Shown here: piece by piece, positions 1 to 64,000 of the stretch
Layout: every line of letters starts with the position of its first letter
Position numbering within the stretch: the first letter of the stretch is position 1
DNA from: a virus
Taxonomy: Duplodnaviria; Caudoviricetes
Length of the DNA: 64,000 bases
Direction: 5' to 3' (one strand)
Virus record (IMG/VR): IMGVR_UViG_3300020048_000009
Span: 64,001-128,000 of that record
Translations under genes and position numbers: made by a program
Notes under the pieces: model-generated
Told to the model about the DNA's origin: nothing
Database searches by the model: none
What the model saw: only the letters and a program-made list of their open reading frames with translations

Positions 1-176
1 GGATCTATTTCTTCTTCACCGGCGTCTAAATCAACATCATCAGTACCAGTGTCAGCAGCAGGATCCATTTCAGTATTTTCTAGATCTTCATCAGCTTCGG
101 ACACAACACCTTTTCTGCCAGTGCTAAAAATTTTCTTGTAAGCATTTGCAATATCATTATCATATTTGGTATACAT
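1..176 (-). CDS. Acidic late protein, N-terminal part (runs off window edge)
   Basis: Hand translation MYTKYDNDIANAYKKIFSTGRKGVVSEADEDLENTEMD...; ATAAATA late-promoter-like box and AAGGAAG RBS upstream on the minus strand; absent from ORF track. Confidence 0.7.
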   Translation of the reverse strand, partial: MYTKYDNDIANAYKKIFSTGRKGVVSEADEDLENTEMDPAADTGTDDVDLDAGEEEID

Positions 177-223
177 ATTCTCTTCCTTTATTAGTTTCGA
201 ATTTATTTTATTTATTAAAAATA

Positions 224-253
224 GTGTATATTTTAGAGGGGCCTTGCTATAAT
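224..253 (+). promoter_or_regulatory. Early-type promoter GTGTAT-N18-TATAAT
   Basis: Matches motif repeated more than 30 times in the window. Confidence 0.7.
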
Positions 254-274
254 TATATTTATAAGGAATTAATT

Positions 275-709
275 ATGTCTATTCAACAATTCAAGAGTAC
301 CGTAGAGTGTCCAACCTGTAAGCATGAGCATAAGGTAGAATGGCCTGGTGATCACGCGCTTTTCCATATGGGGATGCACTACATCTGTGAGAAGTGTCGC
401 TGTGATTTCCATGTAGAGGTACAGATTCAGGGTGTTACTTTCAAAACAACCCGGCATGATCCCCGAGAACAAGACCATTACTTGACGATTGATAAGCTCA
501 ATGGTCGAGCGGATCTCTGGAAGGTATTTCCTTTTCCTAAGAATCTTCTTGCGCCGCTTCGCTGCTTAAACGGAAAGGTCGGTGATGATTCCTGGAGCGG
601 CAACTGTTACATTGAAAGCTTTAAACATATCCCTTGGAGATGGGAATTGATCGGTCCAGACAGCAAAGAAAATCTTGTGGAGAAGGCAAAAGAGTTTAAA
701 CGAAAGTAG
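275..709 (+). CDS. Zn-ribbon-containing hypothetical protein
   Basis: CPTC...CEKC pairs; start at 275 follows AAGGA and a GTGTAT-N18-TATAAT promoter. Confidence 0.75.
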   Translation: MSIQQFKSTVECPTCKHEHKVEWPGDHALFHMGMHYICEKCRCDFHVEVQIQGVTFKTTRHDPREQDHYLTIDKLNGRADLWKVFPFPKNLLAPLRCLNGKVGDDSWSGNCYIESFKHIPWRWELIGPDSKENLVEKAKEFKRK

Positions 710-828
710 ATTTGTATACTGTATAACGTATCCTTTCTAGATATAAAGAAACCTATGGTTTTCATCCCATAGGTTTTTGCCCTCACGATTGGGCCTTTTG
801 GATACAGATACGAATACAATCAGATACA

Positions 829-2295
829 TTACACGAAAGTATCATCATCTTCGTTCATATTAGCTTCTTCTTGCTGTATGTAATCCTCAAGACTACCACT
901 GAATTTGCCGTTATGAACTAACTCATTATACTCTTTTAGGTACTGTTCTTCATCTGAACCTGTTACTTTATAACGAGGTTTGTTATCTACTTTTGGAATT
1001 CTGCTTTCTGCTGCAAACTCTTTTGATTCGCCTTTAAACCATTCCTTTATATACTCTATAAATTTTGAACGTTCAGCAGGGTTGTTAATGTTAAAGACAT
1101 CTGATTTATCTGTAGAAGGTTTGCCATTTTCAAAAACCTGGAATTGAATTTCTGCCATACCGTTATCAGGTTGAAATACTATTTGTATACCTTTTCCACC
1201 TTGCGTAGCGTCAGAATTTTCATAGAAGAATATCTTTATTCTGTTGTCTTTAAACTCTTTCTTGATTTCGTTAGACTGATAACCTTCCTTCTGATCAGTG
1301 AACCAGGTTTCATTCTTAAAGTTAAGCTGCACAGAAATGAATTCATTTAGTTCTGCTGCACTGTTAATGAATGTGGCATCACCTGTTTTTAGAGAACCAT
1401 TACCTTCATTTAGTTTAGCATACTGTTCTCTAGAACGAGCAGAATGGTTTCCTGATATTTCCCTTGCGGCTTTCTCTAATTTATCTTTAGGTATGTTATT
1501 ATATCTTTCATCTTCTTGTGATATTCTAAGTTCTTTTTCATCATCAGTTTCTTCATTTAGATTAATACTTTCAATATCTCTATTGACGTTGATATTACCA
1601 ATCGCTTTATTAACTGAATCTTTCCACTTGGCTAATTCCTGGATAAGTTCCTCTATGTTTGAACAGTCAACAGCGCCTTTATCATAATGTGCAGCGCCAT
1701 CTCTTACATTTAAATAGTCATCAATTGTTCTAGAAATGGTGTACGTATTACCTGGTTGAGTTTCTACCTCTGCGGTAAAAGTAATGTCGCCGTCTTTAGT
1801 ATAGATCTTGATTCCATAGGGTTCATCTTCTTCCATCGTCCAGTCTGAATCAAAGATATCAGCTTCATCGATCGCTCTGTATAGCTGTGCAATGTCTGAT
1901 TCGTCAGTTACTTCTTCAGGGATAGTACCAAACTCCTCACAGATGAATCCGCCCTTACCATATGTAAAGGTAATAGAATAAGGATACTGCGTTGTAACAG
2001 ATTCAGTTACAGGTTCAGGCGTCGCAGATTTCTTAGAAGTGAACAGTGGCTGGTGATTTAAAAAGTAAAAATCATAAACAAAGTCTTGAGTTACTTTTTT
2101 AGTAAGGGTATTGATATGTTTAGCATAACCCTTGTTTAGAAGTTTTGTTTTTAATTTCTTGGATTTAGATTCAGTAATTAAACTTTCAAATACCTCATCC
2201 ATTTCCTTGATGCTTAAAACTTTTTTGGATTTGATAAGAGGTGAAAATACTGATTCTAATATTGAATATTCTAAAAGATCTTGATTTGTAATCAT
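829..2295 (-). CDS. Large acidic late protein, possibly virion-associated
   Basis: Long ORF; GATAAATA box inside a CCGTTTT/AAAACGG hairpin just upstream of ATG 2295; no family recognised. Confidence 0.7.
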   Translation of the reverse strand: MITNQDLLEYSILESVFSPLIKSKKVLSIKEMDEVFESLITESKSKKLKTKLLNKGYAKHINTLTKKVTQDFVYDFYFLNHQPLFTSKKSATPEPVTESVTTQYPYSITFTYGKGGFICEEFGTIPEEVTDESDIAQLYRAIDEADIFDSDWTMEEDEPYGIKIYTKDGDITFTAEVETQPGNTYTISRTIDDYLNVRDGAAHYDKGAVDCSNIEELIQELAKWKDSVNKAIGNINVNRDIESINLNEETDDEKELRISQEDERYNNIPKDKLEKAAREISGNHSARSREQYAKLNEGNGSLKTGDATFINSAAELNEFISVQLNFKNETWFTDQKEGYQSNEIKKEFKDNRIKIFFYENSDATQGGKGIQIVFQPDNGMAEIQFQVFENGKPSTDKSDVFNINNPAERSKFIEYIKEWFKGESKEFAAESRIPKVDNKPRYKVTGSDEEQYLKEYNELVHNGKFSGSLEDYIQQEEANMNEDDDTFV

Positions 2296-2800
2296 ATGTG
2301 TATATCCCGTTTTTATTTTATTTATCACAAAACGGTATACAAATCAAGATCTTTATATTAATCCGGCAGTGAAGTAGAATCAGTATTAATTATTTCATCT
2401 TCTATGCGCAGGGTAACTTCAACCGACCTGCACCAAATACTCACCTCAACCTTAAGGTTTTCTTTTAGATATCTCTTTATTTCTTCTTTATCCATTTTAC
2501 TCCGTTCAGGTTGATAGTATTATCGCAGTCCCAATTGTGAATACGATAAATCCTACAATACCGCAAATAGCTTCTTTCATGTTTACTCCTTAGAACAACA
2601 CACATCCTGTCCAGATTGCAAGGCCGGCAAAAAAGATGATACCAATAATCTGCTGCCAATCATCGAGGCGGGGATCAGGCGTCATGATGCAAGAAAACAT
2701 TTTGAAGAGGAAGAGAATGAACATTGTAATCAGATATGCTTTCATTTGGATGCTCCTTGTTTGATTGTTATAATATTATTATAACGTAATTTCTAAAAAA

Positions 2801-2998
2801 TTACACCTCTTCTGACAGTGTTTTTAAAAATTCTTTTTGATCTCTTGCTTTGTCGCGGCGCCGCAAATCTCTCTTTAAATTGGCATCACGGTTACGGGTG
2901 TTATCTGAACGTATACCACTTCCTAGAAAAATGTTTGGCGGCAAGCCTTTATTGCGAATAGCTCGACACGCTTTTTTATGCCGGTGTGTGTTACTCAT
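2801..2998 (-). CDS. Small basic hypothetical protein
   Basis: Arg/Lys-rich, overlaps upstream ORF. Confidence 0.6.
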   Translation of the reverse strand: MSNTHRHKKACRAIRNKGLPPNIFLGSGIRSDNTRNRDANLKRDLRRRDKARDQKEFLKTLSEEV

Positions 2999-3188
2999 CT
3001 TGCTTCAATTCTTTCTGTAAGGAGCGTTTATCGATTGCCCGTGCACGACGATGTGAGATTTTGAGATTCTCACGCTTGTTCTGTTGTGAGCTTCGACCAT
3101 TCATTCTCCAGGGTTTAGCTCGATAGGATTTATTATTTTCGCCCCAACAGCGCTTAGACTCAATATCGATAGTATCATTCTGTTTCAT
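2991..3188 (-). CDS. Small basic hypothetical protein
   Basis: Arg/Lys-rich, co-oriented run. Confidence 0.6.
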   Translation of the reverse strand: MKQNDTIDIESKRCWGENNKSYRAKPWRMNGRSSQQNKRENLKISHRRARAIDKRSLQKELKQDE

Positions 3189-3214
3189 AATTTCCTAGAA
3201 TTTTGGTGTACAAA

Positions 3215-3460
3215 TTATTCTACTTGAAGTCTTTCAACTATGCCATTTCCAAGACATACTCCACATTCAAAAATATCTCCACCACATCCATCTTGACCAG
3301 ATCCATCACATTGGGGACAGGTAATAGCCTTCCACTTTTTAAATCCCTGTTCTTTAATACATTCACCGCATGGACGTTCTTCTTTTGTTGGATCAAAGTT
3401 TGAAATTGGTGCTCCATGATAATAGCAGGTAAGACAGGATTTTTGTACAATTTGTGCCAT
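3215..3460 (-). CDS. Cys-rich protein with DnaJ-type CxxCxGxG motifs
   Basis: CPQCDGSG, CGVCLGNG; AAGGAG RBS and early promoter upstream. Confidence 0.7.
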   Translation of the reverse strand: MAQIVQKSCLTCYYHGAPISNFDPTKEERPCGECIKEQGFKKWKAITCPQCDGSGQDGCGGDIFECGVCLGNGIVERLQVE

Positions 3461-3671
3461 AAAGTGCTCCTTGCTGCAACTTGTTATACTTATATATTAG
3501 CAAATGTTCTTAGAAAAGTATACCTAATATAATAAAAAAACGTGAACCAATCGCTTGATCCACGTTAAAAGGAATACGGACAGTTTACTTCCGCTTAATT
3601 TTATTTATCATTTCACAATAAAAAAATGATAATCAGTGTACAAAAAGTTCTAAGTTCTTTTAAATCATATA

Positions 3672-3863
3672 TTAATATCTTCGCCTGTGATGGCTGTCCT
3701 CATGGATATTGTACTCGTCATCATCCTTATCCCATCCTTCTCGGTGCTGGGATTCCCACTGGCCAAAGCTAAAGCGATCCTTATTCTTTGGTATGTTCTT
3801 TTTGCGAAGTGTAGCAGCTCTCTTATCTGAGCTGTCTGTCTCTTTGTGAATTGATTTGCTCAT
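3672..3863 (-). CDS. Hypothetical protein
   Basis: Follows minus-strand GTATAT-type promoter near 3930. Confidence 0.55.
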   Translation of the reverse strand: MSKSIHKETDSSDKRAATLRKKNIPKNKDRFSFGQWESQHREGWDKDDDEYNIHEDSHHRRRY

Positions 3864-4097
3864 GTTTTTATTTATTCGTTGTTCATTGAATACTTATATA
3901 TTATACTCTTATTTTAGAATAATATACTGGAATTAATCTGTTTTTATTAATTATTTTTCTCTAGAATATAAAAAATTGCAGTGTACATATAGTGATATTC
4001 GATGCAAGATTCTAATTACTTTTTTATGAATATCGGTGTACTTCCTAAGCAATACATCATATGATATTACTTTAAACAAAACACGAGGAGACTTTAT

Positions 4098-4376
4098 ATG
4101 ATTAAGTTACAAACGCCTATGGGTGATCTTTCGATTCCAATCGCACTGCTGAAGGATGGACAAACAGCAGTGATTACAAAATATGCAAACGGGTGTATGT
4201 ATAATGGACATATTATTATGCGTATGGGAAAGCATCTGATTAATATCACAAGTTGTGATTGGTGGTCTGATGCTTATTCTATTGGAACTTTTAACCGTGA
4301 TAACGATAATATCAATTATCGGTGTGAAGTTCTCCCCAATGGCACCACCCTTGTTGTATCTCAGCCGGAAGCATAA
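4098..4376 (+). CDS. Hypothetical protein
   Basis: GAGGAG RBS; GTGTAC-N18-TATGAT promoter upstream. Confidence 0.7.
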   Translation: MIKLQTPMGDLSIPIALLKDGQTAVITKYANGCMYNGHIIMRMGKHLINITSCDWWSDAYSIGTFNRDNDNINYRCEVLPNGTTLVVSQPEA

Positions 4377-4381
4377 GCTAT

Positions 4382-4777
4382 ATGCAAACACTACACAATT
4401 GGATGTTATCATGGGGGTTTGATTTAGAAAAATCATTACTCCCTATTGGGCAATGTGATCAGCTGTCTTTCAATACACTATTATATACATCGCCTATTGA
4501 TGATTTAGTAGTTAACTTTGATGATAACACGCTTAGCATTCGCTTCAATGATTACTATATATCACTATATAGTAATAATGTCGGTACCTTAATTATAACC
4601 ATCGAAAATCCCCAGGATGGTGTTAATAAGATTTCTACGTATGCCATCACGCGGAAATTAAACGGCGAGTATTTCACCCTGGTCAATCATAAGAATCGCA
4701 ATAAGATTGACGACAAATATGTTGAAACTTTCACCTGGAGAGATTCTAAGAATAATCTTGAAATAATTAATACCTAA
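4382..4777 (+). CDS. Hypothetical protein
   Basis: Co-oriented ORF. Confidence 0.6.
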   Translation: MQTLHNWMLSWGFDLEKSLLPIGQCDQLSFNTLLYTSPIDDLVVNFDDNTLSIRFNDYYISLYSNNVGTLIITIENPQDGVNKISTYAITRKLNGEYFTLVNHKNRNKIDDKYVETFTWRDSKNNLEIINT

Positions 4778-4788
4778 CAGTGTACGTT

Positions 4789-5187
4789 ATGAAATTAACA
4801 GAACGAGAACAGAAAACATTAAACACTATTATTCGCTGCGGTGATATGATAGGTGTTACAAGAGGTGTTACAAGCTTTACTTTTAGATGGGCAAAGGAGA
4901 ATGTAACTGAACCTTGTCCTATCTGGAAGGATATTCGAGGATTGATTCGAAAGGATAAAGTGTTTGGTCTTCCTTTCAGTGCTCTTGGAATTCCTGGTAC
5001 ACATGTGTTTGTAACTAATTATGATCGATTCCTTATTGATACTTGGAATTATCATCCTAGATATATTAAATGGCTGCGTGAACATAATCGAACAGAAGAT
5101 CTTTGTAATGAATTTGAAGCTGTTATTATTGAAGAACATGGTTTAGAATGGTCTAAACAAATTAATTCAATGGAATATAAAGCTTAG
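4789..5187 (+). CDS. Hypothetical protein
   Basis: Co-oriented ORF. Confidence 0.6.
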   Translation: MKLTEREQKTLNTIIRCGDMIGVTRGVTSFTFRWAKENVTEPCPIWKDIRGLIRKDKVFGLPFSALGIPGTHVFVTNYDRFLIDTWNYHPRYIKWLREHNRTEDLCNEFEAVIIEEHGLEWSKQINSMEYKA

Positions 5188-5199
5188 GTGTACATTAGC

Positions 5200-5373
5200 A
5201 TGATCTATAAAAACATACACGATGCGAGAGAAGCGCAGCATAAATTCCATGAGGAGTATGAAGCACTTTTAGAAAAATATGGTGCAAGTTTCTGGGAAAA
5301 TGATGATTGCGCTGGTTCGGGCTATTCCTTTCAATATCGAGATAATAAAGGAAATGTTCAAACTTTAGAATAA
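5200..5373 (+). CDS. Hypothetical protein
   Basis: Co-oriented ORF. Confidence 0.5.
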   Translation: MIYKNIHDAREAQHKFHEEYEALLEKYGASFWENDDCAGSGYSFQYRDNKGNVQTLE

Positions 5374-5378
5374 GTTAG

Positions 5379-5445
5379 GTGTATTTTTCCTAATTCATCT
5401 GTTAATATATAAGTATAACAAATCAACAACCAAGGAGTATTATTA
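5379..5445 (+). promoter_or_regulatory. Early-type promoter plus conserved A-rich leader TATAAGTATAACAAATCAACAA..AAGGAG
   Basis: Similar promoter+leader recurs near 9764, 10067, 11561, 13913, 15863 and on the minus strand near 3480-3525. Confidence 0.75.
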
Positions 5446-6746
5446 TGAAACAAATTATTATCATATCAGTTATAGCTGCCAGTTGTCTTTTATATGGAGC
5501 GATAGTTGTTAACGGTCTGATTAAGATTAAAGATACTAAGAGTACTACAGAAACCATAGTAACAGATACCGTTCAATTAAAGAAATTGGAGCTAGATACC
5601 AAAGAAAAAGAGCAGCAACTAATTCAGTTGGAACTAAATAATAAATACGCCGATTTAGAAAAGGAAAAGATTAAAAAAGACCAAGAAGAGTTAGAATATA
5701 ATTTAATGGTAGAAAAGAGGAAACAGTCCGAAGAAACGCTTAAACGAGAAACCGAAGAAATTGTTGATGCTCGAAATAACGTAAGTGTTTTGTTTGCTGA
5801 TCTATATAACAGAGCAGGAAAATTAAAAATACAAATTCCTATATTGATTGATGAATTGACTTCTATAAATAGAGATATTCCTATTCTATTAGATAGAGTA
5901 TCTGAATATAAAAATACGATTGTTACTAATTCATACACTGTATTAGATGGGCGAGCAAGAATTGATTATACTAAGAAATATACTAGAACTCCTATGGAAT
6001 TTGTCGAAGTATTGAAGAAAGATAGAATAATATTGTCTATATTGATTAGGTATGATAACGTCTTATTTAAACATGAATTAGACAAATTTGTAAGAAATTT
6101 AGAATTTGAGAATAATAGGTTGAAAACGTCGTTTGCATTATTGGCAAGAAGTCGAAACATATATGGAAATAAATTATCAGATGCTAACACTTCTACAGAC
6201 GATATTAATAAGGCGTTTGAGAAAGAATTAGAAAAAATTAACAAGAGGATTGAATTTCTAAAGTTTAGATTGAGTACATTGGATGTGTCTTCAAATAATA
6301 AGGAAGCTAAAGAACAATTAAAGCGAGAAATTCAAGATGAATTAGGACACTCTGAATCTTCAGGTTTATATGCCGAAAAGAAGCGGCTTGAACAGATGTC
6401 AAAGTTGTCTGTTAACACTGCACAACATGCTGATGCATCATCTAGTGGTATATGTTCTAACTTTGATCTTCAGGAAAAGAACTTACGAGATGAATATGAA
6501 TCTAATGTTAAGAAATGTTTTGATGATATAGAACGATCTTTGTTGATGACATTGTATGTTAAGAAAGAAAATACTGAACAAATGTTAAAACATTCTAAGG
6601 ATGCTTTAGATTCTATACAGAATATTATTAGTAATTATTCTAATAAGAGTATTGATAATAAATCATTGTTAAAGATGAATAGTAAGTTTAAAGAGTTTAA
6701 AACGAATGAATTAGATGTATGTTTAGATACTGTATATAAAAAGTAA
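5445..6746 (+). CDS. Membrane-anchored coiled-coil protein
   Basis: Hydrophobic N-terminus, long E/K-rich helical body. Confidence 0.7.
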   Translation: MKQIIIISVIAASCLLYGAIVVNGLIKIKDTKSTTETIVTDTVQLKKLELDTKEKEQQLIQLELNNKYADLEKEKIKKDQEELEYNLMVEKRKQSEETLKRETEEIVDARNNVSVLFADLYNRAGKLKIQIPILIDELTSINRDIPILLDRVSEYKNTIVTNSYTVLDGRARIDYTKKYTRTPMEFVEVLKKDRIILSILIRYDNVLFKHELDKFVRNLEFENNRLKTSFALLARSRNIYGNKLSDANTSTDDINKAFEKELEKINKRIEFLKFRLSTLDVSSNNKEAKEQLKREIQDELGHSESSGLYAEKKRLEQMSKLSVNTAQHADASSSGICSNFDLQEKNLRDEYESNVKKCFDDIERSLLMTLYVKKENTEQMLKHSKDALDSIQNIISNYSNKSIDNKSLLKMNSKFKEFKTNELDVCLDTVYKK

Positions 6747-6760
6747 AGGAAATAAATTAA

Positions 6761-7687
6761 ATGAAAAGATTAATTACTATATGTTTTTATATGACATGTT
6801 TATCATGTATTGGAATTGATTCTACTAATATAGTAGAGCTTCCTCAACAGAATAGAATATGGACCGCCACTGATGGAAATACCATAATGGCATATTATAG
6901 AGAATATAAAGATGCCGAAGATGTTGTATATTTTTTAAGAAAAGAAAAAGATAATTATAAGACAATTAGCATAAAATTTGATAAATTGATTTTAAAAGAT
7001 AGAAAAATTATATTTGATTATAATACAAATATAAAAAATAAAATAGAAAAGAAAGAACAAGAGATTGCTGATAATTTACAAAAAGAAAAAGAAGAAGAAT
7101 GTCGCTTAAAATTAATAGAAAAATATAAAAATATAAATTCTATAATTGGTAAATATAATATTCTATTAACAAACAGAACATTTAGTGTATACCATTATTA
7201 TTCGGGTAAAGATAGCACATTATATAATTCATTCTATATTAAAAGAATAGTAGAATTTAGGGATATAATAACTCAAATTAATGATGAAGCTAAAAGGCTA
7301 AATTTAATACAATATGATTTTGAAAATAAATCATTAGAACCAATTAATGAAGTTATATATTTATTTTGTATGACGTATTTTAAAAAAGGAAATGTATTAT
7401 CAATAACTAAAGATGGGGTATTATTTAAAAATAAAGATGAAATATTTCATATAATAAATCTTGAAAATCAAAATCATTTAGTTGATGGATCATATTTAGA
7501 TGGAATTTTTTGTTATGTTGATGGAAGATACCAATATGCTTCAGCAGATAATTCTTTAAAAACCGTAAGACAATATAAAGCGCTTTATCCTTATAAATAT
7601 TCAGTTGAAAATAAACAATTTATTGATATAGATATTATACCATTTAAGCAAATATTTCAAACATTGAAACCATTAGTACTATTTTAA
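6761..7687 (+). CDS. Exported protein with SHD1-like domain
   Basis: Signal-like N-terminus; RIWTATDGNTIMAY...ISIKFDKLILKDRKII resembles the RTWTxxxGxxIEA...LSxxDxxYI pattern. Confidence 0.55.
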   Translation: MKRLITICFYMTCLSCIGIDSTNIVELPQQNRIWTATDGNTIMAYYREYKDAEDVVYFLRKEKDNYKTISIKFDKLILKDRKIIFDYNTNIKNKIEKKEQEIADNLQKEKEEECRLKLIEKYKNINSIIGKYNILLTNRTFSVYHYYSGKDSTLYNSFYIKRIVEFRDIITQINDEAKRLNLIQYDFENKSLEPINEVIYLFCMTYFKKGNVLSITKDGVLFKNKDEIFHIINLENQNHLVDGSYLDGIFCYVDGRYQYASADNSLKTVRQYKALYPYKYSVENKQFIDIDIIPFKQIFQTLKPLVLF

Positions 7688-7720
7688 AAGTGTAGCTGAA
7701 ATAGTATAATATATTCTTTT

Positions 7721-7844
7721 ATAGGGACAGATGGTTGGTGCCATTTGGCATATTTATTCATATAATATGTCTAACCTATTTATATTTTTGATAAATAAAA
7801 TAGAGGTTACACCAATAACCTCTTTAAAATAAAGGTAAAACAAT
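7721..7844 (+). ncRNA. Endonuclease-leader structured RNA, copy 1
   Basis: Three-way junction plus downstream hairpin; loops TTGGTG (7735-7740) and CACCAA (7810-7815) are complementary. Confidence 0.7.
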
Positions 7845-8699
7845 ATGATTAATGAATTAAATACTATACATAAATTATGTGATTGTGGCTGTGGTAAAGA
7901 AGTTTCTATAAATAGAGATACCAAAAAGCCTAATAAAGTTATTAGGGGACATACATCAATAGCGATTAGAAAGAAATTAGCAGAATCGCATACTGGGAAA
8001 AAATTCTCAGAAGAACATAAAACAAATTTAGCACTTTCACATAAATGTAAAGAAACACAACAAAAGCTAAAAGATACCAATATAAAAAAATATGGTGTCG
8101 AAAGCCCAATGCAATCGCCTATTCTTAGAGAGAATCATAAAAAGGCATGTTTAAAAAACCTAGGATATAATACACCACGAGAATCCGCTCTGGTTAAAGA
8201 AAAGCATAATAAAACATGTATAGAGAAGTATGGGGTAGATAATTGGGCTAAATCAATAGATGGTCGCAAATTTGCTAGGGTTAATAGAATAAAGGTAATT
8301 GAAGTTCAGAAACTAAATGGTGAGCCTTTAAGCCCATGTATAGGTATAAAAGAAAGAGAATGCTTAAATGAATTACAACCCCATATTTCATTTAATATCA
8401 TTAGGAACGATCACTCCTTTAAAAAATTAACTGGAAGATTTCCAGATGGTCATATCAAAGAACTTAAATTATTTATACAATTTGATGAGCGGCACCATTT
8501 CATAGATAAAGAAATGTTAATATATAAAGAACAAGATATTCGATGTACTAAAGATTTAGAATCAATACCTGGTTATACGGTTTTTAGAATTTCAGAAAGA
8601 GAATGGTTAGACAATAAACAAAAGGTTATAATAGATTTTAAAAATATATGTAAACAGTGTACATTACCACAAAGCATGTCTGAAAATAATTTTAACTAA
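7845..8699 (+). mobile_element. Putative homing endonuclease (NUMOD3-like + KYGV repeats + PD-(D/E)xK/DUF559-like domain)
   Basis: CDCGCG; SHTGKKFSEEHKTNL; KKYGVESP/EKYGVDNW; FPDGHI..LFIQFDERHH..GYTVFRISEREW; GATAAATA upstream. Confidence 0.7.
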
Positions 8700-8777
8700 A
8701 TTTAGATTTGCGGTGTATTAACAACGACGTTTAAGGTAATATAGTATTATCTTAATTAAACAAAGGAGCAACAACTG

Positions 8778-8909
8778 ATGAAGACCGTGACCAATGGAAA
8801 AGAGATCAAGCGAGCAACCGATGCGCAAGCAACCAAGCTCGTTGATAAGCAGGGTTGGAAGTATTGTTCGAAAGAACTGTGGAAAAAAGAAGTTCGTGAT
8901 GTAAAGTAA
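8778..8909 (+). CDS. 43-aa hypothetical protein
   Basis: AAGGAG RBS after a GTGTAT promoter; MKTVTNGKEIKRATDAQATKLVDKQGWKYCSKELWKKEVRDVK. Confidence 0.6.
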   Translation: MKTVTNGKEIKRATDAQATKLVDKQGWKYCSKELWKKEVRDVK

Positions 8910-8932
8910 ACAAATCAAACAAGGAAAAAATT

Positions 8933-9547
8933 ATGAGCAAAGTATTCAAGTTGGACAAGGCTGGGCGTGACACATTGTTACAGGCGGTGGCGGCAAAATT
9001 CGCGGCAACATCTGCGTGGCCGATCAAGGAGTCAGATCGCAAGGAAAATTACGTTTTCCTGGATCCGGTTATGGGCATGAAGGCATACAATGAAGGCGTC
9101 CGCTTCTGTGTGCAGTCGTCAGCGAAGACCGTCAATGTCTGCCTGGAAGTTTATTCCCGCAAGGAGGATGAAGCCAAGCAGCACGCGTTCGCCGCTCGTT
9201 TGCAAGAAGTGTTTGCGGACAAGGTTGAAGTTGCAGGCCTCAAGATGGAGTGGAAGGTTATCTATAAGGGTGGATTGCTCCGCGTTGCAATTCCCGCCAA
9301 CAAGACGGATGACGAAATGGTGACCATCATGTCTGACTTCAAGGCCGCTTTGATTGCCGAGTATAACGGCTTCTTCGCTGAGCTGGCCGCATCTGCTGAT
9401 GATACACCCATCACACCTGTGCCTGAGCAAGCTCCCGTTGAAGAGGTAGCTGCTCCTGCCGAAGGTGCACCGGCCGCTGATCAGGTGATTGAAGATGAAG
9501 CGCCTGCTGCGCCGCCCGTTGTTGAAGAGGAAGTTGACTTGGCATAA
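8933..9547 (+). CDS. Hypothetical protein with acidic Ala/Pro tail, GC-rich codons
   Basis: AAGGA RBS; terminator follows. Confidence 0.8.
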   Translation: MSKVFKLDKAGRDTLLQAVAAKFAATSAWPIKESDRKENYVFLDPVMGMKAYNEGVRFCVQSSAKTVNVCLEVYSRKEDEAKQHAFAARLQEVFADKVEVAGLKMEWKVIYKGGLLRVAIPANKTDDEMVTIMSDFKAALIAEYNGFFAELAASADDTPITPVPEQAPVEEVAAPAEGAPAADQVIEDEAPAAPPVVEEEVDLA

Positions 9548-9568
9548 GCAAGTGAAATGGTCTTCGAG

Positions 9569-9598
9569 AAGGGTGTGTAGCAATACACACCTTTTTTA
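9569..9598 (+). terminator. Intrinsic terminator
   Basis: AAGGGTGTGTA gcaa TACACACCTT followed by T-run. Confidence 0.75.
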
Positions 9599-9644
9599 TT
9601 TTCTATAGGTGTATATCATCTAAAGCTTTTGTTATTATTAATAT

Positions 9645-9776
9645 ATGAAAGCAAAGAAAAAGAAACCTGTTATGAAATCGATTAGAAAGTCTTGGGGGAT
9701 CCGACCTGTAACAAAGGTAAAGGAATCTAAGAAAATCTATAAGCGGGATAATAAAAATCCGCAGTGTATTTATTAG
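9645..9776 (+). CDS. Small basic protein (RKSWGIRPVTKVKESKKIYKR)
   Basis: Hand-translated, after promoter. Confidence 0.55.
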   Translation: MKAKKKKPVMKSIRKSWGIRPVTKVKESKKIYKRDNKNPQCIY

Positions 9777-9903
9777 AATAGTTTTGGCATTATATAAGTA
9801 TAACAAATCAAACAAGGAGCACGTTATGAATGGTCAAGACTGGGATGATGATGGAATCTGGTGGGGACGTGGTGATTGGTCAAGTTACTAAGGAGAACAA
9901 GTT

Positions 9904-10053
9904 ATGAGAATCTATGGAATCTTCGCATACTTTTTTCCAAAGCGCAAGTATATGTGCCTTGGTTGTGGTGTACATGGAGAAATGGATCAGATTAAGGATC
10001 CTGCCATGAAGTGTCCCAAGTGTGGACATTGGACTGTAAAGTTTTTAAATTAA
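9904..10053 (+). CDS. Small Zn-ribbon protein
   Basis: CLGC...CPKCG; AAGGAG RBS. Confidence 0.55.
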   Translation: MRIYGIFAYFFPKRKYMCLGCGVHGEMDQIKDPAMKCPKCGHWTVKFLN

Positions 10054-10160
10054 AATTAAAACTTCGGTGTATTATCTTCAAACTATCTGTTATATTAATA
10101 GTATAACAAATCAACAACAGATGTTAATCAAAACATCTCATTAAGAAAGAGAACAAAAAC

Positions 10161-10472
10161 ATGAACAAGCGTGATTCAAAAGGTCGGTTCCTTCCCAAGT
10201 CGGCGAAGGTTGAAGCTACAGTTACCCCCAAGGTCGCTCCTCAGGTCGAGAAGATGATCCAGGGTATTCCCATGAAGGAAATCGTTGCACTCGGTCAGAA
10301 GGCAATTTCCCTTCTCGGCACGGCAACCATCCAGAAGATGGAAGCAGCTCTCATCGAGCAGTACAAGAATGAGCCCATCTTCGTCAGCAACATGGAAAAG
10401 CTTCTGCCCATCTATCTCAAGCTCGGTATGACGGATGTTGCAAATACCGTGGTTGACAAGCTGATCGGCTAA
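10161..10472 (+). CDS. Hypothetical protein, N-terminal RDxxGRF motif
   Basis: GC-rich codons; followed by hairpin terminator (about 10486-10525). Confidence 0.75.
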   Translation: MNKRDSKGRFLPKSAKVEATVTPKVAPQVEKMIQGIPMKEIVALGQKAISLLGTATIQKMEAALIEQYKNEPIFVSNMEKLLPIYLKLGMTDVANTVVDKLIG

Positions 10473-10687
10473 TCTCCTCACAACATAGGGTTGGATAGTG
10501 TCAGACTATCCAATCTTATTTTTTTAAAGACTTTACTTAAATGTAAAGATCTTTTTATTTTACTTTTTGCCTTTTGTTGGTATACACAACAGATTAAAAG
10601 GTTTTATATTTTCTAATAATGTTTAGGTGTATTATTAGAAGACTTTTTGTTATATTTATATTATAACAATTTGTACAGGAGCACGTT

Positions 10688-11554
10688 ATGCAGATATCGA
10701 TTAAATCCTTTGTTACCGAGACAATGACTAAAACCTATAAGATTCCTTTAAATAGGGATGCTAATGTTCGAGCTATTGCCATCAATGTACTTGCTCCTGA
10801 TGTCGAGTATCCTGTCTGGCTTATCCATGAGGTAGATGGTGCAGGACGTACCACCTTTAGAGTTGCAGGTCGTATTAATGACACGTATGCGCAGGCTGTT
10901 GGCAATGAAGTAGTTGATGTTACGATAGCATCACAACAGTATTATGCCTTTGTGACAGAGTGGAATGTTGAAGCCGAACGCCTACAGGAAATTGAAAAAC
11001 AAAAAGCCATTGCAATAGAAAATGAAAAAATTGCAGTGATAATGGCAGATATTAATAAGGTGTTTCCTGTTATGGGAGCAATCGGTGGTGAAAAGGTAGA
11101 CAATCAATGGTCGTTTAATGAACCTCCTACTTCTACTGTTGTTATTCTTTACTGTAACCTCGTAAAATTTAGACTAAGAAAAGAATATGACAAATGGGAG
11201 TTAACCGTTTTTGGTGAGTACACTTCTACGGCATATGAAAGCAAAAGATCAAAAAATCTTTTACCCGTTCTAAAATATATTCTAGAAATCTGTCAAGAGT
11301 ATTTTGATCGGGCTAAAATCCGGTTTGAAGAAAGACGTCGTGAAAAACTATTAAGAACCGTGATGACCGAGGCAGGCTGGGAACATGATAGCGGCAGCCG
11401 CTGGATTAAAAACAGACCTGATGGTGGAGAGTATAAAGCCTGGGTTGAAATGGATGATGCACCAAGTGAGAGGGTTTATATCGTTTCTCTTTCCAGGAAA
11501 ATTGCAGGAATGGAAATAGTTCCTAGCAAAAATGACTGTTGTATCATGGAGTGA
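10688..11554 (+). CDS. Hypothetical protein
   Basis: AGGAG RBS, promoter upstream. Confidence 0.75.
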   Translation: MQISIKSFVTETMTKTYKIPLNRDANVRAIAINVLAPDVEYPVWLIHEVDGAGRTTFRVAGRINDTYAQAVGNEVVDVTIASQQYYAFVTEWNVEAERLQEIEKQKAIAIENEKIAVIMADINKVFPVMGAIGGEKVDNQWSFNEPPTSTVVILYCNLVKFRLRKEYDKWELTVFGEYTSTAYESKRSKNLLPVLKYILEICQEYFDRAKIRFEERRREKLLRTVMTEAGWEHDSGSRWIKNRPDGGEYKAWVEMDDAPSERVYIVSLSRKIAGMEIVPSKNDCCIME

Positions 11555-11620
11555 TGCGAGTGTATTTCTTCTAAGTGTTTTAGTATTATATAAGTATAAC
11601 AAATCAACAAGGAGTATCAA

Positions 11621-11932
11621 ATGGTCTTAACAATTATTATTTTGTCGGTTGTAATCGTAATGCTCATCGGCGTTCTTATCGTGGGTAAAATGTTTTATTC
11701 TGATTTGATTGCCGGCTTTGAATGGGAAGCTGAAGAGTATAAGAAAAAGCTTGAGGTCTATAAAGCAGAACGAAACACATATATCACGCGCAGAGTGGAT
11801 CTTGAATGTGCTCTCCTCTGGTGGGTGAATGAATGTATGAAAGACTATTCCGATAAACAATACGGAAAAGGAAAGTTGAAAGAATTGATTGAAAAGGATA
11901 AATTAATTAACATTTCGAAAGTGAGTAAATAA
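11621..11932 (+). CDS. Membrane-anchored hypothetical protein
   Basis: N-terminal TM helix; AAGGAG RBS. Confidence 0.7.
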   Translation: MVLTIIILSVVIVMLIGVLIVGKMFYSDLIAGFEWEAEEYKKKLEVYKAERNTYITRRVDLECALLWWVNECMKDYSDKQYGKGKLKELIEKDKLINISKVSK

Positions 11933-11933
11933 T

Positions 11934-12632
11934 ATGAAAGATCTAATTGCATATCTAGGAAATTCTACAACTGATGAACGCTATCAGAAACTGATCGGGT
12001 TACTTCAGGAATGCGGCGCAGACTTCTATACACAAATGAATGATCCCTTTAACGCATTCTTTGCTGTGAAGAACATTATCATCCCGGCTCGTGAGCAAGT
12101 GAATAAGATTGTTCTCTGTGCACATTACGATGTTGTATATGGATCGTCTGGCTATTTGGATAATACATCAGCTATCGTTTTGGTGTTGTCCATTCTGCCT
12201 GATCTGTTGAAGCATGATAACGTTGAGATCATTTTCTCAGATAGAGAAGAGCAAGGCGGAACAGGTGCAAGTCACTATTGCAACATGTCCAAAACCGTTC
12301 CTCGCTTGGTTGTCAACCTTGACATCATCGGGCATGGCGAAGTGCTGTACTATTGTCGGTACAATGTACACTCTACAATCTTGGAGAAACTGAACGAAAA
12401 GTGTATTGAACAGAATTATCCCTTCTGTGATTTCAATATCTTTAGAATGAATCAGTTCCCTTGTGTGTCAATCATCTCTGCTCCATCTGGACCCTTTCAG
12501 GCAGCACTCACAGCAGACTACACATGTATGCATCGCGGGAAGTTCGATGGCGACATGGACAAGATTGACATCAACACTCTTGAACGTACACAAATCGTTT
12601 TACTTGAGCTGCTGGAATTTATGAATTCTTAA
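11934..12632 (+). CDS. M28-family Zn peptidase
   Basis: AHYD, DNTSA, DREE, VNLDIIG and late H motifs. Confidence 0.8.
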   Translation: MKDLIAYLGNSTTDERYQKLIGLLQECGADFYTQMNDPFNAFFAVKNIIIPAREQVNKIVLCAHYDVVYGSSGYLDNTSAIVLVLSILPDLLKHDNVEIIFSDREEQGGTGASHYCNMSKTVPRLVVNLDIIGHGEVLYYCRYNVHSTILEKLNEKCIEQNYPFCDFNIFRMNQFPCVSIISAPSGPFQAALTADYTCMHRGKFDGDMDKIDINTLERTQIVLLELLEFMNS

Positions 12633-12704
12633 AAGAGTAGGTATATTTTATAATAGAAATAACCTACAATAGTATTATAACAATTCATTAAGAGAGGTAT
12701 CATT

Positions 12705-12959
12705 ATGAAGAAGATGCGAGTTTCAATTTGCGGCAAGAAGCACACCATCGAAGTTCCTGAAGGTTACAAGCGAGTCTTCAAGGGCCGGATTTTTAATGGC
12801 GACCTTTGGTTTGATGCTAATGGTGATCGGACTGTTCTTGCGCACGCTGAGCATGCTTCAAATATCGAAGATGGCTGGGAATGTATTTTCAGAAAGATTG
12901 AGGATCTTCCTGCGCCTGAACCCAAAATCGATGTTGTAATTATTTTGGTAATTGTTTAA
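12705..12959 (+). CDS. Hypothetical protein
   Basis: GAGG RBS, promoter upstream. Confidence 0.65.
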   Translation: MKKMRVSICGKKHTIEVPEGYKRVFKGRIFNGDLWFDANGDRTVLAHAEHASNIEDGWECIFRKIEDLPAPEPKIDVVIILVIV

Positions 12960-13039
12960 TCCATCAGTATATTTTCAGAATGAATTGTTATATTATTTAA
13001 GTATAACAATTCGTTATTACTTATTAGAAAGGATTAAGT

Positions 13040-13501
13040 ATGCCAGTTTATACTGTGAAGAATATTAAAACTTTTAGAGGACATGAGGGCCATGGTTTTA
13101 ATGTAAGCTTATATTGTGACAATAAGAAAGTTGCATTTGTAATGGATCAAGCAGATGGTCACCCTGTCATTATTGAATGGGATGATCCTTCTGCTGAAGG
13201 CGTTTTAAATAATCATATTAAAGATATGACTTACACTTTTTATGAAACCGTTAATCCAATGACAGCTGATATTTTCATTGCACAACTTGTGGATAGGGTT
13301 GAAAATGAAAAAGCTGTTCTCGCTCAACAAAAACGTTGGATTAAAAATCAAACGGTTTTTCATATTAAAGGTGAACCTGAAGGAGACTTCAGAACTGTTA
13401 AATCTCCTTTTTCTAAAAAGATCAAAGAGTTTATCATAAATAAATATGGTGATCAAGTGGAGTATATTCTAAATGAACGTCATGGACAAATCGCAGTTTA
13501 A
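13040..13501 (+). CDS. Hypothetical protein
   Basis: AAGGA RBS, promoter upstream. Confidence 0.7.
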   Translation: MPVYTVKNIKTFRGHEGHGFNVSLYCDNKKVAFVMDQADGHPVIIEWDDPSAEGVLNNHIKDMTYTFYETVNPMTADIFIAQLVDRVENEKAVLAQQKRWIKNQTVFHIKGEPEGDFRTVKSPFSKKIKEFIINKYGDQVEYILNERHGQIAV

Positions 13502-13808
13502 CAACCCTTTAACAAACCCTATTGCAATCAATAGGGTTAATCTGCCCTTTATGAATGTTGGTGCAGATCCGCTGTTTGTGTTCTATATTGGTGTATTAGG
13601 AGAAGTTCATTTCTATGCTTTTCCGATTAGCTCTAAACTCAATCAAGAAGAAACGTCTGTCTTCATTGAGAAAGCTATTAAATACATCAAGCTGGAGTAC
13701 TCAAAGGAATACATCCTTGTGACCAGGGTTGAGCCTGATGGGTTTCTGATGTTGCAGGACGTAGACAAAATAATCGCTGATCGTAAAGCAGCACAAAAAG
13801 AAAAGTAA
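13473..13808 (+). CDS. Hypothetical protein
   Basis: Followed by terminator hairpin 13810-13852. Confidence 0.6.
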   Translation: MNVMDKSQFNNPLTNPIAINRVNLPFMNVGADPLFVFYIGVLGEVHFYAFPISSKLNQEETSVFIEKAIKYIKLEYSKEYILVTRVEPDGFLMLQDVDKIIADRKAAQKEK

Positions 13809-13974
13809 AATAGAATTCCTAGAGAACACCAATCTAGGAATTCTATTTTTTATTTAGAATATACGGTATACATATTATAATATTAATATGTTTTGATTTT
13901 TAAATAAATCCAGTATATTTCTTCTGAATGATTTGTTAATATATAAGTATAACAAATCAACAAAGGTTATCGCT

Positions 13975-14421
13975 ATGAAGAAGATTACGTTTTGGGAAGT
14001 GTTTCAAAATCGCGTATCGAATTGTGCTGGCTGCAAAGGCTGGCAATGTGCGTTCACAAAGGAGAATGGTTTTGAATTCCCTTATCGATATTCGAAGGAC
14101 ACAGAGCGCAATGATGGTGTGCCAGGGCCTTACACACCGGCTGAATGTAAGGTCATCAATGCTGATCTGTCTGATGCCAAGCGGCAGTTCAAGGCATATG
14201 TGGAGGGGCTCAAGATTCTCTTCAAGAACAATTTCTATCCGGGTGCATGTGAATCAATGGTACAGGGTGAAAAGGATCGCGTGGATTTGATCGCCAGGTT
14301 TCACAAGCTGATCTATTCCTTTAACAATGGGACGAAGGATATTATCAAGATTGGAATGGGATCTAAGTATTCCATTACCGATTATGTCGATGGCAGCTTT
14401 GTCGGGTATATAAGGGATTAA
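13975..14421 (+). CDS. Hypothetical protein (CAGCKGWQC)
   Basis: Promoter and conserved leader upstream. Confidence 0.7.
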   Translation: MKKITFWEVFQNRVSNCAGCKGWQCAFTKENGFEFPYRYSKDTERNDGVPGPYTPAECKVINADLSDAKRQFKAYVEGLKILFKNNFYPGACESMVQGEKDRVDLIARFHKLIYSFNNGTKDIIKIGMGSKYSITDYVDGSFVGYIRD

Positions 14422-14484
14422 TCAAACTAGGTGTATTAATTAAAATCATTCTTATATAATAATAAGAAACGAAAGGATTATATT

Positions 14485-14712
14485 ATGACAGATGGAGTTT
14501 ATGCTATTTTTACGACTATTTTACTGATTATTGCGGGCGTTCTCTTTTTTAGAATGGGAATGTCTTTTACGGATTTTGAATTTTCACGTGGCGAACGTAA
14601 AGTTTTTGCCTGGTCTAATGTTTCAGATCTGAATGCTGAATTGGCAAAAGGCTGGACGGTCATCAGAACATATGATGTTACAAATAATGTTCTAGGAAAA
14701 AAGTACAGGTAG
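14485..14712 (+). CDS. Small membrane protein
   Basis: TM helix; AAGGA RBS. Confidence 0.55.
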   Translation: MTDGVYAIFTTILLIIAGVLFFRMGMSFTDFEFSRGERKVFAWSNVSDLNAELAKGWTVIRTYDVTNNVLGKKYR

Positions 14713-14882
14713 CTGTATCTCGGTGGAATACATAAGGAGAAAATGATATGTTTACTAAGTTAGATGTCTATGGTTTTATACTGGGATCTGTTATTTTTTT
14801 CCAGGTGTACGGCCAGCAATATAGTGTAATGATTTACGAAATTACAGTGTGCAGCGTTTCAGCTTTCTGTTAATATGTTGTT

Positions 14883-15164
14883 ATGAATAAAACGTATAGC
14901 AACTTGAAAATCTTTGCACAATTCTATGCTTTATCTACTGGATATGTGGAAGGTACTATTCCACCGGTATTTAAAGAAGAGAACAAAATGCTTATTCCCG
15001 TGTGCGGATCAGATGGAACATTGCTTTTAGACGGTAGGAAATGTATTACTACTCTAATGAGCATTGCTAGCAAAACCTGTAAGGAAAGAAATTTCCTAGG
15101 ATATGTTATCAATAAAGGAACTTTTGATAATCCTAGACAACTTACAATGTTACAAACAGTTTAA
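14883..15164 (+). CDS. Hypothetical protein
   Basis: Co-oriented ORF. Confidence 0.55.
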   Translation: MNKTYSNLKIFAQFYALSTGYVEGTIPPVFKEENKMLIPVCGSDGTLLLDGRKCITTLMSIASKTCKERNFLGYVINKGTFDNPRQLTMLQTV

Positions 15165-15239
15165 AGTTTTAGTGTATTTTCTTATAGTATAAGGTTATAT
15201 TATAAGTATCAAAACAAACAAAGAAAGGTTATAAAACGT

Positions 15240-15713
15240 ATGAACATTAGTGCATGGTCTATCTATTGGTTGATTAAACTCGATGCGATTATCTCTATGA
15301 TGGGGGTGTTTGGATTTATTTCACTCCTGTTCGTGTGTGTGGCAATTGGAGGTATGTGTATATCTGCGGCCATTAAGTCAGATATTACGGTTAATTATTA
15401 CACCAACAAAGAAGAGGCAGAAGCGAAACGGGTGCGATTCACGGGGTATATTAGTTTCTGGTATAAGTTGTTTAAACGTCTAATTGCTTTGCCGATAATC
15501 TTTCTTATTATGGGACACATGCTTCCTACAACAAAAGAAATGGCTGCGATTTTCGTAATCCCCAAGATCGCCAACAGCGAATTCGTTAATGAAACACTTC
15601 CTGCTGAAATGGCCGAGATCTACAGTCTGGCTAAGGATTGGATGAAGTCAATCGTTCCTACTCCTCCGATTCGAAAGCAGGCCGCAACCAATGAGGTTGA
15701 AAAAGCCAAGTAA
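15240..15713 (+). CDS. Membrane protein
   Basis: Two hydrophobic segments; terminator about 15751-15785. Confidence 0.7.
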   Translation: MNISAWSIYWLIKLDAIISMMGVFGFISLLFVCVAIGGMCISAAIKSDITVNYYTNKEEAEAKRVRFTGYISFWYKLFKRLIALPIIFLIMGHMLPTTKEMAAIFVIPKIANSEFVNETLPAEMAEIYSLAKDWMKSIVPTPPIRKQAATNEVEKAK

Positions 15714-15922
15714 AAGTCTTATCAAAAAATAAGTGGTGCACAGGTGCATGAAACCTGGTAGATGAAAGTCTACCGGGTTTTTTATTTATTTTATTAACTA
15801 TTACAGTGTACATAACAAATAGAATGTTCCTAAAAAATAATTAATAAATTTAACAATCTTCGGTGTAAAACTGTTTGATTCTTTTATATTATATAAGTAT
15901 AACAAATCACAACAAGGAGTTT

Positions 15923-16207
15923 ATGACAAACGAGTTAATAAACACGATTATGACAATGACCGAGGATCAAGTTGAAGAGGTTTATAAATTCACGGCCAAT
16001 CGTCTTAACACGTTCCTCAGAGAGCGTCAACGTCGGGCAGCGTTTAACTTTAACATTGGCCAACGTGTTCAGTTCTATTCGAGCAAAATGTGCCGGAATA
16101 TAATCGGCCCTATTACAAAGATTAATTCTAAGTCGGTTAAAATGACAGAAACATGTTCTGGAATAAAGTGGACGGTTTCTGCGGATCTTTTGAAGGCAGT
16201 GGTATAA
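15923..16207 (+). CDS. Hypothetical protein with SH3-like C-terminal half
   Basis: FNIGQRVQF...GPITKINSKSV. Confidence 0.7.
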   Translation: MTNELINTIMTMTEDQVEEVYKFTANRLNTFLRERQRRAAFNFNIGQRVQFYSSKMCRNIIGPITKINSKSVKMTETCSGIKWTVSADLLKAVV

Positions 16208-16231
16208 AACAAAACAACAAGGAGATTCATT

Positions 16232-17236
16232 ATGGCAGCAGGCATTCAAGAGTTTGACAAAGGTGTGCTTAAGGGCACAAGCTGGCATATGTCACCCAAG
16301 TTTATCCATCAGGATACACCCGTGACACGTGAGCAGGTTAATACTGTATTCGGTTTCAACATCATTAAGAAGCCGTTGCACTTCATCACTGATGCAGGCG
16401 TGACGGTTAAGGTTGATGGTGCAAATGCTCTCATCCGTGAAGATACCGGTCATATCCTGGTGCCTTCTGTGGGCGATCGCTTTGTCGCTGAATCAAACCT
16501 CAAGCTCGCTGATATTGTGTATGGCGGCGTTTTGAAGGCCTTCCCTGATCTGATCGTTGAGGGTTGTATTACTCTCTGGAATAATCAGACAGCTGTTCTG
16601 CAGCTGCACGGCGGGGAATTCCAAGTTCGCGGTGATCAGTCACCATCCTTCACCCGGATGATGTACGTCAATCCCCTTGGTAAGGGTGCATACTCGGCAA
16701 TGGTTCACAATGAACGCGTCGTGTGTAACAATACGCTGCGTGCGGCGATGGCTGAAGGTGCTGCTAACAAGAGCTTGCGCCGGTTCTCACACACTCACAC
16801 GGCTTTTGATAAGATCAACAGCTACATGGAGGAAATCGCAGCGACCAAGCTGGCTCTTGCGCGGCATGTTGAAGAGCTCAATGTTCTGTCTGGCTTGAAC
16901 GTAACAACTGAAGAGGTCCAAGACTTCCTCAAGGTTATGTTCCCGAAGTCGGAAGCTATGTCTGATTGTCAGCTCGAACGTTCGGAACTTGCACGGGCAA
17001 ATCTTCTGGAAGTTTTTGAGTCTGATCAGAATCTCGTCGCAGAAAACAACAAGTCTCGTTATGCTCTGTTGAATGCCCTGACGTATTCGATTGATCATGA
17101 CGCGTCTAAAATCGGAAAGCGTGGTCGTGACGCTGCGGCAAACCAGTGGGATAACTGGACAGGTATGGGCATGGACAAAAAGATTGAGGCCTTCAACTAT
17201 CTCAATCGTCCGGTCTTAGCACCAGTTGCTGCATAA
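16232..17236 (+). CDS. DUF932/DUF945-like phage-plasmid protein
   Basis: WH near N-terminus, ERVVCNNTL, HT, ALLNALTY..DH motifs. Confidence 0.75.
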   Translation: MAAGIQEFDKGVLKGTSWHMSPKFIHQDTPVTREQVNTVFGFNIIKKPLHFITDAGVTVKVDGANALIREDTGHILVPSVGDRFVAESNLKLADIVYGGVLKAFPDLIVEGCITLWNNQTAVLQLHGGEFQVRGDQSPSFTRMMYVNPLGKGAYSAMVHNERVVCNNTLRAAMAEGAANKSLRRFSHTHTAFDKINSYMEEIAATKLALARHVEELNVLSGLNVTTEEVQDFLKVMFPKSEAMSDCQLERSELARANLLEVFESDQNLVAENNKSRYALLNALTYSIDHDASKIGKRGRDAAANQWDNWTGMGMDKKIEAFNYLNRPVLAPVAA

Positions 17237-17312
17237 ATTTAATAAAACTTGGTGTATGTTATTGTTGTATCTTACTATGATACATACATCAAGTTTAAAT
17301 TAAAGGTTACTT

Positions 17313-17564
17313 ATGAAGACAAGTTTTAAAGCTGCTCCTGCTGTAGAAACCGGAATTAACAAATTTCCCTGTGTTGGTGTTCTTGATGATTCCTATAAAA
17401 CGGATCTTAAAAAGGAATTGGTGGTTTTGTTTACCGCTAAACAAAGGGGAACAGTCCTGCACGTTCGTAAATCGAATTGGAAAGTTGGCGAGCATGTTGT
17501 ATGCTGGGATATGGATCAGTTCAGGAAGCTGCGCCCAGGTGAAGAGATTATTATCAAAGGTTAA
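17313..17564 (+). CDS. Hypothetical protein
   Basis: Similar in style to 17578 and 18468 ORFs (VLF..K..G.V). Confidence 0.6.
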   Translation: MKTSFKAAPAVETGINKFPCVGVLDDSYKTDLKKELVVLFTAKQRGTVLHVRKSNWKVGEHVVCWDMDQFRKLRPGEEIIIKG

Positions 17565-17577
17565 AAAAGGAAAGTTT

Positions 17578-17874
17578 ATGAAAGTTATTATCACGGCTAT
17601 TAAAACAGCCAATAAACCGGTTCTCACACAGGCCGAACGCAATGAAAAGTTTTGGAAGGAAACGTCTTATCCGAGACTTGGTATCGATGAACAACTGGGA
17701 AATATTATTTATTTCATGTCTTATGGTAAAGGTATGAAGATTGTAAATACAACACCCATTGGTCGTGATGGCCATGCAAACGTTGTCCCAGGTGTCTTTA
17801 GAGATAATTGGACAATGGGGTATTATGCCGAATTGCCAGAAGATGTGAAGGTGAATGTTACCTTTTCAAATTAA
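17578..17874 (+). CDS. Hypothetical protein
   Basis: AAGGAAAG RBS. Confidence 0.6.
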   Translation: MKVIITAIKTANKPVLTQAERNEKFWKETSYPRLGIDEQLGNIIYFMSYGKGMKIVNTTPIGRDGHANVVPGVFRDNWTMGYYAELPEDVKVNVTFSN

Positions 17875-17882
17875 GGATTGTT

Positions 17883-18239
17883 ATGAAGACATCTGGATTT
17901 GATAGAAGTTTGGGTTCTAGGGAAAATAAAGGTTTCCTTCAATTGACGAATAATGGAGGAGCCTTACTTTTCACGACATCTTTTAATGGTAATGAAGTTC
18001 CAATTATGTTGGGGCCTGCATTAGAAAAGAAAGGTGTATCATCTTTAACCGGTCAGCCATATACCTATATGAATAGTATTATATGGATCCCTAATAAGAA
18101 CGGTCCAGGCAGGGGAGCAGTAGTTCCTCTAGAAGAATTCAAACAGGCATATGCCGATAAGAATGAAGAGTACATTAAAAAGTTATGTGATTTGGGAATT
18201 CCTGATATCACATATATAAGTAAGAGATTTTTGGTATAA
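17883..18239 (+). CDS. Hypothetical protein
   Basis: AAGGA RBS. Confidence 0.6.
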   Translation: MKTSGFDRSLGSRENKGFLQLTNNGGALLFTTSFNGNEVPIMLGPALEKKGVSSLTGQPYTYMNSIIWIPNKNGPGRGAVVPLEEFKQAYADKNEEYIKKLCDLGIPDITYISKRFLV

Positions 18240-18241
18240 TT

Positions 18242-18463
18242 ATGCTAACAGAAGTAACCAAAGATTTTTATAGACAGATTACAGAACATAGAACTTATGA
18301 ATTTGAAAAGAATCGTAGGGGTGAATGGAATGTAAATGTTTATTCAAATGATCAAAAGCTAAATGAAGATGAAGCTTTTATTTCTAGAGAATCTGGAAAC
18401 ATCATGGTTATAACTGAAGCAGAAGATTTTATTAGAAACAACGAACAAGTGATTATAGGGTAA
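18242..18463 (+). CDS. Hypothetical protein
   Basis: Co-oriented ORF. Confidence 0.55.
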   Translation: MLTEVTKDFYRQITEHRTYEFEKNRRGEWNVNVYSNDQKLNEDEAFISRESGNIMVITEAEDFIRNNEQVIIG

Positions 18464-18467
18464 GAAA

Positions 18468-18809
18468 ATGAGTATTAAGAAACCGAAATTAACTATTATG
18501 CGTACACCAAAAGCGGGTAAAGTATTACCCAAAATTGGGGAGTTCTTTACTGTTAAGAATTTTGAAAATCCGGATAACAATGGATTAGTATTAATTAGAA
18601 TCGATCCTTGTTATATATCTCCAGCAATTGTTGAAGCTGGATGTAGTTGGAATAATTGTGGTGCTCATGAAATTGTTTTTGGTATTCCGCTTGGAGAAGC
18701 ATTTAATAGTGCTCAAACTAAAATCAATGGCGCATGTACATGTCCTATTAAAACTATGGATTTTATAGTTTTGGATATTGAAGAAATTAAAGCAAAAATT
18801 AAAAGTTAA
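18468..18809 (+). CDS. Hypothetical protein
   Basis: Co-oriented ORF. Confidence 0.6.
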   Translation: MSIKKPKLTIMRTPKAGKVLPKIGEFFTVKNFENPDNNGLVLIRIDPCYISPAIVEAGCSWNNCGAHEIVFGIPLGEAFNSAQTKINGACTCPIKTMDFIVLDIEEIKAKIKS

Positions 18810-18810
18810 G

Positions 18811-18840
18811 GTGTATATTGTAGCGAGTATCAAGTATAAT
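18811..18840 (+). promoter_or_regulatory. Promoter opening the RNA island
   Basis: GTGTAT-N18-TATAAT. Confidence 0.75.
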
Positions 18841-18854
18841 TAAAGTATAAATTT

Positions 18855-19330
18855 TGATTCCATCAGGGGAATGAAAAGTGGTTTAAGCCTGATGCGTCTC
18901 GACGGTTTGCTGAATATTGTTAGGGTCCTTTCTTCCTAATAATGTTTATACTGTCGAGGGTACCGATAGGTTACGGAAAATTATTTTCAAAAATATTTCA
19001 TTTTTATTTTTGGAAATGATAAATAAAATAAAATTAAGGATAAAGCAAATGTTTACGAACACATATAGAGGCAATGATAAAGGCAATACAGAACTATGTA
19101 TTACTAATGCCGGGGCTTTATCCAATCTTACAGCAGTAAATTTCCCAGAACGAATAAAGCCCGTAACCCAAGTTTAATTTAAACGGTAAAATGTTTTGGG
19201 TTACTACTAGGAGAGGTTAAGCCTAGTGCGTTCTATAAAATTTACTGTGTCTAATGCTAAACACGAAATTTTGTAGAGGTCCTCAAAAGAAATGAGCAAT
19301 TATTTCTTTAGATTTGATCTGTGACAATTG
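18855..19330 (+). ncRNA. Large structured RNA candidate (about 470 nt) leading the tRNA array
   Basis: At least eight hand-identified helices; see findings. Confidence 0.55.
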
Positions 19331-19393
19331 AATAGAAAACTTTAAATTATTTTTTGGTGGTTTTTATAACTCAAAAAACTACCCAACTTTTAT

Positions 19394-19470
19394 GAGCTCG
19401 TAGAGGAAATGGTTAACTCATGTGGTTTTCATCCACAAGATTGCCGGTTCGAATCCGGTCGGGCTTACCA
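19394..19470 (+). tRNA. trnE: tRNA-Glu(TTC)
   Basis: Cloverleaf; TGTGG-TTTTCAT-CCACA; CCA. Confidence 0.92.
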
Positions 19471-19561
19471 TATAAGCATGACGACTAGACTAGCAATGCT
19501 TTCAGCTTATAGCTAAACTAGTGACACGGCGGAGAGCACGTCGGACAATTTTATAATTTAT

Positions 19562-19647
19562 GGATAGGTGCTCCTGAATGGTAAGGGGACGGTCTTGAAA
19601 ACCGTAGGCTAACCCCACTGCACGTTCGATTCGTGTCCTATCCTCCA
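19562..19647 (+). tRNA. trnS: tRNA-Ser(TGA)
   Basis: ACGGT-CTTGAAA-ACCGT; long V-arm; CCA. Confidence 0.9.
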
Positions 19648-19694
19648 ATTTGTGGCGCGTCACGGTGTGTGTATAAGTCGCTTCGATTTATTAT

Positions 19695-19772
19695 GGGGCC
19701 ATAACTCAGTCCGGCTAGAGTGTCTCCCTTGCACGGAGAAAGTCGGGGGTTCAAATCCCTCTGGCTCCACCA
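19695..19772 (+). tRNA. trnA: tRNA-Ala(TGC)
   Basis: G3:U70; TCTCC-CTTGCAC-GGAGA; CCA. Confidence 0.95.
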
Positions 19773-19776
19773 ATTT

Positions 19777-19868
19777 GGCTGCATTCCGGATGCAGTCGGA
19801 TCAATTCACCTGATGTACTAGAGCGAGTCAGGAATTATGAAACAGTAAAATTCTGTATCGGTCTGCCA
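19777..19868 (+). ncRNA. Structured RNA ending in CCA, not a cloverleaf
   Basis: GCTGCA/TGCAGT hairpin; CGGATC/GGTCTG; CCTGA/TCAGG; ACAG/CTGT. Confidence 0.4.
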
Positions 19869-19876
19869 ATTTATGT

Positions 19877-19952
19877 AGAACGTTCGCGTAGTGGTTAGCG
19901 CACTAGACTGTCGATCTGGATTTCACGGGTTCGATTCCCGTACGTTCTGCCA
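19877..19952 (+). tRNA. trnD: tRNA-Asp(GTC)
   Basis: CTAGA-CTGTCGA-TCTGG; G73; CCA. Confidence 0.92.
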
Positions 19953-19962
19953 TTTTAATTTA

Positions 19963-20039
19963 CGGAGTGTGGAGGCAATTGGCTGCCCACGTGCCTTGGA
20001 CGCATGGTTATGTCGGATCGTTCCCGACCACTCCGACCA
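19963..20039 (+). tRNA. trnP: tRNA-Pro(TGG)
   Basis: CGGAGTG/CACTCCG; CTTGGAC loop; atypical T-loop ATCGTTC. Confidence 0.9.
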
Positions 20040-20052
20040 ATTTTTCTAGAAA

Positions 20053-20127
20053 GCCAACTTGACTGAATGGTTAAGTACCTCATTTGTAATGAGACCCATA
20101 ACGGTTCGATCCCGTTAGTTGGCTCCA
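20053..20127 (+). tRNA. trnT: tRNA-Thr(TGT)
   Basis: GCCAACT/AGTTGGC; TTTGTAA loop; CCA. Confidence 0.9.
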
Positions 20128-20220
20128 TATTTTATATACGAAAGTAATATATTCTAAAACCGGTACTTTCTTTTCAAATATGTATACCGGCTTTAATAAA
20201 TAAAATTAAAGGAATATATT

Positions 20221-20946
20221 ATGAATACAGTAATTTGTCCAATATGTGGAAAAGAATACAAACAATTAATAGCACAACATATTTTTAAACACGGTTTGAC
20301 TATTGAAGAATTTAAACTTAAATTTCCAGATTTTTATTTAGGTAGTCCGGGTATTGAAAGTACTAGAAAAGAAAAAATGGTACTTCAATATGAAAAAGAT
20401 AATATACGATGTAAACATTGTAATAAATTAATAACATCACCAAATAGAAAACATAGAATCTTTTGTAGTACTTTATGTAAAGCTACTTATTATTCTTTTA
20501 ACAAAGAGCTTGTTCAAACAAAAGGAAAACATTTTAAAAAAATCTGTTGTGCATGTAATAAAGAATATAAAGCCTTTAGAGATAATTCTAAATTTTGTTC
20601 TAATAAATGTCAACAAGAATATATTAATGTTCAAAAAATTAAAGAATGGAAAGACGCCACAGAACAGGGAAAACCTTTTCCCTATAGAAAATGGATAAGA
20701 CATTATCTTTTTAAAAAATATGATAACAAATGCTGTAAATGTGGGTGGAGTAAGATTAATCCTTTTACAGGAAATGTTCCTTTAGAACTTGAACATATTG
20801 ATGGTAATTCAAATAACAATAAAGAAGAAAATTTAGAATTGTTATGTCCCTGTTGTCATGCCTTAACTTCCACATATAAGGGTGCAAATAGAGGTAATGG
20901 AAGATTCTCTAGAAGACAAAGATACCAAGAAGGTAAATCTTATTAA
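20221..20946 (+). mobile_element. HNH homing endonuclease with Zn-finger N-terminus
   Basis: CCKCG...LELEHIDGNSNNNKEENLELLCPCCH; ATAAATA upstream. Confidence 0.88.
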
Positions 20947-20957
20947 TAAAATTTAAT

Positions 20958-21031
20958 GCGTCTGTAGCTCAATGGTCGAGCCCGTCCTTGCCAAGGATGT
21001 TATACGAGTTCAATTCTCGTCAGATGCTCCA
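20958..21031 (+). tRNA. trnG: tRNA-Gly(GCC)
   Basis: TTGCCAA loop; U73; CCA. Confidence 0.92.
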
Positions 21032-21040
21032 ATTTAAAAT

Positions 21041-21115
21041 GTTTAATATGAGCTAATGGTAAGCTTCCAGGTTTAAAGACCCAGAGTATATAGGTTCAAC
21101 TCCTATTATTAGATA
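21041..21115 (+). pseudogene. Degenerate tRNA, anticodon unresolved (TAA or TTA register)
   Basis: D-arm and ATAGG-TTCAACT-CCTAT T-arm intact; anticodon stem mismatched; no CCA. Confidence 0.55.
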
Positions 21116-21120
21116 TTTAT

Positions 21121-21195
21121 GCGTTTGTAACTCAATTGGCAGAGTGCTGGGCTTCCAACCCGGATATACGGGATCATACCCCGTCAGATGCTCCA
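21121..21195 (+). tRNA. trnG: tRNA-Gly(TCC)
   Basis: CTGGG-CTTCCAA-CCCGG; T-loop ATCATAC. Confidence 0.88.
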
Positions 21196-21201
21196 TTTAA
21201 A

Positions 21202-21275
21202 GCGATGTTAGCAAAATGGTTATGCGGCGGTCTGCAAAACCGCTTACATGTGTTCAATTCACATACATTGCTCCA
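21202..21275 (+). tRNA. trnC: tRNA-Cys(GCA)
   Basis: GCGGT-CTGCAAA-ACCGC; U73. Confidence 0.92.
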
Positions 21276-21285
21276 TTTTATTTAT

Positions 21286-21361
21286 GCTCTCTTATTTCAG
21301 TGGCTAGAATGCTTCCTTTACACGGAAGAGGTCAGGAGTTCGAATCTCTTAGGGAGTACCA
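21286..21361 (+). tRNA. trnV: tRNA-Val(TAC)
   Basis: CTTCC-TTTACAC-GGAAG; CCA. Confidence 0.92.
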
Positions 21362-21367
21362 TTTTTT

Positions 21368-21444
21368 CGAAGTATAACTCAGTTGGTTAGAGTACCTGTC
21401 TGATACACAGAATGTCGGTGGTTCGAATCCATCTACTTCGACCA
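21368..21444 (+). tRNA. trnI: tRNA-Ile(GAT)
   Basis: CTGATAC loop; CGAAGTA/TACTTCG; CCA. Confidence 0.92.
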
Positions 21445-21451
21445 TTTTATT

Positions 21452-21535
21452 GGGACTGTGGCGTAATGGCAGACGCGCTGGTTTTAGACACCAGTGGAGA
21501 AATCCGTGAAGGTTCAAGTCCTTTCAGTCCCACCA
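21452..21535 (+). tRNA. trnL: tRNA-Leu(TAG)
   Basis: CTGGT-TTTAGAC-ACCAG; V-arm GGA-GAAA-TCC; A73. Confidence 0.92.
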
Positions 21536-21564
21536 GTTTTGTTTCATTAAAGCATATAATATCA

Positions 21565-21636
21565 GTGTATAAAAGCCAATGAATATACTACTATATTAAT
21601 ATCAATTACGCAATTGATACTGTTCTTTGAATAACA
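21565..21636 (+). promoter_or_regulatory. Promoter + hairpin + boxA-like site
   Basis: GTGTAT-N18-TACTAT; ATCAATT-acgc-AATTGAT; TGTTCTTTGAATAAC at 21621. Confidence 0.65.
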
Positions 21637-21646
21637 ATTTTTAAAT

Positions 21647-21735
21647 CGCAGGGTGGCGTAATTGGCAGCCGCAGCGGACTTAAAATCCGCTGGGTGGTAA
21701 CACCCGTGAGGGTTCGAGTCCCTCCCTTGCGACCA
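21647..21735 (+). tRNA. trnL: tRNA-Leu(TAA)
   Basis: GCGGA-CTTAAAA-TCCGC; long V-arm; CCA. Confidence 0.92.
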
Positions 21736-21994
21736 TTGATCCTTAGTTAGAAGATTGTGTTCTGTCAGCCCATCAAGATAGACGTTTGAGATCATGCCTC
21801 TTCTGGAACAAGTATATAAACTTTAAGCCTTTGAGCGGACAGGTTTATATTAAGTGAAATCCTTGATGGTCGGCGGTGTATTCCAGTCTTTTGTTTTAGT
21901 ATGATATTAATGTTTTCGTTACCTGACCGTTGGACTAAGTGCACTTCGTAAGAAGGCTCCAATCAATCAGCTTCTCCATTAACCAGCAGCATAT

Positions 21995-22071
21995 AGGCGT
22001 GTAGCTCAGCTGGTTAGAGCGGGATCCTTATAAGGTCTAGGTCGCTGGTTCAACTCCAGCCACGCCTACCA
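21995..22071 (+). tRNA. trnI: tRNA-Ile(TAT)
   Basis: GGATC-CTTATAA-GGTCT; AGGCGTG/CACGCCT; A73. Confidence 0.85.
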
Positions 22072-22088
22072 TTTTTTAGAAAGTAATT

Positions 22089-22238
22089 ATGCTTTATTAT
22101 TGGACAAGAGTTTATAATACAGGTGCTGCCCATTATTGGGAAGTAGAAAGTGAAGAAGCTTTACTTATCGCTGCAAAAGAAAAGTATGGTGAATCACTTT
22201 TTGATTATGGAATGACAACTCAAAAGAAAACAAAGTAA
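22089..22238 (+). CDS. 49-aa hypothetical protein
   Basis: Hand-translated ORF between tRNAs. Confidence 0.45.
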   Translation: MLYYWTRVYNTGAAHYWEVESEEALLIAAKEKYGESLFDYGMTTQKKTK

Positions 22239-22250
22239 ACAATTTTTAAT

Positions 22251-22332
22251 GGGAATGTATCTCCCCCGCCTTCTAAGCGGACGTTAAAAGAGTAATTGGA
22301 GTATGCAGGTTCGATCCCTGTCTTTCCCGCCA
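22251..22332 (+). ncRNA. Rearranged tRNA-Arg(TCT)-like RNA lacking a positional D-arm
   Basis: GGGAATG/CTTTCCC-G-CCA; CCGC-CTTCTAA-GCGG; GCAGG-TTCGATC-CCTGT. Confidence 0.7.
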
Positions 22333-22417
22333 TTTTAGCTAAGAGTAGTAAATATTTAATTTACTTATATATTTAAGCTGCGCTTTTAATAAATAAAATT
22401 AAGGGTATAACTTAAAT

Positions 22418-22924
22418 ATGAAAAATAAATGTCATAAATGTAATGTAGATATTCCAAACAGGGTTAAAATAGATAACTGTTGGAAAACAATTAACCATAG
22501 AAAATTTTGTTTAATCTGTTCACCGTGGGGTAAACATAATACTAAAAGCGTGGATCCTTCTAAAAGAACGCTTTCAGAAAAAGAAAGACATTCCTGGAAA
22601 AATTTAACAGATAAACAAAAAACATGTCATAAAACATCACAACATAAGAGAGCCGTTAAGCGTAAGGTTGAACTTATTAATATGCGAGGTGGGAAGTGTG
22701 AAAGATGTGGTTATGATAAATGTATTGATGTATTTCATTTTCATCATATAGATCCATCGTTAAAAACCATGAACATGGGATTAAATTCTCTATGGTGTAA
22801 ATCATGGGAAAAGATTTTACAGGAATTTGAAAATTGTAAAGTATATTGTTCTAATTGCCACATGGAAGTGCATTATGAATTAAAAAATCCTGATAATAAA
22901 CAATGTACTTTAATTTCAAAATAA
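22418..22924 (+). mobile_element. HNH homing endonuclease
   Basis: GGKCERCG...FHFHHIDP...CKVYCSNCHMEVH; ATAAATA upstream. Confidence 0.85.
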
Positions 22925-22936
22925 TATGATTAGCCA

Positions 22937-23007
22937 GTGTATAAAAAGAAGAGATTATCATATTATATATCTATCAAGTATGTACTTGAGCATGTTCTTT
23001 GACAATT
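22937..23007 (+). promoter_or_regulatory. Promoter + hairpin + boxA-like site
   Basis: GTGTAT-N18-TATTAT; TCAAGT-atgt-ACTTGA; TGTTCTTTGACAATT at 22993. Confidence 0.65.
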
Positions 23008-23029
23008 AATAGCAAATGATTTTTTTAAT

Positions 23030-23114
23030 GGAAGCGTGGCCGAACGGCTAGGCATCGGACTTTTAATCCGAGGGAGAAATCCTAACGCAGGTTCGACCCC
23101 TGTCGCTTCTACCA
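23030..23114 (+). tRNA. tRNA with Lys(TTT) anticodon on a class II long-V-arm body
   Basis: TCGGA-CTTTTAA-TCCGA; V-arm GGA-GAAA-TCC; 3-bp D-stem; A73. Confidence 0.85.
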
Positions 23115-23132
23115 TCTTTTTAGTTTTCAAAT

Positions 23133-23206
23133 TGTCCCATAGTGTAATGGCAGCACAGCACCCTTTGACGGTGTTTGTATTGGTTCAAGTCCAGTTGGGA
23201 CAACCA
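23133..23206 (+). tRNA. trnQ: tRNA-Gln(TTG)
   Basis: GCACC-CTTTGAC-GGTGT; T1:A72. Confidence 0.92.
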
Positions 23207-23208
23207 AT

Positions 23209-23282
23209 ATTCCCATGTTGTAAAGGATGCATGCGGCGCTACGAACGCTTCGGTTGGAGTTCGAATCTCTATGGGAATACCA
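23209..23282 (+). tRNA. trnR: tRNA-Arg(ACG)
   Basis: CTACGAA loop; ATTCCCA/TGGGAAT; CCA. Confidence 0.85.
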
Positions 23283-23287
23283 TTTTA

Positions 23288-23346
23288 AAGACGCAAACAG
23301 CAATTCAAATAAAAATTCACTGTTAATGAAAAAAAAAACGCGTCTT
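23288..23346 (+). ncRNA. Anticodon-stem-loop mimic (Asn GTT) in an AAGACGC/GCGTCTT stem
   Basis: TTCA-CTGTTAA-TGAA at 23316-23330. Confidence 0.5.
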
Positions 23347-23354
23347 GTTTTTAT

Positions 23355-23429
23355 AGTAGAGTAGGCAAGTGGTAATCCGCCTCCCTGTTAAGGAGGACAG
23401 CGCTGGTTCGATCCCAGCCTCTACTGCCA
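23355..23429 (+). tRNA. trnN: tRNA-Asn(GTT)
   Basis: CCTCC-CTGTTAA-GGAGG; G73. Confidence 0.92.
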
Positions 23430-23432
23430 CTT

Positions 23433-23555
23433 TGGGAACAGATGGTTAGCGCCATTTGGCATATTTATTCATGTAGTATGCCTAACCCATTTATATTTTT
23501 GATAAATAAAATAGAGGTTACGCTAAGAACCTCTTTAAAATAAAGGTAAAATAAT
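23433..23555 (+). ncRNA. Endonuclease-leader structured RNA, copy 2
   Basis: Loops TTAGCG (23446-23451) and CGCTAA (23521-23526). Confidence 0.7.
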
Positions 23556-24236
23556 ATGATTAATAAATTAGATGAATCATGGAAGCAAGTAAACGGTTTA
23601 TATAAATGTCCAATATGTAGTAAAGAGTATTCTAAAAAAGGAATTTGTTCGCATATCTTTAGATCACATACAAAAGACGGTAAATATAATTCTTTTAAAG
23701 ATAATAACAGATTATATACTTCATCGTGGAATAAAGGTTTAATAAAAGAAACAGATCTTAGAATCAAGAAATCTGGTGAGAAACTTAAAGAAAGTCTTAA
23801 CTCTGGTAAAGTAATACCACCACAAACAGGAAAACCTATTGCTCCTGAAATAAAAGCTAAAATATCCAATACGATGAAGATTGCTCATAAAGAAGGAAGA
23901 GCGTGGAATATTGGAAAGTCTAGATGGAATAACAAAGCTTCATATCCAGAAGAATTCTTTATGAAGGTTATTGAAAATGAATTTGAGGATAAGAATTATA
24001 TAAGAGAATTTAATGTTGGTATTTATTCTATAGATTTTGCATGGACCGATAAAAAGTTAGCTATAGAAATAGACGGACAACAGCATAAACGATTTGAAGA
24101 ATATAAACAGAGAGATCTTCGGAAAGATGAATGTTTATTAGAGAATGGATGGAAAGTTCTAAGAATTTTATGGATTGATATGTATAAGGATCCACACAAG
24201 TGGATTAAAATTGCTAAAGATTTTATACATAATTAA
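23556..24236 (+). mobile_element. Putative homing endonuclease, DUF559/Vsr-like nuclease with C2H2- and NUMOD-like N-terminus
   Basis: CPICSK..HIFRSH; YSIDFAWTDKKLAIEIDGQQH..RD..L..NGWKVLRI. Confidence 0.82.
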
Positions 24237-24249
24237 GAATTTTATTAAT

Positions 24250-24325
24250 GCGATTGTAGCTCAGTAGGCAGAGCGTCGGACTCTTAATCCGAAGCGCGTG
24301 GGATCATAGCCCTCCAGTCGTACCA
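24250..24325 (+). tRNA. trnK: tRNA-Lys(CTT)
   Basis: TCGGA-CTCTTAA-TCCGA; T-loop ATCATAG. Confidence 0.88.
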
Positions 24326-24363
24326 TTTTGATGTACAAGATCAGATAGACATGAGAATTTTAT

Positions 24364-24437
24364 TGCGCGGTTGAGGAGAGGCCCCTCTGCAGGCTCATAA
24401 CCTGCCTACGCCGGTTCGAATCCGGCCTGCGCAACCA
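24364..24437 (+). tRNA. trnM: tRNA-Met(CAT)
   Basis: GCAGG-CTCATAA-CCTGC; CCA; initiator vs elongator unresolved. Confidence 0.88.
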
Positions 24438-24446
24438 ATTTAACAA

Positions 24447-24597
24447 CACGGCGTGAGGAAAGAACTTGTTCTATGATTCTTAATTCGATTCTAGTAAGAT
24501 AGTACTGTCTGAACGAGGATGTTATTAAGCGGAGAACAGAAATCCTACCGGAAACATGTCCGGAAATCGCAGGTATCGAATCCTGTCGCCGTAACCA
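24447..24597 (+). ncRNA. 151-nt initiator-tRNA-like RNA with 83-nt D-loop insertion
   Basis: C1:A72 mismatch; AGGA/TCCT D-stem; CCGGA-AACATG-TCCGG; T-arm; A-CCA. Confidence 0.65.
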
Positions 24598-24603
24598 ATT
24601 TTA

Positions 24604-24679
24604 GGAGTTTTGTTGTAGATGGTTCGCAAAACGGTCTGAAAAACCGAAGGATAGGGTTCGATCCCCTGAAACTCCACCA
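24604..24679 (+). tRNA. trnF: tRNA-Phe(GAA)
   Basis: CTGAAAA loop; GGAGTTT/AAACTCC. Confidence 0.9.
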
Positions 24680-24690
24680 TTTTATTTTCT

Positions 24691-24778
24691 GGTAGTTTAT
24701 TCCGTAGGTAGTCTCGGGGCGCACTGTAAATGCGCTGGCTAATACCCTAAGGTAGTGCAACTCTATCAACTACCACCA
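24691..24778 (+). tRNA. trnY: tRNA-Tyr(GTA)
   Basis: GCGCA-CTGTAAA-TGCGC; long V-arm; T-loop TGCAACT. Confidence 0.88.
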
Positions 24779-24783
24779 GCTTT

Positions 24784-24920
24784 AAATAAGGACAGATGGT
24801 TAGCGCCATTTGGATGTTTTTCATATGACACGCCTAACTTATTTAATTATTTTTTCATATTTTTTGATAAATAAAATAGAGGTTACGCTAAGAACCTCTT
24901 AAAAATAAAGGTAAAATAAT
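24784..24920 (+). ncRNA. Endonuclease-leader structured RNA, copy 3
   Basis: AAATAAG/CTTATTT closing stem; loops TTAGCG and CGCTAA (24886-24891). Confidence 0.7.
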
Positions 24921-25457
24921 ATGAGTAAAAAATTAATTGATCGCATCGGTGCTGATAAAATCATTGAAGTCTGCAAATCTGCAAAAACATTTAAAGAAGC
25001 ATGTGAAAAACTTAACTGTGGTTATAGATATTTAATGACAGCAGCCGTTGAATTAAATGTTTTCGATGAGTTAAAGTCTAGATCTAAAGAATTTGCACAT
25101 AAATTTAAAAAGGCTGATGGTTCAAGATTATGGTTGATTAAAACTAATACGGGACAAGGCTTTACATCATACAGAACTGATACTAAAATTTGGTGTGAAG
25201 AACTTTTTAAAGGAAATCATACATCAACCGCTGTTAGAATTAAAACACATTTAATTAATGCTGGGTATAAAGAAGATCATTGTGAATGCTGTGGTATTAA
25301 TGAATGGAACAATAAGCCAATAAGTTTACAATTACATCATATAGATGGAAATTCTAGAAACAATCAGTTAGATAATTTAAAAATTCTTTGTCCTAATTGT
25401 CACGTTCAAACAGATAATTATGGTTCTAAGAATGCTCGAAATAAAGAGCGCGAGTAA
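24921..25457 (+). mobile_element. HNH homing endonuclease
   Basis: CECCG...LQLHHIDGNSRNNQLDNLKILCPNCH. Confidence 0.88.
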
Positions 25458-25473
25458 AGATTCCACCATTTTA

Positions 25474-25545
25474 GGGCAGCATGAAGGTACAAGCTCTACC
25501 TATAACTTAGGTACCTGGTGAGTTCAATTCTCATCCTGTCCACCA
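25474..25545 (+). pseudogene. Degenerate tRNA-like RNA with CCA
   Basis: GGGCAG/CTGTCC; GTGAG-TTCAATT-CTCAT; non-canonical D and anticodon regions. Confidence 0.55.
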
Positions 25546-25551
25546 TTTTAT

Positions 25552-25628
25552 GTAGCAGTAATTCAAGAGATAGAAATGCTGGGGTAATTCCTGGCGTGTT
25601 GTTGGTAAAAATCCAGCCTGCTACACCA
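25552..25628 (+). pseudogene. Degenerate tRNA-like RNA with CCA
   Basis: Perfect GTAGCAG/CTGCTAC-A-CCA; T-loop TAAAAAT; no valid anticodon loop. Confidence 0.55.
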
Positions 25629-25630
25629 CT

Positions 25631-26064
25631 TTCAGTTGTAATTCAAGCCATGTCCGATAGGGTACTTCTATATGAGCGCGCCCTATTTGTAAAGAATGAG
25701 ATAGACGAGAGTCGGCCGTAAGAGAATCCTCTGCAGGGGTTCAAAGACTAAAGACTCAGGAGGAACGTGTTACGTGAAATCCTCATTGACAAAGATCCCT
25801 AATGAACGGGAATGATAGTAAGTTAGTAAGAGAGATATTTGTGATTATGCCTTTAGTGTAACGGTTAGCACGTGGGATAATTCCCTTAGATCGGTTCGAC
25901 TCCGCAGGAAAAAACAAATCACATACAGAACCTTGTGAAATCCTTATATGGTACCTATCCAACTGAGCCATTCCAAGAATCCCCAGAGACGGTGTAGTAG
26001 GGATATACGAAGCAACACATTCATAGGCCTATCGGTGTTGTTGTAGATAGGACAAGACCGTTTC
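25631..26064 (+). ncRNA. Large structured RNA (about 430 nt) with embedded tRNA-like domain and 3' pseudoknots
   Basis: TTCAGTTG/CAACTGAG; GATAGGGTAC/GTACCTATC; GAGACGG/CCGTTTC; CCTATC/GATAGG; GCAACAC/GTGTTGT. Confidence 0.65.
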
Positions 26065-26069
26065 ATTTT

Positions 26070-26206
26070 TATACTGAGTAATGTAGAGAATTGGCAAATC
26101 AGCGGGCCAGTAGGCAAGTCTTAGAGATGCTGAAATCCGGCGGAATAACATTAGCTGGTAAGAGGTTATTCATTTATGGGTTCGAGTCCCATCATTATTC
26201 AGTGTA
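26070..26206 (+). ncRNA. tRNA-like RNA on a 14-bp closing stem with expanded anticodon region, no CCA
   Basis: CTGAGTAATG/CATTATTCAG; AATTGG D-loop-like; ATGGG-TTCGAGT-CCCAT. Confidence 0.55.
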
Positions 26207-26237
26207 TTTCTTTTTAAATTTAGTTATAATATAATTT

Positions 26238-26546
26238 ATGAAAACCAACAAATTTGTTTTTGAAATCAGTGTTGAAGGCCCAGGTTATAATGAAGAAAAT
26301 GTAGAAGAACTTTATGGTGAAGGTGCCATGTATAATCCAGATTTTTCAGAACACTCTGTAGTCATGGATGAGGTCTATGAAATCTTTAAGGATGCATTAA
26401 TGCAGCGAATGGAATTTAAAATGAATGCATTAATTAAACCTGTTCCAAATGAAGCAGCACAAAAAGCTTATCTAACTCATGTTGATGCAGCAATTGAGCT
26501 TTATAGAAAAGTTCAAGGAAGTTTAAAATTCGTTAGAAAAGAATAA
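26238..26546 (+). CDS. Hypothetical protein
   Basis: Behind GTGTAT-N17-TATAAT promoter at 26202. Confidence 0.65.
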   Translation: MKTNKFVFEISVEGPGYNEENVEELYGEGAMYNPDFSEHSVVMDEVYEIFKDALMQRMEFKMNALIKPVPNEAAQKAYLTHVDAAIELYRKVQGSLKFVRKE

Positions 26547-26552
26547 TTTATG

Positions 26553-26684
26553 GGGGTTGTTGGCTGAATAGGCATAAGCAGGGCACAAGAGGCCTGACAA
26601 AGCATAAAGGCATGTAGAAAACCGGCCGGGAATATTCTATATGTACTGTGCAGCGTGGAGGTTCGATTCCTTCCAGCCCCACCA
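26553..26684 (+). ncRNA. 132-nt tRNA-like RNA with giant variable arm
   Basis: GGGGTTG/CAGCCCC-A-CCA; class II D-arm; CATGTAGAA/TTCTATATG helix; GGAGG-TTCGATT-CCTTC. Confidence 0.65.
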
Positions 26685-26690
26685 ATTTAT

Positions 26691-26765
26691 ATAGCAGTAG
26701 TTCAATTGGCAGAATGGCGATCTCCAAAAGCGATGAAGTGGGTTCGATTCCTGCACATCCTGCCA
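26691..26765 (+). pseudogene. Degenerate tRNA-Trp(CCA)
   Basis: CTCCAAA loop, D and T arms present; acceptor strands ATAGCAG/ACATCCT do not pair. Confidence 0.6.
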
Positions 26766-26770
26766 TTTAT

Positions 26771-26849
26771 GGTAGTATTAGCTTAGTCTGGCCTAAAGCT
26801 ACGGACCGTGACTCCGTGATCGTGGGTTCGAATCCCATATACTTCCCCA
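26771..26849 (+). tRNA. trnH: tRNA-His(GTG)
   Basis: G-1:C73; ACGGA-CCGTGAC-TCCGT (C33). Confidence 0.85.
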
Positions 26850-26855
26850 AAATTA

Positions 26856-26922
26856 ATTCATAATTCGATCCCACTATTTGATAAATAAAATAAATATCAA
26901 ATAGTGGGATCGAATTATGAAT
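26856..26922 (+). repeat. Perfect 28-bp inverted repeat enclosing a late promoter and burying the next ATG
   Basis: ATTCATAATTCGATCCCACTATTTGATA / TATCAAATAGTGGGATCGAATTATGAAT. Confidence 0.9.
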
Positions 26923-27858
26923 ACTTTATTAATAAGACATTGTGAAAATTGTGGAATAGAACATGATGGAACATATGGATCTGGAAGATTTTGTTCTAAA
27001 GAATGCGCTAGAAGTTTTTCTTCTAAATTAAATACAAACATACGAAATGAAAAAATTTCAAAAACATTAAAAAATAAACATATTAGAGAAACTATATGTA
27101 AAAAATGTGGAACTATTGTATATACAAAGGGTTCTAGTCCAAATGTATGTTGTGACAAATGTAGACAAAAAAGAAAAAGCAATACCCCCTATTGTAATAG
27201 ATGTGGTGCCGAACGTGGAAAATGTAAATATCCATCTTTATGTAAAAAAAAGTTAAAATTATTTGATGGATTAGAAAAATATTTTGGATTTGATAAAACA
27301 AGTTTTGGGTCGAAAAGATATTATGAAGAAATCTTTAGAATAAAAGCAATGATAGAAGAAGATTATTATGAAAATAATAACTCAACAGTTGAATTATGTA
27401 AAAAATATAATCATACAGCATGTGGTAGTTTTATAAGAATACTAAAAAGCATTGATATTGTATTAAGAAATTTAAAAGAATCTTCATTACTGGCATATAA
27501 AACTGGTAGATCTGTTATATCAATAGATAATAGTACTCAATATAAACATGGGTGGCATACTGCATGGGATAACACACAAATATTTTATAGATCTTCATAT
27601 GAACTTGATTATGCTGAAAAATTAGATGAGCAAAAAGTAAAATATGACGTCGAAGCTTTAAGAATATCTTATTTTGATACTCAAAAATGTATAGAAAGAA
27701 CGGCAATTCCTGATTTTTATCTTCCTGAAACTAATACTATAGTTGAAATAAAATCTTCATGGACATATAATGAACAGAATATGAATGATAAAATTAAAGC
27801 TTATAAGAAGCATGGTTATAATTTTAAACTAATTTTAGATCATAAGGAAGTTGTTTAA
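26917..27858 (+). mobile_element. Putative homing endonuclease, TnsA-like PD-(D/E)xK domain with Zn-finger N-terminus
   Basis: CENCG..GSGRFCSKEC; FYRSSYELDYA...PDFYLPETNTIVEIKS. Confidence 0.75.
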
Positions 27859-27927
27859 AAAATTTATTTTTTTGCGTATAATTATAGTATACAAATAAAT
27901 TGTAATACAAATAAGGAAAACAATATT

Positions 27928-28068
27928 ATGTTAAAGAGAGATAAGCTCGGTAGATTCGTTGCTGCTAAGAAAGCACCTAAGGCTAAGCCCTGTGCACCAT
28001 GTAAACCTTCCAAGAAGGATTCATGTAAACCTTGCGCACCTAAGAAAACAAAGAAATGTTGTAAGTAA
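27928..28068 (+). CDS. 46-aa Lys/Cys/Pro-rich peptide
   Basis: MLKRDKLGRFVAAKKAPKAKPCAPCKPSKKDSCKPCAPKKTKKCCK; AAGGA RBS. Confidence 0.6.
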   Translation: MLKRDKLGRFVAAKKAPKAKPCAPCKPSKKDSCKPCAPKKTKKCCK

Positions 28069-28331
28069 TTTTCAACGTTTAGATAAATAAAAATATCAAA
28101 CCTGCGGTGCCTCTATTCGGGTGGATTTATTCCTTCGTACTGAATATGCATAATTCCGCGGGTATTTTATTTCAGGTGTACTTTTTAAATAAATCCGTGT
28201 ATTATATAATCATAACAAGTTAAATGGAGATGAGACAATGGATATTCCTTTTGCAGAATTAATGATTAAAGCTGGAGAATTGAACAAAGATACTTTCGTA
28301 ATCGATGTTGATACTCTTAGGAGATGGTTAG

Positions 28332-28547
28332 ATGAACAAAATCAAAAAGAATCAAACACAATGTAATTGTGAATCCCAATGTAATTGGGAAGTTCAAGGA
28401 ATGTCTCCTTCTCCCATACAGAATAAAACAATTGTTTTTAGAATGTCATGTGATGGTAAATACTTTACGACAACTACAAATGAAGTATCAACCCTCACCA
28501 TCTGCCCTCACTGTAATCAACCCATAACTCACCTAAACAAGGTTTAA
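28332..28547 (+). CDS. Zn-ribbon hypothetical protein
   Basis: CPHC near C-terminus. Confidence 0.55.
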   Translation: MNKIKKNQTQCNCESQCNWEVQGMSPSPIQNKTIVFRMSCDGKYFTTTTNEVSTLTICPHCNQPITHLNKV

Positions 28548-28551
28548 CATT

Positions 28552-28983
28552 ATGCGTACACAAATAGAAGGTATAAAATACGAGATGCCTGATGGCTATT
28601 ATCGCGTGACTAATAAGCTCGATATGGCCAGACGTGATGATTTAGTTTGGGGATCTTGTGAAGACCTATGGTCTAAACCTACAGGAAGACTTGATCTTGT
28701 TGGTAATTATTATGCGGTTATCCGTAAAGGTGTGAAACCTCCAAAAGTAATTAAAGAGAATTCTAAACCACCAGCTTATATAAAAGTTACTTCAGTTGAT
28801 GATATCAAAAAATATAATCTTAAAGAAGGTTCTAAGATTATTATAAACGATTTGAAATATACAATCGTTAAAATCCATTCAGCTGGTAATTATGGTTGGG
28901 GATTGTTAAGCCAACAATTTGCTATTTGTCTTATCACATCAAAACTTGAGCTTTTAATAAGCGCTTATACTCTTGGTATATAA
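28552..28983 (+). CDS. Hypothetical protein
   Basis: Co-oriented ORF. Confidence 0.65.
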   Translation: MRTQIEGIKYEMPDGYYRVTNKLDMARRDDLVWGSCEDLWSKPTGRLDLVGNYYAVIRKGVKPPKVIKENSKPPAYIKVTSVDDIKKYNLKEGSKIIINDLKYTIVKIHSAGNYGWGLLSQQFAICLITSKLELLISAYTLGI

Positions 28984-28989
28984 TTTAAT

Positions 28990-29081
28990 GGAAGTGTGGC
29001 CGAGCCTGGTTTATGGCGGCTGATTACTAATCAGCAGGGGCCTTAAAACCCCCGTAGGTTCAAATCCTATCGCTTCCTCCA
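28990..29081 (+). tRNA. trnS: tRNA-Ser(ACT)
   Basis: GCTGA-TTACTAA-TCAGC; V-arm GGGG/CCCC; U73; followed by terminator. Confidence 0.85.
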
Positions 29082-29090
29082 ATTTCTAAG

Positions 29091-29125
29091 AAATCAATAT
29101 CTTAATCGATGTTGATTTTTTTTTA
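29091..29125 (+). terminator. Intrinsic terminator closing the RNA island
   Basis: AAATCAATATC-ttaatc-GATGTTGATTT plus T-run. Confidence 0.7.
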
Positions 29126-29246
29126 TCTTTTCTAAATTATTTTAGTATACATACTATAAAATATTATTTTCTAATTTTCTTAAAATCACGGTATATTTAC
29201 GCAGTCTTTTTTATTATAATATTTATATTGTTTAACCGATAAGGAT

Positions 29247-29678
29247 TTGTCGATGGAATGTAAATACACAAAAGGCAATATTGTTCAAGTATCCCTCATA
29301 CCAAAGATGTATACTTGGTGTGAGCCTTTTTATAAAAACAACATAAAAGTTTTTATAGAAGTTACAGAGGCCGTAGCAGATAATGGCGGACATGAAGGTT
29401 ATTATAGGGGAATTTTAATACTTGAAAATGTAAATACAGAAACCTTTAAGAATCTTTATCGTTGGGATAGAACACTAGAACAATGGCTTGCCTATATATT
29501 GCCCTTATCTGTTAATGGTGAAAAATATGCAAGTCGAAATAAAGAAGATCCATACCCCTGGTCTTTTGTTGAAAATGAATTAGTCCTTAACCGAATTACC
29601 AAAGCTCTTCCTGAAGATATTGATTATGATAATATGCTGCCAGAAGCATATACTGCTTCTGTCTCAGATACATTATAA
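29247..29678 (+). CDS. DALIP-motif family protein 1
   Basis: C-term LPEDIDYDNMLPEAY. Confidence 0.75.
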   Translation: MSMECKYTKGNIVQVSLIPKMYTWCEPFYKNNIKVFIEVTEAVADNGGHEGYYRGILILENVNTETFKNLYRWDRTLEQWLAYILPLSVNGEKYASRNKEDPYPWSFVENELVLNRITKALPEDIDYDNMLPEAYTASVSDTL

Positions 29679-29686
29679 GGATTATT

Positions 29687-30046
29687 ATGAAACATAAATT
29701 TGACGTTGGTGATACAGTAGATATTATTTTTATAGATCCACCTGTTGGTGATGGTTATCGTTATGCTAAACCTTATCATTGGCAAGTATGGGCAGATAAA
29801 CAAAAGGTTAGACTATATGGTAAAATTACAAAGCGCGATGAAGAAAATGGATATAGAGTAGATATCTATAGATATGATACTGGAAATTTATGGAGAGTAG
29901 AGGCATTTTTTCAAGATTCTTGGAGTGATGCTTATAACTGGCGTTTGTATGAACATGAAGTAGTATCACAAGTACCCATTTGTGTTTTACCAGAAAATAT
30001 TGATTATGATGATTTTCTTCCAGCATCAATTGTAAACGTATTTTAA
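29687..30046 (+). CDS. DALIP-motif family protein 2
   Basis: KFDVGDTV; C-term LPENIDYDDFLPASI. Confidence 0.75.
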   Translation: MKHKFDVGDTVDIIFIDPPVGDGYRYAKPYHWQVWADKQKVRLYGKITKRDEENGYRVDIYRYDTGNLWRVEAFFQDSWSDAYNWRLYEHEVVSQVPICVLPENIDYDDFLPASIVNVF

Positions 30047-30047
30047 T

Positions 30048-30461
30048 ATGAATGAATTAGAAAATTTAAATGTTGGCGATCGTGTGATGTTTAATAGCCT
30101 GTCTATGCCTTGGAGATGGCATAGTGAACTACAAGCATTAAAGATTCCAGTGGTTGGTGAAATCTTTGAAAAACATCAATCCATTCTAGGACACGGTTTG
30201 CTTTTTACAGTATATGCACATATTCCAAATATTTCAATACAACAAATAGAGAGACTTGATAATTACAATCCTGGAAGTTTCTTTAGAAGATTTATTCCTA
30301 GAACTGTAAATGGAACACCTTATATATCGGATATGGGTGAACCACAAAGACATACATGGGAATATCATATCAGATATGTAATACCATTTATTCCGGTTTC
30401 ATTACCTGAAATTTTTGATTATGATGCATTACTTCCTGAAGAAATTATAAGAGGTATTTAA
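30048..30461 (+). CDS. DALIP-motif family protein 3
   Basis: LNVGDRV; C-term LPEIFDYDALLPEEI. Confidence 0.75.
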   Translation: MNELENLNVGDRVMFNSLSMPWRWHSELQALKIPVVGEIFEKHQSILGHGLLFTVYAHIPNISIQQIERLDNYNPGSFFRRFIPRTVNGTPYISDMGEPQRHTWEYHIRYVIPFIPVSLPEIFDYDALLPEEIIRGI

Positions 30462-30462
30462 T

Positions 30463-30795
30463 ATGGATATTCCAAACATAGATAGAAACATTAAGATTGT
30501 AAGATTGTCAAGTGGTAATGTCCTGGCTAGATTTACTAAAGCTGGTGAAGACTTACCAATAGTTTCTTTTTATCTAAAGGTTTTAAAATCAGGTATAGTT
30601 ATTAGGGGTGATCATGTTATTGAAGCTGTTGTATTCGATATGGATACAAACCAGGAATTGCTTGATGGTAAAGTCTTTACTATATATTTAAACAATATTA
30701 ACGTGTGGGAATATTGTGAATATGTTCCTAAAGTAAATGTAGATCTTTCATCTCTTGATGAAGATAGTCTTATTCCTGAGGATTTATATAAATGA
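30463..30795 (+). CDS. DALIP-motif family protein 4
   Basis: C-term DLSSLDEDSLIPEDLYK. Confidence 0.75.
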   Translation: MDIPNIDRNIKIVRLSSGNVLARFTKAGEDLPIVSFYLKVLKSGIVIRGDHVIEAVVFDMDTNQELLDGKVFTIYLNNINVWEYCEYVPKVNVDLSSLDEDSLIPEDLYK

Positions 30796-31211
30796 GTAAG
30801 ATGGATTTTGAAAAAGGTGATATAGTTTATTTTGATGCAGCAATCACTGACACCAGTTGGAGATGGCATAATGAACTGCGAGCATTGGGCATTACAGTAC
30901 ATGGTGAGTTTGCCTATAGCTGGGATTACTCCTATGAAGTATATATACACCTTCCGAAGATTACCGAAGAACAATTAAGGGCTTTAGATAAAGGTGATAC
31001 TCCTGGGAATTTCTTAAGACGCTTTAAACCCAAATCAATAAATGGAATATCATGCAGCTATTTTCATAGTATCTATGAAGGGTGTAGAACGTGGGAATAT
31101 AGTATGGAAACCGTACCAATCCACAAATTAAGTGCAGTCAAACCCCTTCCTGAAGATATTGATTATGATGCTCTTATTCCTAAAGAATTATATGAGGACC
31201 TATACAAATGA
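30792..31211 (+). CDS. DALIP-motif family protein 5 (closest to protein 3)
   Basis: WRWH.EL.AL shared with 30048; C-term LPEDIDYDALIPKELY. Confidence 0.75.
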   Translation: MSKMDFEKGDIVYFDAAITDTSWRWHNELRALGITVHGEFAYSWDYSYEVYIHLPKITEEQLRALDKGDTPGNFLRRFKPKSINGISCSYFHSIYEGCRTWEYSMETVPIHKLSAVKPLPEDIDYDALIPKELYEDLYK

Positions 31212-31555
31212 ACGAATATAGACTAACAGCTAAAATCGGAGATCTTGTTCGTCCCATATCTATTTCTAGTTATGACTGGTGGCAAGAATTAGGTATCAAA
31301 GGACAACATGATAATGTGTATGGAGTAGTTGTAGATCTAGCACTACATCTTTCAGGGTATATTGCAATAAATTTCTTTTATTGTGATACTGACTTGCCTA
31401 TTCGTCCATATCTTCATGATGATAGTGTGGCTAATCATTGGAATTTTTTGGATGATAGTATTGAATTTATACCTTATGTTAAGATAGATAATTCTAAAAT
31501 AAATATTCTAGAGATAGATGAAGATGCATTAATACCGGAAAATTTATATAATTAA
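31208..31555 (+). CDS. DALIP-motif family protein 6
   Basis: KIGDLV; C-term LEIDEDALIPENLYN. Confidence 0.75.
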   Translation: MNEYRLTAKIGDLVRPISISSYDWWQELGIKGQHDNVYGVVVDLALHLSGYIAINFFYCDTDLPIRPYLHDDSVANHWNFLDDSIEFIPYVKIDNSKINILEIDEDALIPENLYN

Positions 31556-31717
31556 CAGTGTACATTTAATAACAACAACTTCTAATTTATACTTTTTAAT
31601 CACGCTTTTTTCCTCCACCCTAGAGAATATCAAATAAATTTACACTTTTCAATCATTTCTGGTGTACATTCCATAAGAAAGACTTTAGAAATCCTGATAA
31701 ATAAAATAAAGGATTTT

Positions 31718-31981
31718 ATGTATTTGAAATTTTTTAGAAGCTTTTCGGATGAAATCATCAGGTTTGACAATTCTAATATTAGAAAATCTGAAGTTTTCCT
31801 AGTAAAACACCTGGGTATATCTTATAAGATAATAATCACTTCATATTGCTGTATAGTATCTTACTTCATATTAGGTAGAAATATCCCAGATAAACTAAAA
31901 GTAAATCCACATGATTACATCATCATCAAAAATAATAGATCAATCCTTTTAAAAGATGCTTATACCTATTTTATAAACTAA
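31718..31981 (+). CDS. Hypothetical late protein
   Basis: GATAAATA and AAGGA upstream. Confidence 0.5.
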   Translation: MYLKFFRSFSDEIIRFDNSNIRKSEVFLVKHLGISYKIIITSYCCIVSYFILGRNIPDKLKVNPHDYIIIKNNRSILLKDAYTYFIN

Positions 31982-32163
31982 AATATTAAAGCTAAACCCT
32001 TATTATTAAAGGATTTATATATCTAAGAAAAGCCTATCCCATTGTATCTCCGTGAGATACTTAACCTATATTAAAAACACCAGTAAGAACTAATAAGTTC
32101 AGTGTATATTATAATAAGTATAAAGTATAATATTAACATCTTGAAACATTAAAGGATTATAGT

Positions 32164-32412
32164 ATGATGCTTGCATGTATAACATGGTTCGGTTTAGGTT
32201 TATGTGGTGCTCTCGTTTATCTATTAACATCTATTCACTGTATGTATATGGGTGAATCTATTACCATGGGTGATTTTCTACTTATGGCTGTTATAATTAT
32301 TATGGGACCTCCTGCTTTTATAATTATAGGCTTTCTATGCATTCTCGCTGCTATACCTAATAATGAAAAGTTAAATAGATTTCTAGATAAAACAGTAATC
32401 AAAGGAAAATAA
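32164..32412 (+). CDS. Small membrane protein
   Basis: Two hydrophobic helices. Confidence 0.6.
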   Translation: MMLACITWFGLGLCGALVYLLTSIHCMYMGESITMGDFLLMAVIIIMGPPAFIIIGFLCILAAIPNNEKLNRFLDKTVIKGK

Positions 32413-32422
32413 AAGGATTCAT

Positions 32423-32665
32423 ATGATAACTTACTTCACCATATTACTCCTATTCGCGCCAGGTATCATCCTCGCCATAGTCTATACGTTTAGCTGCATT
32501 CGTAAGAAGAAGCTTACATGGGGAGATCTGGCTATTATCATACTCAGTGCAGTCTTCGGTGTATATAGTACCATATTCGCAGGTGTAATCTATATGGGTA
32601 ATCATCCTAAACGAATTAAAGAATTATGGAATCGTCCAATATGGACTAATAGACGAATCATTTAA
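32423..32665 (+). CDS. Small membrane protein
   Basis: Two hydrophobic helices. Confidence 0.6.
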   Translation: MITYFTILLLFAPGIILAIVYTFSCIRKKKLTWGDLAIIILSAVFGVYSTIFAGVIYMGNHPKRIKELWNRPIWTNRRII

Positions 32666-32934
32666 GGTGTATTTATGTATGATTTTTTTATATTATATAT
32701 CTATCTTATTTGTTATTAGTATATTCATCACACCAAACTAAAGGATTAAACAATATGAGCATAATTACTGTCTATATCATCATAGTCATTTTCGCTTTGG
32801 CTTTTAGTATTGGTCCTGATAAGCGATAACAGATATAAGGATTTAATAATAAAGGATTTATATGTGGATTTATTTAATTTTAATAATAATTATCGGTGGA
32901 TTAATAATGCAGTTTCACAGGAGATACTAACAAT

Positions 32935-33129
32935 ATGAAATATAACATGGATGATATAATCGATACACTAACACCTATGGAAATGGTAGAATTTTTAAAT
33001 AAGCTTCCTCTTCAGATTAACGTAGATGTAAATGCTAAAGCAACATTCTTTGGTAATATAAAGGGTGATGTTAAAGTAGAGCTTATCTATAAGGGTAATG
33101 TATTACAACAAAGAACTGAAAAAATTTAA
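32935..33129 (+). CDS. Hypothetical protein
   Basis: GGAG RBS. Confidence 0.5.
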   Translation: MKYNMDDIIDTLTPMEMVEFLNKLPLQINVDVNAKATFFGNIKGDVKVELIYKGNVLQQRTEKI

Positions 33130-33352
33130 ATAAAACAGTAAATAATTACATGGGAATATTCATAGTAATTATTTGTATACTGCTCGCGCTAATAACCTTA
33201 AGCCTTATCATTAAAGAGATGATAGGCTAAAATTTCAGTTAAAAATTAAAGAACTTTAAAAAGCAGACATTACGCGCGAGAAGAAATTTACGCGCGAGGA
33301 ATCTAGGAAAAGCACTCGGTCCATATTTTATATTCTTAGAAGGTAACTTTAT

Positions 33353-33616
33353 ATGAAAATAATTAAACGTGGTTTCTTCAATAAGGATATATATGAAGCA
33401 AATGGAAGGTATCCTATTGATAGAGGAGAGAATTATACCTTAGAAGATATACAGGGTATGTTTACTCTTGTATATAAGAAGGGTACTAAAGTAAATCTCT
33501 ATAATGATGGTGATAAAGAAGAGCCTCATTATTTCTGGTATCTTAATAAAGATGTTGATGGTGGTTGGTGGTCTGAAAGTGATTTCGTTAAAGCCAATAT
33601 TACTATTAAAGAATAG
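33353..33616 (+). CDS. Hypothetical protein
   Basis: AAGGT RBS. Confidence 0.55.
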   Translation: MKIIKRGFFNKDIYEANGRYPIDRGENYTLEDIQGMFTLVYKKGTKVNLYNDGDKEEPHYFWYLNKDVDGGWWSESDFVKANITIKE

Positions 33617-33846
33617 TTCCATATTTTATTTTCTTAAAAGAGGTAACTTTATATATGAATACTAGAGAGAGTGCATTACGTTGGTGGAGAGACCTAACTC
33701 ATTTACAGCAATGTGAATTGATTGGTAAATTTTTTCCAGGAAAATCTTTTATTGAAGTATCTACATCAAGCAGTAGAATCGAACAAATATTCTTAAAGGT
33801 AACTTTTTAAGTGTATTCTTATCCTTATACATGTTAATATCTATAT

Positions 33847-34071
33847 ATGAATATTCCAATACATATCTTATATAGATTTATGCAGACGATGATTGAACAT
33901 CCATTTCCTAGCATATGTAAGCATCATGTTTGTGTAAGTCTAATATCAGAGTTAGAACTTTCTGGTTATAAACTTACAGAAGATGAAACTTCTTTAGTGG
34001 TTTCTTTATGTGATAATAGTGCAGGTGATATTCAATCTCTTATTACTCTCGATAAATTATTAAAGGTTTAA
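33847..34071 (+). CDS. Duplicated hypothetical protein, copy A
   Basis: Near-identical to 35949-36173. Confidence 0.7.
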   Translation: MNIPIHILYRFMQTMIEHPFPSICKHHVCVSLISELELSGYKLTEDETSLVVSLCDNSAGDIQSLITLDKLLKV

Positions 34072-34240
34072 TTAATATGTATGAAAATTCTAGAATATTA
34101 GAACCTAATGAAGAAGTAAAGAAAGGTGATTTAATTCTATTAGTAGGTAAGAGTTGGATTATTGCAATAGATACACCAGTTAAATATTTAGCTAAAGATT
34201 TTATAGAAGTAAGAAGAAGGAAAGAAGAGGTTTAAAGATT

Positions 34241-34540
34241 ATGGTAGTAGTTGATATTGAATGTTTATTACATGTGGTGACATTATCGGAATTGTCATTA
34301 GTTTGTCCTATTGTTATGGAAAAATTTAGGAGTAATGATAAGTATTTCCATATCGATCAATATGTCAGAGAGAATGGTGCAACTGTATGTATAGATTTAA
34401 ATGAATGGTGGAATGTTTTACCTGGGAAAGAGAAGGTAGATATTATAAGTACTTTCCATAGAGAATATAGACAGAGGCAAAAGGATTGTGAATATTCTGC
34501 GGATCAATTGTTTGAATATTGTTATGATATTAAAGACTAG
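34241..34540 (+). CDS. Hypothetical protein
   Basis: Co-oriented ORF. Confidence 0.55.
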   Translation: MVVVDIECLLHVVTLSELSLVCPIVMEKFRSNDKYFHIDQYVRENGATVCIDLNEWWNVLPGKEKVDIISTFHREYRQRQKDCEYSADQLFEYCYDIKD

Positions 34541-34552
34541 GAGAATATAGAT

Positions 34553-34768
34553 ATGTTATCAGAAGAACAATTAGAAGCTTTAAAGGATTTAAGAGATGCA
34601 GGTATCATGGATCACGGTACGATTTCTGATTGTGGTGAAGCGTGCAACTGTCCTGCTTCTAATTTTATGTCTAAAGAAAGATGTGAATGTGGAGCAGATG
34701 AACATAATGAGCATCTTAATAGGGTTTATGATAATGTTCTGAAAATACTTACTGCTAAAGAAGTCTAG
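34553..34768 (+). CDS. Cys/His-rich hypothetical protein
   Basis: H...CGEAC..CECGA..HN. Confidence 0.6.
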   Translation: MLSEEQLEALKDLRDAGIMDHGTISDCGEACNCPASNFMSKERCECGADEHNEHLNRVYDNVLKILTAKEV

Positions 34769-34770
34769 AT

Positions 34771-35073
34771 ATGAATAAGTTTAGTGTAGGTGATAAAGTT
34801 AAGGTTGTTCAATATGCAGGACGTGATTCTGAGAATCACCGCTATTTTAAAATTGGTAACGTCGGGATTGTTAGACAGGTAAATCTTCGTGGTGTCGGTG
34901 GATATCAGGATATGTTATTTGTTGATTTTAATGATCCTTCTAATACATATATATTCGGAAATGGTTGTTGGTATGTTTATAATGAAAATAGTTTAAGGTT
35001 GGATACTATTGAAATTGATATATCAACTTTAGATGAAGATGCTTTAATCCCTCAGGAATTATATGAAAAATAA
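34771..35073 (+). CDS. DALIP-motif family protein 7
   Basis: KFSVGDKVKV; C-term DISTLDEDALIPQELYEK. Confidence 0.75.
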   Translation: MNKFSVGDKVKVVQYAGRDSENHRYFKIGNVGIVRQVNLRGVGGYQDMLFVDFNDPSNTYIFGNGCWYVYNENSLRLDTIEIDISTLDEDALIPQELYEK

Positions 35074-35332
35074 TATTTATAACGGAACGATTGAAATAGA
35101 GAAACACATCTATGGATATGAATGGTGGAGTAATAAAAAAGCTTTTCCTAAAGAAATAGATGAAATGCTAAAAGCTTATTCTGAGAATTATATTAAGACG
35201 TGGTATTATTGTAAGAAGACGTTTAGTAATGATTGTGATTTTGATTATGCTAATAATGGATATTTTCCTGGTATTGAGCGTTTTAATATTGAATTAATAG
35301 GATGGTTTGATGGTAGAAGAATTTCTTGGTGA
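35063..35332 (+). CDS. Hypothetical protein
   Basis: Co-oriented ORF. Confidence 0.5.
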   Translation: MKNNIYNGTIEIEKHIYGYEWWSNKKAFPKEIDEMLKAYSENYIKTWYYCKKTFSNDCDFDYANNGYFPGIERFNIELIGWFDGRRISW

Positions 35333-35505
35333 TAACTTATGGATGAATTATTAGAAGAGTTAAGTAAATGTGATAAGATTCTTACATCTTTAGCTGGAAG
35401 GTATTATAGTAATGATCCTTTAGCTTGGAGAGGTACTGTATCGGAAAGACTTTCTTATATAACGGATAATTTAATAAAAGATGTAGAAGAAGGTAGAGGA
35501 AATGG

Positions 35506-35688
35506 ATGATACCTTTATGTGATAGAACTTATGAGACTTGTCAAGTATGGGATGATCCTGAAATGTATGACGATGATATTGTAGGAACATCTGTTGCTGA
35601 AAGTAATGCTTTGATTAGAGATTGTGAATATTGTAGAGATTGTCCCTTTCATTTTAGAAATGCAACGTTTACACCTCTAAAGGAATAG
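35506..35688 (+). CDS. Cys-rich hypothetical protein
   Basis: GAGGA RBS. Confidence 0.5.
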   Translation: MIPLCDRTYETCQVWDDPEMYDDDIVGTSVAESNALIRDCEYCRDCPFHFRNATFTPLKE

Positions 35689-35693
35689 TTTAT

Positions 35694-35912
35694 ATGAAAT
35701 TAATTTATGTATCAGAGAATCATTCTACTCCTATTTGTGCACAAACAAGTAGTGGTATATCTATTCTTTTATATTGGTTAATTCAGGATAGAGATATTGG
35801 GAAAATTGTTAAATTTAATACTTGTTCACATTCTGTAGAAATTGGACAAGTTGGTAAAATCTTAGTTCATAATAGAACAGCTGGAACAATTGCTATTATT
35901 GATTCTATGTAG
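35694..35912 (+). CDS. Hypothetical protein
   Basis: AAGGA RBS. Confidence 0.5.
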   Translation: MKLIYVSENHSTPICAQTSSGISILLYWLIQDRDIGKIVKFNTCSHSVEIGQVGKILVHNRTAGTIAIIDSM

Positions 35913-35948
35913 GTGTATTATCATTATTTCTTTTGATATTATTTATAT

Positions 35949-36173
35949 ATGAATATTCCAATAGATATATTATATAGGTTTATGAAAACCATAGTTAAGC
36001 ATCCTGGTCCACATGCATGTAAGCATTATGTATGTGTTACTCTTATATCAGAGTTAGAACGTTCTGGTTATAAACTTTCAGAAGATGAAATATCTTTAGT
36101 TCATTCTTTATGTGATAATAGTGCAGGAGATGAACAGTCTCTTATTACGCTTGATAAATTAATAAAGGCTTAG
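35949..36173 (+). CDS. Duplicated hypothetical protein, copy B
   Basis: Near-identical to 33847-34071. Confidence 0.7.
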   Translation: MNIPIDILYRFMKTIVKHPGPHACKHYVCVTLISELERSGYKLSEDEISLVHSLCDNSAGDEQSLITLDKLIKA

Positions 36174-36181
36174 GTGATATT

Positions 36182-36460
36182 ATGGATGACTGGGAACGTA
36201 CTTTATTAAAGGCAATGCATGAGAGGGATATGAATGATCCTGTTTATAAAGAGGGTTTCGAATCGGAGTGGGAGTTAAACCCTTATGTATTTCCAGAAGA
36301 GTTGAGCGATGCTAGAACGAGAATTGCCTGTTTAGACCGGGCTCTTACATCAGAAGAAAAAGAAAAATTGTTTTTTCTTGGGAGAGACTTCGATGCGACT
36401 GATTGGAATAGATGGTCAAAGGGTTTTTATAGGAGAAATCTTTTTAAGAAAATGGAGTAA
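36182..36460 (+). CDS. Hypothetical protein
   Basis: Co-oriented ORF. Confidence 0.55.
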   Translation: MDDWERTLLKAMHERDMNDPVYKEGFESEWELNPYVFPEELSDARTRIACLDRALTSEEKEKLFFLGRDFDATDWNRWSKGFYRRNLFKKME

Positions 36461-36461
36461 T

Positions 36462-36608
36462 ATGAAAATAAATGATTTATCAGTAACGGATATAACAAAT
36501 CTTCTAAAATTTTCTCCTATTTCAAGGGAGCTACATCAAATTTTAATTAAAAGAATTGATGAGATTAAAAGTGACCTTATTAAAGAAGATCGGGATAAAG
36601 GCTTATGA
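36462..36608 (+). CDS. Hypothetical protein
   Basis: GGAG RBS. Confidence 0.45.
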   Translation: MKINDLSVTDITNLLKFSPISRELHQILIKRIDEIKSDLIKEDRDKGL

Positions 36609-36829
36609 AAATTAAAGCTCCTAGAAAAGTAAAACCCTTTATAACAACTGAATATATTGTAGGATGTCCTAATAGATATTACTTTATAATTTATGTGAAT
36701 AAAAGAATCTCACCATTGAAAAGTAAATATTATACTTCTAAAAAAAGTGCAACGAACGCATTAAATAAAGTATTGAAGTATTATAATTTAATAGATGAAA
36801 CTGTTTTAGATTTTAGTACTACAAAATGA
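36605..36829 (+). CDS. Hypothetical protein
   Basis: Co-oriented ORF. Confidence 0.5.
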   Translation: MKIKAPRKVKPFITTEYIVGCPNRYYFIIYVNKRISPLKSKYYTSKKSATNALNKVLKYYNLIDETVLDFSTTK

Positions 36830-37129
36830 CACAGATAGAAATAATTTCCGAGTTACTTAAGATTATACGAGATCCTATTAAGGGTGCCAATTTATCTATT
36901 AAAGATATGGCGATAACTGAGGAGGCCGATCTGATTGTTAAGAACGCTAAGGATTCTCTTATATGAGCACATATTATCAGCAACTTGGTAAAGCTTCTAA
37001 TGCTAAAAATAAAAGATGTCGGAGAGGTAACGAGTCTAGAAATAATATCTTTGATGAACCTTGGAAACAATTTATACCTAGTCACATTTCTAAAAGAATT
37101 ATTAAATTTAGAAAATTAAAGGAGTCTAA

Positions 37130-37318
37130 ATGAAAGAATTAAAATTAGTACTTGAAAGTTGCAAAGGTTGTCCTTATCTTACATGGGAAGAGAATAATGG
37201 ATGTGGAAATTATGCTGGCTGGAGTCATTGCAACAAGAAGAATCAACATATTGAAAGAAATACTATGTATCCAGAATTCCCTGTATGGTGTCCATTAACC
37301 GATAAACCCAAAGCGTAG
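37130..37318 (+). CDS. Cys-rich small protein (CKGCPY...C...PVWCPL)
   Basis: AAGGAG RBS. Confidence 0.6.
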   Translation: MKELKLVLESCKGCPYLTWEENNGCGNYAGWSHCNKKNQHIERNTMYPEFPVWCPLTDKPKA

Positions 37319-37542
37319 GAAATTTATGAAGGATATTTTTAAACAATTGATGCATGATAATTGTGGTGTTGGTGGTATAAAATGCTATTGCTGTAATGAT
37401 TGGAAAGGTAAGGCTAGAAAAGGTTTGAATAGAATTGTTCGAGCTATGTTAAAGCAGCATGACCTAAAAGAAAATATCAGAGAGCAAGAAAAAGATTAAC
37501 GTAATAGTGTATTTATCGAAGAGTATTTGTTAGTATTTATAT

Positions 37543-37794
37543 ATGAGTATTACAAGTAGAAAGTTAACATCTGAAGATAGAATACCTTTATATAGAATAT
37601 ACGGCCATATGTATGAATGGACGAGCGGTATGGCCTCTAAAGGAATTCGGGATGGTGATGTAACTATTAACGGTGTTGTAATTACAGATGATAAGTTCTT
37701 AGTAAAAGACGGTGATAAGATATGTGAATCTAAAGGTAAGGAATATGTTATAGAAATTCCTTCTTATTGGAGACAGAGTTGTAATACAAAATAG
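37543..37794 (+). CDS. S4-like RNA-binding domain protein
   Basis: SKGIRDGDVTINGVVITDDKFLVKDGDKI matches the S4 pattern. Confidence 0.6.
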   Translation: MSITSRKLTSEDRIPLYRIYGHMYEWTSGMASKGIRDGDVTINGVVITDDKFLVKDGDKICESKGKEYVIEIPSYWRQSCNTK

Positions 37795-37820
37795 ATTTTT
37801 AGAAAAGAAAGAGAGAAATT

Positions 37821-38051
37821 ATGATAGAGTTATCAATATACTTTGGGTGCGGCCTGTTGGCATTTATAATTTGGTTTATATTATGTAAGATTGAAGGTTC
37901 TACTATTAAAGAATTACTTTTAGGTTTTTTATTTTTTGCATTGGGATATGTTGGGCTTATGCTTCTTTTAGGTGTAACTATTTGTGTTACTGTTGACCAA
38001 TATATAGTAGGTAATCCTAAATTTCAGGCATGGTTAAATAAAAAGATTTAA
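37821..38051 (+). CDS. Small membrane protein
   Basis: Two TM helices. Confidence 0.6.
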   Translation: MIELSIYFGCGLLAFIIWFILCKIEGSTIKELLLGFLFFALGYVGLMLLLGVTICVTVDQYIVGNPKFQAWLNKKI

Positions 38052-38054
38052 AAT

Positions 38055-38924
38055 ATGAAGTTAAAAGATTACGTTGATAATTCAATTTTGTATTATCCCA
38101 GTTTATATAGAGCTCATAATTATGAAGACTCTAGGCTTCTTGTATTGGATCATATATTTCTAACAATTGGTAATGGCTTAGAATGGCATAAAGATGGTTT
38201 TATTACCGAATTGGGATATAGGGGAAAATATAATACAAAGTATAAAGCCAAAAAGATTCCCGAAAATTTCTTTTCTGATGATTTATGGGAATTGCATTTA
38301 CTTAAAGAACATTTAAAAGAAGTAAAGAAATTGTTGAAGGGTTATTATTCTTATATATTAAGAAATGGACATACTAAAATAACATTAGCTTTTCTATGTA
38401 ATGATATGTCTTTAGTTAATTCCATTTTCTTGAAATATGATATTAAAACTAGTATGGAAATTTGTTTAGAAAAGTTTTTGAAAGAAAATCAAATTGAAAA
38501 AACAAGAACACCTAGAAAGTTTCAAGTTAATAAAGAAGAAGAACATACGCCTTACCCGATGTGTCATTATAGTGCTATTGTAGAAATGATTAATAGGAAG
38601 ACGGAGTCTCTACATATAACAAATTTTGGTTTAGTTAATATCCAGCCTGATTATATAGAAGGTGCATTGGATGCTGCTAAAAGGGCATTAAGATTTTATA
38701 AAGATCCTGAAAAAAATAAACTGGACCATTACCATCCGTCGAAATCATTAAAAGGCTTTAAAGAATTTTATGAAACAGATCCTGAGAAATTTAGACGTGA
38801 AAGAGTAAAAGATGGAATGTTACCAGAACATACGATTGAGCAATGGTGTCAGATTTGTTGGGAGAAACATCTTGTTGAACAAATAGGTTATTGTGAGAAG
38901 CTTATTGAGATGTATGGAAAATAA
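38055..38924 (+). CDS. Hypothetical protein
   Basis: Long ORF, no family recognised. Confidence 0.75.
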   Translation: MKLKDYVDNSILYYPSLYRAHNYEDSRLLVLDHIFLTIGNGLEWHKDGFITELGYRGKYNTKYKAKKIPENFFSDDLWELHLLKEHLKEVKKLLKGYYSYILRNGHTKITLAFLCNDMSLVNSIFLKYDIKTSMEICLEKFLKENQIEKTRTPRKFQVNKEEEHTPYPMCHYSAIVEMINRKTESLHITNFGLVNIQPDYIEGALDAAKRALRFYKDPEKNKLDHYHPSKSLKGFKEFYETDPEKFRRERVKDGMLPEHTIEQWCQICWEKHLVEQIGYCEKLIEMYGK

Positions 38925-38990
38925 TATTATATCTTAAGTGTATTATTTTGTTTGAATTACTTATAATGTAAGTACTTAAAGGCTTATTAT

Positions 38991-39305
38991 ATGAGTAGAT
39001 TTAAAAGGGGTGATAAAGTTAGAGTTGTTTGTTATGCCGGTAATGATACTGGTAATACAAGATATTTTAGTATAGGTGATATTGGAGTTGTTGAGTTTAT
39101 CGAGGTTATCGGTATAAAAAACCCGAGTATGATACAGGTTAATTTTAATGACCCATCAAATAAAAAAATATATCAAAAGGGTATATGGTACGTATATTGT
39201 GAAGATAGCTTAGAATTTCATGGTAAATACGATAAAATTGATATTTCAACTCTTGATGAAGATGCGTTAATTCCTGATGTATTATATAAACAGGAAATAA
39301 AATAA
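38991..39305 (+). CDS. DALIP-motif family protein 8
   Basis: RFKRGDKVRV; C-term DISTLDEDALIPDVLYK. Confidence 0.75.
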   Translation: MSRFKRGDKVRVVCYAGNDTGNTRYFSIGDIGVVEFIEVIGIKNPSMIQVNFNDPSNKKIYQKGIWYVYCEDSLEFHGKYDKIDISTLDEDALIPDVLYKQEIK

Positions 39306-39306
39306 C

Positions 39307-39615
39307 ATGAGCCGATTTAAAAAAGGTGATAAAGTTAGAGTTATACAATTTGCAACTCCTGATATTGGTAATAATCGATACTTTAGTATTGGTGATATCG
39401 GAATTGTTATGGAGTCAAATGTTCATGCTCGAGGTTTAATATTGACGGATGTTAGTTTTAAGGGGCAGGGAAATAAAAATGTTATAGACGGCGGTAGATG
39501 GTGGGTTTATTGTGAAGATAGTTTAGCGTTAGTTTATGATTTTAAATTTGATATTTCGACTCTTGACGAAGATGCACTTATACCAGAGGAACTTTATAAA
39601 AAAGGAGAAAATTAA
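39307..39615 (+). CDS. DALIP-motif family protein 9
   Basis: RFKKGDKVRV; C-term DISTLDEDALIPEELYK. Confidence 0.75.
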   Translation: MSRFKKGDKVRVIQFATPDIGNNRYFSIGDIGIVMESNVHARGLILTDVSFKGQGNKNVIDGGRWWVYCEDSLALVYDFKFDISTLDEDALIPEELYKKGEN

Positions 39616-39616
39616 T

Positions 39617-39859
39617 ATGAAACGTTGCGGATTTACTATTGTTGAGTTTATGATTATTGTTGCTATTCTTGGAATACTTTTAGCTATTATTATTCCTAAT
39701 GTTATGGTTTCTAATAATACTCCTTCTTCTTTTTCTAAAAATGTTAAGGATAGCGGAAAATTTACCTGTAACGATCATTCATATCTTAAAATTGAATATC
39801 AAACCACTGCAACAATTGTACATGATCCTGATTGTGGTAAATGTAATGTGGAAAAATAA
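39617..39859 (+). CDS. Type IV prepilin-like signal fused to an HDPDC domain
   Basis: MKRCG|FTIVEFMIIVAILGILLAIIIP; C-term HSY..VHDPDCGKC. Confidence 0.75.
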   Translation: MKRCGFTIVEFMIIVAILGILLAIIIPNVMVSNNTPSSFSKNVKDSGKFTCNDHSYLKIEYQTTATIVHDPDCGKCNVEK

Positions 39860-39868
39860 GAGGAATTT

Positions 39869-40114
39869 ATGTTTTTATTATATAGTTTTATTATAGGATA
39901 TATTGCGGCTGGAATAATTTCTTGTGTTTTGTATTATGAAGGCGAAAAGAAAATGTCACTAGAAATGGAACATGAATATTGTATATTTAATTATTGTGAT
40001 TTATTTTTAATTATAGTAATTTTTATATTAGGTTATATTTCTTTAATAGCATCTATTGGGATTATTCTTTGTAGCTATAGTGATAAGGAAGCATTTAGAG
40101 TTAAAGTAAAATAA
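39869..40114 (+). CDS. Small membrane protein
   Basis: Two TM helices. Confidence 0.55.
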   Translation: MFLLYSFIIGYIAAGIISCVLYYEGEKKMSLEMEHEYCIFNYCDLFLIIVIFILGYISLIASIGIILCSYSDKEAFRVKVK

Positions 40115-40127
40115 AGGAAATAAATAA

Positions 40128-40625
40128 ATGAAAACTGCTGGAAATTGGATTAAGGTATTGGATCTTTCTACTCTTAAAGTAGGAGATATTGTTAAGTATT
40201 GTAGTCTTGAGGGTAATAAAAAGTATTGGTGTGGTGATGGTACTACAGCTGGTGGTGGTGGTCGAGTTGTTTTTTATATTGATGAAAAAAAAATTAAAAC
40301 CTGTAACCCTGATGATGTAGACCAGAATTTTATGTCTGAGCTTATTAATGATGAATGGTCTGAGGTTTATGTTTGGGTTTCTGATGAACAAAATAATGTT
40401 GAAGAAGTAGTACTTGATATTAAAAAGTCTTCTGCGAAAATAGCAACAATTCATATTGAAAGAGGATGTGATGAATATTGTTGGCTTATTGAATTACCAT
40501 TTAAGTCTAAACCTATATTTGAATCGGCTGGTTTTTATAATAGAAAGTATGATGCTATTAGAGCAGCCGTAAAGGTTTGTAAGCAATTGGGTATTTTATA
40601 TACAGTAAGCAAGGAATTAGTATAA
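40128..40625 (+). CDS. Two-domain paralog family member A
   Basis: W..V...LKVGDIVKY; Y.RK..AIRAA..C..LG. Confidence 0.7.
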   Translation: MKTAGNWIKVLDLSTLKVGDIVKYCSLEGNKKYWCGDGTTAGGGGRVVFYIDEKKIKTCNPDDVDQNFMSELINDEWSEVYVWVSDEQNNVEEVVLDIKKSSAKIATIHIERGCDEYCWLIELPFKSKPIFESAGFYNRKYDAIRAAVKVCKQLGILYTVSKELV

Positions 40626-40628
40626 ATA

Positions 40629-40901
40629 GTGACTATATTCTATAACAATGGAAAAACTCTGGCAATATTTACCAAGAACGAAAATGGTAAATATGTCGGA
40701 GATTTTACTTGTTATTGGTTTAATGGGAATTTATGCGGTATGTGTTCATATCATGCTGATGGATCTGAGAAAAGAGTTGGCATGTATGAATACTATACAT
40801 TTGAAGGGGATCTTTATAAAAAAGGATCATTTGATAGTAATGGAAAAAATGAAAAAATATATTTTTCTTTAAATCCTTTGGATAAAATTTGTAAAGATTA
40901 A
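40629..40901 (+). CDS. MORN/YwqK-like repeat protein
   Basis: GDFTCYWFNGNL; GMYEYYTFEGDLYKKGSF. Confidence 0.55.
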   Translation: MTIFYNNGKTLAIFTKNENGKYVGDFTCYWFNGNLCGMCSYHADGSEKRVGMYEYYTFEGDLYKKGSFDSNGKNEKIYFSLNPLDKICKD

Positions 40902-40918
40902 TACTATTAGGAATTATC

Positions 40919-41461
40919 ATGAGTAAAAAATTTGAAGATTTACCACAAGAATATAAAGATCTTGTTCAGAAGATTAAAGATGCAAGGGTTGAAACGGAAA
41001 AGACCAGAACTAAAGAGGTTGAAGCTCAGAATACCGAAACCGAATTTAAAGAATATTGTAATATTGAGTTTTCTCCCTTATTAAAGGAATTATCAAAGAT
41101 TGCTTTAGAATATAAGAAACATCTTAAAGCCCAAGAAGAACATGCAGCAGCTCAGAAAAAATTATATGGTAAGCATATTGATGGTGAATATCGTTATTAC
41201 TGGGAAAAATGTGAAAACTGTCATGGTAACGGAAGTATTCGTGTTGGTACTGGTCATTATAAACATCAGGGTGATTCTGATTCAGAAGGATTTTATATTG
41301 AATCTGAAGTAATGGAAGATAGAACTTGTACTAAATGTAGTGGTTCTGGGGGCTTTATTAAATATATCAAAGGTGGTTCAGTATGGGAACAACAGAAACC
41401 TTGTAGTATTTATCAGTTTGAACGAAATCAAGATGATTTTCTAAAAATTATATTAGATTAA
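40919..41461 (+). CDS. Coiled-coil protein with DnaJ-type Zn finger
   Basis: CENCHGNG, CTKCSGSG. Confidence 0.7.
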   Translation: MSKKFEDLPQEYKDLVQKIKDARVETEKTRTKEVEAQNTETEFKEYCNIEFSPLLKELSKIALEYKKHLKAQEEHAAAQKKLYGKHIDGEYRYYWEKCENCHGNGSIRVGTGHYKHQGDSDSEGFYIESEVMEDRTCTKCSGSGGFIKYIKGGSVWEQQKPCSIYQFERNQDDFLKIILD

Positions 41462-41469
41462 TAAAAGAA

Positions 41470-41862
41470 ATGTTGGTTAGTATGTTTGAATTTTTTATGA
41501 CTCTAGGCTTTATATGTTTCTTTGGGGTATTTATATTTATTTTAGCTATAATGTTCGCAGAGAGATCTGAAAATATTCCTATATATTTTCTTGGGATATT
41601 TTTCTGTTTATTATTTGGTATTATGTTTGTAGTAGGATCAGAGCAATTTTTGCAGATTGATACTATCAAAGAAGAGATTCCTATTGAATTTATTAAAAGA
41701 ACTCCTGATGGTGTTATTAATGTTTATGGCAACGGTGTATGTGTACGGTCAGAATTAGCATCTCATTATATTGCATCTTCAAATAATCTAGCTATCATGA
41801 GATATAAAAAAGTAAGAAACAATACAGTTCTTAGTTATTCTAATGTATTAGAGCTTAAATAA
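41470..41862 (+). CDS. Membrane protein
   Basis: Two TM helices; similar layout to 44122 and 52207. Confidence 0.6.
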   Translation: MLVSMFEFFMTLGFICFFGVFIFILAIMFAERSENIPIYFLGIFFCLLFGIMFVVGSEQFLQIDTIKEEIPIEFIKRTPDGVINVYGNGVCVRSELASHYIASSNNLAIMRYKKVRNNTVLSYSNVLELK

Positions 41863-41977
41863 AAAATTAGAATAAAAATATTAAATACATTATTCATATT
41901 GAATAGTGTATTTCATACTTTATAAAGGCTATTATATTAATATCTTAAATGACATTAACTAATGTATAAAGGATTTT

Positions 41978-42424
41978 ATGATAATTAATAATATTGAAGA
42001 AGCCCAAGCTTTAGTGAATAGAGTTTTAGTATTCAATAAAAAGGTAGAAAATACGGAAACCGATTTTGATGTCGGGATGAAAGCTCTTGTAACAGGTGTT
42101 TATTTAAAAGATGATATTTTGCATATTAATTTAGATTTTTCAAAATTTGAAGAATATAATAAAACATTAATGCAATCGACATACTGGGATAAAGAAGGAA
42201 AGCCTACACTTAAATGGTGTGAAACTCCTTATTATCCTAAAGACTGTAAAACTACAGAATATTGTGCACTTTATGATGATGAGCAATGTCCGTTTGATGT
42301 AGAAGATACATCTCCACTTTTTAGATATTCGGTACAAGAGTTAATTGATGAATTAAAATCTAGAAATGTTATGTCATTTGATGAGTCTGGATATGTTATT
42401 CAATCTATTAATGAGGAGAAATAA
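41978..42424 (+). CDS. Hypothetical protein
   Basis: AAGGA RBS, promoter upstream. Confidence 0.7.
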   Translation: MIINNIEEAQALVNRVLVFNKKVENTETDFDVGMKALVTGVYLKDDILHINLDFSKFEEYNKTLMQSTYWDKEGKPTLKWCETPYYPKDCKTTEYCALYDDEQCPFDVEDTSPLFRYSVQELIDELKSRNVMSFDESGYVIQSINEEK

Positions 42425-42425
42425 T

Positions 42426-42641
42426 ATGCCTGATAAAAAACCACAAGTGAAATATGTTACCGTTAAGCATGATGGATATGTTTTTCATATTAATTCTAAC
42501 AGTTTCTATAAAACCCCTGTACATGTTGGAACTGCCCCTATCGGTTGGTATAATGATTATAATGGATTTTTACAGATAATTTATAGGGATAGTGTTTATG
42601 GTGCTGCTGTTACAAGAAAAATGCCGGCTAAAGAAGAATAG
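42426..42641 (+). CDS. Hypothetical protein
   Basis: GAGGAG RBS. Confidence 0.55.
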   Translation: MPDKKPQVKYVTVKHDGYVFHINSNSFYKTPVHVGTAPIGWYNDYNGFLQIIYRDSVYGAAVTRKMPAKEE

Positions 42642-42651
42642 GAGTATATTT

Positions 42652-42945
42652 ATGAAGAAAATAATTGTATTGTTTGTTTGTTTAATGTCACTGTGTGGTT
42701 ATTGTAATTATAATACCCAACAAGTTGTTCTAGTTAATTGTGTTGGTTCTCCTGATATTACATTTCTTTCTAAATGTTTGAGTGAGGGGTGGAGAATTGT
42801 AAATTCAACTCCTATTACAAACTCTAAAAGAGAGCATTCTATAAGTGGACCAATATCTATAGTATATACTTCGTACATTATATACATTATTGAAAAAGAA
42901 GTTATAGAAGATCGTGCAACTGAACATAAAAGAACCGGGAAATAA
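42652..42945 (+). CDS. Exported hypothetical protein
   Basis: Signal-like N-terminus. Confidence 0.6.
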   Translation: MKKIIVLFVCLMSLCGYCNYNTQQVVLVNCVGSPDITFLSKCLSEGWRIVNSTPITNSKREHSISGPISIVYTSYIIYIIEKEVIEDRATEHKRTGK

Positions 42946-42948
42946 TTT

Positions 42949-43434
42949 ATGGCAAAAAATATTAAAGATGCTGGTAAATGGGTTATCGTTAAAAATTCTA
43001 AAAATCTTAATGTTGGTGATAGGATCCGATATTATGATTCTTCATTTAAATATGGATATACCGATAGCTCTATGGGTATTAATAGGCATAGATTTGTAAA
43101 ACAAATTTTTGAAGAAAATGAAGTATCTTCTGCTGATGAAACAGGCAGGATAACATGTAATGATATTTTTAGAAATGGTTTTACTAAAATTGAAGTATGG
43201 GTGCCATCAGGAAATGTTAAAAAGTTGAGAAACGATAATAAAGAAAAAACACTTATCATATCTATTCATAAATGTTCTGGTAAATATTCACTTCAAATTA
43301 AGTTTCAATCTTCTATTGAAATTTATGGATATTCACCATATAATTATCGTTTAAAGCATAAAGCAATAGAAGCTGCAGAAAAATTTTGTAATGAATTGGG
43401 TTTAATCTGTATCATCGAAGATAAAAGCGAATAA
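42949..43434 (+). CDS. Two-domain paralog family member B
   Basis: W.IV...LNVGDRIRY; Y..K..AIEAAEKFC..LG. Confidence 0.7.
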   Translation: MAKNIKDAGKWVIVKNSKNLNVGDRIRYYDSSFKYGYTDSSMGINRHRFVKQIFEENEVSSADETGRITCNDIFRNGFTKIEVWVPSGNVKKLRNDNKEKTLIISIHKCSGKYSLQIKFQSSIEIYGYSPYNYRLKHKAIEAAEKFCNELGLICIIEDKSE

Positions 43435-43438
43435 TATT

Positions 43439-44059
43439 ATGACAAAAGAACAAATTATAGAAAATTTTCAAAAGGCTATTCAAGGTAGACTTGATAATGC
43501 CATTTCTTATCAGAATAATCTGTATTTTGATAAGCTTTTAGAATTTTGTAATACTGATTATGGGTATTTATTATTTTTTCCTATTGCAAAAGGTTATTTC
43601 AATTGTGGTATTCAATTTGACCATTTTTGTGAATTATTCGACAGAATTGATTATGCTTGCACTGATTGCGGCATGATGCTTTGTCATGTTGTTACTGAAT
43701 ACGCATTTACTAAAGACCCTGTATTTATTAAAAGATTTAATGTTGATCCCATCCTGCAATATAAAAATACTTTTATCTTAAATCGTGATTACAATGATTA
43801 TAATAAAGAAGTTGTTTTAGAAACAGCCATAACCCATTTCAATTATGAAAAACATACTTTAAAAGAAATTCATTCTACTCCAATGAATTATGCTCTTATA
43901 GATTTTCTATATAGTATTATTCCAGATATTAAAAACTTTAAAGAATTATCTAAGCTTGATGATAACGGTGAAGCTTCCATGAAAGCTGAAAAACTTTTAG
44001 AACAAAAAATAGTAGATTATATTAAAAACGCTAAATTTTATTATGTTCAAAGGTTTTAG
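43439..44059 (+). CDS. Hypothetical protein
   Basis: Long ORF. Confidence 0.7.
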   Translation: MTKEQIIENFQKAIQGRLDNAISYQNNLYFDKLLEFCNTDYGYLLFFPIAKGYFNCGIQFDHFCELFDRIDYACTDCGMMLCHVVTEYAFTKDPVFIKRFNVDPILQYKNTFILNRDYNDYNKEVVLETAITHFNYEKHTLKEIHSTPMNYALIDFLYSIIPDIKNFKELSKLDDNGEASMKAEKLLEQKIVDYIKNAKFYYVQRF

Positions 44060-44121
44060 TGTATTAGTATATTAAGTTTTGTTATAATAGGTTTTTATTA
44101 AATTAATAAAGGAGAGTTGTT

Positions 44122-44550
44122 ATGATGACGTGTCATTTTGTTTGTATGGGTTTGATATTTTTTGGTTTATTTTTAATGACTATTGATTTTATATTATTTT
44201 CTAATGCTGTTGGAAATCCTGATAGTCGAGATGTTGCAGTAACCGGTGTGATGATTATACTTTTTACTCTCATTTTTGGTTTTGGTATGTGGTGCACATG
44301 GGCAACCCAAAGATATGAGATTAAAGAAATTGAGCCGACTGAAATTGTTAGATTTAAAGATAGTCTAATTGTTAAATATGAAAGATCTAGACTTGAAGAT
44401 GATACCGTACGTATTTATAATGCTGATGATAAAGATATAGTAATTATTAGAAAGATCGCATATAATTCTTATAATTGTCGGAGCTATTTTGATTATGATG
44501 TACTTGGAATCAGATCAAATAAAGTTCAAAATGTTGAGAAGTCAAAATAA
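44122..44550 (+). CDS. Membrane protein
   Basis: Two TM helices. Confidence 0.65.
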   Translation: MMTCHFVCMGLIFFGLFLMTIDFILFSNAVGNPDSRDVAVTGVMIILFTLIFGFGMWCTWATQRYEIKEIEPTEIVRFKDSLIVKYERSRLEDDTVRIYNADDKDIVIIRKIAYNSYNCRSYFDYDVLGIRSNKVQNVEKSK

Positions 44551-44804
44551 TGAAACTGTATATTTTATATAGAGGTAGGAGTAAGAGTAATTTAAAGCCG
44601 ATAATGATTGATCGTATAGAAAAGGTCGATAATTATTATAAGACATTAATTAAATCTGATCCTGGAAGCGGTAAGACTTGGCATTATGATATTCAAATGG
44701 CACCTTCTGATGCAGAAGTCTGGAGAAAGAATAATAATTCTAATCAATGGACTAACTATAATTCGTCTAATCCACCTAAAGTAAAAAATGGAAGTAGGTT
44801 TTAA
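44550..44804 (+). CDS. Hypothetical protein
   Basis: Coupled ORF. Confidence 0.55.
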   Translation: MKLYILYRGRSKSNLKPIMIDRIEKVDNYYKTLIKSDPGSGKTWHYDIQMAPSDAEVWRKNNNSNQWTNYNSSNPPKVKNGSRF

Positions 44805-44990
44805 ATGTTAAGTATTGAACAACTAAAAAAATTAAGTACTCAGAGACTTGTTGCCTATAAAAGAAAGTATTTTCCTAGAGAAATTGGAAATCCTTTTGAA
44901 TACCAAAAAGAATATAATGCATATCATGCTGCAATTAAAAATATTCTAAAGACCAGGGGACATGTTAAAAGAAAACATGAAAAAGCTTAG
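44805..44990 (+). CDS. Small basic protein
   Basis: Coupled ORF. Confidence 0.55.
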   Translation: MLSIEQLKKLSTQRLVAYKRKYFPREIGNPFEYQKEYNAYHAAIKNILKTRGHVKRKHEKA

Positions 44991-45198
44991 TGTATTATTT
45001 TTAATGTTTTTTATATAATAACATTATTAAAAGGATAATTATGAATGTACGAAAAACAAATAAAAAGATATTAGCCGCATGGTTTGAATATAAAGAAATG
45101 CCTAATGTTTCAGATAGATTAAGCGTGCCTTCTTTTGTTGCTGGTTATCAGTTTGCAATAAGAGATCAAAAGCGAAAAGTTTCTAAAAAGAAATAATT

Positions 45199-45477
45199 AT
45201 GTCTGAATTATCAAAAAGTAGAGTTGTTTGTGCCGCCTGTAGAAATAAAGCAGGAGTTATTGTTTGTGGTCCTAGACATTTAGATGGAACCATGAGGGCT
45301 TTGTTTACTTTAACGGGTGGAAGAGATGCTTGGCTTTCTTGTGAACAAGGTTTTGTAGATCAGCATGGTAAATTTCTTACCAGAGAAGAAGCCCATATTA
45401 TTGCAACAGAAAATAATCAATTTTATAGACATTGTGGCGGTGATAAAGAAACACTTTATTCTGAAAATCTTTATTAA
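45199..45477 (+). CDS. Conserved phage hypothetical protein
   Basis: VVCAA..GPRH..EQGFVDQHGKFLTREEA..LYSENLY, a pattern recalled from many phages. Confidence 0.7.
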   Translation: MSELSKSRVVCAACRNKAGVIVCGPRHLDGTMRALFTLTGGRDAWLSCEQGFVDQHGKFLTREEAHIIATENNQFYRHCGGDKETLYSENLY

Positions 45478-45886
45478 TAAGAGAAAAACATTATGAAAGA
45501 TAAAATGAATTGGATTTTTGTGGCTGTTTTGGTTACCTTTGGTATATTGTTTTATTTTCAGGGAATTCAATATTCTAATATAACTGAATTGGAAACTGAA
45601 TTTAAAGCGCATTCCCATCATATTGAAATAAATCTTGATACTGGTAGAGTAACAGAACATTATGAATAAAAAAGAAGATAGTGAACTTTTAATGTATTTT
45701 GAAAGAAGTAGTGGTTATCCTGGATATAGATGTCAAAGATGTGGAAAATGGGAATATCTACAAGACGCATCAAAGCATAAATGTCCAGAACAAACTTCTT
45801 CAAATAACAAATAAAGTTCAGTGTATATTGTGAAGTAAAATATGCATAATATGTATATTAATTGATTAAATGTAAGGAGTATAAAA

Positions 45887-46162
45887 ATGAAGGCATTGAA
45901 GGTCGTACTATGGGTTATGGTTATTTCTGGTGGTTTGCTATTTAGCAATATTTGGACAAACGCTCTAGAACCCCATGTTTTAGCTGATGCATCTATTGCC
46001 GCTGTTAATGGCAAGGATGGGGACGCAATGAAGCTTAATATACTTCAAACGAATAAGCATGTTGGGGCAAAGGTTGGTGGTGTTGTAATGATGATTGGTA
46101 TCATCGGAATTCTCTGGGTATTGTGCCCAAAGAAGGGTGAAGGTCAAAAGACGGTAGTATAA
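45887..46162 (+). CDS. Membrane protein upstream of SPFH gene
   Basis: Two TM helices; AAGGAG RBS. Confidence 0.7.
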   Translation: MKALKVVLWVMVISGGLLFSNIWTNALEPHVLADASIAAVNGKDGDAMKLNILQTNKHVGAKVGGVVMMIGIIGILWVLCPKKGEGQKTVV

Positions 46163-46192
46163 GTAATAACAATAAAAAGGAAAAGATTAAGT

Positions 46193-47275
46193 ATGAAGAA
46201 GAATATGTTTATGTATGGTATTATGGCGGCATGTATTGCAATGGTTACGGTAAATACGGGCTGTATTAAGCCTTATGATGTTCCTGAGTATGTTGATGTT
46301 AAGACGAGTGAAACGGCTTTTGTTATCAAGCTCGAGGGTGATAGCAGTAAGCAGGCAAAGTTTGATTCCGCAGAGAAGTTGGCTTCTAACAAGGTTGCTT
46401 CTAAGCGTATTCAGGTTACGCATCGTTGGAACCAGACGGGACGATGGGAGCATATTGGGGAATGGATTCCTGAAATTGCAGTAATTAAGGTTGATCGTTC
46501 GCCTGTAACGGTCCAATGGGAAAGTATTGAGACTGCGGGAAAATCAAAAGATAATGCAATTTGGGTAGAGTCTGCAGATTCTGTAGGATTTTCTATGGGA
46601 TTTTCTGTGACGGCATTTATTAAAGAGGAAAATGCGGCATTGTTCCTATATATGTATCCAACGGGTGGTCTTAAGGCTGTTATTGACAGTGAAGTAAGAG
46701 CTCGAATTCAACAGGTTGCGGCCGATGTTTCTTCTAAATATACTCTTGATAATCTAAGAGATAAGAAAGCAGAAATCTCGGACGGTGTACGAAAAGATAT
46801 TGTGCCCTTCTTCGAAACTCGTGGAATTACAATCACTACTGTCGGTATGTTCGGCGGTATGACATATGAAAATCCAAAGATTCAAGATGCCATCGATCAG
46901 ACGTTCATCGCTCAACAAGAAAAGGTTGTATCAAAAGCTATCCTTGATGCACAAGCTGATAAGAATAAGAAAATTGAGCTAGAAGCTGAAGCTAAGGCTA
47001 AAGCATCTGAAACTGAAGCTAAGGGTATTGCTAATGGTAACTTGCTAAAGGCAGAGGCTGAAGCTAAGGGCATTGAAGCGGTTAATCTTGCAATCGCTAA
47101 AGCTAATAACAACCCGATGCTAATTGAGCTTCGTAAGATTGAAGTCCAAAAGGCTCAAATGGAAAAGTGGTCAGGCAAGTATCCTGATACGGTTGTAGGT
47201 GATGGCGCAAATACATGGGTTGGCCTGTCATCTAATGTAGAAAAAGCAAATATTGTAAGTACTTCTACTAAGTAA
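46193..47275 (+). CDS. SPFH/band-7 (prohibitin-like) lipoprotein
   Basis: Lipobox-like TGC; band-7 core (FFETRGITIT..G), AEA-rich coiled coil, EKWSGKYP. Confidence 0.82.
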   Translation: MKKNMFMYGIMAACIAMVTVNTGCIKPYDVPEYVDVKTSETAFVIKLEGDSSKQAKFDSAEKLASNKVASKRIQVTHRWNQTGRWEHIGEWIPEIAVIKVDRSPVTVQWESIETAGKSKDNAIWVESADSVGFSMGFSVTAFIKEENAALFLYMYPTGGLKAVIDSEVRARIQQVAADVSSKYTLDNLRDKKAEISDGVRKDIVPFFETRGITITTVGMFGGMTYENPKIQDAIDQTFIAQQEKVVSKAILDAQADKNKKIELEAEAKAKASETEAKGIANGNLLKAEAEAKGIEAVNLAIAKANNNPMLIELRKIEVQKAQMEKWSGKYPDTVVGDGANTWVGLSSNVEKANIVSTSTK

Positions 47276-47285
47276 TACATATAAC

Positions 47286-47322
47286 AAAAAACCCATCGGA
47301 AATATTTCCGATGGGTTTTTCT
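47286..47322 (+). terminator. Intrinsic terminator
   Basis: AAAAACCCATCGGAAA/TTTCCGATGGGTTTTT. Confidence 0.8.
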
Positions 47323-47393
47323 CTTTTAATAGTGTATTATAGGGTTAAGATTATGTATAATAATTTTATTCAAGTTTAAATAAGGAGCGTCAA

Positions 47394-47954
47394 ATGAGTT
47401 ATGTTGATTGTATGAGAGATAATATTGATTGGGATTGTGTTGTTGGTTGGATTATTGCTATTTTATTTGTATCGTTTGTTGTATTTCTTATTGCTGGAGT
47501 AACAATATCTGGAATAAACGAACAAAAGGAATTTAAACGCCAATGTGTTATTCAAGATACTTTCTTTAAGGGAGAGCATGAACTTCAATGTTTAGGTAAT
47601 AAGAGTTCTATGTCTGGAAGCTTTACATATTCACGTTCTCTTTTCGGCGGAAGCGGTTCGGGTAGTATGACAGGAAGTGAAAGTGTTAAATTTATCTGGA
47701 AAAATGAAGACACAAGTATGCTTATTCCAACAGTTCTTCCTGTTAATAAAGTTAAAATAGTACTCTTAGGTAAAGATGATCCTAGAAAACCTTTTGTTCA
47801 GTTTGGATGTTGGTATTATACTCGTGATTATGGCGCATTTGAAAACAATTGGATGTCTAATGTTATTATTGCATATGTCTGTATTAAAGAAGAACAAGTA
47901 GATAATAACATTTATTTTAAATTAGACACTGATAATACAAACGTTGAAAGATAA
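47394..47954 (+). CDS. Membrane-anchored hypothetical protein
   Basis: One TM helix; AAGGAG RBS. Confidence 0.7.
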   Translation: MSYVDCMRDNIDWDCVVGWIIAILFVSFVVFLIAGVTISGINEQKEFKRQCVIQDTFFKGEHELQCLGNKSSMSGSFTYSRSLFGGSGSGSMTGSESVKFIWKNEDTSMLIPTVLPVNKVKIVLLGKDDPRKPFVQFGCWYYTRDYGAFENNWMSNVIIAYVCIKEEQVDNNIYFKLDTDNTNVER

Positions 47955-47965
47955 GGAGAAAGTTT

Positions 47966-48199
47966 ATGGAAGTTATATATTGGTTGGGATTGGTTTTATT
48001 TTGGCTGACGGCGATGATATTAGATGCATCATATGAATCTAAAGAAGGATGTGGTTATGACTTTGGTGAATTTATGGTTGGTGCTATGTTTATGTTAGCG
48101 CTTTCAGTGGTTTGGCCGGTTGTGATAATGCTTTTGATTTTTGTCGGATCGTTATATTGTTTATTTAAACTGTTAAAATTAATTTTTAAAATAAAATAA
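47966..48199 (+). CDS. Small membrane protein
   Basis: Two TM helices. Confidence 0.6.
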   Translation: MEVIYWLGLVLFWLTAMILDASYESKEGCGYDFGEFMVGAMFMLALSVVWPVVIMLLIFVGSLYCLFKLLKLIFKIK

Positions 48200-48214
48200 G
48201 GAGCGTATATAAAA

Positions 48215-48478
48215 ATGAACTGGAAATTCTGGAAGAAAGAGATTATAGAAGATGATCCCGTAGAAGAAGTTGTACCAAAAGTATGGGTCGTACGAGATCC
48301 TGTGACTATCATGAAGATTGCACAATTATGGGATGACATGATTAAAGCAGAAAGAACGGCTGTTACTACTATGGCTCTTAGATTATATTTAAGGGAAATT
48401 CTGGATATTGGTGATGCAAGTGTTTATGTTGCATTTAAAGCTCGCAGTATTCAAATTACAGAAAATTTGGAGGATTAA
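48215..48478 (+). CDS. Hypothetical protein
   Basis: AAGGAG RBS. Confidence 0.6.
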   Translation: MNWKFWKKEIIEDDPVEEVVPKVWVVRDPVTIMKIAQLWDDMIKAERTAVTTMALRLYLREILDIGDASVYVAFKARSIQITENLED

Positions 48479-48670
48479 AAAATGTTTAAGATTAAAAATT
48501 CTACGAAAGCTATCTTTTTTACATTGGGTTTGTGTCTTCTTACAGGAATAGCTGCTCAATGCTCATTGGTAAGTATTTCAGTAAGTCTTGGGTTTATGAC
48601 CGTTATCGCTTTTATTTTTTTTGGTGTATGTCTTACTAAAGAACTTGATGGACAAGATTAAAGGTTTATT

Positions 48671-48919
48671 ATGGGAAAATACCTAGTATTAGTTATAGCC
48701 GCTCTTTTAACAGGGTGCTCAACCTTTAAAGTTGATTCTATTGATTTAAATATATATGCAGAATCGGATTATGCTTTTATTAAAATCGGTTTAGTTTTCG
48801 GAAATACCCAATATAATCAGTATAATGAAGATTATTATATTGAAAGTATGCGGGATACTTTTAAAGGTAGGGGTAACGGCGGCGGATCTTCTGGGTGTTC
48901 AAATTGTTCTCTTAGATAG
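48671..48919 (+). CDS. Putative lipoprotein
   Basis: LLTGC lipobox. Confidence 0.6.
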   Translation: MGKYLVLVIAALLTGCSTFKVDSIDLNIYAESDYAFIKIGLVFGNTQYNQYNEDYYIESMRDTFKGRGNGGGSSGCSNCSLR

Positions 48920-48927
48920 GATATATT

Positions 48928-49314
48928 ATGAGTAAGTGTTCTATGATAGTTAGAAAGATTCCAAATAATAGTATTCGTATTACTTTGAGTCTTTTAAATT
49001 TTAGTATTCCAGAATTGAATACCATTCAAAACTGTAGAAAATTTGTTCTTGGCGGGTTTTGGCTTACTACTGAAGATTCTAAAATACAAGAGCAATTAAT
49101 TAATCTTTTTGGAGAGGATAATCTTGAATTGATTAATTGTAATGACGGAGAAGTGGATAGATATACTGGTTGTTTTGTAGATGGAGATGCTCTTAAATTA
49201 AATGAAGCCGAAGAATGGTATAATGGTTTAACTGAATATGAACAAAATAATGTTCAGGTTCTAATTAAAGAATGGGGTTTACACCCTGCAATGGCTTATC
49301 CAGCAATGGGCTAA
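48928..49314 (+). CDS. Hypothetical protein
   Basis: Co-oriented ORF. Confidence 0.6.
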   Translation: MSKCSMIVRKIPNNSIRITLSLLNFSIPELNTIQNCRKFVLGGFWLTTEDSKIQEQLINLFGEDNLELINCNDGEVDRYTGCFVDGDALKLNEAEEWYNGLTEYEQNNVQVLIKEWGLHPAMAYPAMG

Positions 49315-49329
49315 AAATAGGATAATATA

Positions 49330-49743
49330 ATGCCTAAAATACCAAATGATGTTTTCTATTCAGAGATTGCACAAACTATCGCTAAGCGTTCATATGCTAA
49401 ACGTAAGCAGGTGGGAGCTGTCGCAGTAAAGGATAATAATATAATAGCCTATGGCTACAATGGCATGCCAAGCGGTATGGATAACGTTTGTGAAGACCAA
49501 AATGGTGAGACTAAACCCGAAGTGCTTCATGCTGAATTAAACCTTATATGTAAATGTGCTAAAGCTGGAATTTCTTTAGAAGATTCTACAATATATATAA
49601 CACTCTCTCCCTGTATAAATTGTGCCAAATTGATTTTACAGTGTGGTATTAAAAATGTTTTCTATATTCAAGAGCATACTAATTTAGAAGGTATACATTT
49701 TCTAAAAAATAATGGTATTAATATCGAACAAATCTTGAAGTAG
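49330..49743 (+). CDS. cd: dCMP deaminase
   Basis: QVGAV..GYNGMPSG..HAELN..LSPCINCAKLI. Confidence 0.9.
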   Translation: MPKIPNDVFYSEIAQTIAKRSYAKRKQVGAVAVKDNNIIAYGYNGMPSGMDNVCEDQNGETKPEVLHAELNLICKCAKAGISLEDSTIYITLSPCINCAKLILQCGIKNVFYIQEHTNLEGIHFLKNNGINIEQILK

Positions 49744-49816
49744 TTTGGTGTATTTGCCTCTTAATTTTCAATATAATTATTATATTGAATGTTTAAATGT
49801 TTAAAGGAAAAACAAT

Positions 49817-50278
49817 ATGAAAAAGATTTTAGATGAATCAAAAGGCCAATGGGTAGCAGTCAAAAAGTTTAAAGATGTACAAGATGGCCAATTTATTAGG
49901 TACGTCTATGGTGATGGTGATAAATGTGGATATTCTGATAATGATAGAAGGGTTCTTCGCCTTAATGATGATGGCACCTTTGATACATTAATAAATGGTG
50001 AAAGTAATGCCGTTGGTGTATATAACTTCTTTAAGTTTTTTAACAACCTGGTTGTTGTGGAAGCCTTTATTGAATTTACTTTGGTGAATAAAACAGTAAA
50101 AGTATACATTGACGACTGTATGAATGGTAAGGGTTTTTGTTTTGAAGTAAAATTTGCATCCAAGATAGATACAATGACATGTTCAGGGAGTTATACCCTT
50201 AGGAGTTCTGCTATTAGAGCGGCTAAACGTTTTTGTGAAGATTTGGGTTTTAAATGTGAAATTGTAAAAGCAAAGTAA
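49817..50278 (+). CDS. Two-domain paralog family member C
   Basis: W.AV..DG.FIRY; Y..RSSAIRAAKRFC..LG. Confidence 0.7.
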   Translation: MKKILDESKGQWVAVKKFKDVQDGQFIRYVYGDGDKCGYSDNDRRVLRLNDDGTFDTLINGESNAVGVYNFFKFFNNLVVVEAFIEFTLVNKTVKVYIDDCMNGKGFCFEVKFASKIDTMTCSGSYTLRSSAIRAAKRFCEDLGFKCEIVKAK

Positions 50279-50292
50279 GAGGGAATTATATT

Positions 50293-51198
50293 ATGGGTTA
50301 CGCACATATTGAAAATTTATATAAGAATACATTGATTCTTCAGTTTAAGAAATGTTATGAGATGGAAAAGACTCATGGAACATCTGCACATATCAAGAGA
50401 AATAAAGACGGAACTATTACTTTTTCTTCAGGTGGAGCATCACATAATGTTTTCGTAAGTCTTTTTAATGAAGAGGAACTTAAAGCAAAGTTTATTGAAC
50501 ATTTCGGTGGTGTTAGTACTGTTACAATATATGGTGAAGCTTATGGTGGTAAGGAACAAGGAATGCGCCTTACTTATGGTGATAAGTTATGCTTTATTGT
50601 TTTTGATATTTCTGTTACCAATGATGACAAAGAACTTTGGCTAGATGTTCCAGTTGCTGCAGATTTTGCAGCTAAGATGGGATTAGAATTTACACCATAT
50701 TCAGAAATTGAAGCGACACTTGAGAATATCAATGCTGCTAGAGATAAACCCTCAGAGGTTGCCGTTCGTAGAGGATGTGGAAATAACGTAGATAAGTTTG
50801 GTTTTAATCCTCCTATTAGAGAGGGTACTGTACTTCGTCCTCTAATCCAAGTGGTTGATATGTATGGAAACCGTATTGTTTCTAAGCATAAAAGAGATGA
50901 ATTTTCTGAGAGAGCTCAAACCCCTAAAGTAGAAGATGCTGCTAAAATTAAGGTTTTAGAGGAAGCAACAGCTATCGCAGAGGAATGGGTTACTCCAATG
51001 CGTCTTGAGCATGTTCTTGATAAAATGGGGAACACTAGAGATTTGCAGAAAATTCCTCAGCTTATCGTGGCGATGATTGAAGATGTATACCGTGAAGGTA
51101 AGGGCGAAATTGTAGAAAATAAAGATGTAGAAAAAGCTATCGGCAAGAAGGCGGTTCATCTTTTCAAAACATTGGTGAAGACAGAAAATCTTAAGTAA
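50293..51198 (+). CDS. rnl2: RNA ligase, Rnl2 family
   Basis: EKTHGTS (motif I), YGEAYG, FIVFDI, REGTVLRP, SKHKRDEFSE. Confidence 0.82.
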   Translation: MGYAHIENLYKNTLILQFKKCYEMEKTHGTSAHIKRNKDGTITFSSGGASHNVFVSLFNEEELKAKFIEHFGGVSTVTIYGEAYGGKEQGMRLTYGDKLCFIVFDISVTNDDKELWLDVPVAADFAAKMGLEFTPYSEIEATLENINAARDKPSEVAVRRGCGNNVDKFGFNPPIREGTVLRPLIQVVDMYGNRIVSKHKRDEFSERAQTPKVEDAAKIKVLEEATAIAEEWVTPMRLEHVLDKMGNTRDLQKIPQLIVAMIEDVYREGKGEIVENKDVEKAIGKKAVHLFKTLVKTENLK

Positions 51199-51807
51199 AT
51201 GAATACTCTTAGATATAGATATTTTATAAATCATCCTGATAATAAGGATAAATGGAAAACCATTTTATTTATACGATATGACAATATCGATAGAAAGTGT
51301 TTATATTATCTAAATAATTCTCAATTGGAATCTAGAACAACCCTGGCTGGATATTCAATTGATGAATTACAAGAATTAGCATTACATAATAAGTTAGTAG
51401 AAGTAAAAATTAGAATATTCACTTATGCTGATGCTCCAATGTATTTAATTGAATCCATCAATAAAGAAAAGATGACACAAGTAATTTATTATCGTAGATA
51501 TGCCGATAGTTATACTAATATTGATGAAGATCAGCTTGAGTCTATTTTAAAGGAAATCGCCGAGAAAAGGTATACTGAAGTAACAGATAATACAGAAATT
51601 AATTTAGAACAATTATATCTGTATATTAATAAAAACGATCCACTTAGACAAGTATTAGTATCGCAGTCCAGATTAGCAGAAACACAAGAGATTTTTAGAA
51701 AATGTAACAATTCCTTATCTGAAAATTATATTGAAATTTTTCTTGGGGCTATTCATATATATAATGAATTTGCTATGACTAACTCACAAATAAGGAAATA
51801 TATTTAA
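51199..51807 (+). CDS. Hypothetical protein
   Basis: Coupled ORF. Confidence 0.65.
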   Translation: MNTLRYRYFINHPDNKDKWKTILFIRYDNIDRKCLYYLNNSQLESRTTLAGYSIDELQELALHNKLVEVKIRIFTYADAPMYLIESINKEKMTQVIYYRRYADSYTNIDEDQLESILKEIAEKRYTEVTDNTEINLEQLYLYINKNDPLRQVLVSQSRLAETQEIFRKCNNSLSENYIEIFLGAIHIYNEFAMTNSQIRKYI

Positions 51808-52196
51808 TGAAAACAAAAAGTAATTGGGAAAGAGTTGAAAATTCATCTTCACTTAAAATTGGAGATAGAGTAAGATACTGGAATAAAAAAGTAGTCTTTG
51901 GTAAAGATATTAAAGATAAAAGAATCGTTCGAAGTATTCATGCAAATGGTAGTGCAAGCAGCCAACATGCTAAAAATATTTTTGATTGGGCTAATGTAGA
52001 AGTTCTTAGAAAGAACCCGAAAGTTATTGAGTTCTTTATTGTCTATATGAATGATGAATGTTATTTTAATGCAAATATTGATAAGCCGTTTAATATTGCT
52101 ATTAAATCTAGACTTTATAAACATAAAAGAAGTTTAGTACGGGCAGCAAAACGTTTATGCGAAGTATTTGGATGCACATATAAGGAACTTAAGTAA
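51807..52196 (+). CDS. Two-domain paralog family member D
   Basis: W.RV...LKIGDRVRY; Y.HK..LVRAAKRLC..FG. Confidence 0.7.
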   Translation: MKTKSNWERVENSSSLKIGDRVRYWNKKVVFGKDIKDKRIVRSIHANGSASSQHAKNIFDWANVEVLRKNPKVIEFFIVYMNDECYFNANIDKPFNIAIKSRLYKHKRSLVRAAKRLCEVFGCTYKELK

Positions 52197-52206
52197 AGGA
52201 AATATT

Positions 52207-52569
52207 ATGTTTAGTATTATTATGCTGGTTTGTTCATTTATTATTGGGTGTTTGTGTTTAACTGATTATATGGCGACAATGCATCCTAATGGAGCATGCA
52301 ATATTTTTGGTGTATGTTTTATTGTGTTTTTATCAAGTATTATCATGACAATGATTGAACCAGTAAAAGAAATATCAACACCTGTAAAAATTCTACAGAT
52401 TTATAAAACCCCTGATAGAATGATTATTATTCATGAAAAGGGTGAAATTGTTACTAAAGATATTTCTATCTATACTGTAGATACTAATAATATTAGTATT
52501 GTTGAAAATGGTGGAAAAAATATATATGGTTGGAATACCCTATCTGATTTTCAAATTAAGGTTAAATAA
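52207..52569 (+). CDS. Membrane protein
   Basis: Two TM helices. Confidence 0.6.
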   Translation: MFSIIMLVCSFIIGCLCLTDYMATMHPNGACNIFGVCFIVFLSSIIMTMIEPVKEISTPVKILQIYKTPDRMIIIHEKGEIVTKDISIYTVDTNNISIVENGGKNIYGWNTLSDFQIKVK

Positions 52570-52732
52570 AATGGATGAAGAACTAAGACAAGTTTATTGG
52601 GATACTGTAAAAAATCAATTCTATTGGATTTCCTGGTTTGATACAGGAAATGGTGAAATACCAACAAGGCATTATATCCAGGTTGTTGTACAAAATTTAG
52701 TAAAATAGTATAATTTAAAATAAGGAACAATA

Positions 52733-53152
52733 ATGCTTCGAAAATTTAAAAAATGTGATGTTGTAGAATGGGTAAGCCAAAGTCATGGTACGTATACTTT
52801 TAAAGTGGGTACCGTTGTGGCAGTTATTCCACCAGAAGGTTTTCCACAGGATTATCTTCAAGGCATATATAAAGCTAGGTCCTTTGGTTTTACTAGAAAC
52901 CATGAATCATATTTAATTCAAGAAGTGAATAAGTCTTATGTTTCATGGCCGCTTGTTAAGAATCTTAAACCTTCTTTCCATAGAACATTCGATTGTACTA
53001 AAGAAAGAATGGAAGAACTAAATTTAATTATGTATCGAGAGAGGGCAGAAGAAGCATTATATGCATGTCTTGATAAAGTGAATAGTTCTTCTAATAAGAA
53101 AGCTCTTGAACAAGTTAAAAAGTATTACGACTATATAGAAAAAGCACTTTAA
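52733..53152 (+). CDS. Hypothetical protein, SH3-like N-terminus
   Basis: AAGGA RBS. Confidence 0.65.
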   Translation: MLRKFKKCDVVEWVSQSHGTYTFKVGTVVAVIPPEGFPQDYLQGIYKARSFGFTRNHESYLIQEVNKSYVSWPLVKNLKPSFHRTFDCTKERMEELNLIMYRERAEEALYACLDKVNSSSNKKALEQVKKYYDYIEKAL

Positions 53153-53160
53153 GGAAAATT

Positions 53161-53634
53161 ATGCGTACAATTGGAATGAGTTCACAATTATTTGAGTTTC
53201 TAAAAGAAAATGAAAAAGGTGGAGTCGCCTTTAGCTTTTGGCCTAAAAAGTTTCAATCTGAATTTGAAAATTTTAAAGAAAAAGATCCAACTCTTTTTAA
53301 AGTTTTTGGTTCACAGGGATGGCATCAATGTGATAATATATTTTGTTTAGACTCTTCTGTTTATTCTATATGTTCAGATGTAGACTTAAAAGAATCAAAA
53401 GATTATTGGTATTATGTTCCTATTAAAAGGGAATACGCTGAACTTTGTCATAACATCTATGAAATTATGATAAAGGATATGACCACTCCCAATTGCGGTA
53501 TCGTTAAAATTCCTATAACATGGGCACCTTCATTTGAAGGATTTGCAGGATATGAACATGAAAAAAATCCTGGAGAGTTTCTTTCAAATATTGATTATAC
53601 TTTAGGTAAAGTTACACGGGTTAGATTTGTTTAA
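53161..53634 (+). CDS. Hypothetical protein
   Basis: AAGGA RBS. Confidence 0.65.
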   Translation: MRTIGMSSQLFEFLKENEKGGVAFSFWPKKFQSEFENFKEKDPTLFKVFGSQGWHQCDNIFCLDSSVYSICSDVDLKESKDYWYYVPIKREYAELCHNIYEIMIKDMTTPNCGIVKIPITWAPSFEGFAGYEHEKNPGEFLSNIDYTLGKVTRVRFV

Positions 53635-53983
53635 AATGAATACTGATTTAAAAATTATATGGGTTGGTGATAAAAATTTTTCAAAAGACGGGTTTCCTTT
53701 ATATATAGGATATGTAGAGGATAAACCTATCTATGAGGTTTTAGATACTCTTGATGGTATTATTGCCATGTTTGAAGGGGTTTATCTAAAAGATAGAATT
53801 TTAGTTTCTATTAAATCAGATGTAACTTATCCATTTTATTATAATTCTATAGCTGATGCAAAGATAGAGTGTCAAAAACATTTAGATACTTTTGGAAAAG
53901 ATGCAACTGTTAATATGAGATTACAGCATAAAATTAATTTATCAGAAAAAATTAAAAATTTTTGGGGAAAATTCAGAGGCTAA
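53627..53983 (+). CDS. Hypothetical protein
   Basis: Coupled ORF. Confidence 0.6.
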   Translation: MFKMNTDLKIIWVGDKNFSKDGFPLYIGYVEDKPIYEVLDTLDGIIAMFEGVYLKDRILVSIKSDVTYPFYYNSIADAKIECQKHLDTFGKDATVNMRLQHKINLSEKIKNFWGKFRG

Positions 53984-53989
53984 AAATTA

Positions 53990-54232
53990 ATGAAAATTGT
54001 AGTTAATAAAGGCTGTACTTCTGATTCTATTATTATAGATGGTAAAAATATAAATGATTTGAATGAATCAGATATTCTAGATTATCTTTTACCAAAAGTT
54101 AAAGAAGCTTGTTTAAATAATCAATTTAGTATTAGAGAGATTATTGAACTTTTTCAATATGATGATGAAGTAGATCTGGGATATTGTGAAACATGTTTCG
54201 ATAATGCTTACAGTATAACATATAATATTTAA
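53990..54232 (+). CDS. Hypothetical protein (CETC)
   Basis: Co-oriented ORF. Confidence 0.6.
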   Translation: MKIVVNKGCTSDSIIIDGKNINDLNESDILDYLLPKVKEACLNNQFSIREIIELFQYDDEVDLGYCETCFDNAYSITYNI

Positions 54233-54308
54233 AAAATATGGTGTATAATATTTTAAAGTTATACTATCATATATACATAACGTAAACACAAACAAGGAAC
54301 AAATTAAT

Positions 54309-55442
54309 ATGCCACATTATCTTATTTCAGGTAATACAGTAAGAATTATTGCAGAAGAAGCTATCAATGTTAAGACGGTTCTTCCTCTTGGAACATATAC
54401 CGTTGAAATTAATCCTATGTCACAAGAACTCTTTCTTCAGAAGGCACAGGGTTTTGATAAGCCTACTCGGGTATATGGTGAAGCTGAAAAGCATTCAGAT
54501 CGTATTATTAATACTTTTGAAAGCCGTGCAAAAAATACAGGCGTTCTATTAAATGGTGAGAAGGGTTCTGGAAAAACCTTCTTGGCTAAATATATTTCTT
54601 GGAAGCTTCACACTAAGGGATATTCAACCATTCTTATTAATGCTGAATATAATACGGTTGCATTGTCACAATTGATTCAAACTATTTCTGAACCCTGTTT
54701 AATCATTTTTGATGAATTTGAAAAGGTTTATTCTAAAAATGATATGGATGACGAGAAGGATCCACAAAACGGTCTTCTAACACTTCTTGATGGTTTGCTT
54801 GTTACCAAGAAATTATTCATCTTTACTTGTAATGATGAACATAAGGTTTCAGGTATGATGCAAAACCGTCCTGGTCGTATTTTCTATAATATCGCTTTCG
54901 GTGGCCTTTCTACAGAAACTGTTGAAATGTATTGCCGGGAAAAGCTTACGAACGATAAGCATCTCAAAGAAATTCTGAACATGAAGAAGCTTTTCGGCAA
55001 GTTTACTTTCGATATGCTTCAAGCTCTTGTAGAAGAAGTTAATCGTTATGATGAAAATCCTCTAGAAGTTGTTAAGCTGATGAACATTATCCCAACTATT
55101 GAAAATCAATATTACCATGTTGCGGTGACATCTGTTATCGATAATACTAAATATTGTACAAATATGGATACAGATAGTGACGGCATCTGGGCAAATGCTT
55201 ATAATACACGGGTCGCCTCAATATATATCTGGGAAAAGCCAGTTAAAACAACAGATGATGACAATGCAGCAGAAGATATAAAGAAAATTCGTATCAATAT
55301 TGGTATCAATAATATGATAGAACAAGACGGAAATGTTTATACATATCTTATTGATAAGACTTACAAAGTGGTCTTAACCTTAAATGAAGGTGCTAATAAT
55401 AGATCAATGTGGCGTTTTGCTGATCCGTATATGGCATTTTAA
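54309..55442 (+). CDS. AAA+ ATPase
   Basis: Walker A GEKGSGKT, Walker B IIFDEFEK, sensor FTCN, NRPGR. Confidence 0.9.
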   Translation: MPHYLISGNTVRIIAEEAINVKTVLPLGTYTVEINPMSQELFLQKAQGFDKPTRVYGEAEKHSDRIINTFESRAKNTGVLLNGEKGSGKTFLAKYISWKLHTKGYSTILINAEYNTVALSQLIQTISEPCLIIFDEFEKVYSKNDMDDEKDPQNGLLTLLDGLLVTKKLFIFTCNDEHKVSGMMQNRPGRIFYNIAFGGLSTETVEMYCREKLTNDKHLKEILNMKKLFGKFTFDMLQALVEEVNRYDENPLEVVKLMNIIPTIENQYYHVAVTSVIDNTKYCTNMDTDSDGIWANAYNTRVASIYIWEKPVKTTDDDNAAEDIKKIRINIGINNMIEQDGNVYTYLIDKTYKVVLTLNEGANNRSMWRFADPYMAF

Positions 55443-55445
55443 TCT

Positions 55446-55475
55446 CAACGGGGAGTGTTTAAACGCTCCCCGTTG
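55446..55475 (+). terminator. Stem-loop after AAA gene
   Basis: CAACGGGGAGTG-ttta-AACGCTCCCCGTTG. Confidence 0.6.
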
Positions 55476-55552
55476 CATTAGGTTGAAGATATAAGTAATG
55501 TATACGTCTTATTGTCAATGATTCAACATGGTTCAAATATGGAGGTATTGAT

Positions 55553-55867
55553 ATGTTTGGATTTAATACCGAAGATAAATTAGAATATGCTAGACTATTA
55601 GATGAAATTGGAGAAGACTATTGTCCTGCTGGAAATTATTGTATCTTTAAAATATTTCTAGTTAATGCACATCCCTCTAGAAGATTATTAGTACAATTAA
55701 AATGTATGGATAGATTTAAATACATTAGAAGTAAAGATTCTGGTATTGATATAGGTTGGGATATTACAATGACGTTATGGATAGATGAAGGACATGCTAA
55801 GAAATTTGCAGAAGTTTATTCTGATTTTAAATCAGATAAAGTAATTTTTAAAGAGATGTTCGGCTAA
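55553..55867 (+). CDS. Hypothetical protein
   Basis: GGAGG RBS. Confidence 0.7.
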   Translation: MFGFNTEDKLEYARLLDEIGEDYCPAGNYCIFKIFLVNAHPSRRLLVQLKCMDRFKYIRSKDSGIDIGWDITMTLWIDEGHAKKFAEVYSDFKSDKVIFKEMFG

Positions 55868-56098
55868 GTATACTTTACTTTTACATTTTGGTATAATTAT
55901 TTATAAAGGAAAATTATGGAATATAAAATCATACAAAGCGATGATGTTGAAATTTTTAACACAAGGGTGGAGCATTTCTTAAAATTAGGATTTAAATTAT
56001 ATGGAAATCCTTTTGCTACCCTAGAAAAACGTTACCATACACATTTAACTAATGATGTTAGTTTATATAATCAGGCCGTGATTAAGGAATAATTAGAT

Positions 56099-56320
56099 AT
56101 GGTTAATAAACATGGTAATAAAATTTGCGGAGAAATGTTAACATTAGCTTTTTCTGCTGATAACGGTTCAGGACTTAAAGAAAAGTATGAAGCTTTTTAT
56201 TGCACACTACCGCCTGGACATCAGGGCAATCATGTTGCTGTAGGTGATGAACTATCTCCAGATGAATTAAAAGGTAAGGTTCTTAAAACTTGGGCTAAAG
56301 AAAAATTTAAAAAGAAATAA
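56099..56320 (+). CDS. Hypothetical protein (CxLPxGHxGxH)
   Basis: AAGGA RBS. Confidence 0.6.
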   Translation: MVNKHGNKICGEMLTLAFSADNGSGLKEKYEAFYCTLPPGHQGNHVAVGDELSPDELKGKVLKTWAKEKFKKK

Positions 56321-56423
56321 TATAGAAGATATTTATTTTTTGTATCTGCTGTAGATACAGTGTATTTTATATTGATAATATTATAAAATATATCTTTAAA
56401 TTAAATTTAAAGGAGATACGTAA

Positions 56424-56768
56424 GTGAGAATGTGGATGATTCCGGCCAAATATCTTTGCAATCGTCATATTTTAGGGGAACATGGTGAGATCCATAAACA
56501 TAAACATAATTTTGTTAAGGGTCATTCTATGGCAGGTAGAATTTCACCGATTGTTCAAATTGAACCTGCTTCAATGCAAAGTAGACATGATGAACTGGCT
56601 GCAGAAATGTTAAGTAGAGGATTAAATCATAAATCCCCATATGAACAACCTGATTTATCAAAGTATTCATTAGAAGTAATAAATGCAAAAGTGGATTTAG
56701 GTATTACTATACGTACATTACATGAACGTTGTGAAGGCTGTCGAAAAAAACTTGATCATGAAGAATAA
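56424..56768 (+). CDS. denV: Pyrimidine-dimer DNA glycosylase (endonuclease V-like)
   Basis: MRMW....LCNRHILGEHGEIH...RHDELAAEMLSRG..H. Confidence 0.75.
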   Translation: MRMWMIPAKYLCNRHILGEHGEIHKHKHNFVKGHSMAGRISPIVQIEPASMQSRHDELAAEMLSRGLNHKSPYEQPDLSKYSLEVINAKVDLGITIRTLHERCEGCRKKLDHEE

Positions 56769-56785
56769 TTTTTAAAGGAGATATT

Positions 56786-57148
56786 ATGTTAGAATTTTTT
56801 ATAGTTGCTGTTATTATATTTGTTGTTGTGTTTTTTATCGGTTTGTATTTTTTCTGTAAAAGAATTAAAAGGAAATATGAAACAAAAGAAGCAAATGATA
56901 CGTCTTTAAAGTTTTGTAAAGATTGTAAATTCTTTATGCCAGATACGACATGTAGGGGTGATTTAAGTATTAAATATGCTAAATGTAAAAGATCAATTAG
57001 AATAGGCTCAGATGATTCTAATTATTTTGTAACAGGTATAGCACCTGTTAATTCCAATTATACATGTTCTGTTGAAAGACAATTTGAATGTGGTAAAGAG
57101 GCTAAATTTTTTGAAAAAATAGAAAGTACTTATGAAAATAGAAAATAG
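56786..57148 (+). CDS. Membrane-anchored Cys-rich protein
   Basis: TM helix; CKDCKF..C..CG. Confidence 0.65.
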   Translation: MLEFFIVAVIIFVVVFFIGLYFFCKRIKRKYETKEANDTSLKFCKDCKFFMPDTTCRGDLSIKYAKCKRSIRIGSDDSNYFVTGIAPVNSNYTCSVERQFECGKEAKFFEKIESTYENRK

Positions 57149-57419
57149 AGATGAAGCGTTGGGCTTTTTTTCAAATAATGAATTAAAAGCAGAATTAAAA
57201 AGACGTGAAGATCTTGAAAGATTAGCGGCTATTCCAAAGCCAATAGAAAATCCTAATTTTTCAGAACTTGTAACTCAATGTAATACATATATAACAGAAC
57301 TTTCAGAAAGTATTTTCCCCATTGAAAGCGGCGATCATATACAATATATTTTTGAAGAAGCCATGAAAGCTGTATATGGTAAAAATGTATTTGAGTGGAT
57401 TAATGAAAAGTTAATGTAA
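57132..57419 (+). CDS. Hypothetical protein
   Basis: Coupled ORF. Confidence 0.65.
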   Translation: MKIENRDEALGFFSNNELKAELKRREDLERLAAIPKPIENPNFSELVTQCNTYITELSESIFPIESGDHIQYIFEEAMKAVYGKNVFEWINEKLM

Positions 57420-57971
57420 ATGATTAGAAATATTATATTTATAGATGTAGATGGTGTTTTAAATAATACTAAATGCCCTAATACTTGCACATATAGTTTT
57501 AAATTACAAAACTGTCCATGTAAACCTGAGTATGGAATTCAAGAAGTATTTAAAAATAGATTTATTAATTTAATAAAAGCCTGTCCGGAAAATACAGAAT
57601 TTGTTTTAATTTCTAGTTGGAGACTTCAAACTAGATTATTGAATACTTTTAAAGAAACCTTTAAAGAACTATCTAATAAGTATTGGGGATGTCTAGAGTT
57701 TACTTGGGATGAAGTACATAGAGAAACTTCTATATCTCAATGGATTGCTAAAAATATAGAAACATGGACAGACTATTTTATGGGTGGAGAACTTGTTTAT
57801 CCAACTGATAATAAATGTAATTATGTTGTTTTAGATGATCGAAAGTATAATTTAATAAATAGACATAATCCTAATATTAAAGGTTTAAAAATAGATGTTG
57901 TTTCTAATATCGGATTAAGTGATGAAGATTGTAATGCGGCTAAACTATTCTTAGAAGCAAATGCATCATAA
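57420..57971 (+). CDS. HAD-family phosphatase, RNA-repair (Swiss-Army-Knife) type
   Basis: IFIDVDGVLN, VLISSWR, YVVLDD, GLSDED. Confidence 0.78.
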   Translation: MIRNIIFIDVDGVLNNTKCPNTCTYSFKLQNCPCKPEYGIQEVFKNRFINLIKACPENTEFVLISSWRLQTRLLNTFKETFKELSNKYWGCLEFTWDEVHRETSISQWIAKNIETWTDYFMGGELVYPTDNKCNYVVLDDRKYNLINRHNPNIKGLKIDVVSNIGLSDEDCNAAKLFLEANAS

Positions 57972-58020
57972 TAAATGGTGTATTTATTTTACAACTTATA
58001 TTATATTAATAACATAACGT

Positions 58021-58326
58021 ATGAATAAATCAAATACAAATATGACTCTTTTAAAGTTTTTAGGATGGATTGAAATTCCTAAAAATTCAAATTATCATGA
58101 AGAGATTAAATTGGCGATGATGTTAGATCCGCATAGGAATTTAAAGGTTCCGCCTGATATTGAAAAGGATTTGAATGCTTTACATGATGTTGAAGTCTTA
58201 TTAAGCAAGGTTGATAATATTTTATATAATGTATATTGTAAAAAACTTACATATCTAAAAAAACCTATATTAAAAATTACAGTAAAGGATAGAGCTAAAA
58301 TTTTAGCAGAATTGATGCAAGGATAA
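58021..58326 (+). CDS. Hypothetical protein
   Basis: Promoter upstream. Confidence 0.6.
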   Translation: MNKSNTNMTLLKFLGWIEIPKNSNYHEEIKLAMMLDPHRNLKVPPDIEKDLNALHDVEVLLSKVDNILYNVYCKKLTYLKKPILKITVKDRAKILAELMQG

Positions 58327-58329
58327 AAT

Positions 58330-58989
58330 ATGAATAGATCAAATAAAGAATTTACATTTTTTTGGCGTGGTCCGTTTAGTCAATGGCATAAAGCCAATAT
58401 GACTATTAATAATGTCACATATTTTTGTGCTGAGCAATATATGATGGCAGCTAAGGCAAAAGTTTTTGAAGACTATGAGACTTTAAATAAAATTTTACAA
58501 TCAACCTCTCCTAAAGAAATTAAAGATCTTGGTAGAGTTGTTAAAAACTTTAAACAAGAGGTTTGGGATAAAGTTAAGTATTCCATTGTTTATACTGGAA
58601 ATTTCTATAAATTCATCCAGAATTATGATTTAAAAACATTGTTATTAAATACAGAAGATAGTACTTTAGTAGAAGCCAGTCCATATGATAAAGTTTGGGG
58701 TATTGGTATGTCTGAAGATGATCCCGATTGTTTAGATGTAAATAAGTGGAAGGGCGAGAACCTTTTAGGTAAAGCTATTACTAATGTTAGACAAACCATT
58801 AAAAAAGGTATTACGATTATACTTGATTATCAAAATAGCCCTACTCTTTTTGATATTGGTCGTACTAATGAAGAACATAAAGCTATAATTGATGAAAAAA
58901 CATGTACCCATAGATTTGATTTGAAGTATAAAGGTGATACTCCAAGTTGTAATAGATGTGAAATATGTGGATATACGGAGTGGTTTTAA
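58330..58989 (+). CDS. NADAR (YbiA/DUF1768) family protein
   Basis: FSQWH, AEQYMMAAKA..F.D, LVEASPYDKVWGIG, GENLLG. Confidence 0.9.
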   Translation: MNRSNKEFTFFWRGPFSQWHKANMTINNVTYFCAEQYMMAAKAKVFEDYETLNKILQSTSPKEIKDLGRVVKNFKQEVWDKVKYSIVYTGNFYKFIQNYDLKTLLLNTEDSTLVEASPYDKVWGIGMSEDDPDCLDVNKWKGENLLGKAITNVRQTIKKGITIILDYQNSPTLFDIGRTNEEHKAIIDEKTCTHRFDLKYKGDTPSCNRCEICGYTEWF

Positions 58990-59129
58990 TATGGGTATTC
59001 TAATAGGAATTGGTATTGGAATAATGGCACAACTGGTAGCAGTTGGTTTAGATTTATGTACAATACGAATTAGACTCACTGAAATACGAGATTTACTTAA
59101 AGAAAACAAATAAAAAAGGAAAAAATAAA

Positions 59130-59495
59130 ATGCTAATATCATTATTCGAATTACGTAAAAAAGTAAATGATCAATATGATTATCTTATTAAAACACAAGG
59201 TGACATAGCCAAGAATATTGAAAAGTGTTATGTTGCTAAAATTCAGGAAAAAGCTGCAAATAATTGGTTTTATAGAACATTTACTGATTATAACAATAAA
59301 ATTTATATGGCTTGTATTTATTGTAACTATTCTAAGGATACGCTCTATAAGAAAATAGATAAAATGAAAGCCCAAATAAATAAACTATATCAAGAGTTTT
59401 ATTATACAGGTAGCAACTATACGGATAAAGAGCAGAAGAAAATGTTTATTCGTTTAACAGATGAAGAAGCTGCTGTTTTAGATTATAAGGTATAA
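59130..59495 (+). CDS. Hypothetical protein
   Basis: AAGGA RBS. Confidence 0.6.
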   Translation: MLISLFELRKKVNDQYDYLIKTQGDIAKNIEKCYVAKIQEKAANNWFYRTFTDYNNKIYMACIYCNYSKDTLYKKIDKMKAQINKLYQEFYYTGSNYTDKEQKKMFIRLTDEEAAVLDYKV

Positions 59496-60482
59496 ATGAG
59501 TATTAAAGTATTATATACAGGTAGTTTTAATCCCTTCCATAATGGTCACCAATATGTTTATGATATTGCTTGTAAATGTTTTGGTAAAGAAAATGTATGG
59601 ATTGGGATTGGCCAAAACTCTGAAAAAGCTACATCTAATCTTAATAATTTAGCTTTTAGTGTTCGTCCTATTACTAAAAATATTATTACTTATACTGGTT
59701 TAACTGCAAAGGTTCTAAGAGAACATAATTTTGATTTAATTGTTAGAGGTGTTAGACCTGGTAGATCACTAGAAGATGAAAATGATTTACTATATTGGAA
59801 TCGTAAGTTAAGCGGCGGTATAGAGACTATACTTATTCCTACGCCACCAGAGGTCAACCAGATTTCATCTGGTGCCATTAGAATATTGGATGCTAATAAT
59901 GCAACAGTTCTTCCTTATATGAACGAAATAGTTTATTATCGTTGGAAGGATAATACAGATCCTTATGCTAAAAAAATTCCAGTATATTTTGGAAAATGTT
60001 GTTCTGGTAAATCTACACATTTAATGGACCATGTTGCTAGATCATGGGATAATATTGTTTTAGATATGGATAAAACTCTTTTAACCTATCATAATAGAGC
60101 AGACGATCCAAATTTTAATATGGCCGAATTAAAAGAAGATATTAAGAAAATTTTTTATTCTAAAAATGTAAAAGCATTTTATGAGGAAATTGTTGATTTG
60201 GGACATGATATAAATTGGGAAAAATTATTTGGTGTTATTACAGAAATAGAAAAAAATAACTGTAAACCTTTGTTTGATATGCCAAATATTGGTTCATATT
60301 ATAATTGTATTCCTAAAAAATTATTAGGTCGTTTTAAATTTGTTAAGGTTTCGACTTCAGAAGAAAATAGAAAATATTTTGCAGAGCTTAGAAAGGTTAA
60401 TCCGTTATTATTAGAATGTAATGATTTAATGTATGTGGATATGCCATTCTGGGATGAAGAAATAGTTATAGAAAGAAAGTAA
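59496..60482 (+). CDS. HIGH-family nucleotidyltransferase (CoaD/NadM-like) fused to a P-loop kinase-like domain
   Basis: YTGSFNPFHNGH, VRGVR, ISSGAIR; GKCCSGKST. Confidence 0.8.
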   Translation: MSIKVLYTGSFNPFHNGHQYVYDIACKCFGKENVWIGIGQNSEKATSNLNNLAFSVRPITKNIITYTGLTAKVLREHNFDLIVRGVRPGRSLEDENDLLYWNRKLSGGIETILIPTPPEVNQISSGAIRILDANNATVLPYMNEIVYYRWKDNTDPYAKKIPVYFGKCCSGKSTHLMDHVARSWDNIVLDMDKTLLTYHNRADDPNFNMAELKEDIKKIFYSKNVKAFYEEIVDLGHDINWEKLFGVITEIEKNNCKPLFDMPNIGSYYNCIPKKLLGRFKFVKVSTSEENRKYFAELRKVNPLLLECNDLMYVDMPFWDEEIVIERK

Positions 60483-60483
60483 T

Positions 60484-61521
60484 ATGAATTTACAAGAACT
60501 AAAAGATGATGCGGTAGATTTTGCTAAAGAACCTGATGAAAAAGTAAGAGAGTTGCTACTTGGTGGTGTTGAAAGAGGTGTGGCGATTGTTGAAAAATTA
60601 CTAAATTATATTAAGAATGATGGATATACTTTAGATAAATGTGGTCATTATTTAAGTGGTATTAACCCCAAAGATGATGAAGAGTTTATTTGTGCAATGG
60701 TTTATGGCGTAATGGGGGGATCGGACCGTGACTATAAAAATTTAGCAGATAATGATGTTGTTATATTTTCTAATATATATCAGTCTGCTTGTTGGAATTG
60801 TGCTGAGAGCGGGTTTTCATTAAAAGTAGATAAAATACAAAAAACAATATCATTGGTTTCATGTAATTATGATAGAACCGCCCCACTTGGTTCTTGTAAA
60901 AAAATAATTAAAGATACCGTATGTAAATATAAAGATGGTCGTCCACCATATAGTATTAGATTAAACATTTCATCGGGTGTAATGTTATTTGCTAATCATT
61001 TTAAACGTTTATTTGATTTTACAGAATTACCAGAATTTAAAGGTAGAGCATATTCTAATGAATTTTGTATTAATTATTTTGAAGGTAGAAAACGCAGTAC
61101 AGAAGAATATGCTAAATTAGGATTAGGCGAATTTAATATTGGTAACTGTGGATGTAATATGTATAAGAAATCTGATGAAGAGTTTTTCGTCGGATATGAT
61201 TATACAGAATATGACGATGATGAAGCAAATAATAAGCCTAATGTTTTTGATAATACTAAAGTTGTCGGAAATGTTTGTACAGACTTCTGGGGCTTTTGTG
61301 TTATAGATAAAGATACATATGAAGCCAAGGTAGGAAAAGACGATTTAACTAAAAGGAAAAAAGAGAATAATATAACATATCTTGATTCTAAAATATTAGA
61401 TGATACTATTAATGCTATTAAATGTACGCCTGGAATTTATGAATTTACTCATTACTATCATCTGTTAAAAGATGGTGATCCTAATGTTTATACAACAATT
61501 AAATTAGTGGAGAAAATTTAA
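60484..61521 (+). CDS. Hypothetical protein
   Basis: Long ORF. Confidence 0.75.
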   Translation: MNLQELKDDAVDFAKEPDEKVRELLLGGVERGVAIVEKLLNYIKNDGYTLDKCGHYLSGINPKDDEEFICAMVYGVMGGSDRDYKNLADNDVVIFSNIYQSACWNCAESGFSLKVDKIQKTISLVSCNYDRTAPLGSCKKIIKDTVCKYKDGRPPYSIRLNISSGVMLFANHFKRLFDFTELPEFKGRAYSNEFCINYFEGRKRSTEEYAKLGLGEFNIGNCGCNMYKKSDEEFFVGYDYTEYDDDEANNKPNVFDNTKVVGNVCTDFWGFCVIDKDTYEAKVGKDDLTKRKKENNITYLDSKILDDTINAIKCTPGIYEFTHYYHLLKDGDPNVYTTIKLVEKI

Positions 61522-61971
61522 ATGGATAATATAGTAAAAACAGATGCAGAAGCTTGGAATTTTCTAATTGAAATGGGCGGTGAATTTAGAATTCATACTA
61601 ATAGGGACGGATTAAGGGTTTATATTTGTATTTGTGATAGAAAATATAGTGGATATTGTAAAGCATTTGAATACCGATGGGATTTATCTAAACCAATAGA
61701 TAAAAATGCTTTAAGCGGAAGACCTGCATATATTAATAAGAAAGCTATTAAAGAACTTACTACAGGTTATAATGGAACACATACGGGTAAAACATTAACC
61801 GAGGCGGTTAATAAACATATTATTGATATGCCTGGAGATGTTCATATTAAAGCTGATGATGAATTAGATATTAAAGACTATTTATGTAAAGATAAATGTT
61901 GTGTTAGATGGACTTTAGAATTTAAAGGTTCTGAAGAAGAATTTAAAAAATTAAGTCTTACTGATGAATAA
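61522..61971 (+). CDS. Hypothetical protein
   Basis: Coupled ORF. Confidence 0.65.
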   Translation: MDNIVKTDAEAWNFLIEMGGEFRIHTNRDGLRVYICICDRKYSGYCKAFEYRWDLSKPIDKNALSGRPAYINKKAIKELTTGYNGTHTGKTLTEAVNKHIIDMPGDVHIKADDELDIKDYLCKDKCCVRWTLEFKGSEEEFKKLSLTDE

Positions 61972-62016
61972 TATAGTGTATTCTTTTTCATAATAAGAGT
62001 ATTATTGTTTTACTTT

Positions 62017-62217
62017 ATGAATGCAAGTGAAACAAAACATCGATATAAATTACTTAGAGCCCAAAAAAGAAGAGAAAAGAATAAGGTTCGTAATAATAGA
62101 ATTAAACCACGTTATCGTCGGTGTGATAATTGTGGTGGTTCAGAGCAATGGTGTTCTTGTTGTAAGATGTGGACCAAAACATGTTGTGTTGATTATGGGA
62201 CATGTATGTGTAGTTAA
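62017..62217 (+). CDS. Small basic Cys-rich protein
   Basis: CDNCG..WCSCC..CC..GTCMC. Confidence 0.6.
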   Translation: MNASETKHRYKLLRAQKRREKNKVRNNRIKPRYRRCDNCGGSEQWCSCCKMWTKTCCVDYGTCMCS

Positions 62218-62225
62218 TTTTTAAT

Positions 62226-62289
62226 GGGTATGTAACTCAATTGGTAGAGTCATTGTGTATTGCAGGTTCGACCCCTGTCATATCCATCA
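62226..62289 (+). ncRNA. tRNA-like RNA lacking the anticodon arm
   Basis: GGGTATG/CATATCC; ACTC-AATTGGTA-GAGT; GCAGG-TTCGACC-CCTGT; only 11 nt between D and T arms; ends ATCA. Confidence 0.65.
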
Positions 62290-62311
62290 ATTTAAATGAT
62301 TAGGAGAAAAT

Positions 62312-62560
62312 ATGAAAACCTTTGATCGTGTTGTAAGCTGTATTGTGGTTGTTATTTTTATAGCCCTTTTTGGGGTCTTTACCTATGTCCTTTTAACTAT
62401 GACAGCCCCTAAAAGGACTGTTGTTAATAATACATCATGTATTGAAAGTGAATATGATATTAAACCTTTTACATATAAGGGGCATACTTTATTAAAAATT
62501 TATAGAACAACTGATTATGCATTTGTACATGATCCTGATTGTATTAAATGTAAAAAATAA
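62312..62560 (+). CDS. Membrane-anchored HDPDC-domain protein
   Basis: TM helix; GHTL..VHDPDCIKC shared with 39617. Confidence 0.65.
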   Translation: MKTFDRVVSCIVVVIFIALFGVFTYVLLTMTAPKRTVVNNTSCIESEYDIKPFTYKGHTLLKIYRTTDYAFVHDPDCIKCKK

Positions 62561-62723
62561 AATAGGAAGGGATTAATATTATGTGGTGGGGATTAATTAG
62601 AGAAGGTGAATTGGTATCAACATTAAGATCTGGTTTTCGTCCTGTAACAACTGATTTTAATTTTCCTCTTTTTAGCGGTTTAAAATATAAAGTCGTAGAA
62701 GTACATATTACTTGGTAATTTTT

Positions 62724-63320
62724 ATGTCTAAAGAATTTAAAGTTGGCGATATAGTTTATTATAAAGCGGGTAGAATTGGTAATGGCAAATATGGATCTAT
62801 TGATTTTGGTCCAGATAATACCCTATGTGTACTCGATAATGAAGGTGCACCTGATATGGATGTTAAGGGCAACGAGGAATTATTAGAAGTTGTCGGAAAT
62901 ATCGATGACAATATCGATTTATTAAATGAGCACACATATCAAGATTCTCTGTATAGTATAGAAGATTTACGCCAAACATACATTGAATATCAAATTGATA
63001 TTAATACTAATTTCGATGACATTATAAAAGAGATGAAAGCTAATGCTCGCTTTTTAATTAGGCAAGAAGCTTTTGAAAATAAAGTATTAAAAACCGTTAA
63101 AAATATTTATCCTGACTATATTTATAGATGGAGAAATTCTGAAGATGGCGGTCGTCTTTTTGAAGTGTTTAATGTAGACGAAGAAAAAGTTAAGGAATGT
63201 GAAGAGGTTTGTCATAATGTAATAGATTTTAATGATTCAACACGTGAATTTGATTCTTTAATTCATGTTGTCAATAAAAAAATTACAGAAAGACATTATT
63301 CAAAAGTCTTAGAAAAATAA
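62724..63320 (+). CDS. YopX-like domain protein
   Basis: VGDIVY...LEVVGNIDDNIDLL. Confidence 0.6.
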   Translation: MSKEFKVGDIVYYKAGRIGNGKYGSIDFGPDNTLCVLDNEGAPDMDVKGNEELLEVVGNIDDNIDLLNEHTYQDSLYSIEDLRQTYIEYQIDINTNFDDIIKEMKANARFLIRQEAFENKVLKTVKNIYPDYIYRWRNSEDGGRLFEVFNVDEEKVKECEEVCHNVIDFNDSTREFDSLIHVVNKKITERHYSKVLEK

Positions 63321-63333
63321 AGGAAAATAATAT

Positions 63334-63600
63334 ATGAAGAGTGTTGACGAAATTATAGCATTATGGAAAGAAATGGGTATTTCTAACTTAGAAGATTATC
63401 GTAGAAATACCGCAAATAGAGCATGGTTTGATGATAATATAGAAAATTTTAAAAAATTTGATGCTAATATTATTGATTGTAAATTATTCTGGCAAGCGGC
63501 TAGAAATGAAAAAGCAAAATATACAAACGAAGTTGTTTGGCAAGTTTTAGTTAATATTAAAAAGAATAAGATTGCAAGCTGGATGAAGAAGAATCCCTAG
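63334..63600 (+). CDS. Hypothetical protein
   Basis: AAGGA RBS. Confidence 0.6.
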   Translation: MKSVDEIIALWKEMGISNLEDYRRNTANRAWFDDNIENFKKFDANIIDCKLFWQAARNEKAKYTNEVVWQVLVNIKKNKIASWMKKNP

Positions 63601-63608
63601 AAAAATAT

Positions 63609-63983
63609 ATGAATATACTTATTGATAGAGGTAATGAAAGTACGGCTAAATACAGTGTACACTTTTTACAGGAATTGGATCTGTATTGTACTATTTTAGA
63701 TTCTGAAAGAGTTTATATTTTTAAAAATAGAGGCTCTGCAGAACGTGGTGAGGTTGATTATTCGACCTTTTTGAAAGTTCTTAAAATATTTGATGAAACA
63801 TTATATATGAAATATTATATTCAAAAGCTTAGAGAAATTTCTGAGAAATATAATTGTACGATTATTACGGCAAAACAACAGCCATATGTTTCATATACTA
63901 CTGATACTTTTGTTAAAATGACAGCACCGAGATTTGTATGTATCGATTATGTAGATGTAATTACTCCTTCTAAGAACATATAA
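63609..63983 (+). CDS. Hypothetical protein
   Basis: Co-oriented ORF. Confidence 0.55.
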   Translation: MNILIDRGNESTAKYSVHFLQELDLYCTILDSERVYIFKNRGSAERGEVDYSTFLKVLKIFDETLYMKYYIQKLREISEKYNCTIITAKQQPYVSYTTDTFVKMTAPRFVCIDYVDVITPSKNI

Positions 63984-64000
63984 AATATGAAAACTGAGCT

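Follow-up and report, generated by a model that had tools for sequence, protein, structure and literature searches.

At positions 26553–26684 on the plus strand of the stretch analysed here—a window of 64,000 nucleotides taken from an IMG/VR virus record of 211,678 bases, the completeness of which is estimated at 84%—lies a 132-nt element with the frame of a leucine tRNA, a stunted hairpin at the anticodon position, and a giant variable arm, which element cannot become a canonical tRNA by any single cut. The interpretation that we favor, at a probability of about 0.55, is that of a stable, non-decoding structured RNA derived from a tRNA-Leu that would present a tRNA-binding protein with a ligand or decoy. 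The element is a member of a phage tRNA array (19394–29081), located on the same strand and containing 24 genes called by ARAGORN, interspersed putative homing-nuclease ORFs, and several other odd tRNA-like genes, in the DNA of a large aquatic phage, the GC content of which is about 33%. A 102-aa ORF of no known family (26238–26546, plus strand) ends 6 nt upstream, and a chimeric tRNA-Trp(CCA) with an unpaired acceptor stem (26691–26765, plus strand) begins 6 nt downstream; no dedicated promoter or terminator for the element was found above background.

Anatomy of the element

A preliminary description of this DNA had recognized a Leu-like tRNA body here, and all the helices that it named are indeed present in the sequence. 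Alignment with the phage's own Leu tRNAs found U8, A14, A15, G18G19, the C-G-U48 closure, the T loop, and A73-CCA in place, the residues of the core contacts U8-A14, A15-U48, G18-U55, and G19-C56 being likewise present in that alignment. The 5' strand of the acceptor (26553–26559) pairs with 26674–26680 through six Watson–Crick pairs and a U5-G68, the third pair being G3-C70 and hence not the G3-U70 of tRNA-Ala and tmRNA. A connector consisting of one extra U followed by U8 and G9 (26560–26562, as placed by the same alignment) leads into a class II D arm of the Leu type (26563–26579), with GCT/AGC at 26563–65/26577–79, A14, A15, and G18G19; the motif of that arm stands as described, but its 3-bp stem is not predicted thermodynamically (p about 0), the arm being assigned here from the motif. 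There follow the stunted hairpin (26580–26595), which leaves 13–14 nt between positions 26 and 44 as against 17 and has no U33, and then the variable region of 61 nt (26596–26656), recognized by folding and by a base-pair swap in a homologue. That region is composed of a linker (26596–26601), an outer 5-bp helix GCATA/TGTGC (26602–06/26647–51), an inner 10-bp helix (26610–19/26635–44), a GC-rich palindromic tip (26622–29), and a 3' end AGCGT that closes with the Leu-type C-G-U48; the CATGTAGAA/TTCTATATG helix and the GGGC/GCCT hairpin are both present in the element. The T arm (26657–26673), which had been called perfect, comprises 5 bp, one of them a G-U, and a TTCGATT loop, while the final segment (26674–26684) contains the 3' strand of the acceptor, A73 (26681), and an encoded CCA (26682–26684), all these segments being on the plus strand.

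When introns were permitted, ARAGORN called the real sequence and none of 1000 dinucleotide shuffles; without introns the program missed the element, and the Rfam tRNA model (RF00005) gave no match at 26553, the gathering score not being reached. The call of a tRNA-Pyl(CTA) with an intron was rejected, since it depends on U37 and on a stem with a mismatch. Folding energy by itself is unexceptional (z −1.58), and the pair probabilities computed with Vienna were 0.83–1.0 for the acceptor, 0.77–0.79 for the outer arm helix, and 1.0 for the inner one.

Two partners are possible for TGTGC (26647–51): pairing with GCATA (26602–06) creates the giant variable arm, whereas pairing with GCACA (26583–87) creates an insert that replaces the anticodon loop. 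Under constraints that enforced the tRNA body, the variable-arm fold reached −40.4 kcal/mol versus −35.4 kcal/mol for the anticodon-insert fold, and the respective unconstrained pair probabilities were 0.78 and 0.0, so that the giant variable arm of the preliminary description prevails over its rival by some 5 kcal/mol. A natural variant fits that fold as well. A wastewater contig of depth 10 (X5) departs from the window by four differences—G26592A, A26607G, the loss of 26608, and T26647C—which leave the tRNA body untouched and the arm still paired. In the variable-arm fold, T26647C together with the A-to-G change converts an A-U pair to G-C, whereas the anticodon-insert fold loses an A-U pair without compensation. 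This swap argues modestly for the variable-arm fold, its weight being limited because it is a single event; with only two near-identical homologues, the case for covariation comes down to that one change, found in a single contig of depth 10. In the target, 5 nt separate the end of the arm helix from the T stem, provided that no isolated G26596-C26654 pair is formed. A kissing loop between the two arms was rejected, inspection revealing only a 4-bp GGCC/GGCC pairing, which is broken in X5.

The anticodon position and the alternatives to a structured RNA

The preliminary description had drawn the anticodon arm as GGGC-ACAAGAG-GCCT without U33; a hairpin is there and U33 is missing, but that register is disfavored (p 0.05–0.08), the unconstrained ensemble preferring a shifted one with A26580-U26595 and a 6-nt loop (p about 0.9). 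The G26592A change in X5 further weakens the GGGC/GCCT register. In either register the arm is 3–4 nt short and U33 is absent, in agreement with the earlier statement that there is no valid anticodon. Compared with a canonical tRNA-Leu, the element has the 7-bp acceptor, the 5-bp T stem, and the A73-CCA, and it lacks an anticodon arm of 17 nt containing U33 and a purine at 37, the normal variable-arm length, and a passing Rfam score. By established tRNA geometry, one would not expect so short an anticodon arm to extend as far as a codon and decode it, and the element is almost certainly incapable of reading codons.

The stunted loop still holds CAA and AAG, both of them corresponding to Leu, which triplets are probably relics. 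Because the loop contains these triplets and the array has no Leu(CAA)—the Leu tRNAs called by ARAGORN being Leu(TAG) at 21452 and Leu(TAA) at 21647—descent of the element from a Leu gene appears likely on sequence grounds. That the short hairpin might make of the element a working Leu(AAG) or Leu(CAA) decoder we hold to be very unlikely: ARAGORN does read AAG once the variable arm has been shortened in silico, and further tRNAs of this phage are odd as well (C33 in tRNA-His; A34 in tRNA-Phe and tRNA-Ser), but the arm has the deficiencies just mentioned, the C-G pair of the AAG register is lost in X5, and tRNAs with variable-loop aptamers were only marginally active (PMC7590224).

Nor does any single cut lead to an ordinary tRNA-Leu(CAA), against which outcome the preliminary description had set its proposal. 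An ARAGORN deletion scan being too permissive (736 of 1276 deletions were called), we used instead a strict test in which all single deletions were searched for a 5-bp stem and a Y-U-NNN-R loop; no deletion of the target gave a canonical anticodon arm, whereas, as a positive control, Leu(UAA) was recovered in about 16 other long Leu-frame genes. An intron-carrying tRNA, in which the 59 nt between GCACA and TGTGC would be removed and the flanking halves ligated, by the phage RtcB, for instance, might draw on those roughly 16 genes, on the perfect 5-bp stem that GCACA/TGTGC would form, and on the RtcB and other ligases encoded in the genome. We judge it very improbable, though, in view of the negative strict test, of an insert fold that is worse by 5 kcal/mol and has one pair broken without compensation in X5, and of the failure to find the splicing endonuclease PF01974 in the 84%-complete genome. 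No group I core or other Rfam intron matched at the element, and a 59-nt insert is too short for a group I intron.

[quoted passage not shown] The further suggestion, that the element could be charged and serve as an aminoacyl donor, survives only in part: A73 and the core are present, but the long arm and the failure to find a donor-enzyme gene in the 84%-complete genome weaken the proposal. When the variable arm was extended to the size of that of tRNA-Ser, both the kcat and the affinity of the A. aeolicus LeuRS were reduced (PMC2377443); leucylation of the element is doubtful, and by analogy with that experiment the element would at best be poorly leucylated. A nonribosomal leucyl donor, charged by LeuRS and used by a transferase, would find its A73, U8-A14, A15-U48, G18/G19, and T loop all in place and could dispense with the anticodon arm; it is nevertheless quite unlikely, considering the effect of the longer arm on LeuRS, a discriminator A in only 17 of the 26 non-spliceable clusters of comparable genes (see below), and the absence of any match to L/F-transferase, CDPS, or class Ia synthetase (PF03588, PF16715, PF00133) in the 84%-complete genome.

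The Rfam tmRNA model (RF00023) gave a match spanning exactly 26553–26684 (E 1.3e-5), from which one might propose a miniature tmRNA-like RNA, with a tRNA-like domain and a long helix and without a tag frame. The match, however, scores 18.7 bits against a cut-off of 47 and stems from the acceptor and T arm only; moreover, the element has G3-C70 instead of G3-U70, the UUCGAC D-loop motif and the tag ORF are absent, and no SmpB gene was found in the genome, so that we give this alternative hardly any credence. An antisense or guide role was likewise rejected, the best match in the genome (13 nt, E 0.17) and an 18/21 antisense match to the T5 tRNA-Arg (E 3.9) both being at the level of chance.

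Distribution of the element and its setting in the array

A homologue search, as the preliminary description had recommended, located the element in related phages (X3 and X5), from two studies other than the source and in lineages with differing downstream Trp genes. In X3, a 33.6-kb lake contig from a different study, the element is unchanged and the upstream ORF is swapped for other DNA, while the other array segments differ from the window at about 6% of the positions. Because the identity between the window and X3 runs on to 26729, where the Trp gene of the window turns into the type of the syntenic relative L019, the identity of the element may result from recent recombination rather than from selection. 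L019 itself is without the element and has the 102-aa ORF, which ORF is thus unlinked to the element, being replaced in X3. The contigs of X5, from a run labelled RNA-Seq that probably contains DNA, bear on presence and not on expression, and two further runs (X4 and X6) do not cover the element and are uninformative on its presence. Against cultured phages blastn returned matches to the T arm only, the 3' part matching phage tRNA-Leu genes; pattern searches of IMG/VR, the JGI metagenomes, and GTDB produced only chance or coding matches and no further homologue, and searches with the neighboring proteins found no array-bearing relatives except L019. The element is an accessory, exchangeable cassette and not an essential gene.

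The adjacent tRNA-Trp(CCA) (26691–26765; cf. L019 1821–1895) is a recombinant, the 5' half belonging to the X3 lineage and the 3' half to the L019 type, with the junction at the anticodon loop, at about 26729. Because its acceptor pairs at just 4 of 7 positions, versus 7 of 7 in L019, this gene is probably nonfunctional.

A cassette of this sort might also be in neutral decay: a former Leu(CAA) gene would have acquired an insert and shed its anticodon arm, and would since then have hitch-hiked by recombination in the array. The presence of Leu(TAG) and Leu(TAA) without Leu(CAA) in the array, the CAA in the stunted loop, the absence of the element from L019, and the recombinant Trp gene with its broken acceptor stem, which indicates that broken genes persist here, are all consistent with such a history. 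That the acceptor, elbow, and CCA are intact, that none of the four changes in X5 touches the body or unpairs the arm, and that the same layout recurs in unrelated phages speak against it, and we consider decay unlikely.

Several other genes of the array and its vicinity are unusual in their own right. Odd anticodon loops occur at 21041–21115, 28990–29081, and 26772–26849, Phe(AAA) and Ser(ACT) having A34 and His(GTG) having C33. A second over-long class II tRNA-like gene (26077–26203; 23.5 bits with the Rfam tRNA model, below the cut-off) has an insert at the anticodon position and a long variable hairpin and no CCA; that gene is skipped in the X3 contig and partly present in X6. A tRNA-Arg(UCU)-like gene without a D arm and with a long 3' segment lies at 22251–22332, and a long perfect AT-rich inverted repeat (26854–26924), which attracted spurious miRNA matches in Rfam, precedes a nuclease-like ORF at 26917. 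Directly after the array is a conserved gene for a Lys/Pro/Cys-rich peptide of 46–49 aa (27928–28068; L019 2581–2730), with no homologue found in the protein database. A lone tRNA with a CUA anticodon was also noted (G000 140246–140322; L015), yet TAG still serves as a stop in large ORFs (5/85).

Over-long Leu-frame genes and the proposed role

A generic IMG/VR pattern (a Leu D loop, 65–95 nt, and C-G-U48 plus T arm) retrieved 44 distinct genes of 120–149 nt with paired acceptor stems at 73 loci, the T5 RNA1 among them. These genes form 31 clusters, 5 of which restore Leu(UAA) or are T5 RNA1, whereas 26 do not. In 15 of the latter 26, exactly 2 nt separate the end of the last helix from the T stem—the geometry of a Leu variable arm—a spacing seen in 20% of the controls with shuffled middles. 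Five of the genes (L189, L190, L232, L234, and L237) have the layout of the target, a 15–19-nt hairpin plus a 46–59-nt arm, in unrelated sequences; none of the middles in the class resembles the insert of the target, and the conservation of the elbow across the class is partly built into the search pattern. When 18 of the loci were submitted to Rfam, some genes were labelled as weak tRNAs only, with no other family given. A TGACAA word shared among members was dismissed as not above shuffles (439/500).

Among the genes retrieved in large phages are Leu(UAA) genes with an anticodon-loop insert of 47–62 nt (L198 4289–4423, L204 1815–1950, L241, L214, L263, L205, L231, L251, and L194), from which one cut restores CTTAAAA. 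Most of these inserts form a small hairpin with a terminal ACCA, a GGGGCAGCACC-like motif being frequent; they resemble a miniature tRNA nested in the loop and may be excisable, intron-like modules. In T5 RNA1 (L017 4502–4645) and its relatives L196, L200, L212, L218, and L236, removal of a single stretch of 40–41 nt likewise brings back a loop of canonical appearance, which in the T5 group reads CTTAAAA; to judge by these sequences, T5 RNA1 may well have arisen from a Leu(UAA) gene that acquired an insert. In L004 (4012–4159, minus strand), a 148-nt tRNA body has an anticodon stem around a degenerate tRNA-like insert, and visual inspection suggests that a single cut would yield Ile(UAU).

The element belongs with T5 RNA1 and T4 RNAC in being a tRNA-like gene of excessive length within a phage tRNA cluster, and it has neither sequence homology with RNA1, RNA2, or RNAC nor their arm layout. 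T5 RNA1 (rna1, T5s03; NC_005859 30501–30644), annotated as a "tRNA-like stable RNA with unknown functions," resembles the target in its place in a tRNA array, its Leu-type D arm, C-G-U48 and T arm, its length of about 134 nt, and its fit to the same generic pattern; but RNA1 has a normal variable arm, a 40–47-nt insert in the anticodon loop from which one cut yields CTTAAAA, and no encoded CCA, whereas the target has the stunted anticodon hairpin, the giant variable arm, and an encoded CCA, the middles being dissimilar. RNAC and RNAD of T4 (species 1 and 2), the roles of which are unknown (PMC3014915), are likewise small RNAs of 119–139 nt in a tRNA cluster, and RNAC has a T arm and two hairpins; RNAC, however, is without a D arm or a Leu identity core, and the sequence search returned no match to it. 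Closer to RNAC than the target is the approximately 150-nt tRNA-like gene at 24447–24597 of the window, with GAGGAAA near the 5' end followed by a long hairpin, a short hairpin, and a T arm.

With class II tRNA-Leu (RF00005, including the phage Leu(TAG) and Leu(TAA)) the target shares the acceptor, D arm, C-G-U48 plus T arm, and A73-CCA, while differing in a variable region of about 60 nt as opposed to some 14–16, in the short anticodon arm, and in one extra U. Engineered variable-arm fusions (V-Spinach, aptamer-tagged tRNAs; PMC7590224) similarly use a tRNA frame as a stable chassis for a hairpin, but are synthetic and keep the anticodon, whereas the target is natural and has lost it. An allo-tRNA or tRNA-Sec was rejected, the target having a 7/5 branch and not 8/4, 9/3, or 8/5. 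YrlA-type Y RNAs have a permuted order with the T arm first; the order in the target is normal, and no Rfam match to that type appeared even at E 10. In the literature we found no description of the class or of the giant-variable-arm form, most subscription journals lying outside the search.

As to how such an RNA might arise and act, we infer its expression, processing, and partner as follows. The element would be co-transcribed with the array, and RNase P and the 3' tRNA-processing enzymes, reading the elbow, acceptor, and CCA, would cut it out as a stable RNA, much as the species I and II RNAs of T4 are presumed to come from a tRNA precursor (PMC2330249). The Leu frame would be a chassis displaying the long hairpin, and during infection the RNA would most likely engage a tRNA-binding protein as its ligand or as a decoy, a host tRNA-targeting defense factor and a phage RNA-repair partner being candidates. 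Elsewhere the genome encodes RtcB, Rnl1- and Rnl2-type ATP-dependent RNA ligases, RlaP, a CCA-type nucleotidyltransferase, Thg1, and DUF2828, and jumbo phages use a repair kit of this sort against tRNA-cleaving defenses (PMC7824862); the possible link to anti-tRNA defense is drawn from that gene set and that report.

More broadly, and only tentatively, phages may make wide use of an anticodon-less Leu-tRNA frame as a plug-in chassis, on which interchangeable variable-arm domains of 45–80 nt would each bind a specific host or phage protein, as a decoy against a tRNA-targeting defense, for example. A single member, with two close homologues only, adds little beyond the class; the element does show how broad and modular the kind is, and also that such genes are overlooked or mislabelled by tRNA finders, as in the tRNA-Pyl call above. 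Being short and easily synthesized, the element would enable direct tests of charging, EF-Tu binding, processing, and decoy activity. The genomes of T4 and T5 have for decades carried tRNA-like small RNAs with no assigned role in their annotations; if the chassis reading is true, it would define an undescribed class of functional RNAs and would explain those long-puzzling RNAs of the T4 and T5 tRNA clusters.

Follow-up and report, generated by a model that had tools for sequence, protein, structure and literature searches.

A conserved peptide near the C-termini of nine diverged small proteins of an uncultured T4-like jumbo phage

What keeps one short peptide constant near the ends of nine small phage proteins that otherwise have little alignable sequence in common? 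The question arises from a window of 64,000 nucleotides, the whole stretch of DNA analysed here, within a 212-kb viral record (211,678 bp, 30% GC) from lake metagenomes. Its phage is an uncultured T4-like jumbo myophage, with UvsX, UvsY, a family B polymerase and TATAAATA-type late promoter motifs as T4-like markers. The record is estimated to be 84% complete and a 274-kb contig version exists; the polymerase covers only profile positions 33-253 of 453, its C-half lying outside the record.

All nine ORFs are present on the + strand (Table 1), and dN/dS values of 0.10-0.35 for p2-p5 against their orthologs on the related contig L017 indicate that these are real genes. For the first of them, p1, a start at ATG 29253 is more probable than one at TTG 29247, as its database copy (P0004) has a length of 141 aa.

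Table 1. Tailed genes, their tail segments and the promoter-like site, in window positions
Feature	Position	Strand	Description
p1	29247..29678	+	143 aa (141 aa from ATG 29253); body with insertion
p1 tail	29607-29675	+	DYD-type, LPEDIDYDNMLPEAYTASVSDTL
p2	29687..30046	+	119 aa; starts KFDVGDTV; dN/dS 0.13 vs L017 ortholog
p2 tail	29987-30043	+	DYD-type, LPENIDYDDFLPASIVNVF
p3	30048..30461	+	137 aa; paralog of p5; dN/dS 0.35
p3 tail	30402-30458	+	DYD-type, LPEIFDYDALLPEEIIRGI
p4	30463..30795	+	110 aa; own body subtype; relatives P0009, P0015; dN/dS 0.28
p4 tail	30742-30792	+	DED-type, DLSSLDEDSLIPEDLYK
p5	30792..31211	+	139 aa; paralog of p3; dN/dS 0.10
p5 tail	31146-31208	+	LPEDIDYDALIPKELYEDLYK
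p6	31208..31555	+	115 aa
p6 tail	31502-31552	+	DED-type, NILEIDEDALIPENLYN; chimeric relative to contig L017
p7	34771..35073	+	100 aa; dispersed copy; SH3-like body
p7 tail	35017-35070	+	DISTLDEDALIPQELYEK
p8	38991..39305	+	104 aa; SH3-like body
p8 tail	39240-39302	+	DISTLDEDALIPDVLYKQEIK
p9	39307..39615	+	102 aa; SH3-like barrel modelled at residues 9-75
p9 tail	39550-39612	+	DISTLDEDALIPEELYKKGEN
GTGTAT-N18-TATAAT promoter-like site	38938..38967	+	immediately upstream of p8/p9

The tail is conserved at the protein level

The tail follows a consensus of about 12 residues, hydrophobic-D-(Y/E)-D-x-(L/M/F)-(L/I)-P-x-x-(L/I)-(Y/hydrophobic), with a net charge of -4 to -6. In all six frames of the whole genome, the pattern D[YE]Dx[LMF][LI]P has exactly nine matches; the wider pattern D[YEDF][DE].[LMFIV][LIVM]P (six frames, 211,678 bp) also has nine, all within the nine ORFs and 5-11 residues ahead of the stop; and a still looser expression gives 11 matches against 0.8 in shuffles. 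A profile HMM of the 16-residue tails, run over the full genome as the preliminary description of this locus had suggested, separated the nine proteins cleanly (E 6e-8 to 1e-5; next match E 1.8) and retrieved no further protein with the motif over the 212 kb. Pattern search and profile thus bear out the common C-terminal peptide reported in that description. Between the proline of the motif and the stop codon lie 4-12 residues that vary among the proteins, and the free C-terminus therefore falls outside the motif.

Selection at the protein level maintains the tail: of 16 tail residues p7 and p9 have 15 in common, but of 15 codons only 6; the tail codons for Leu, Ile, Pro, Ala, Ser and Asp vary among the copies; and the tail carries 2.1-4.3 bits per column compared with ~1.6 bits in the body, which makes it the most conserved stretch of these proteins. 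Codon drift and column information together agree with the earlier claim that the motif is retained as protein while the bodies diverge, and the paralogs are not recent, uniformly conserved duplicates. Members of the family are known from a few lake metagenome contigs only, with 5 non-self relatives among 1.8 billion representatives; evolutionary sampling is thin because the family is so small.

Diverged SH3-like bodies and the place of the tail

An N-terminal (K/x)(F/Y/L)xxG(D/N)xV strand is found in eight of the nine proteins, as had been noted, and p4 follows it loosely. BLASTP without the tails links p3 to p5 (38% identity, E 5e-18) and p7, p8 and p9 to one another (42-51%), while all remaining pairs stay at E > 0.008 and body-only profiles of one subgroup do not retrieve the others. 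A 22-sequence alignment with the relatives shows G, Y, T-N and W landmarks common to most of the small bodies, which probably form a single, extremely diverged SH3-like superfamily and not a set of unrelated domains. The barely alignable cores of the preliminary description are therefore confirmed by BLASTP, whereas its picture of a set of different domains is not upheld by the landmarks.

The AlphaFold model of p9 (pLDDT 75.9 overall) is a five-strand barrel that ends near residue 75, and Foldseek places it with PetP, SH3, PsaE, YorP and NusG (probability 0.9-1.0, with E values of only 7e-3 to 0.2); matches in AFDB and Atlas agree with these SH3/KOW-type neighbours. The model and its neighbours support the proposed SH3/KOW-like fold in a generic sense. 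PetP, PsaE, YorP, NifZ, DUF4926, DUF4314 and the NusG KOW have a similar body fold (TM by target 0.6-0.76), but none of these families has the tail of the nine proteins. No Pfam match below E 0.03 (KOW included) and no PHROG match below 5e-4 was obtained for any of the nine, which thus appear to lie outside every known sequence family searched (Pfam, PHROG).

Our results suggest that the tail is an add-on, separate from the fold. In the p9 model the last blocks (residues 81-102) have pLDDT values of 64, 64 and 52, the model does not make the tail the last strand of the shared fold, and structural neighbours such as PetP, PsaE, SH3, YorP, NusG-KOW, NifZ and DUF4926 superpose on it only over residues ~1-83. 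For p5 the model is of poor quality (pLDDT 58.9), and in it the tail forms a short helix (residues 131-137) after a linker at pLDDT < 50. A homologue of 81 aa, P0010, has no tail: its ORF is complete with a stop, the next gene begins 3 nt downstream, and no remnant of a tail is found in any frame. Other relatives, of 75 aa and 92 aa, carry the tail on different bodies after the proline-rich linkers PTPPPLPEG and PPEPKPLPA, and relatives of 129-145 aa are likewise tailed. Placing the tail outside the fold thus relies on the tail-less homologue and on a modest p9 model (a shallow alignment of 22 sequences, with low confidence in the tail). The idea of the tail as a separate module, taken from the preliminary description, gains from its codon drift, its position outside the predicted barrel, its absence from one homologue and its presence on other bodies; since most of the small bodies share landmarks, the tail may also play a structural part throughout one fold family.

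Recombination at the tail DNA and promoter context

The tail DNA is a demonstrated site of recombination. The tail of p6 is chimeric relative to L017, with the recombination joint within 31471-31524; an indel between the window and L017 consists of an extra gene in the related contig bounded by a duplicated 54-nt tail segment; and between distant relatives only the tail-coding DNA is similar enough to be matched by blastn.

The nine genes lie in a small-gene region on the + strand, and their closest upstream promoter-like sites are of the form GTGTAT-N18-TATAAT, not TATAAATA. Genome-wide there are 16 such sites, 14 of them on the + strand and most at 61-121 kb. We infer that they represent an early or middle promoter class, and judging from this promoter-like motif alone the nine genes would be expressed early.

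Outside the window, a second array of six late-promoter-driven paralogs of ~260 aa has N-terminal leaders that resemble the T4 capsid targeting sequence (CTS). These late proteins may carry the motif internally, the link between them and the nine tails being statistically weak.

Candidate roles of the peptide

We give roughly an even chance to the reading that the tail is a portable short linear docking motif tying diverse bodies to one common partner. A flexible linker would join the peptide to its carriers, which are small SH3-like bodies that diverge fast and a few bodies of other types, and through presumed binding of the peptide all members would be tied to one partner protein, of phage or host. 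The bodies could then act as a panel of diversified small binders or inhibitors brought to one hub in host takeover, which we regard as the most likely use because the genes seem to lie in an early or middle accessory region. The paralogs have no stretch in common but the tail-coding DNA, which for this reason also serves as a homologous-recombination joint through which bodies are gained and lost. A wider version is possible but rather doubtful: a hitherto undescribed adaptor system in which at least nine early SH3-like proteins, and possibly six late virion-destined proteins of ~260 aa, would share one conserved hub, with the adaptor DNA as the joint for body swapping. Such a system would stand to the T4 internal-protein/CTS arms-race locus as its C-terminal counterpart among early genes.

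A precedent for docking is found in T4, in which gp43, gp55 and gp33 carry interchangeable acidic-hydrophobic clamp-binding tails on linkers, all docking on gp45 (PMC2988020, PMC7892883). The T4 sliding-clamp-binding motif (SCBM) resembles the nine tails as a short hydrophobic-acidic peptide near the C-terminus, on flexible divergent linkers of otherwise unrelated proteins. However, the SCBM is terminal, whereas 4-12 variable residues follow the motif here; and its carriers are replication or transcription factors, whereas the present carriers are nine small SH3-like accessory proteins. The clamp profiles PF09116, PF02916 and PF00712 have no match in the 212-kb record (estimated 84% complete), and gp55 and gp33 homologues were not located in it.

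It is unlikely that the tail is instead a structural or self-association element. In that reading it would latch onto its own barrel (e.g. at the conserved Trp/Tyr surface) or onto a second family member, with autoinhibition or hetero-oligomers of the paralogs as the outcome. Binding of Pro-containing peptides is typical of SH3-like barrels, conservation in the bodies is limited to a few residues (G, Y and W), and the genes are adjacent and translationally coupled; however, AlphaFold gives no confident docking of the tail onto the body, the tail is found also on bodies without the G/Y/W landmarks, and P0010 retains the body without the tail. A complex prediction for p8 and p9 (score 0.00) is not counted for or against any reading.

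We consider it rather unlikely that the tail is a turnover or processing signal, either a degron for a protease of host or phage or a T4-type prohead protease site, that times or matures the whole set together. Shared C-terminal degrons are a known principle, and T4-type prohead proteases cut after (L/I)xE; the five DED-type tails contain LDE or IDE, the four DYD-type tails have LPE slightly upstream, and a head-maturation-protease-like paralog is encoded at genome positions 56168-56605. But an (L/I)xE site leaves the conservation of D-x-D, of L-I-P and of the following L-Y unexplained; the position of the E differs between DED-type and DYD-type tails; and known C-terminal degrons need the extreme C-terminus, which is variable in the nine proteins.

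Quite unlikely, in our judgement, is a role in loading the virion, with the tail as a C-terminal equivalent of the T4 CTS by which the proteins would be packaged and ejected with the DNA. In T4, late-expressed proteins carry the CTS as an N-terminal leader of ~10 residues with (L/I)xE at its end. The T-even internal proteins form a hyperplastic, highly diverse small set in which the one CTS peptide is the only common part and gives a single destination (PMC3012670), much as one short conserved peptide is carried here by small diverse phage proteins. The possibly related motif in the six late ~260-aa paralogs with CTS-like leaders points the same way, although statistical support for that link is weak. 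The T4 targeting sequence sits at the N-terminus of late, packaged proteins and is cleaved off by the prohead protease, whereas the nine tails are C-terminal and apparently in an early region, behind early-type sites. Membership of the T4 CTS class itself was rejected: the motif lies near the C-terminus, the N-termini form the first strand of the barrel (MxxFxxGDxV), and the promoter-like sites are not TATAAATA.

Very unlikely is mimicry of a host hub-binding tail, the FtsZ C-terminal peptide or the SSB C-terminus, by which the tail would dock on the partners of that host tail or compete for them. The SSB C-terminal tail is D-D-D-(I/L)-P-F, with Phe as its last residue. It resembles the nine tails in that I-P follows a stretch of acidic residues in a flexible tail, but SSB has an OB-fold body and free-carboxylate recognition, whereas the nine proteins have an SH3-like body and a motif without the terminal Phe that the SSB tail needs; a final Phe is found in p2 alone, seven residues past the Pro, and the SSB profile PF00436 has no match in the genome. 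The loose likeness to DDDIPF drawn in the preliminary description thus fails on the missing terminal Phe, the 4-12 variable residues after the Pro and the missing OB fold. The FtsZ peptide DYLDIPAFLRKQAD binds FtsA, ZipA, MinC, ZapD, ClpX and SlmA; of the FtsZ tails from four genomes, three read (E/D)EDLD(L/I)PT(F/Y)(L/I)RR and one reads EDLDTPTYLRR. This multi-partner docking tail shares the layout of the nine tails, a linker, ~12 conserved acidic-hydrophobic residues and a short variable end, and the I-P with Leu four residues on matches the I374/L378 spacing critical in FtsZ (PMC4117426). However, the FtsZ aromatic (Phe/Tyr) at +3 and basic residue (Arg/Lys) at +5 are not conserved in the nine tails. 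An FtsZ mimic, which would be expected to match D-(I/L/V)-P-x-(F/Y)-(L/I)-(R/K) above chance, was rejected, as both tail HMMs score four FtsZ tails no higher than background (343,000 residues); the tail profiles match nothing in five bacterial genomes or in PDB sequences.

That the conservation is a DNA-level by-product of gene conversion or recombination joints, with a peptide of no function, is extremely unlikely, and the codon data largely refute it. Tail DNA does recombine, as demonstrated above, but from paralog to paralog the synonymous tail sites are for the most part randomised and the residues are not, and the peptide is kept in distant relatives.

Giant phages have hundreds of small orphan genes that lack a handle for study, and one peptide common to nine, possibly fifteen, otherwise diverged proteins provides such a handle. 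The logic of the locus parallels that of the T4 capsid-targeting and clamp-binding tails, although peptide, position and gene class differ, and in it nature provides a clear case of a short linear motif encoded by DNA that doubles as a cassette-exchange joint. Identifying the hub behind the peptide could reveal a repeated target of the phage and give a block of dark-matter genes a common pathway.

A C-terminal peptide shared by nine divergent proteins

The nine small ORFs put forward in the preliminary description, six in tandem (p1-p6) and three dispersed (p7-p9), are confirmed in the sequence, each ending in an acidic-hydrophobic peptide (the tail). A genome-wide six-frame regular-expression scan gave exactly nine matches, all inside these ORFs and 5-11 residues ahead of the stop, and a tail HMM recovered the nine at E 6e-8 to 1e-5, with the next match at E 1.8. 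The tail has two flavours: (L)PExIDYDx(L/M/F)(L/I)P in p1, p2, p3 and p5, and (D/N)I(S/L)x(L/I)DED(A/S)LIPxxLY in p4, p6, p7, p8 and p9. Once the tails are stripped, likeness among the bodies is detectable only within p3/p5 and p7/p8/p9, and Pfam and PHROG scans of all nine proteins returned no family match.

Selection on the tail works at the peptide level: the codons of its kept residues vary by copy (Leu CTT/TTA/CTA/CTG, Ile ATT/ATA/ATC, Pro CCT/CCA/CCG, Ala GCA/GCT/GCG); and in a 22-sequence alignment that includes relatives, tail columns hold 2.1-4.3 bits vs. ~1.6 for body columns, a level exceeded in the body by one Gly, one Tyr and one Trp. Homogenisation at the DNA level as the source of tail conservation is largely excluded, as p7 and p9 have 15/16 tail residues and 6/15 codons in common. 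The same codon drift and information content argue against recent duplicates without special tail conservation, and dN/dS values of 0.10-0.35 against a close relative, contig L017, indicate that the tail-bearing ORFs are real genes.

The SH3/KOW-like nature of the bodies, proposed from the sequence, is borne out at fold level. An AlphaFold2 model of p9, run on a 22-sequence alignment, has a mean pLDDT of 75.9 and strands at residues 9-12, 31-41, 44-50, 64-67 and 73-75; Foldseek matched it to PetP, PsaE, SH3 domains, YorP and NusG-KOW with weak E-values but high probability (TM by target 0.6-0.74), and its AFDB cluster matches were NifZ, KOW and DUF4926. Confidence falls over residues 81-102 (pLDDT 64, 64 and 52 in the last blocks), the tail showing isolated 3-10 turns there, and the alignments of ESM Atlas neighbours start at residue 1 and end between residues 78 and 88. 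For p5 the model is of poor quality (pLDDT 58.9), with a linker at 89-118 below pLDDT 50 and a short helix at 131-137 (KELYEDL) of somewhat better confidence. Thus the tail is not modelled as part of the barrel. A database relative, P0010 (81 aa), has a body of the p7-p9 type and stops directly past the barrel at a true stop codon; the next gene begins 3 nt downstream, and no remnant of a tail is found. Together, the model and this tail-less homologue argue that the tail is not the last strand or helix of one shared fold.

Relatives and recombination at the tail DNA

Relatives of these proteins are few. Megablast and tblastn against the GenBank phage collection found none, a protein homologue search with p7 returned only self matches, and five non-self relatives, no more, came from a profile search run exhaustively over 1.8 billion representatives. 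On metagenomic contigs, L012 carries four tail-bearing genes in succession and L011 four, one truncated by the contig end; L017, an 8.6-kb Logan contig, is syntenic with window 29761-33360 at ~89% nucleotide identity. The tail also occurs on other body types: proteins of 75 and 92 aa with linkers PTPPPLPEG and PPEPKPLPA ahead of it, and proteins of 129-145 aa. A 116-aa relative on contig L010 has a shortened, degenerate tail (FDISTVTLNLESDLDTLIA) that terminates straight after L-I, so the segment past the Pro can be lost. Back-translated tail patterns gave zero matches in IMG/VR and three in JGI metagenome contigs, all by chance and adding no members; on these searches the tail family is confined to a small clade. 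Some ~13 kb of additional flanking sequence held no further tail-bearing members.

Comparisons at the DNA level show that the tail-coding segment is a working joint for the gain and loss of gene cassettes. Between distant relatives, blastn aligns essentially tail-coding segments only. The window and L017 differ by two indels, each corresponding to one additional gene with a tail on the L017 side; a duplicated 54-nt tail segment (window 31471-31524) borders the second indel, and the p6 tail of the window is chimeric, agreeing in its 5' part with the p6 ortholog of L017 and in its 3' part with the tail of the extra L017 gene, with the crossover located within the common GATAATTCTAAAATAAATATTCTAGA stretch. 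The window p6 tail is the recombinant form. The role of the tail DNA as a joint is a by-product of conservation selected at the peptide level.

Genomic setting and a second array

The record, of which the window makes up bases 64,001-128,000, is a single contig of 211,678 bp and 29.8% GC, classed as linear in IMG/VR with an estimated completeness of 84%; a 274-kb contig (274,159 bp) carries the same proteins. It encodes a helicase, SbcC, a UvsX-like recombinase, an NAD ligase, the N-terminal part of a family B polymerase, GroEL and a large terminase, and UvsY and a tail sheath sit immediately outside its start; by this gene content the phage is a T4-like jumbo myophage. The polymerase ORF spans only positions 33-253 of 453 in Pfam DNA_pol_B, and its C-terminal half is absent from the 212-kb record. 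The phage recurs across aquatic, lake-water and groundwater metagenomes, and no RNA run contains the locus. Its GroEL is ~51-53% identical to those of Kiritimatiellia, Lentisphaerae and Verrucomicrobia MAGs, a weak hint of a PVC-group host or gene donor.

A 71-aa zinc-ribbon protein (C..C ... CPHC) has a syntenic 59-aa homologue just upstream of the array of tail genes on L012, a distant relative; this conserved neighbour could be tested as a candidate partner of the tail proteins. Two 74-aa paralogs (MNIPI.ILYRFM.T...SLITLDKL) flank p7 on both sides and form a further small family within the same block. A 142-aa ORF with a match to the head-maturation-protease family phrog_207 (E 5e-11) stands isolated amid accessory genes.

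Promoter-like sequences suggest an expression class. The p8/p9 pair is preceded by GTGTAT-N18-TATAAT; the wider pattern GTGTA(T/G)-N15-19-TA(T/A)AAT has 16 genomic occurrences, of which 14 are on the + strand, and most fall at 61-121 kb, where small + strand genes form a block. Its GTGTA(T/G) part is a non-canonical -35-like box, possibly belonging to promoters of early or middle type, and we infer early or middle expression of the tail genes. Downstream of the tRNA-Ser lie a T-rich hairpin and then a promoter-like variant, GGTAT-N20-TATAAT, ahead of p1; no TATAAATA motif was found ahead of tail genes. A generic sigma-70 consensus scan of the region (60 sites vs. 72.9 expected) is uninformative in such AT-rich DNA.

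Positions of features in the window, the whole record (genome) and related contigs
Feature	Position	Strand	Remark
tRNA-Ser, anticodon ACT (ARAGORN)	window 28990-29081		directly upstream of six-gene array
GTGTA(T/G)-N15-19-TA(T/A)AAT sites	window 224, 14431, 18811, 26202, 32102, 38938, 44059, 44990, 47332, 49748, 56360		
Zinc-ribbon protein	window 28332-28547; homologue L012:2046-2225		
74-aa paralogs	window 33847-34071; 35949-36173		
Extra tail-bearing genes (two)	L017:703-981; L017:2083-2427		window without both
Relative with degenerate tail	L010:792-1139		
Array A	genome 50,146-54,895; L003:10149-14859	minus	six tandem ~260-aa paralogs (one 186 aa); outside window
128-aa protein	genome 55515-55907; L003:15515-15904	+	beside array A
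142-aa ORF	genome 56168-56605; L003:16168-16602	+	
GroEL	genome 58505-60145; L003:18505-20000	+	
Family B DNA polymerase	genome 37229-39136	+	

A second set of tandem paralogs, array A, may carry a related motif. Its proteins share an MKRFxxLRxKLLxE leader and a W..KYKxIxPKEFI end, and a TATAAATA motif precedes them by 41 nt. Their internal hinge, (I/V)DY(D/N)xLDxL(L/I)(P/S/D/E), resembles the tail: one copy, FDTSSLDMDELIDPE, is identical to p9 FDISTLDEDALIPEE at 9/15 positions; hhalign aligns the motif region alone (E 0.04); and the ungapped score of p9 vs. member A1, 38, is the top match of the genome, compared with 37 for the best of 40 shuffled queries. A hinge regular expression matched five times vs. 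none in shuffles and counts as one event, since the carriers are paralogs. The link is suggestive but not established; if true, the motif works internally too, a better fit to a linear motif than to a C-terminal signal. Pfam and PHROG gave nothing usable for array A, a homologue search with member A5 returned only itself, and an ESM Atlas model (pLDDT 0.31) is uninformative. The neighbouring 128-aa protein has DIDYAYIKNY near its N-terminus and TDEELIPDLE mid-protein (2 regular-expression matches observed vs. 0.34 expected), fragments that recall the tail motif and could be there by chance.

Candidate partners and interpretation

The best-supported reading, in our judgement evenly poised between right and wrong, is that a portable short linear motif, the tail, docks a set of diversified small SH3-like proteins onto one putative partner, as the preliminary description had suggested. 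The closest known logic is found in T4: gp43, gp55 and gp33 bear interchangeable hydrophobic-acidic clamp-binding tails on divergent linkers (PMC2988020, PMC7892883), and a capsid targeting sequence is all that its internal proteins, a diverse set, have in common (PMC3012670). The tail differs from both in peptide, position and gene class. Profiles of gp45-type clamps, beta clamps and SSB found no match in the 212-kb record (84% complete), and nine further large ORFs, which include the terminase, an RNA-binding protein (phrog_850), NAD-salvage enzymes and a CCA-adding enzyme, contain no clamp or clamp loader.

As rivals to the docking motif, the tail could be an element of self-association or a latch, a degron or a site of processing, or a virion-loading signal; for the first, a p8+p9 complex prediction (score 0.00) counts neither for nor against. 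Mimicry of a host tail is a further rival. The FtsZ C-terminal peptide has the same architecture, and the I-P...L spacing of the tail matches FtsZ I374/L378, both critical residues (PMC4117426); mimicry of FtsZ is rejected at the sequence level, as tail profiles scored none of four retrieved FtsZ tails above background. The early comparison with the SSB tail (DDDIPF) fails on the terminal Phe, a defining feature of such mimicry, which is rejected too. The tail profile found chance matches only (HydB, AlcC) in PDB sequences. Autoinhibition of a basic body by an acidic tail, as in Hfq, SSB and gp32, is not favoured, because the bodies have pI values of 4.7-8.9 and are not basic; calcium-binding (EF-hand) and PDZ-ligand readings were dropped by eye, on misfitting spacing and variable C-termini.

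In conclusion, the tail is a real, non-random and selected feature, and a new, lineage-specific form of a known principle. It offers one point of experimental access to a whole block of orphan genes in an uncultured phage.
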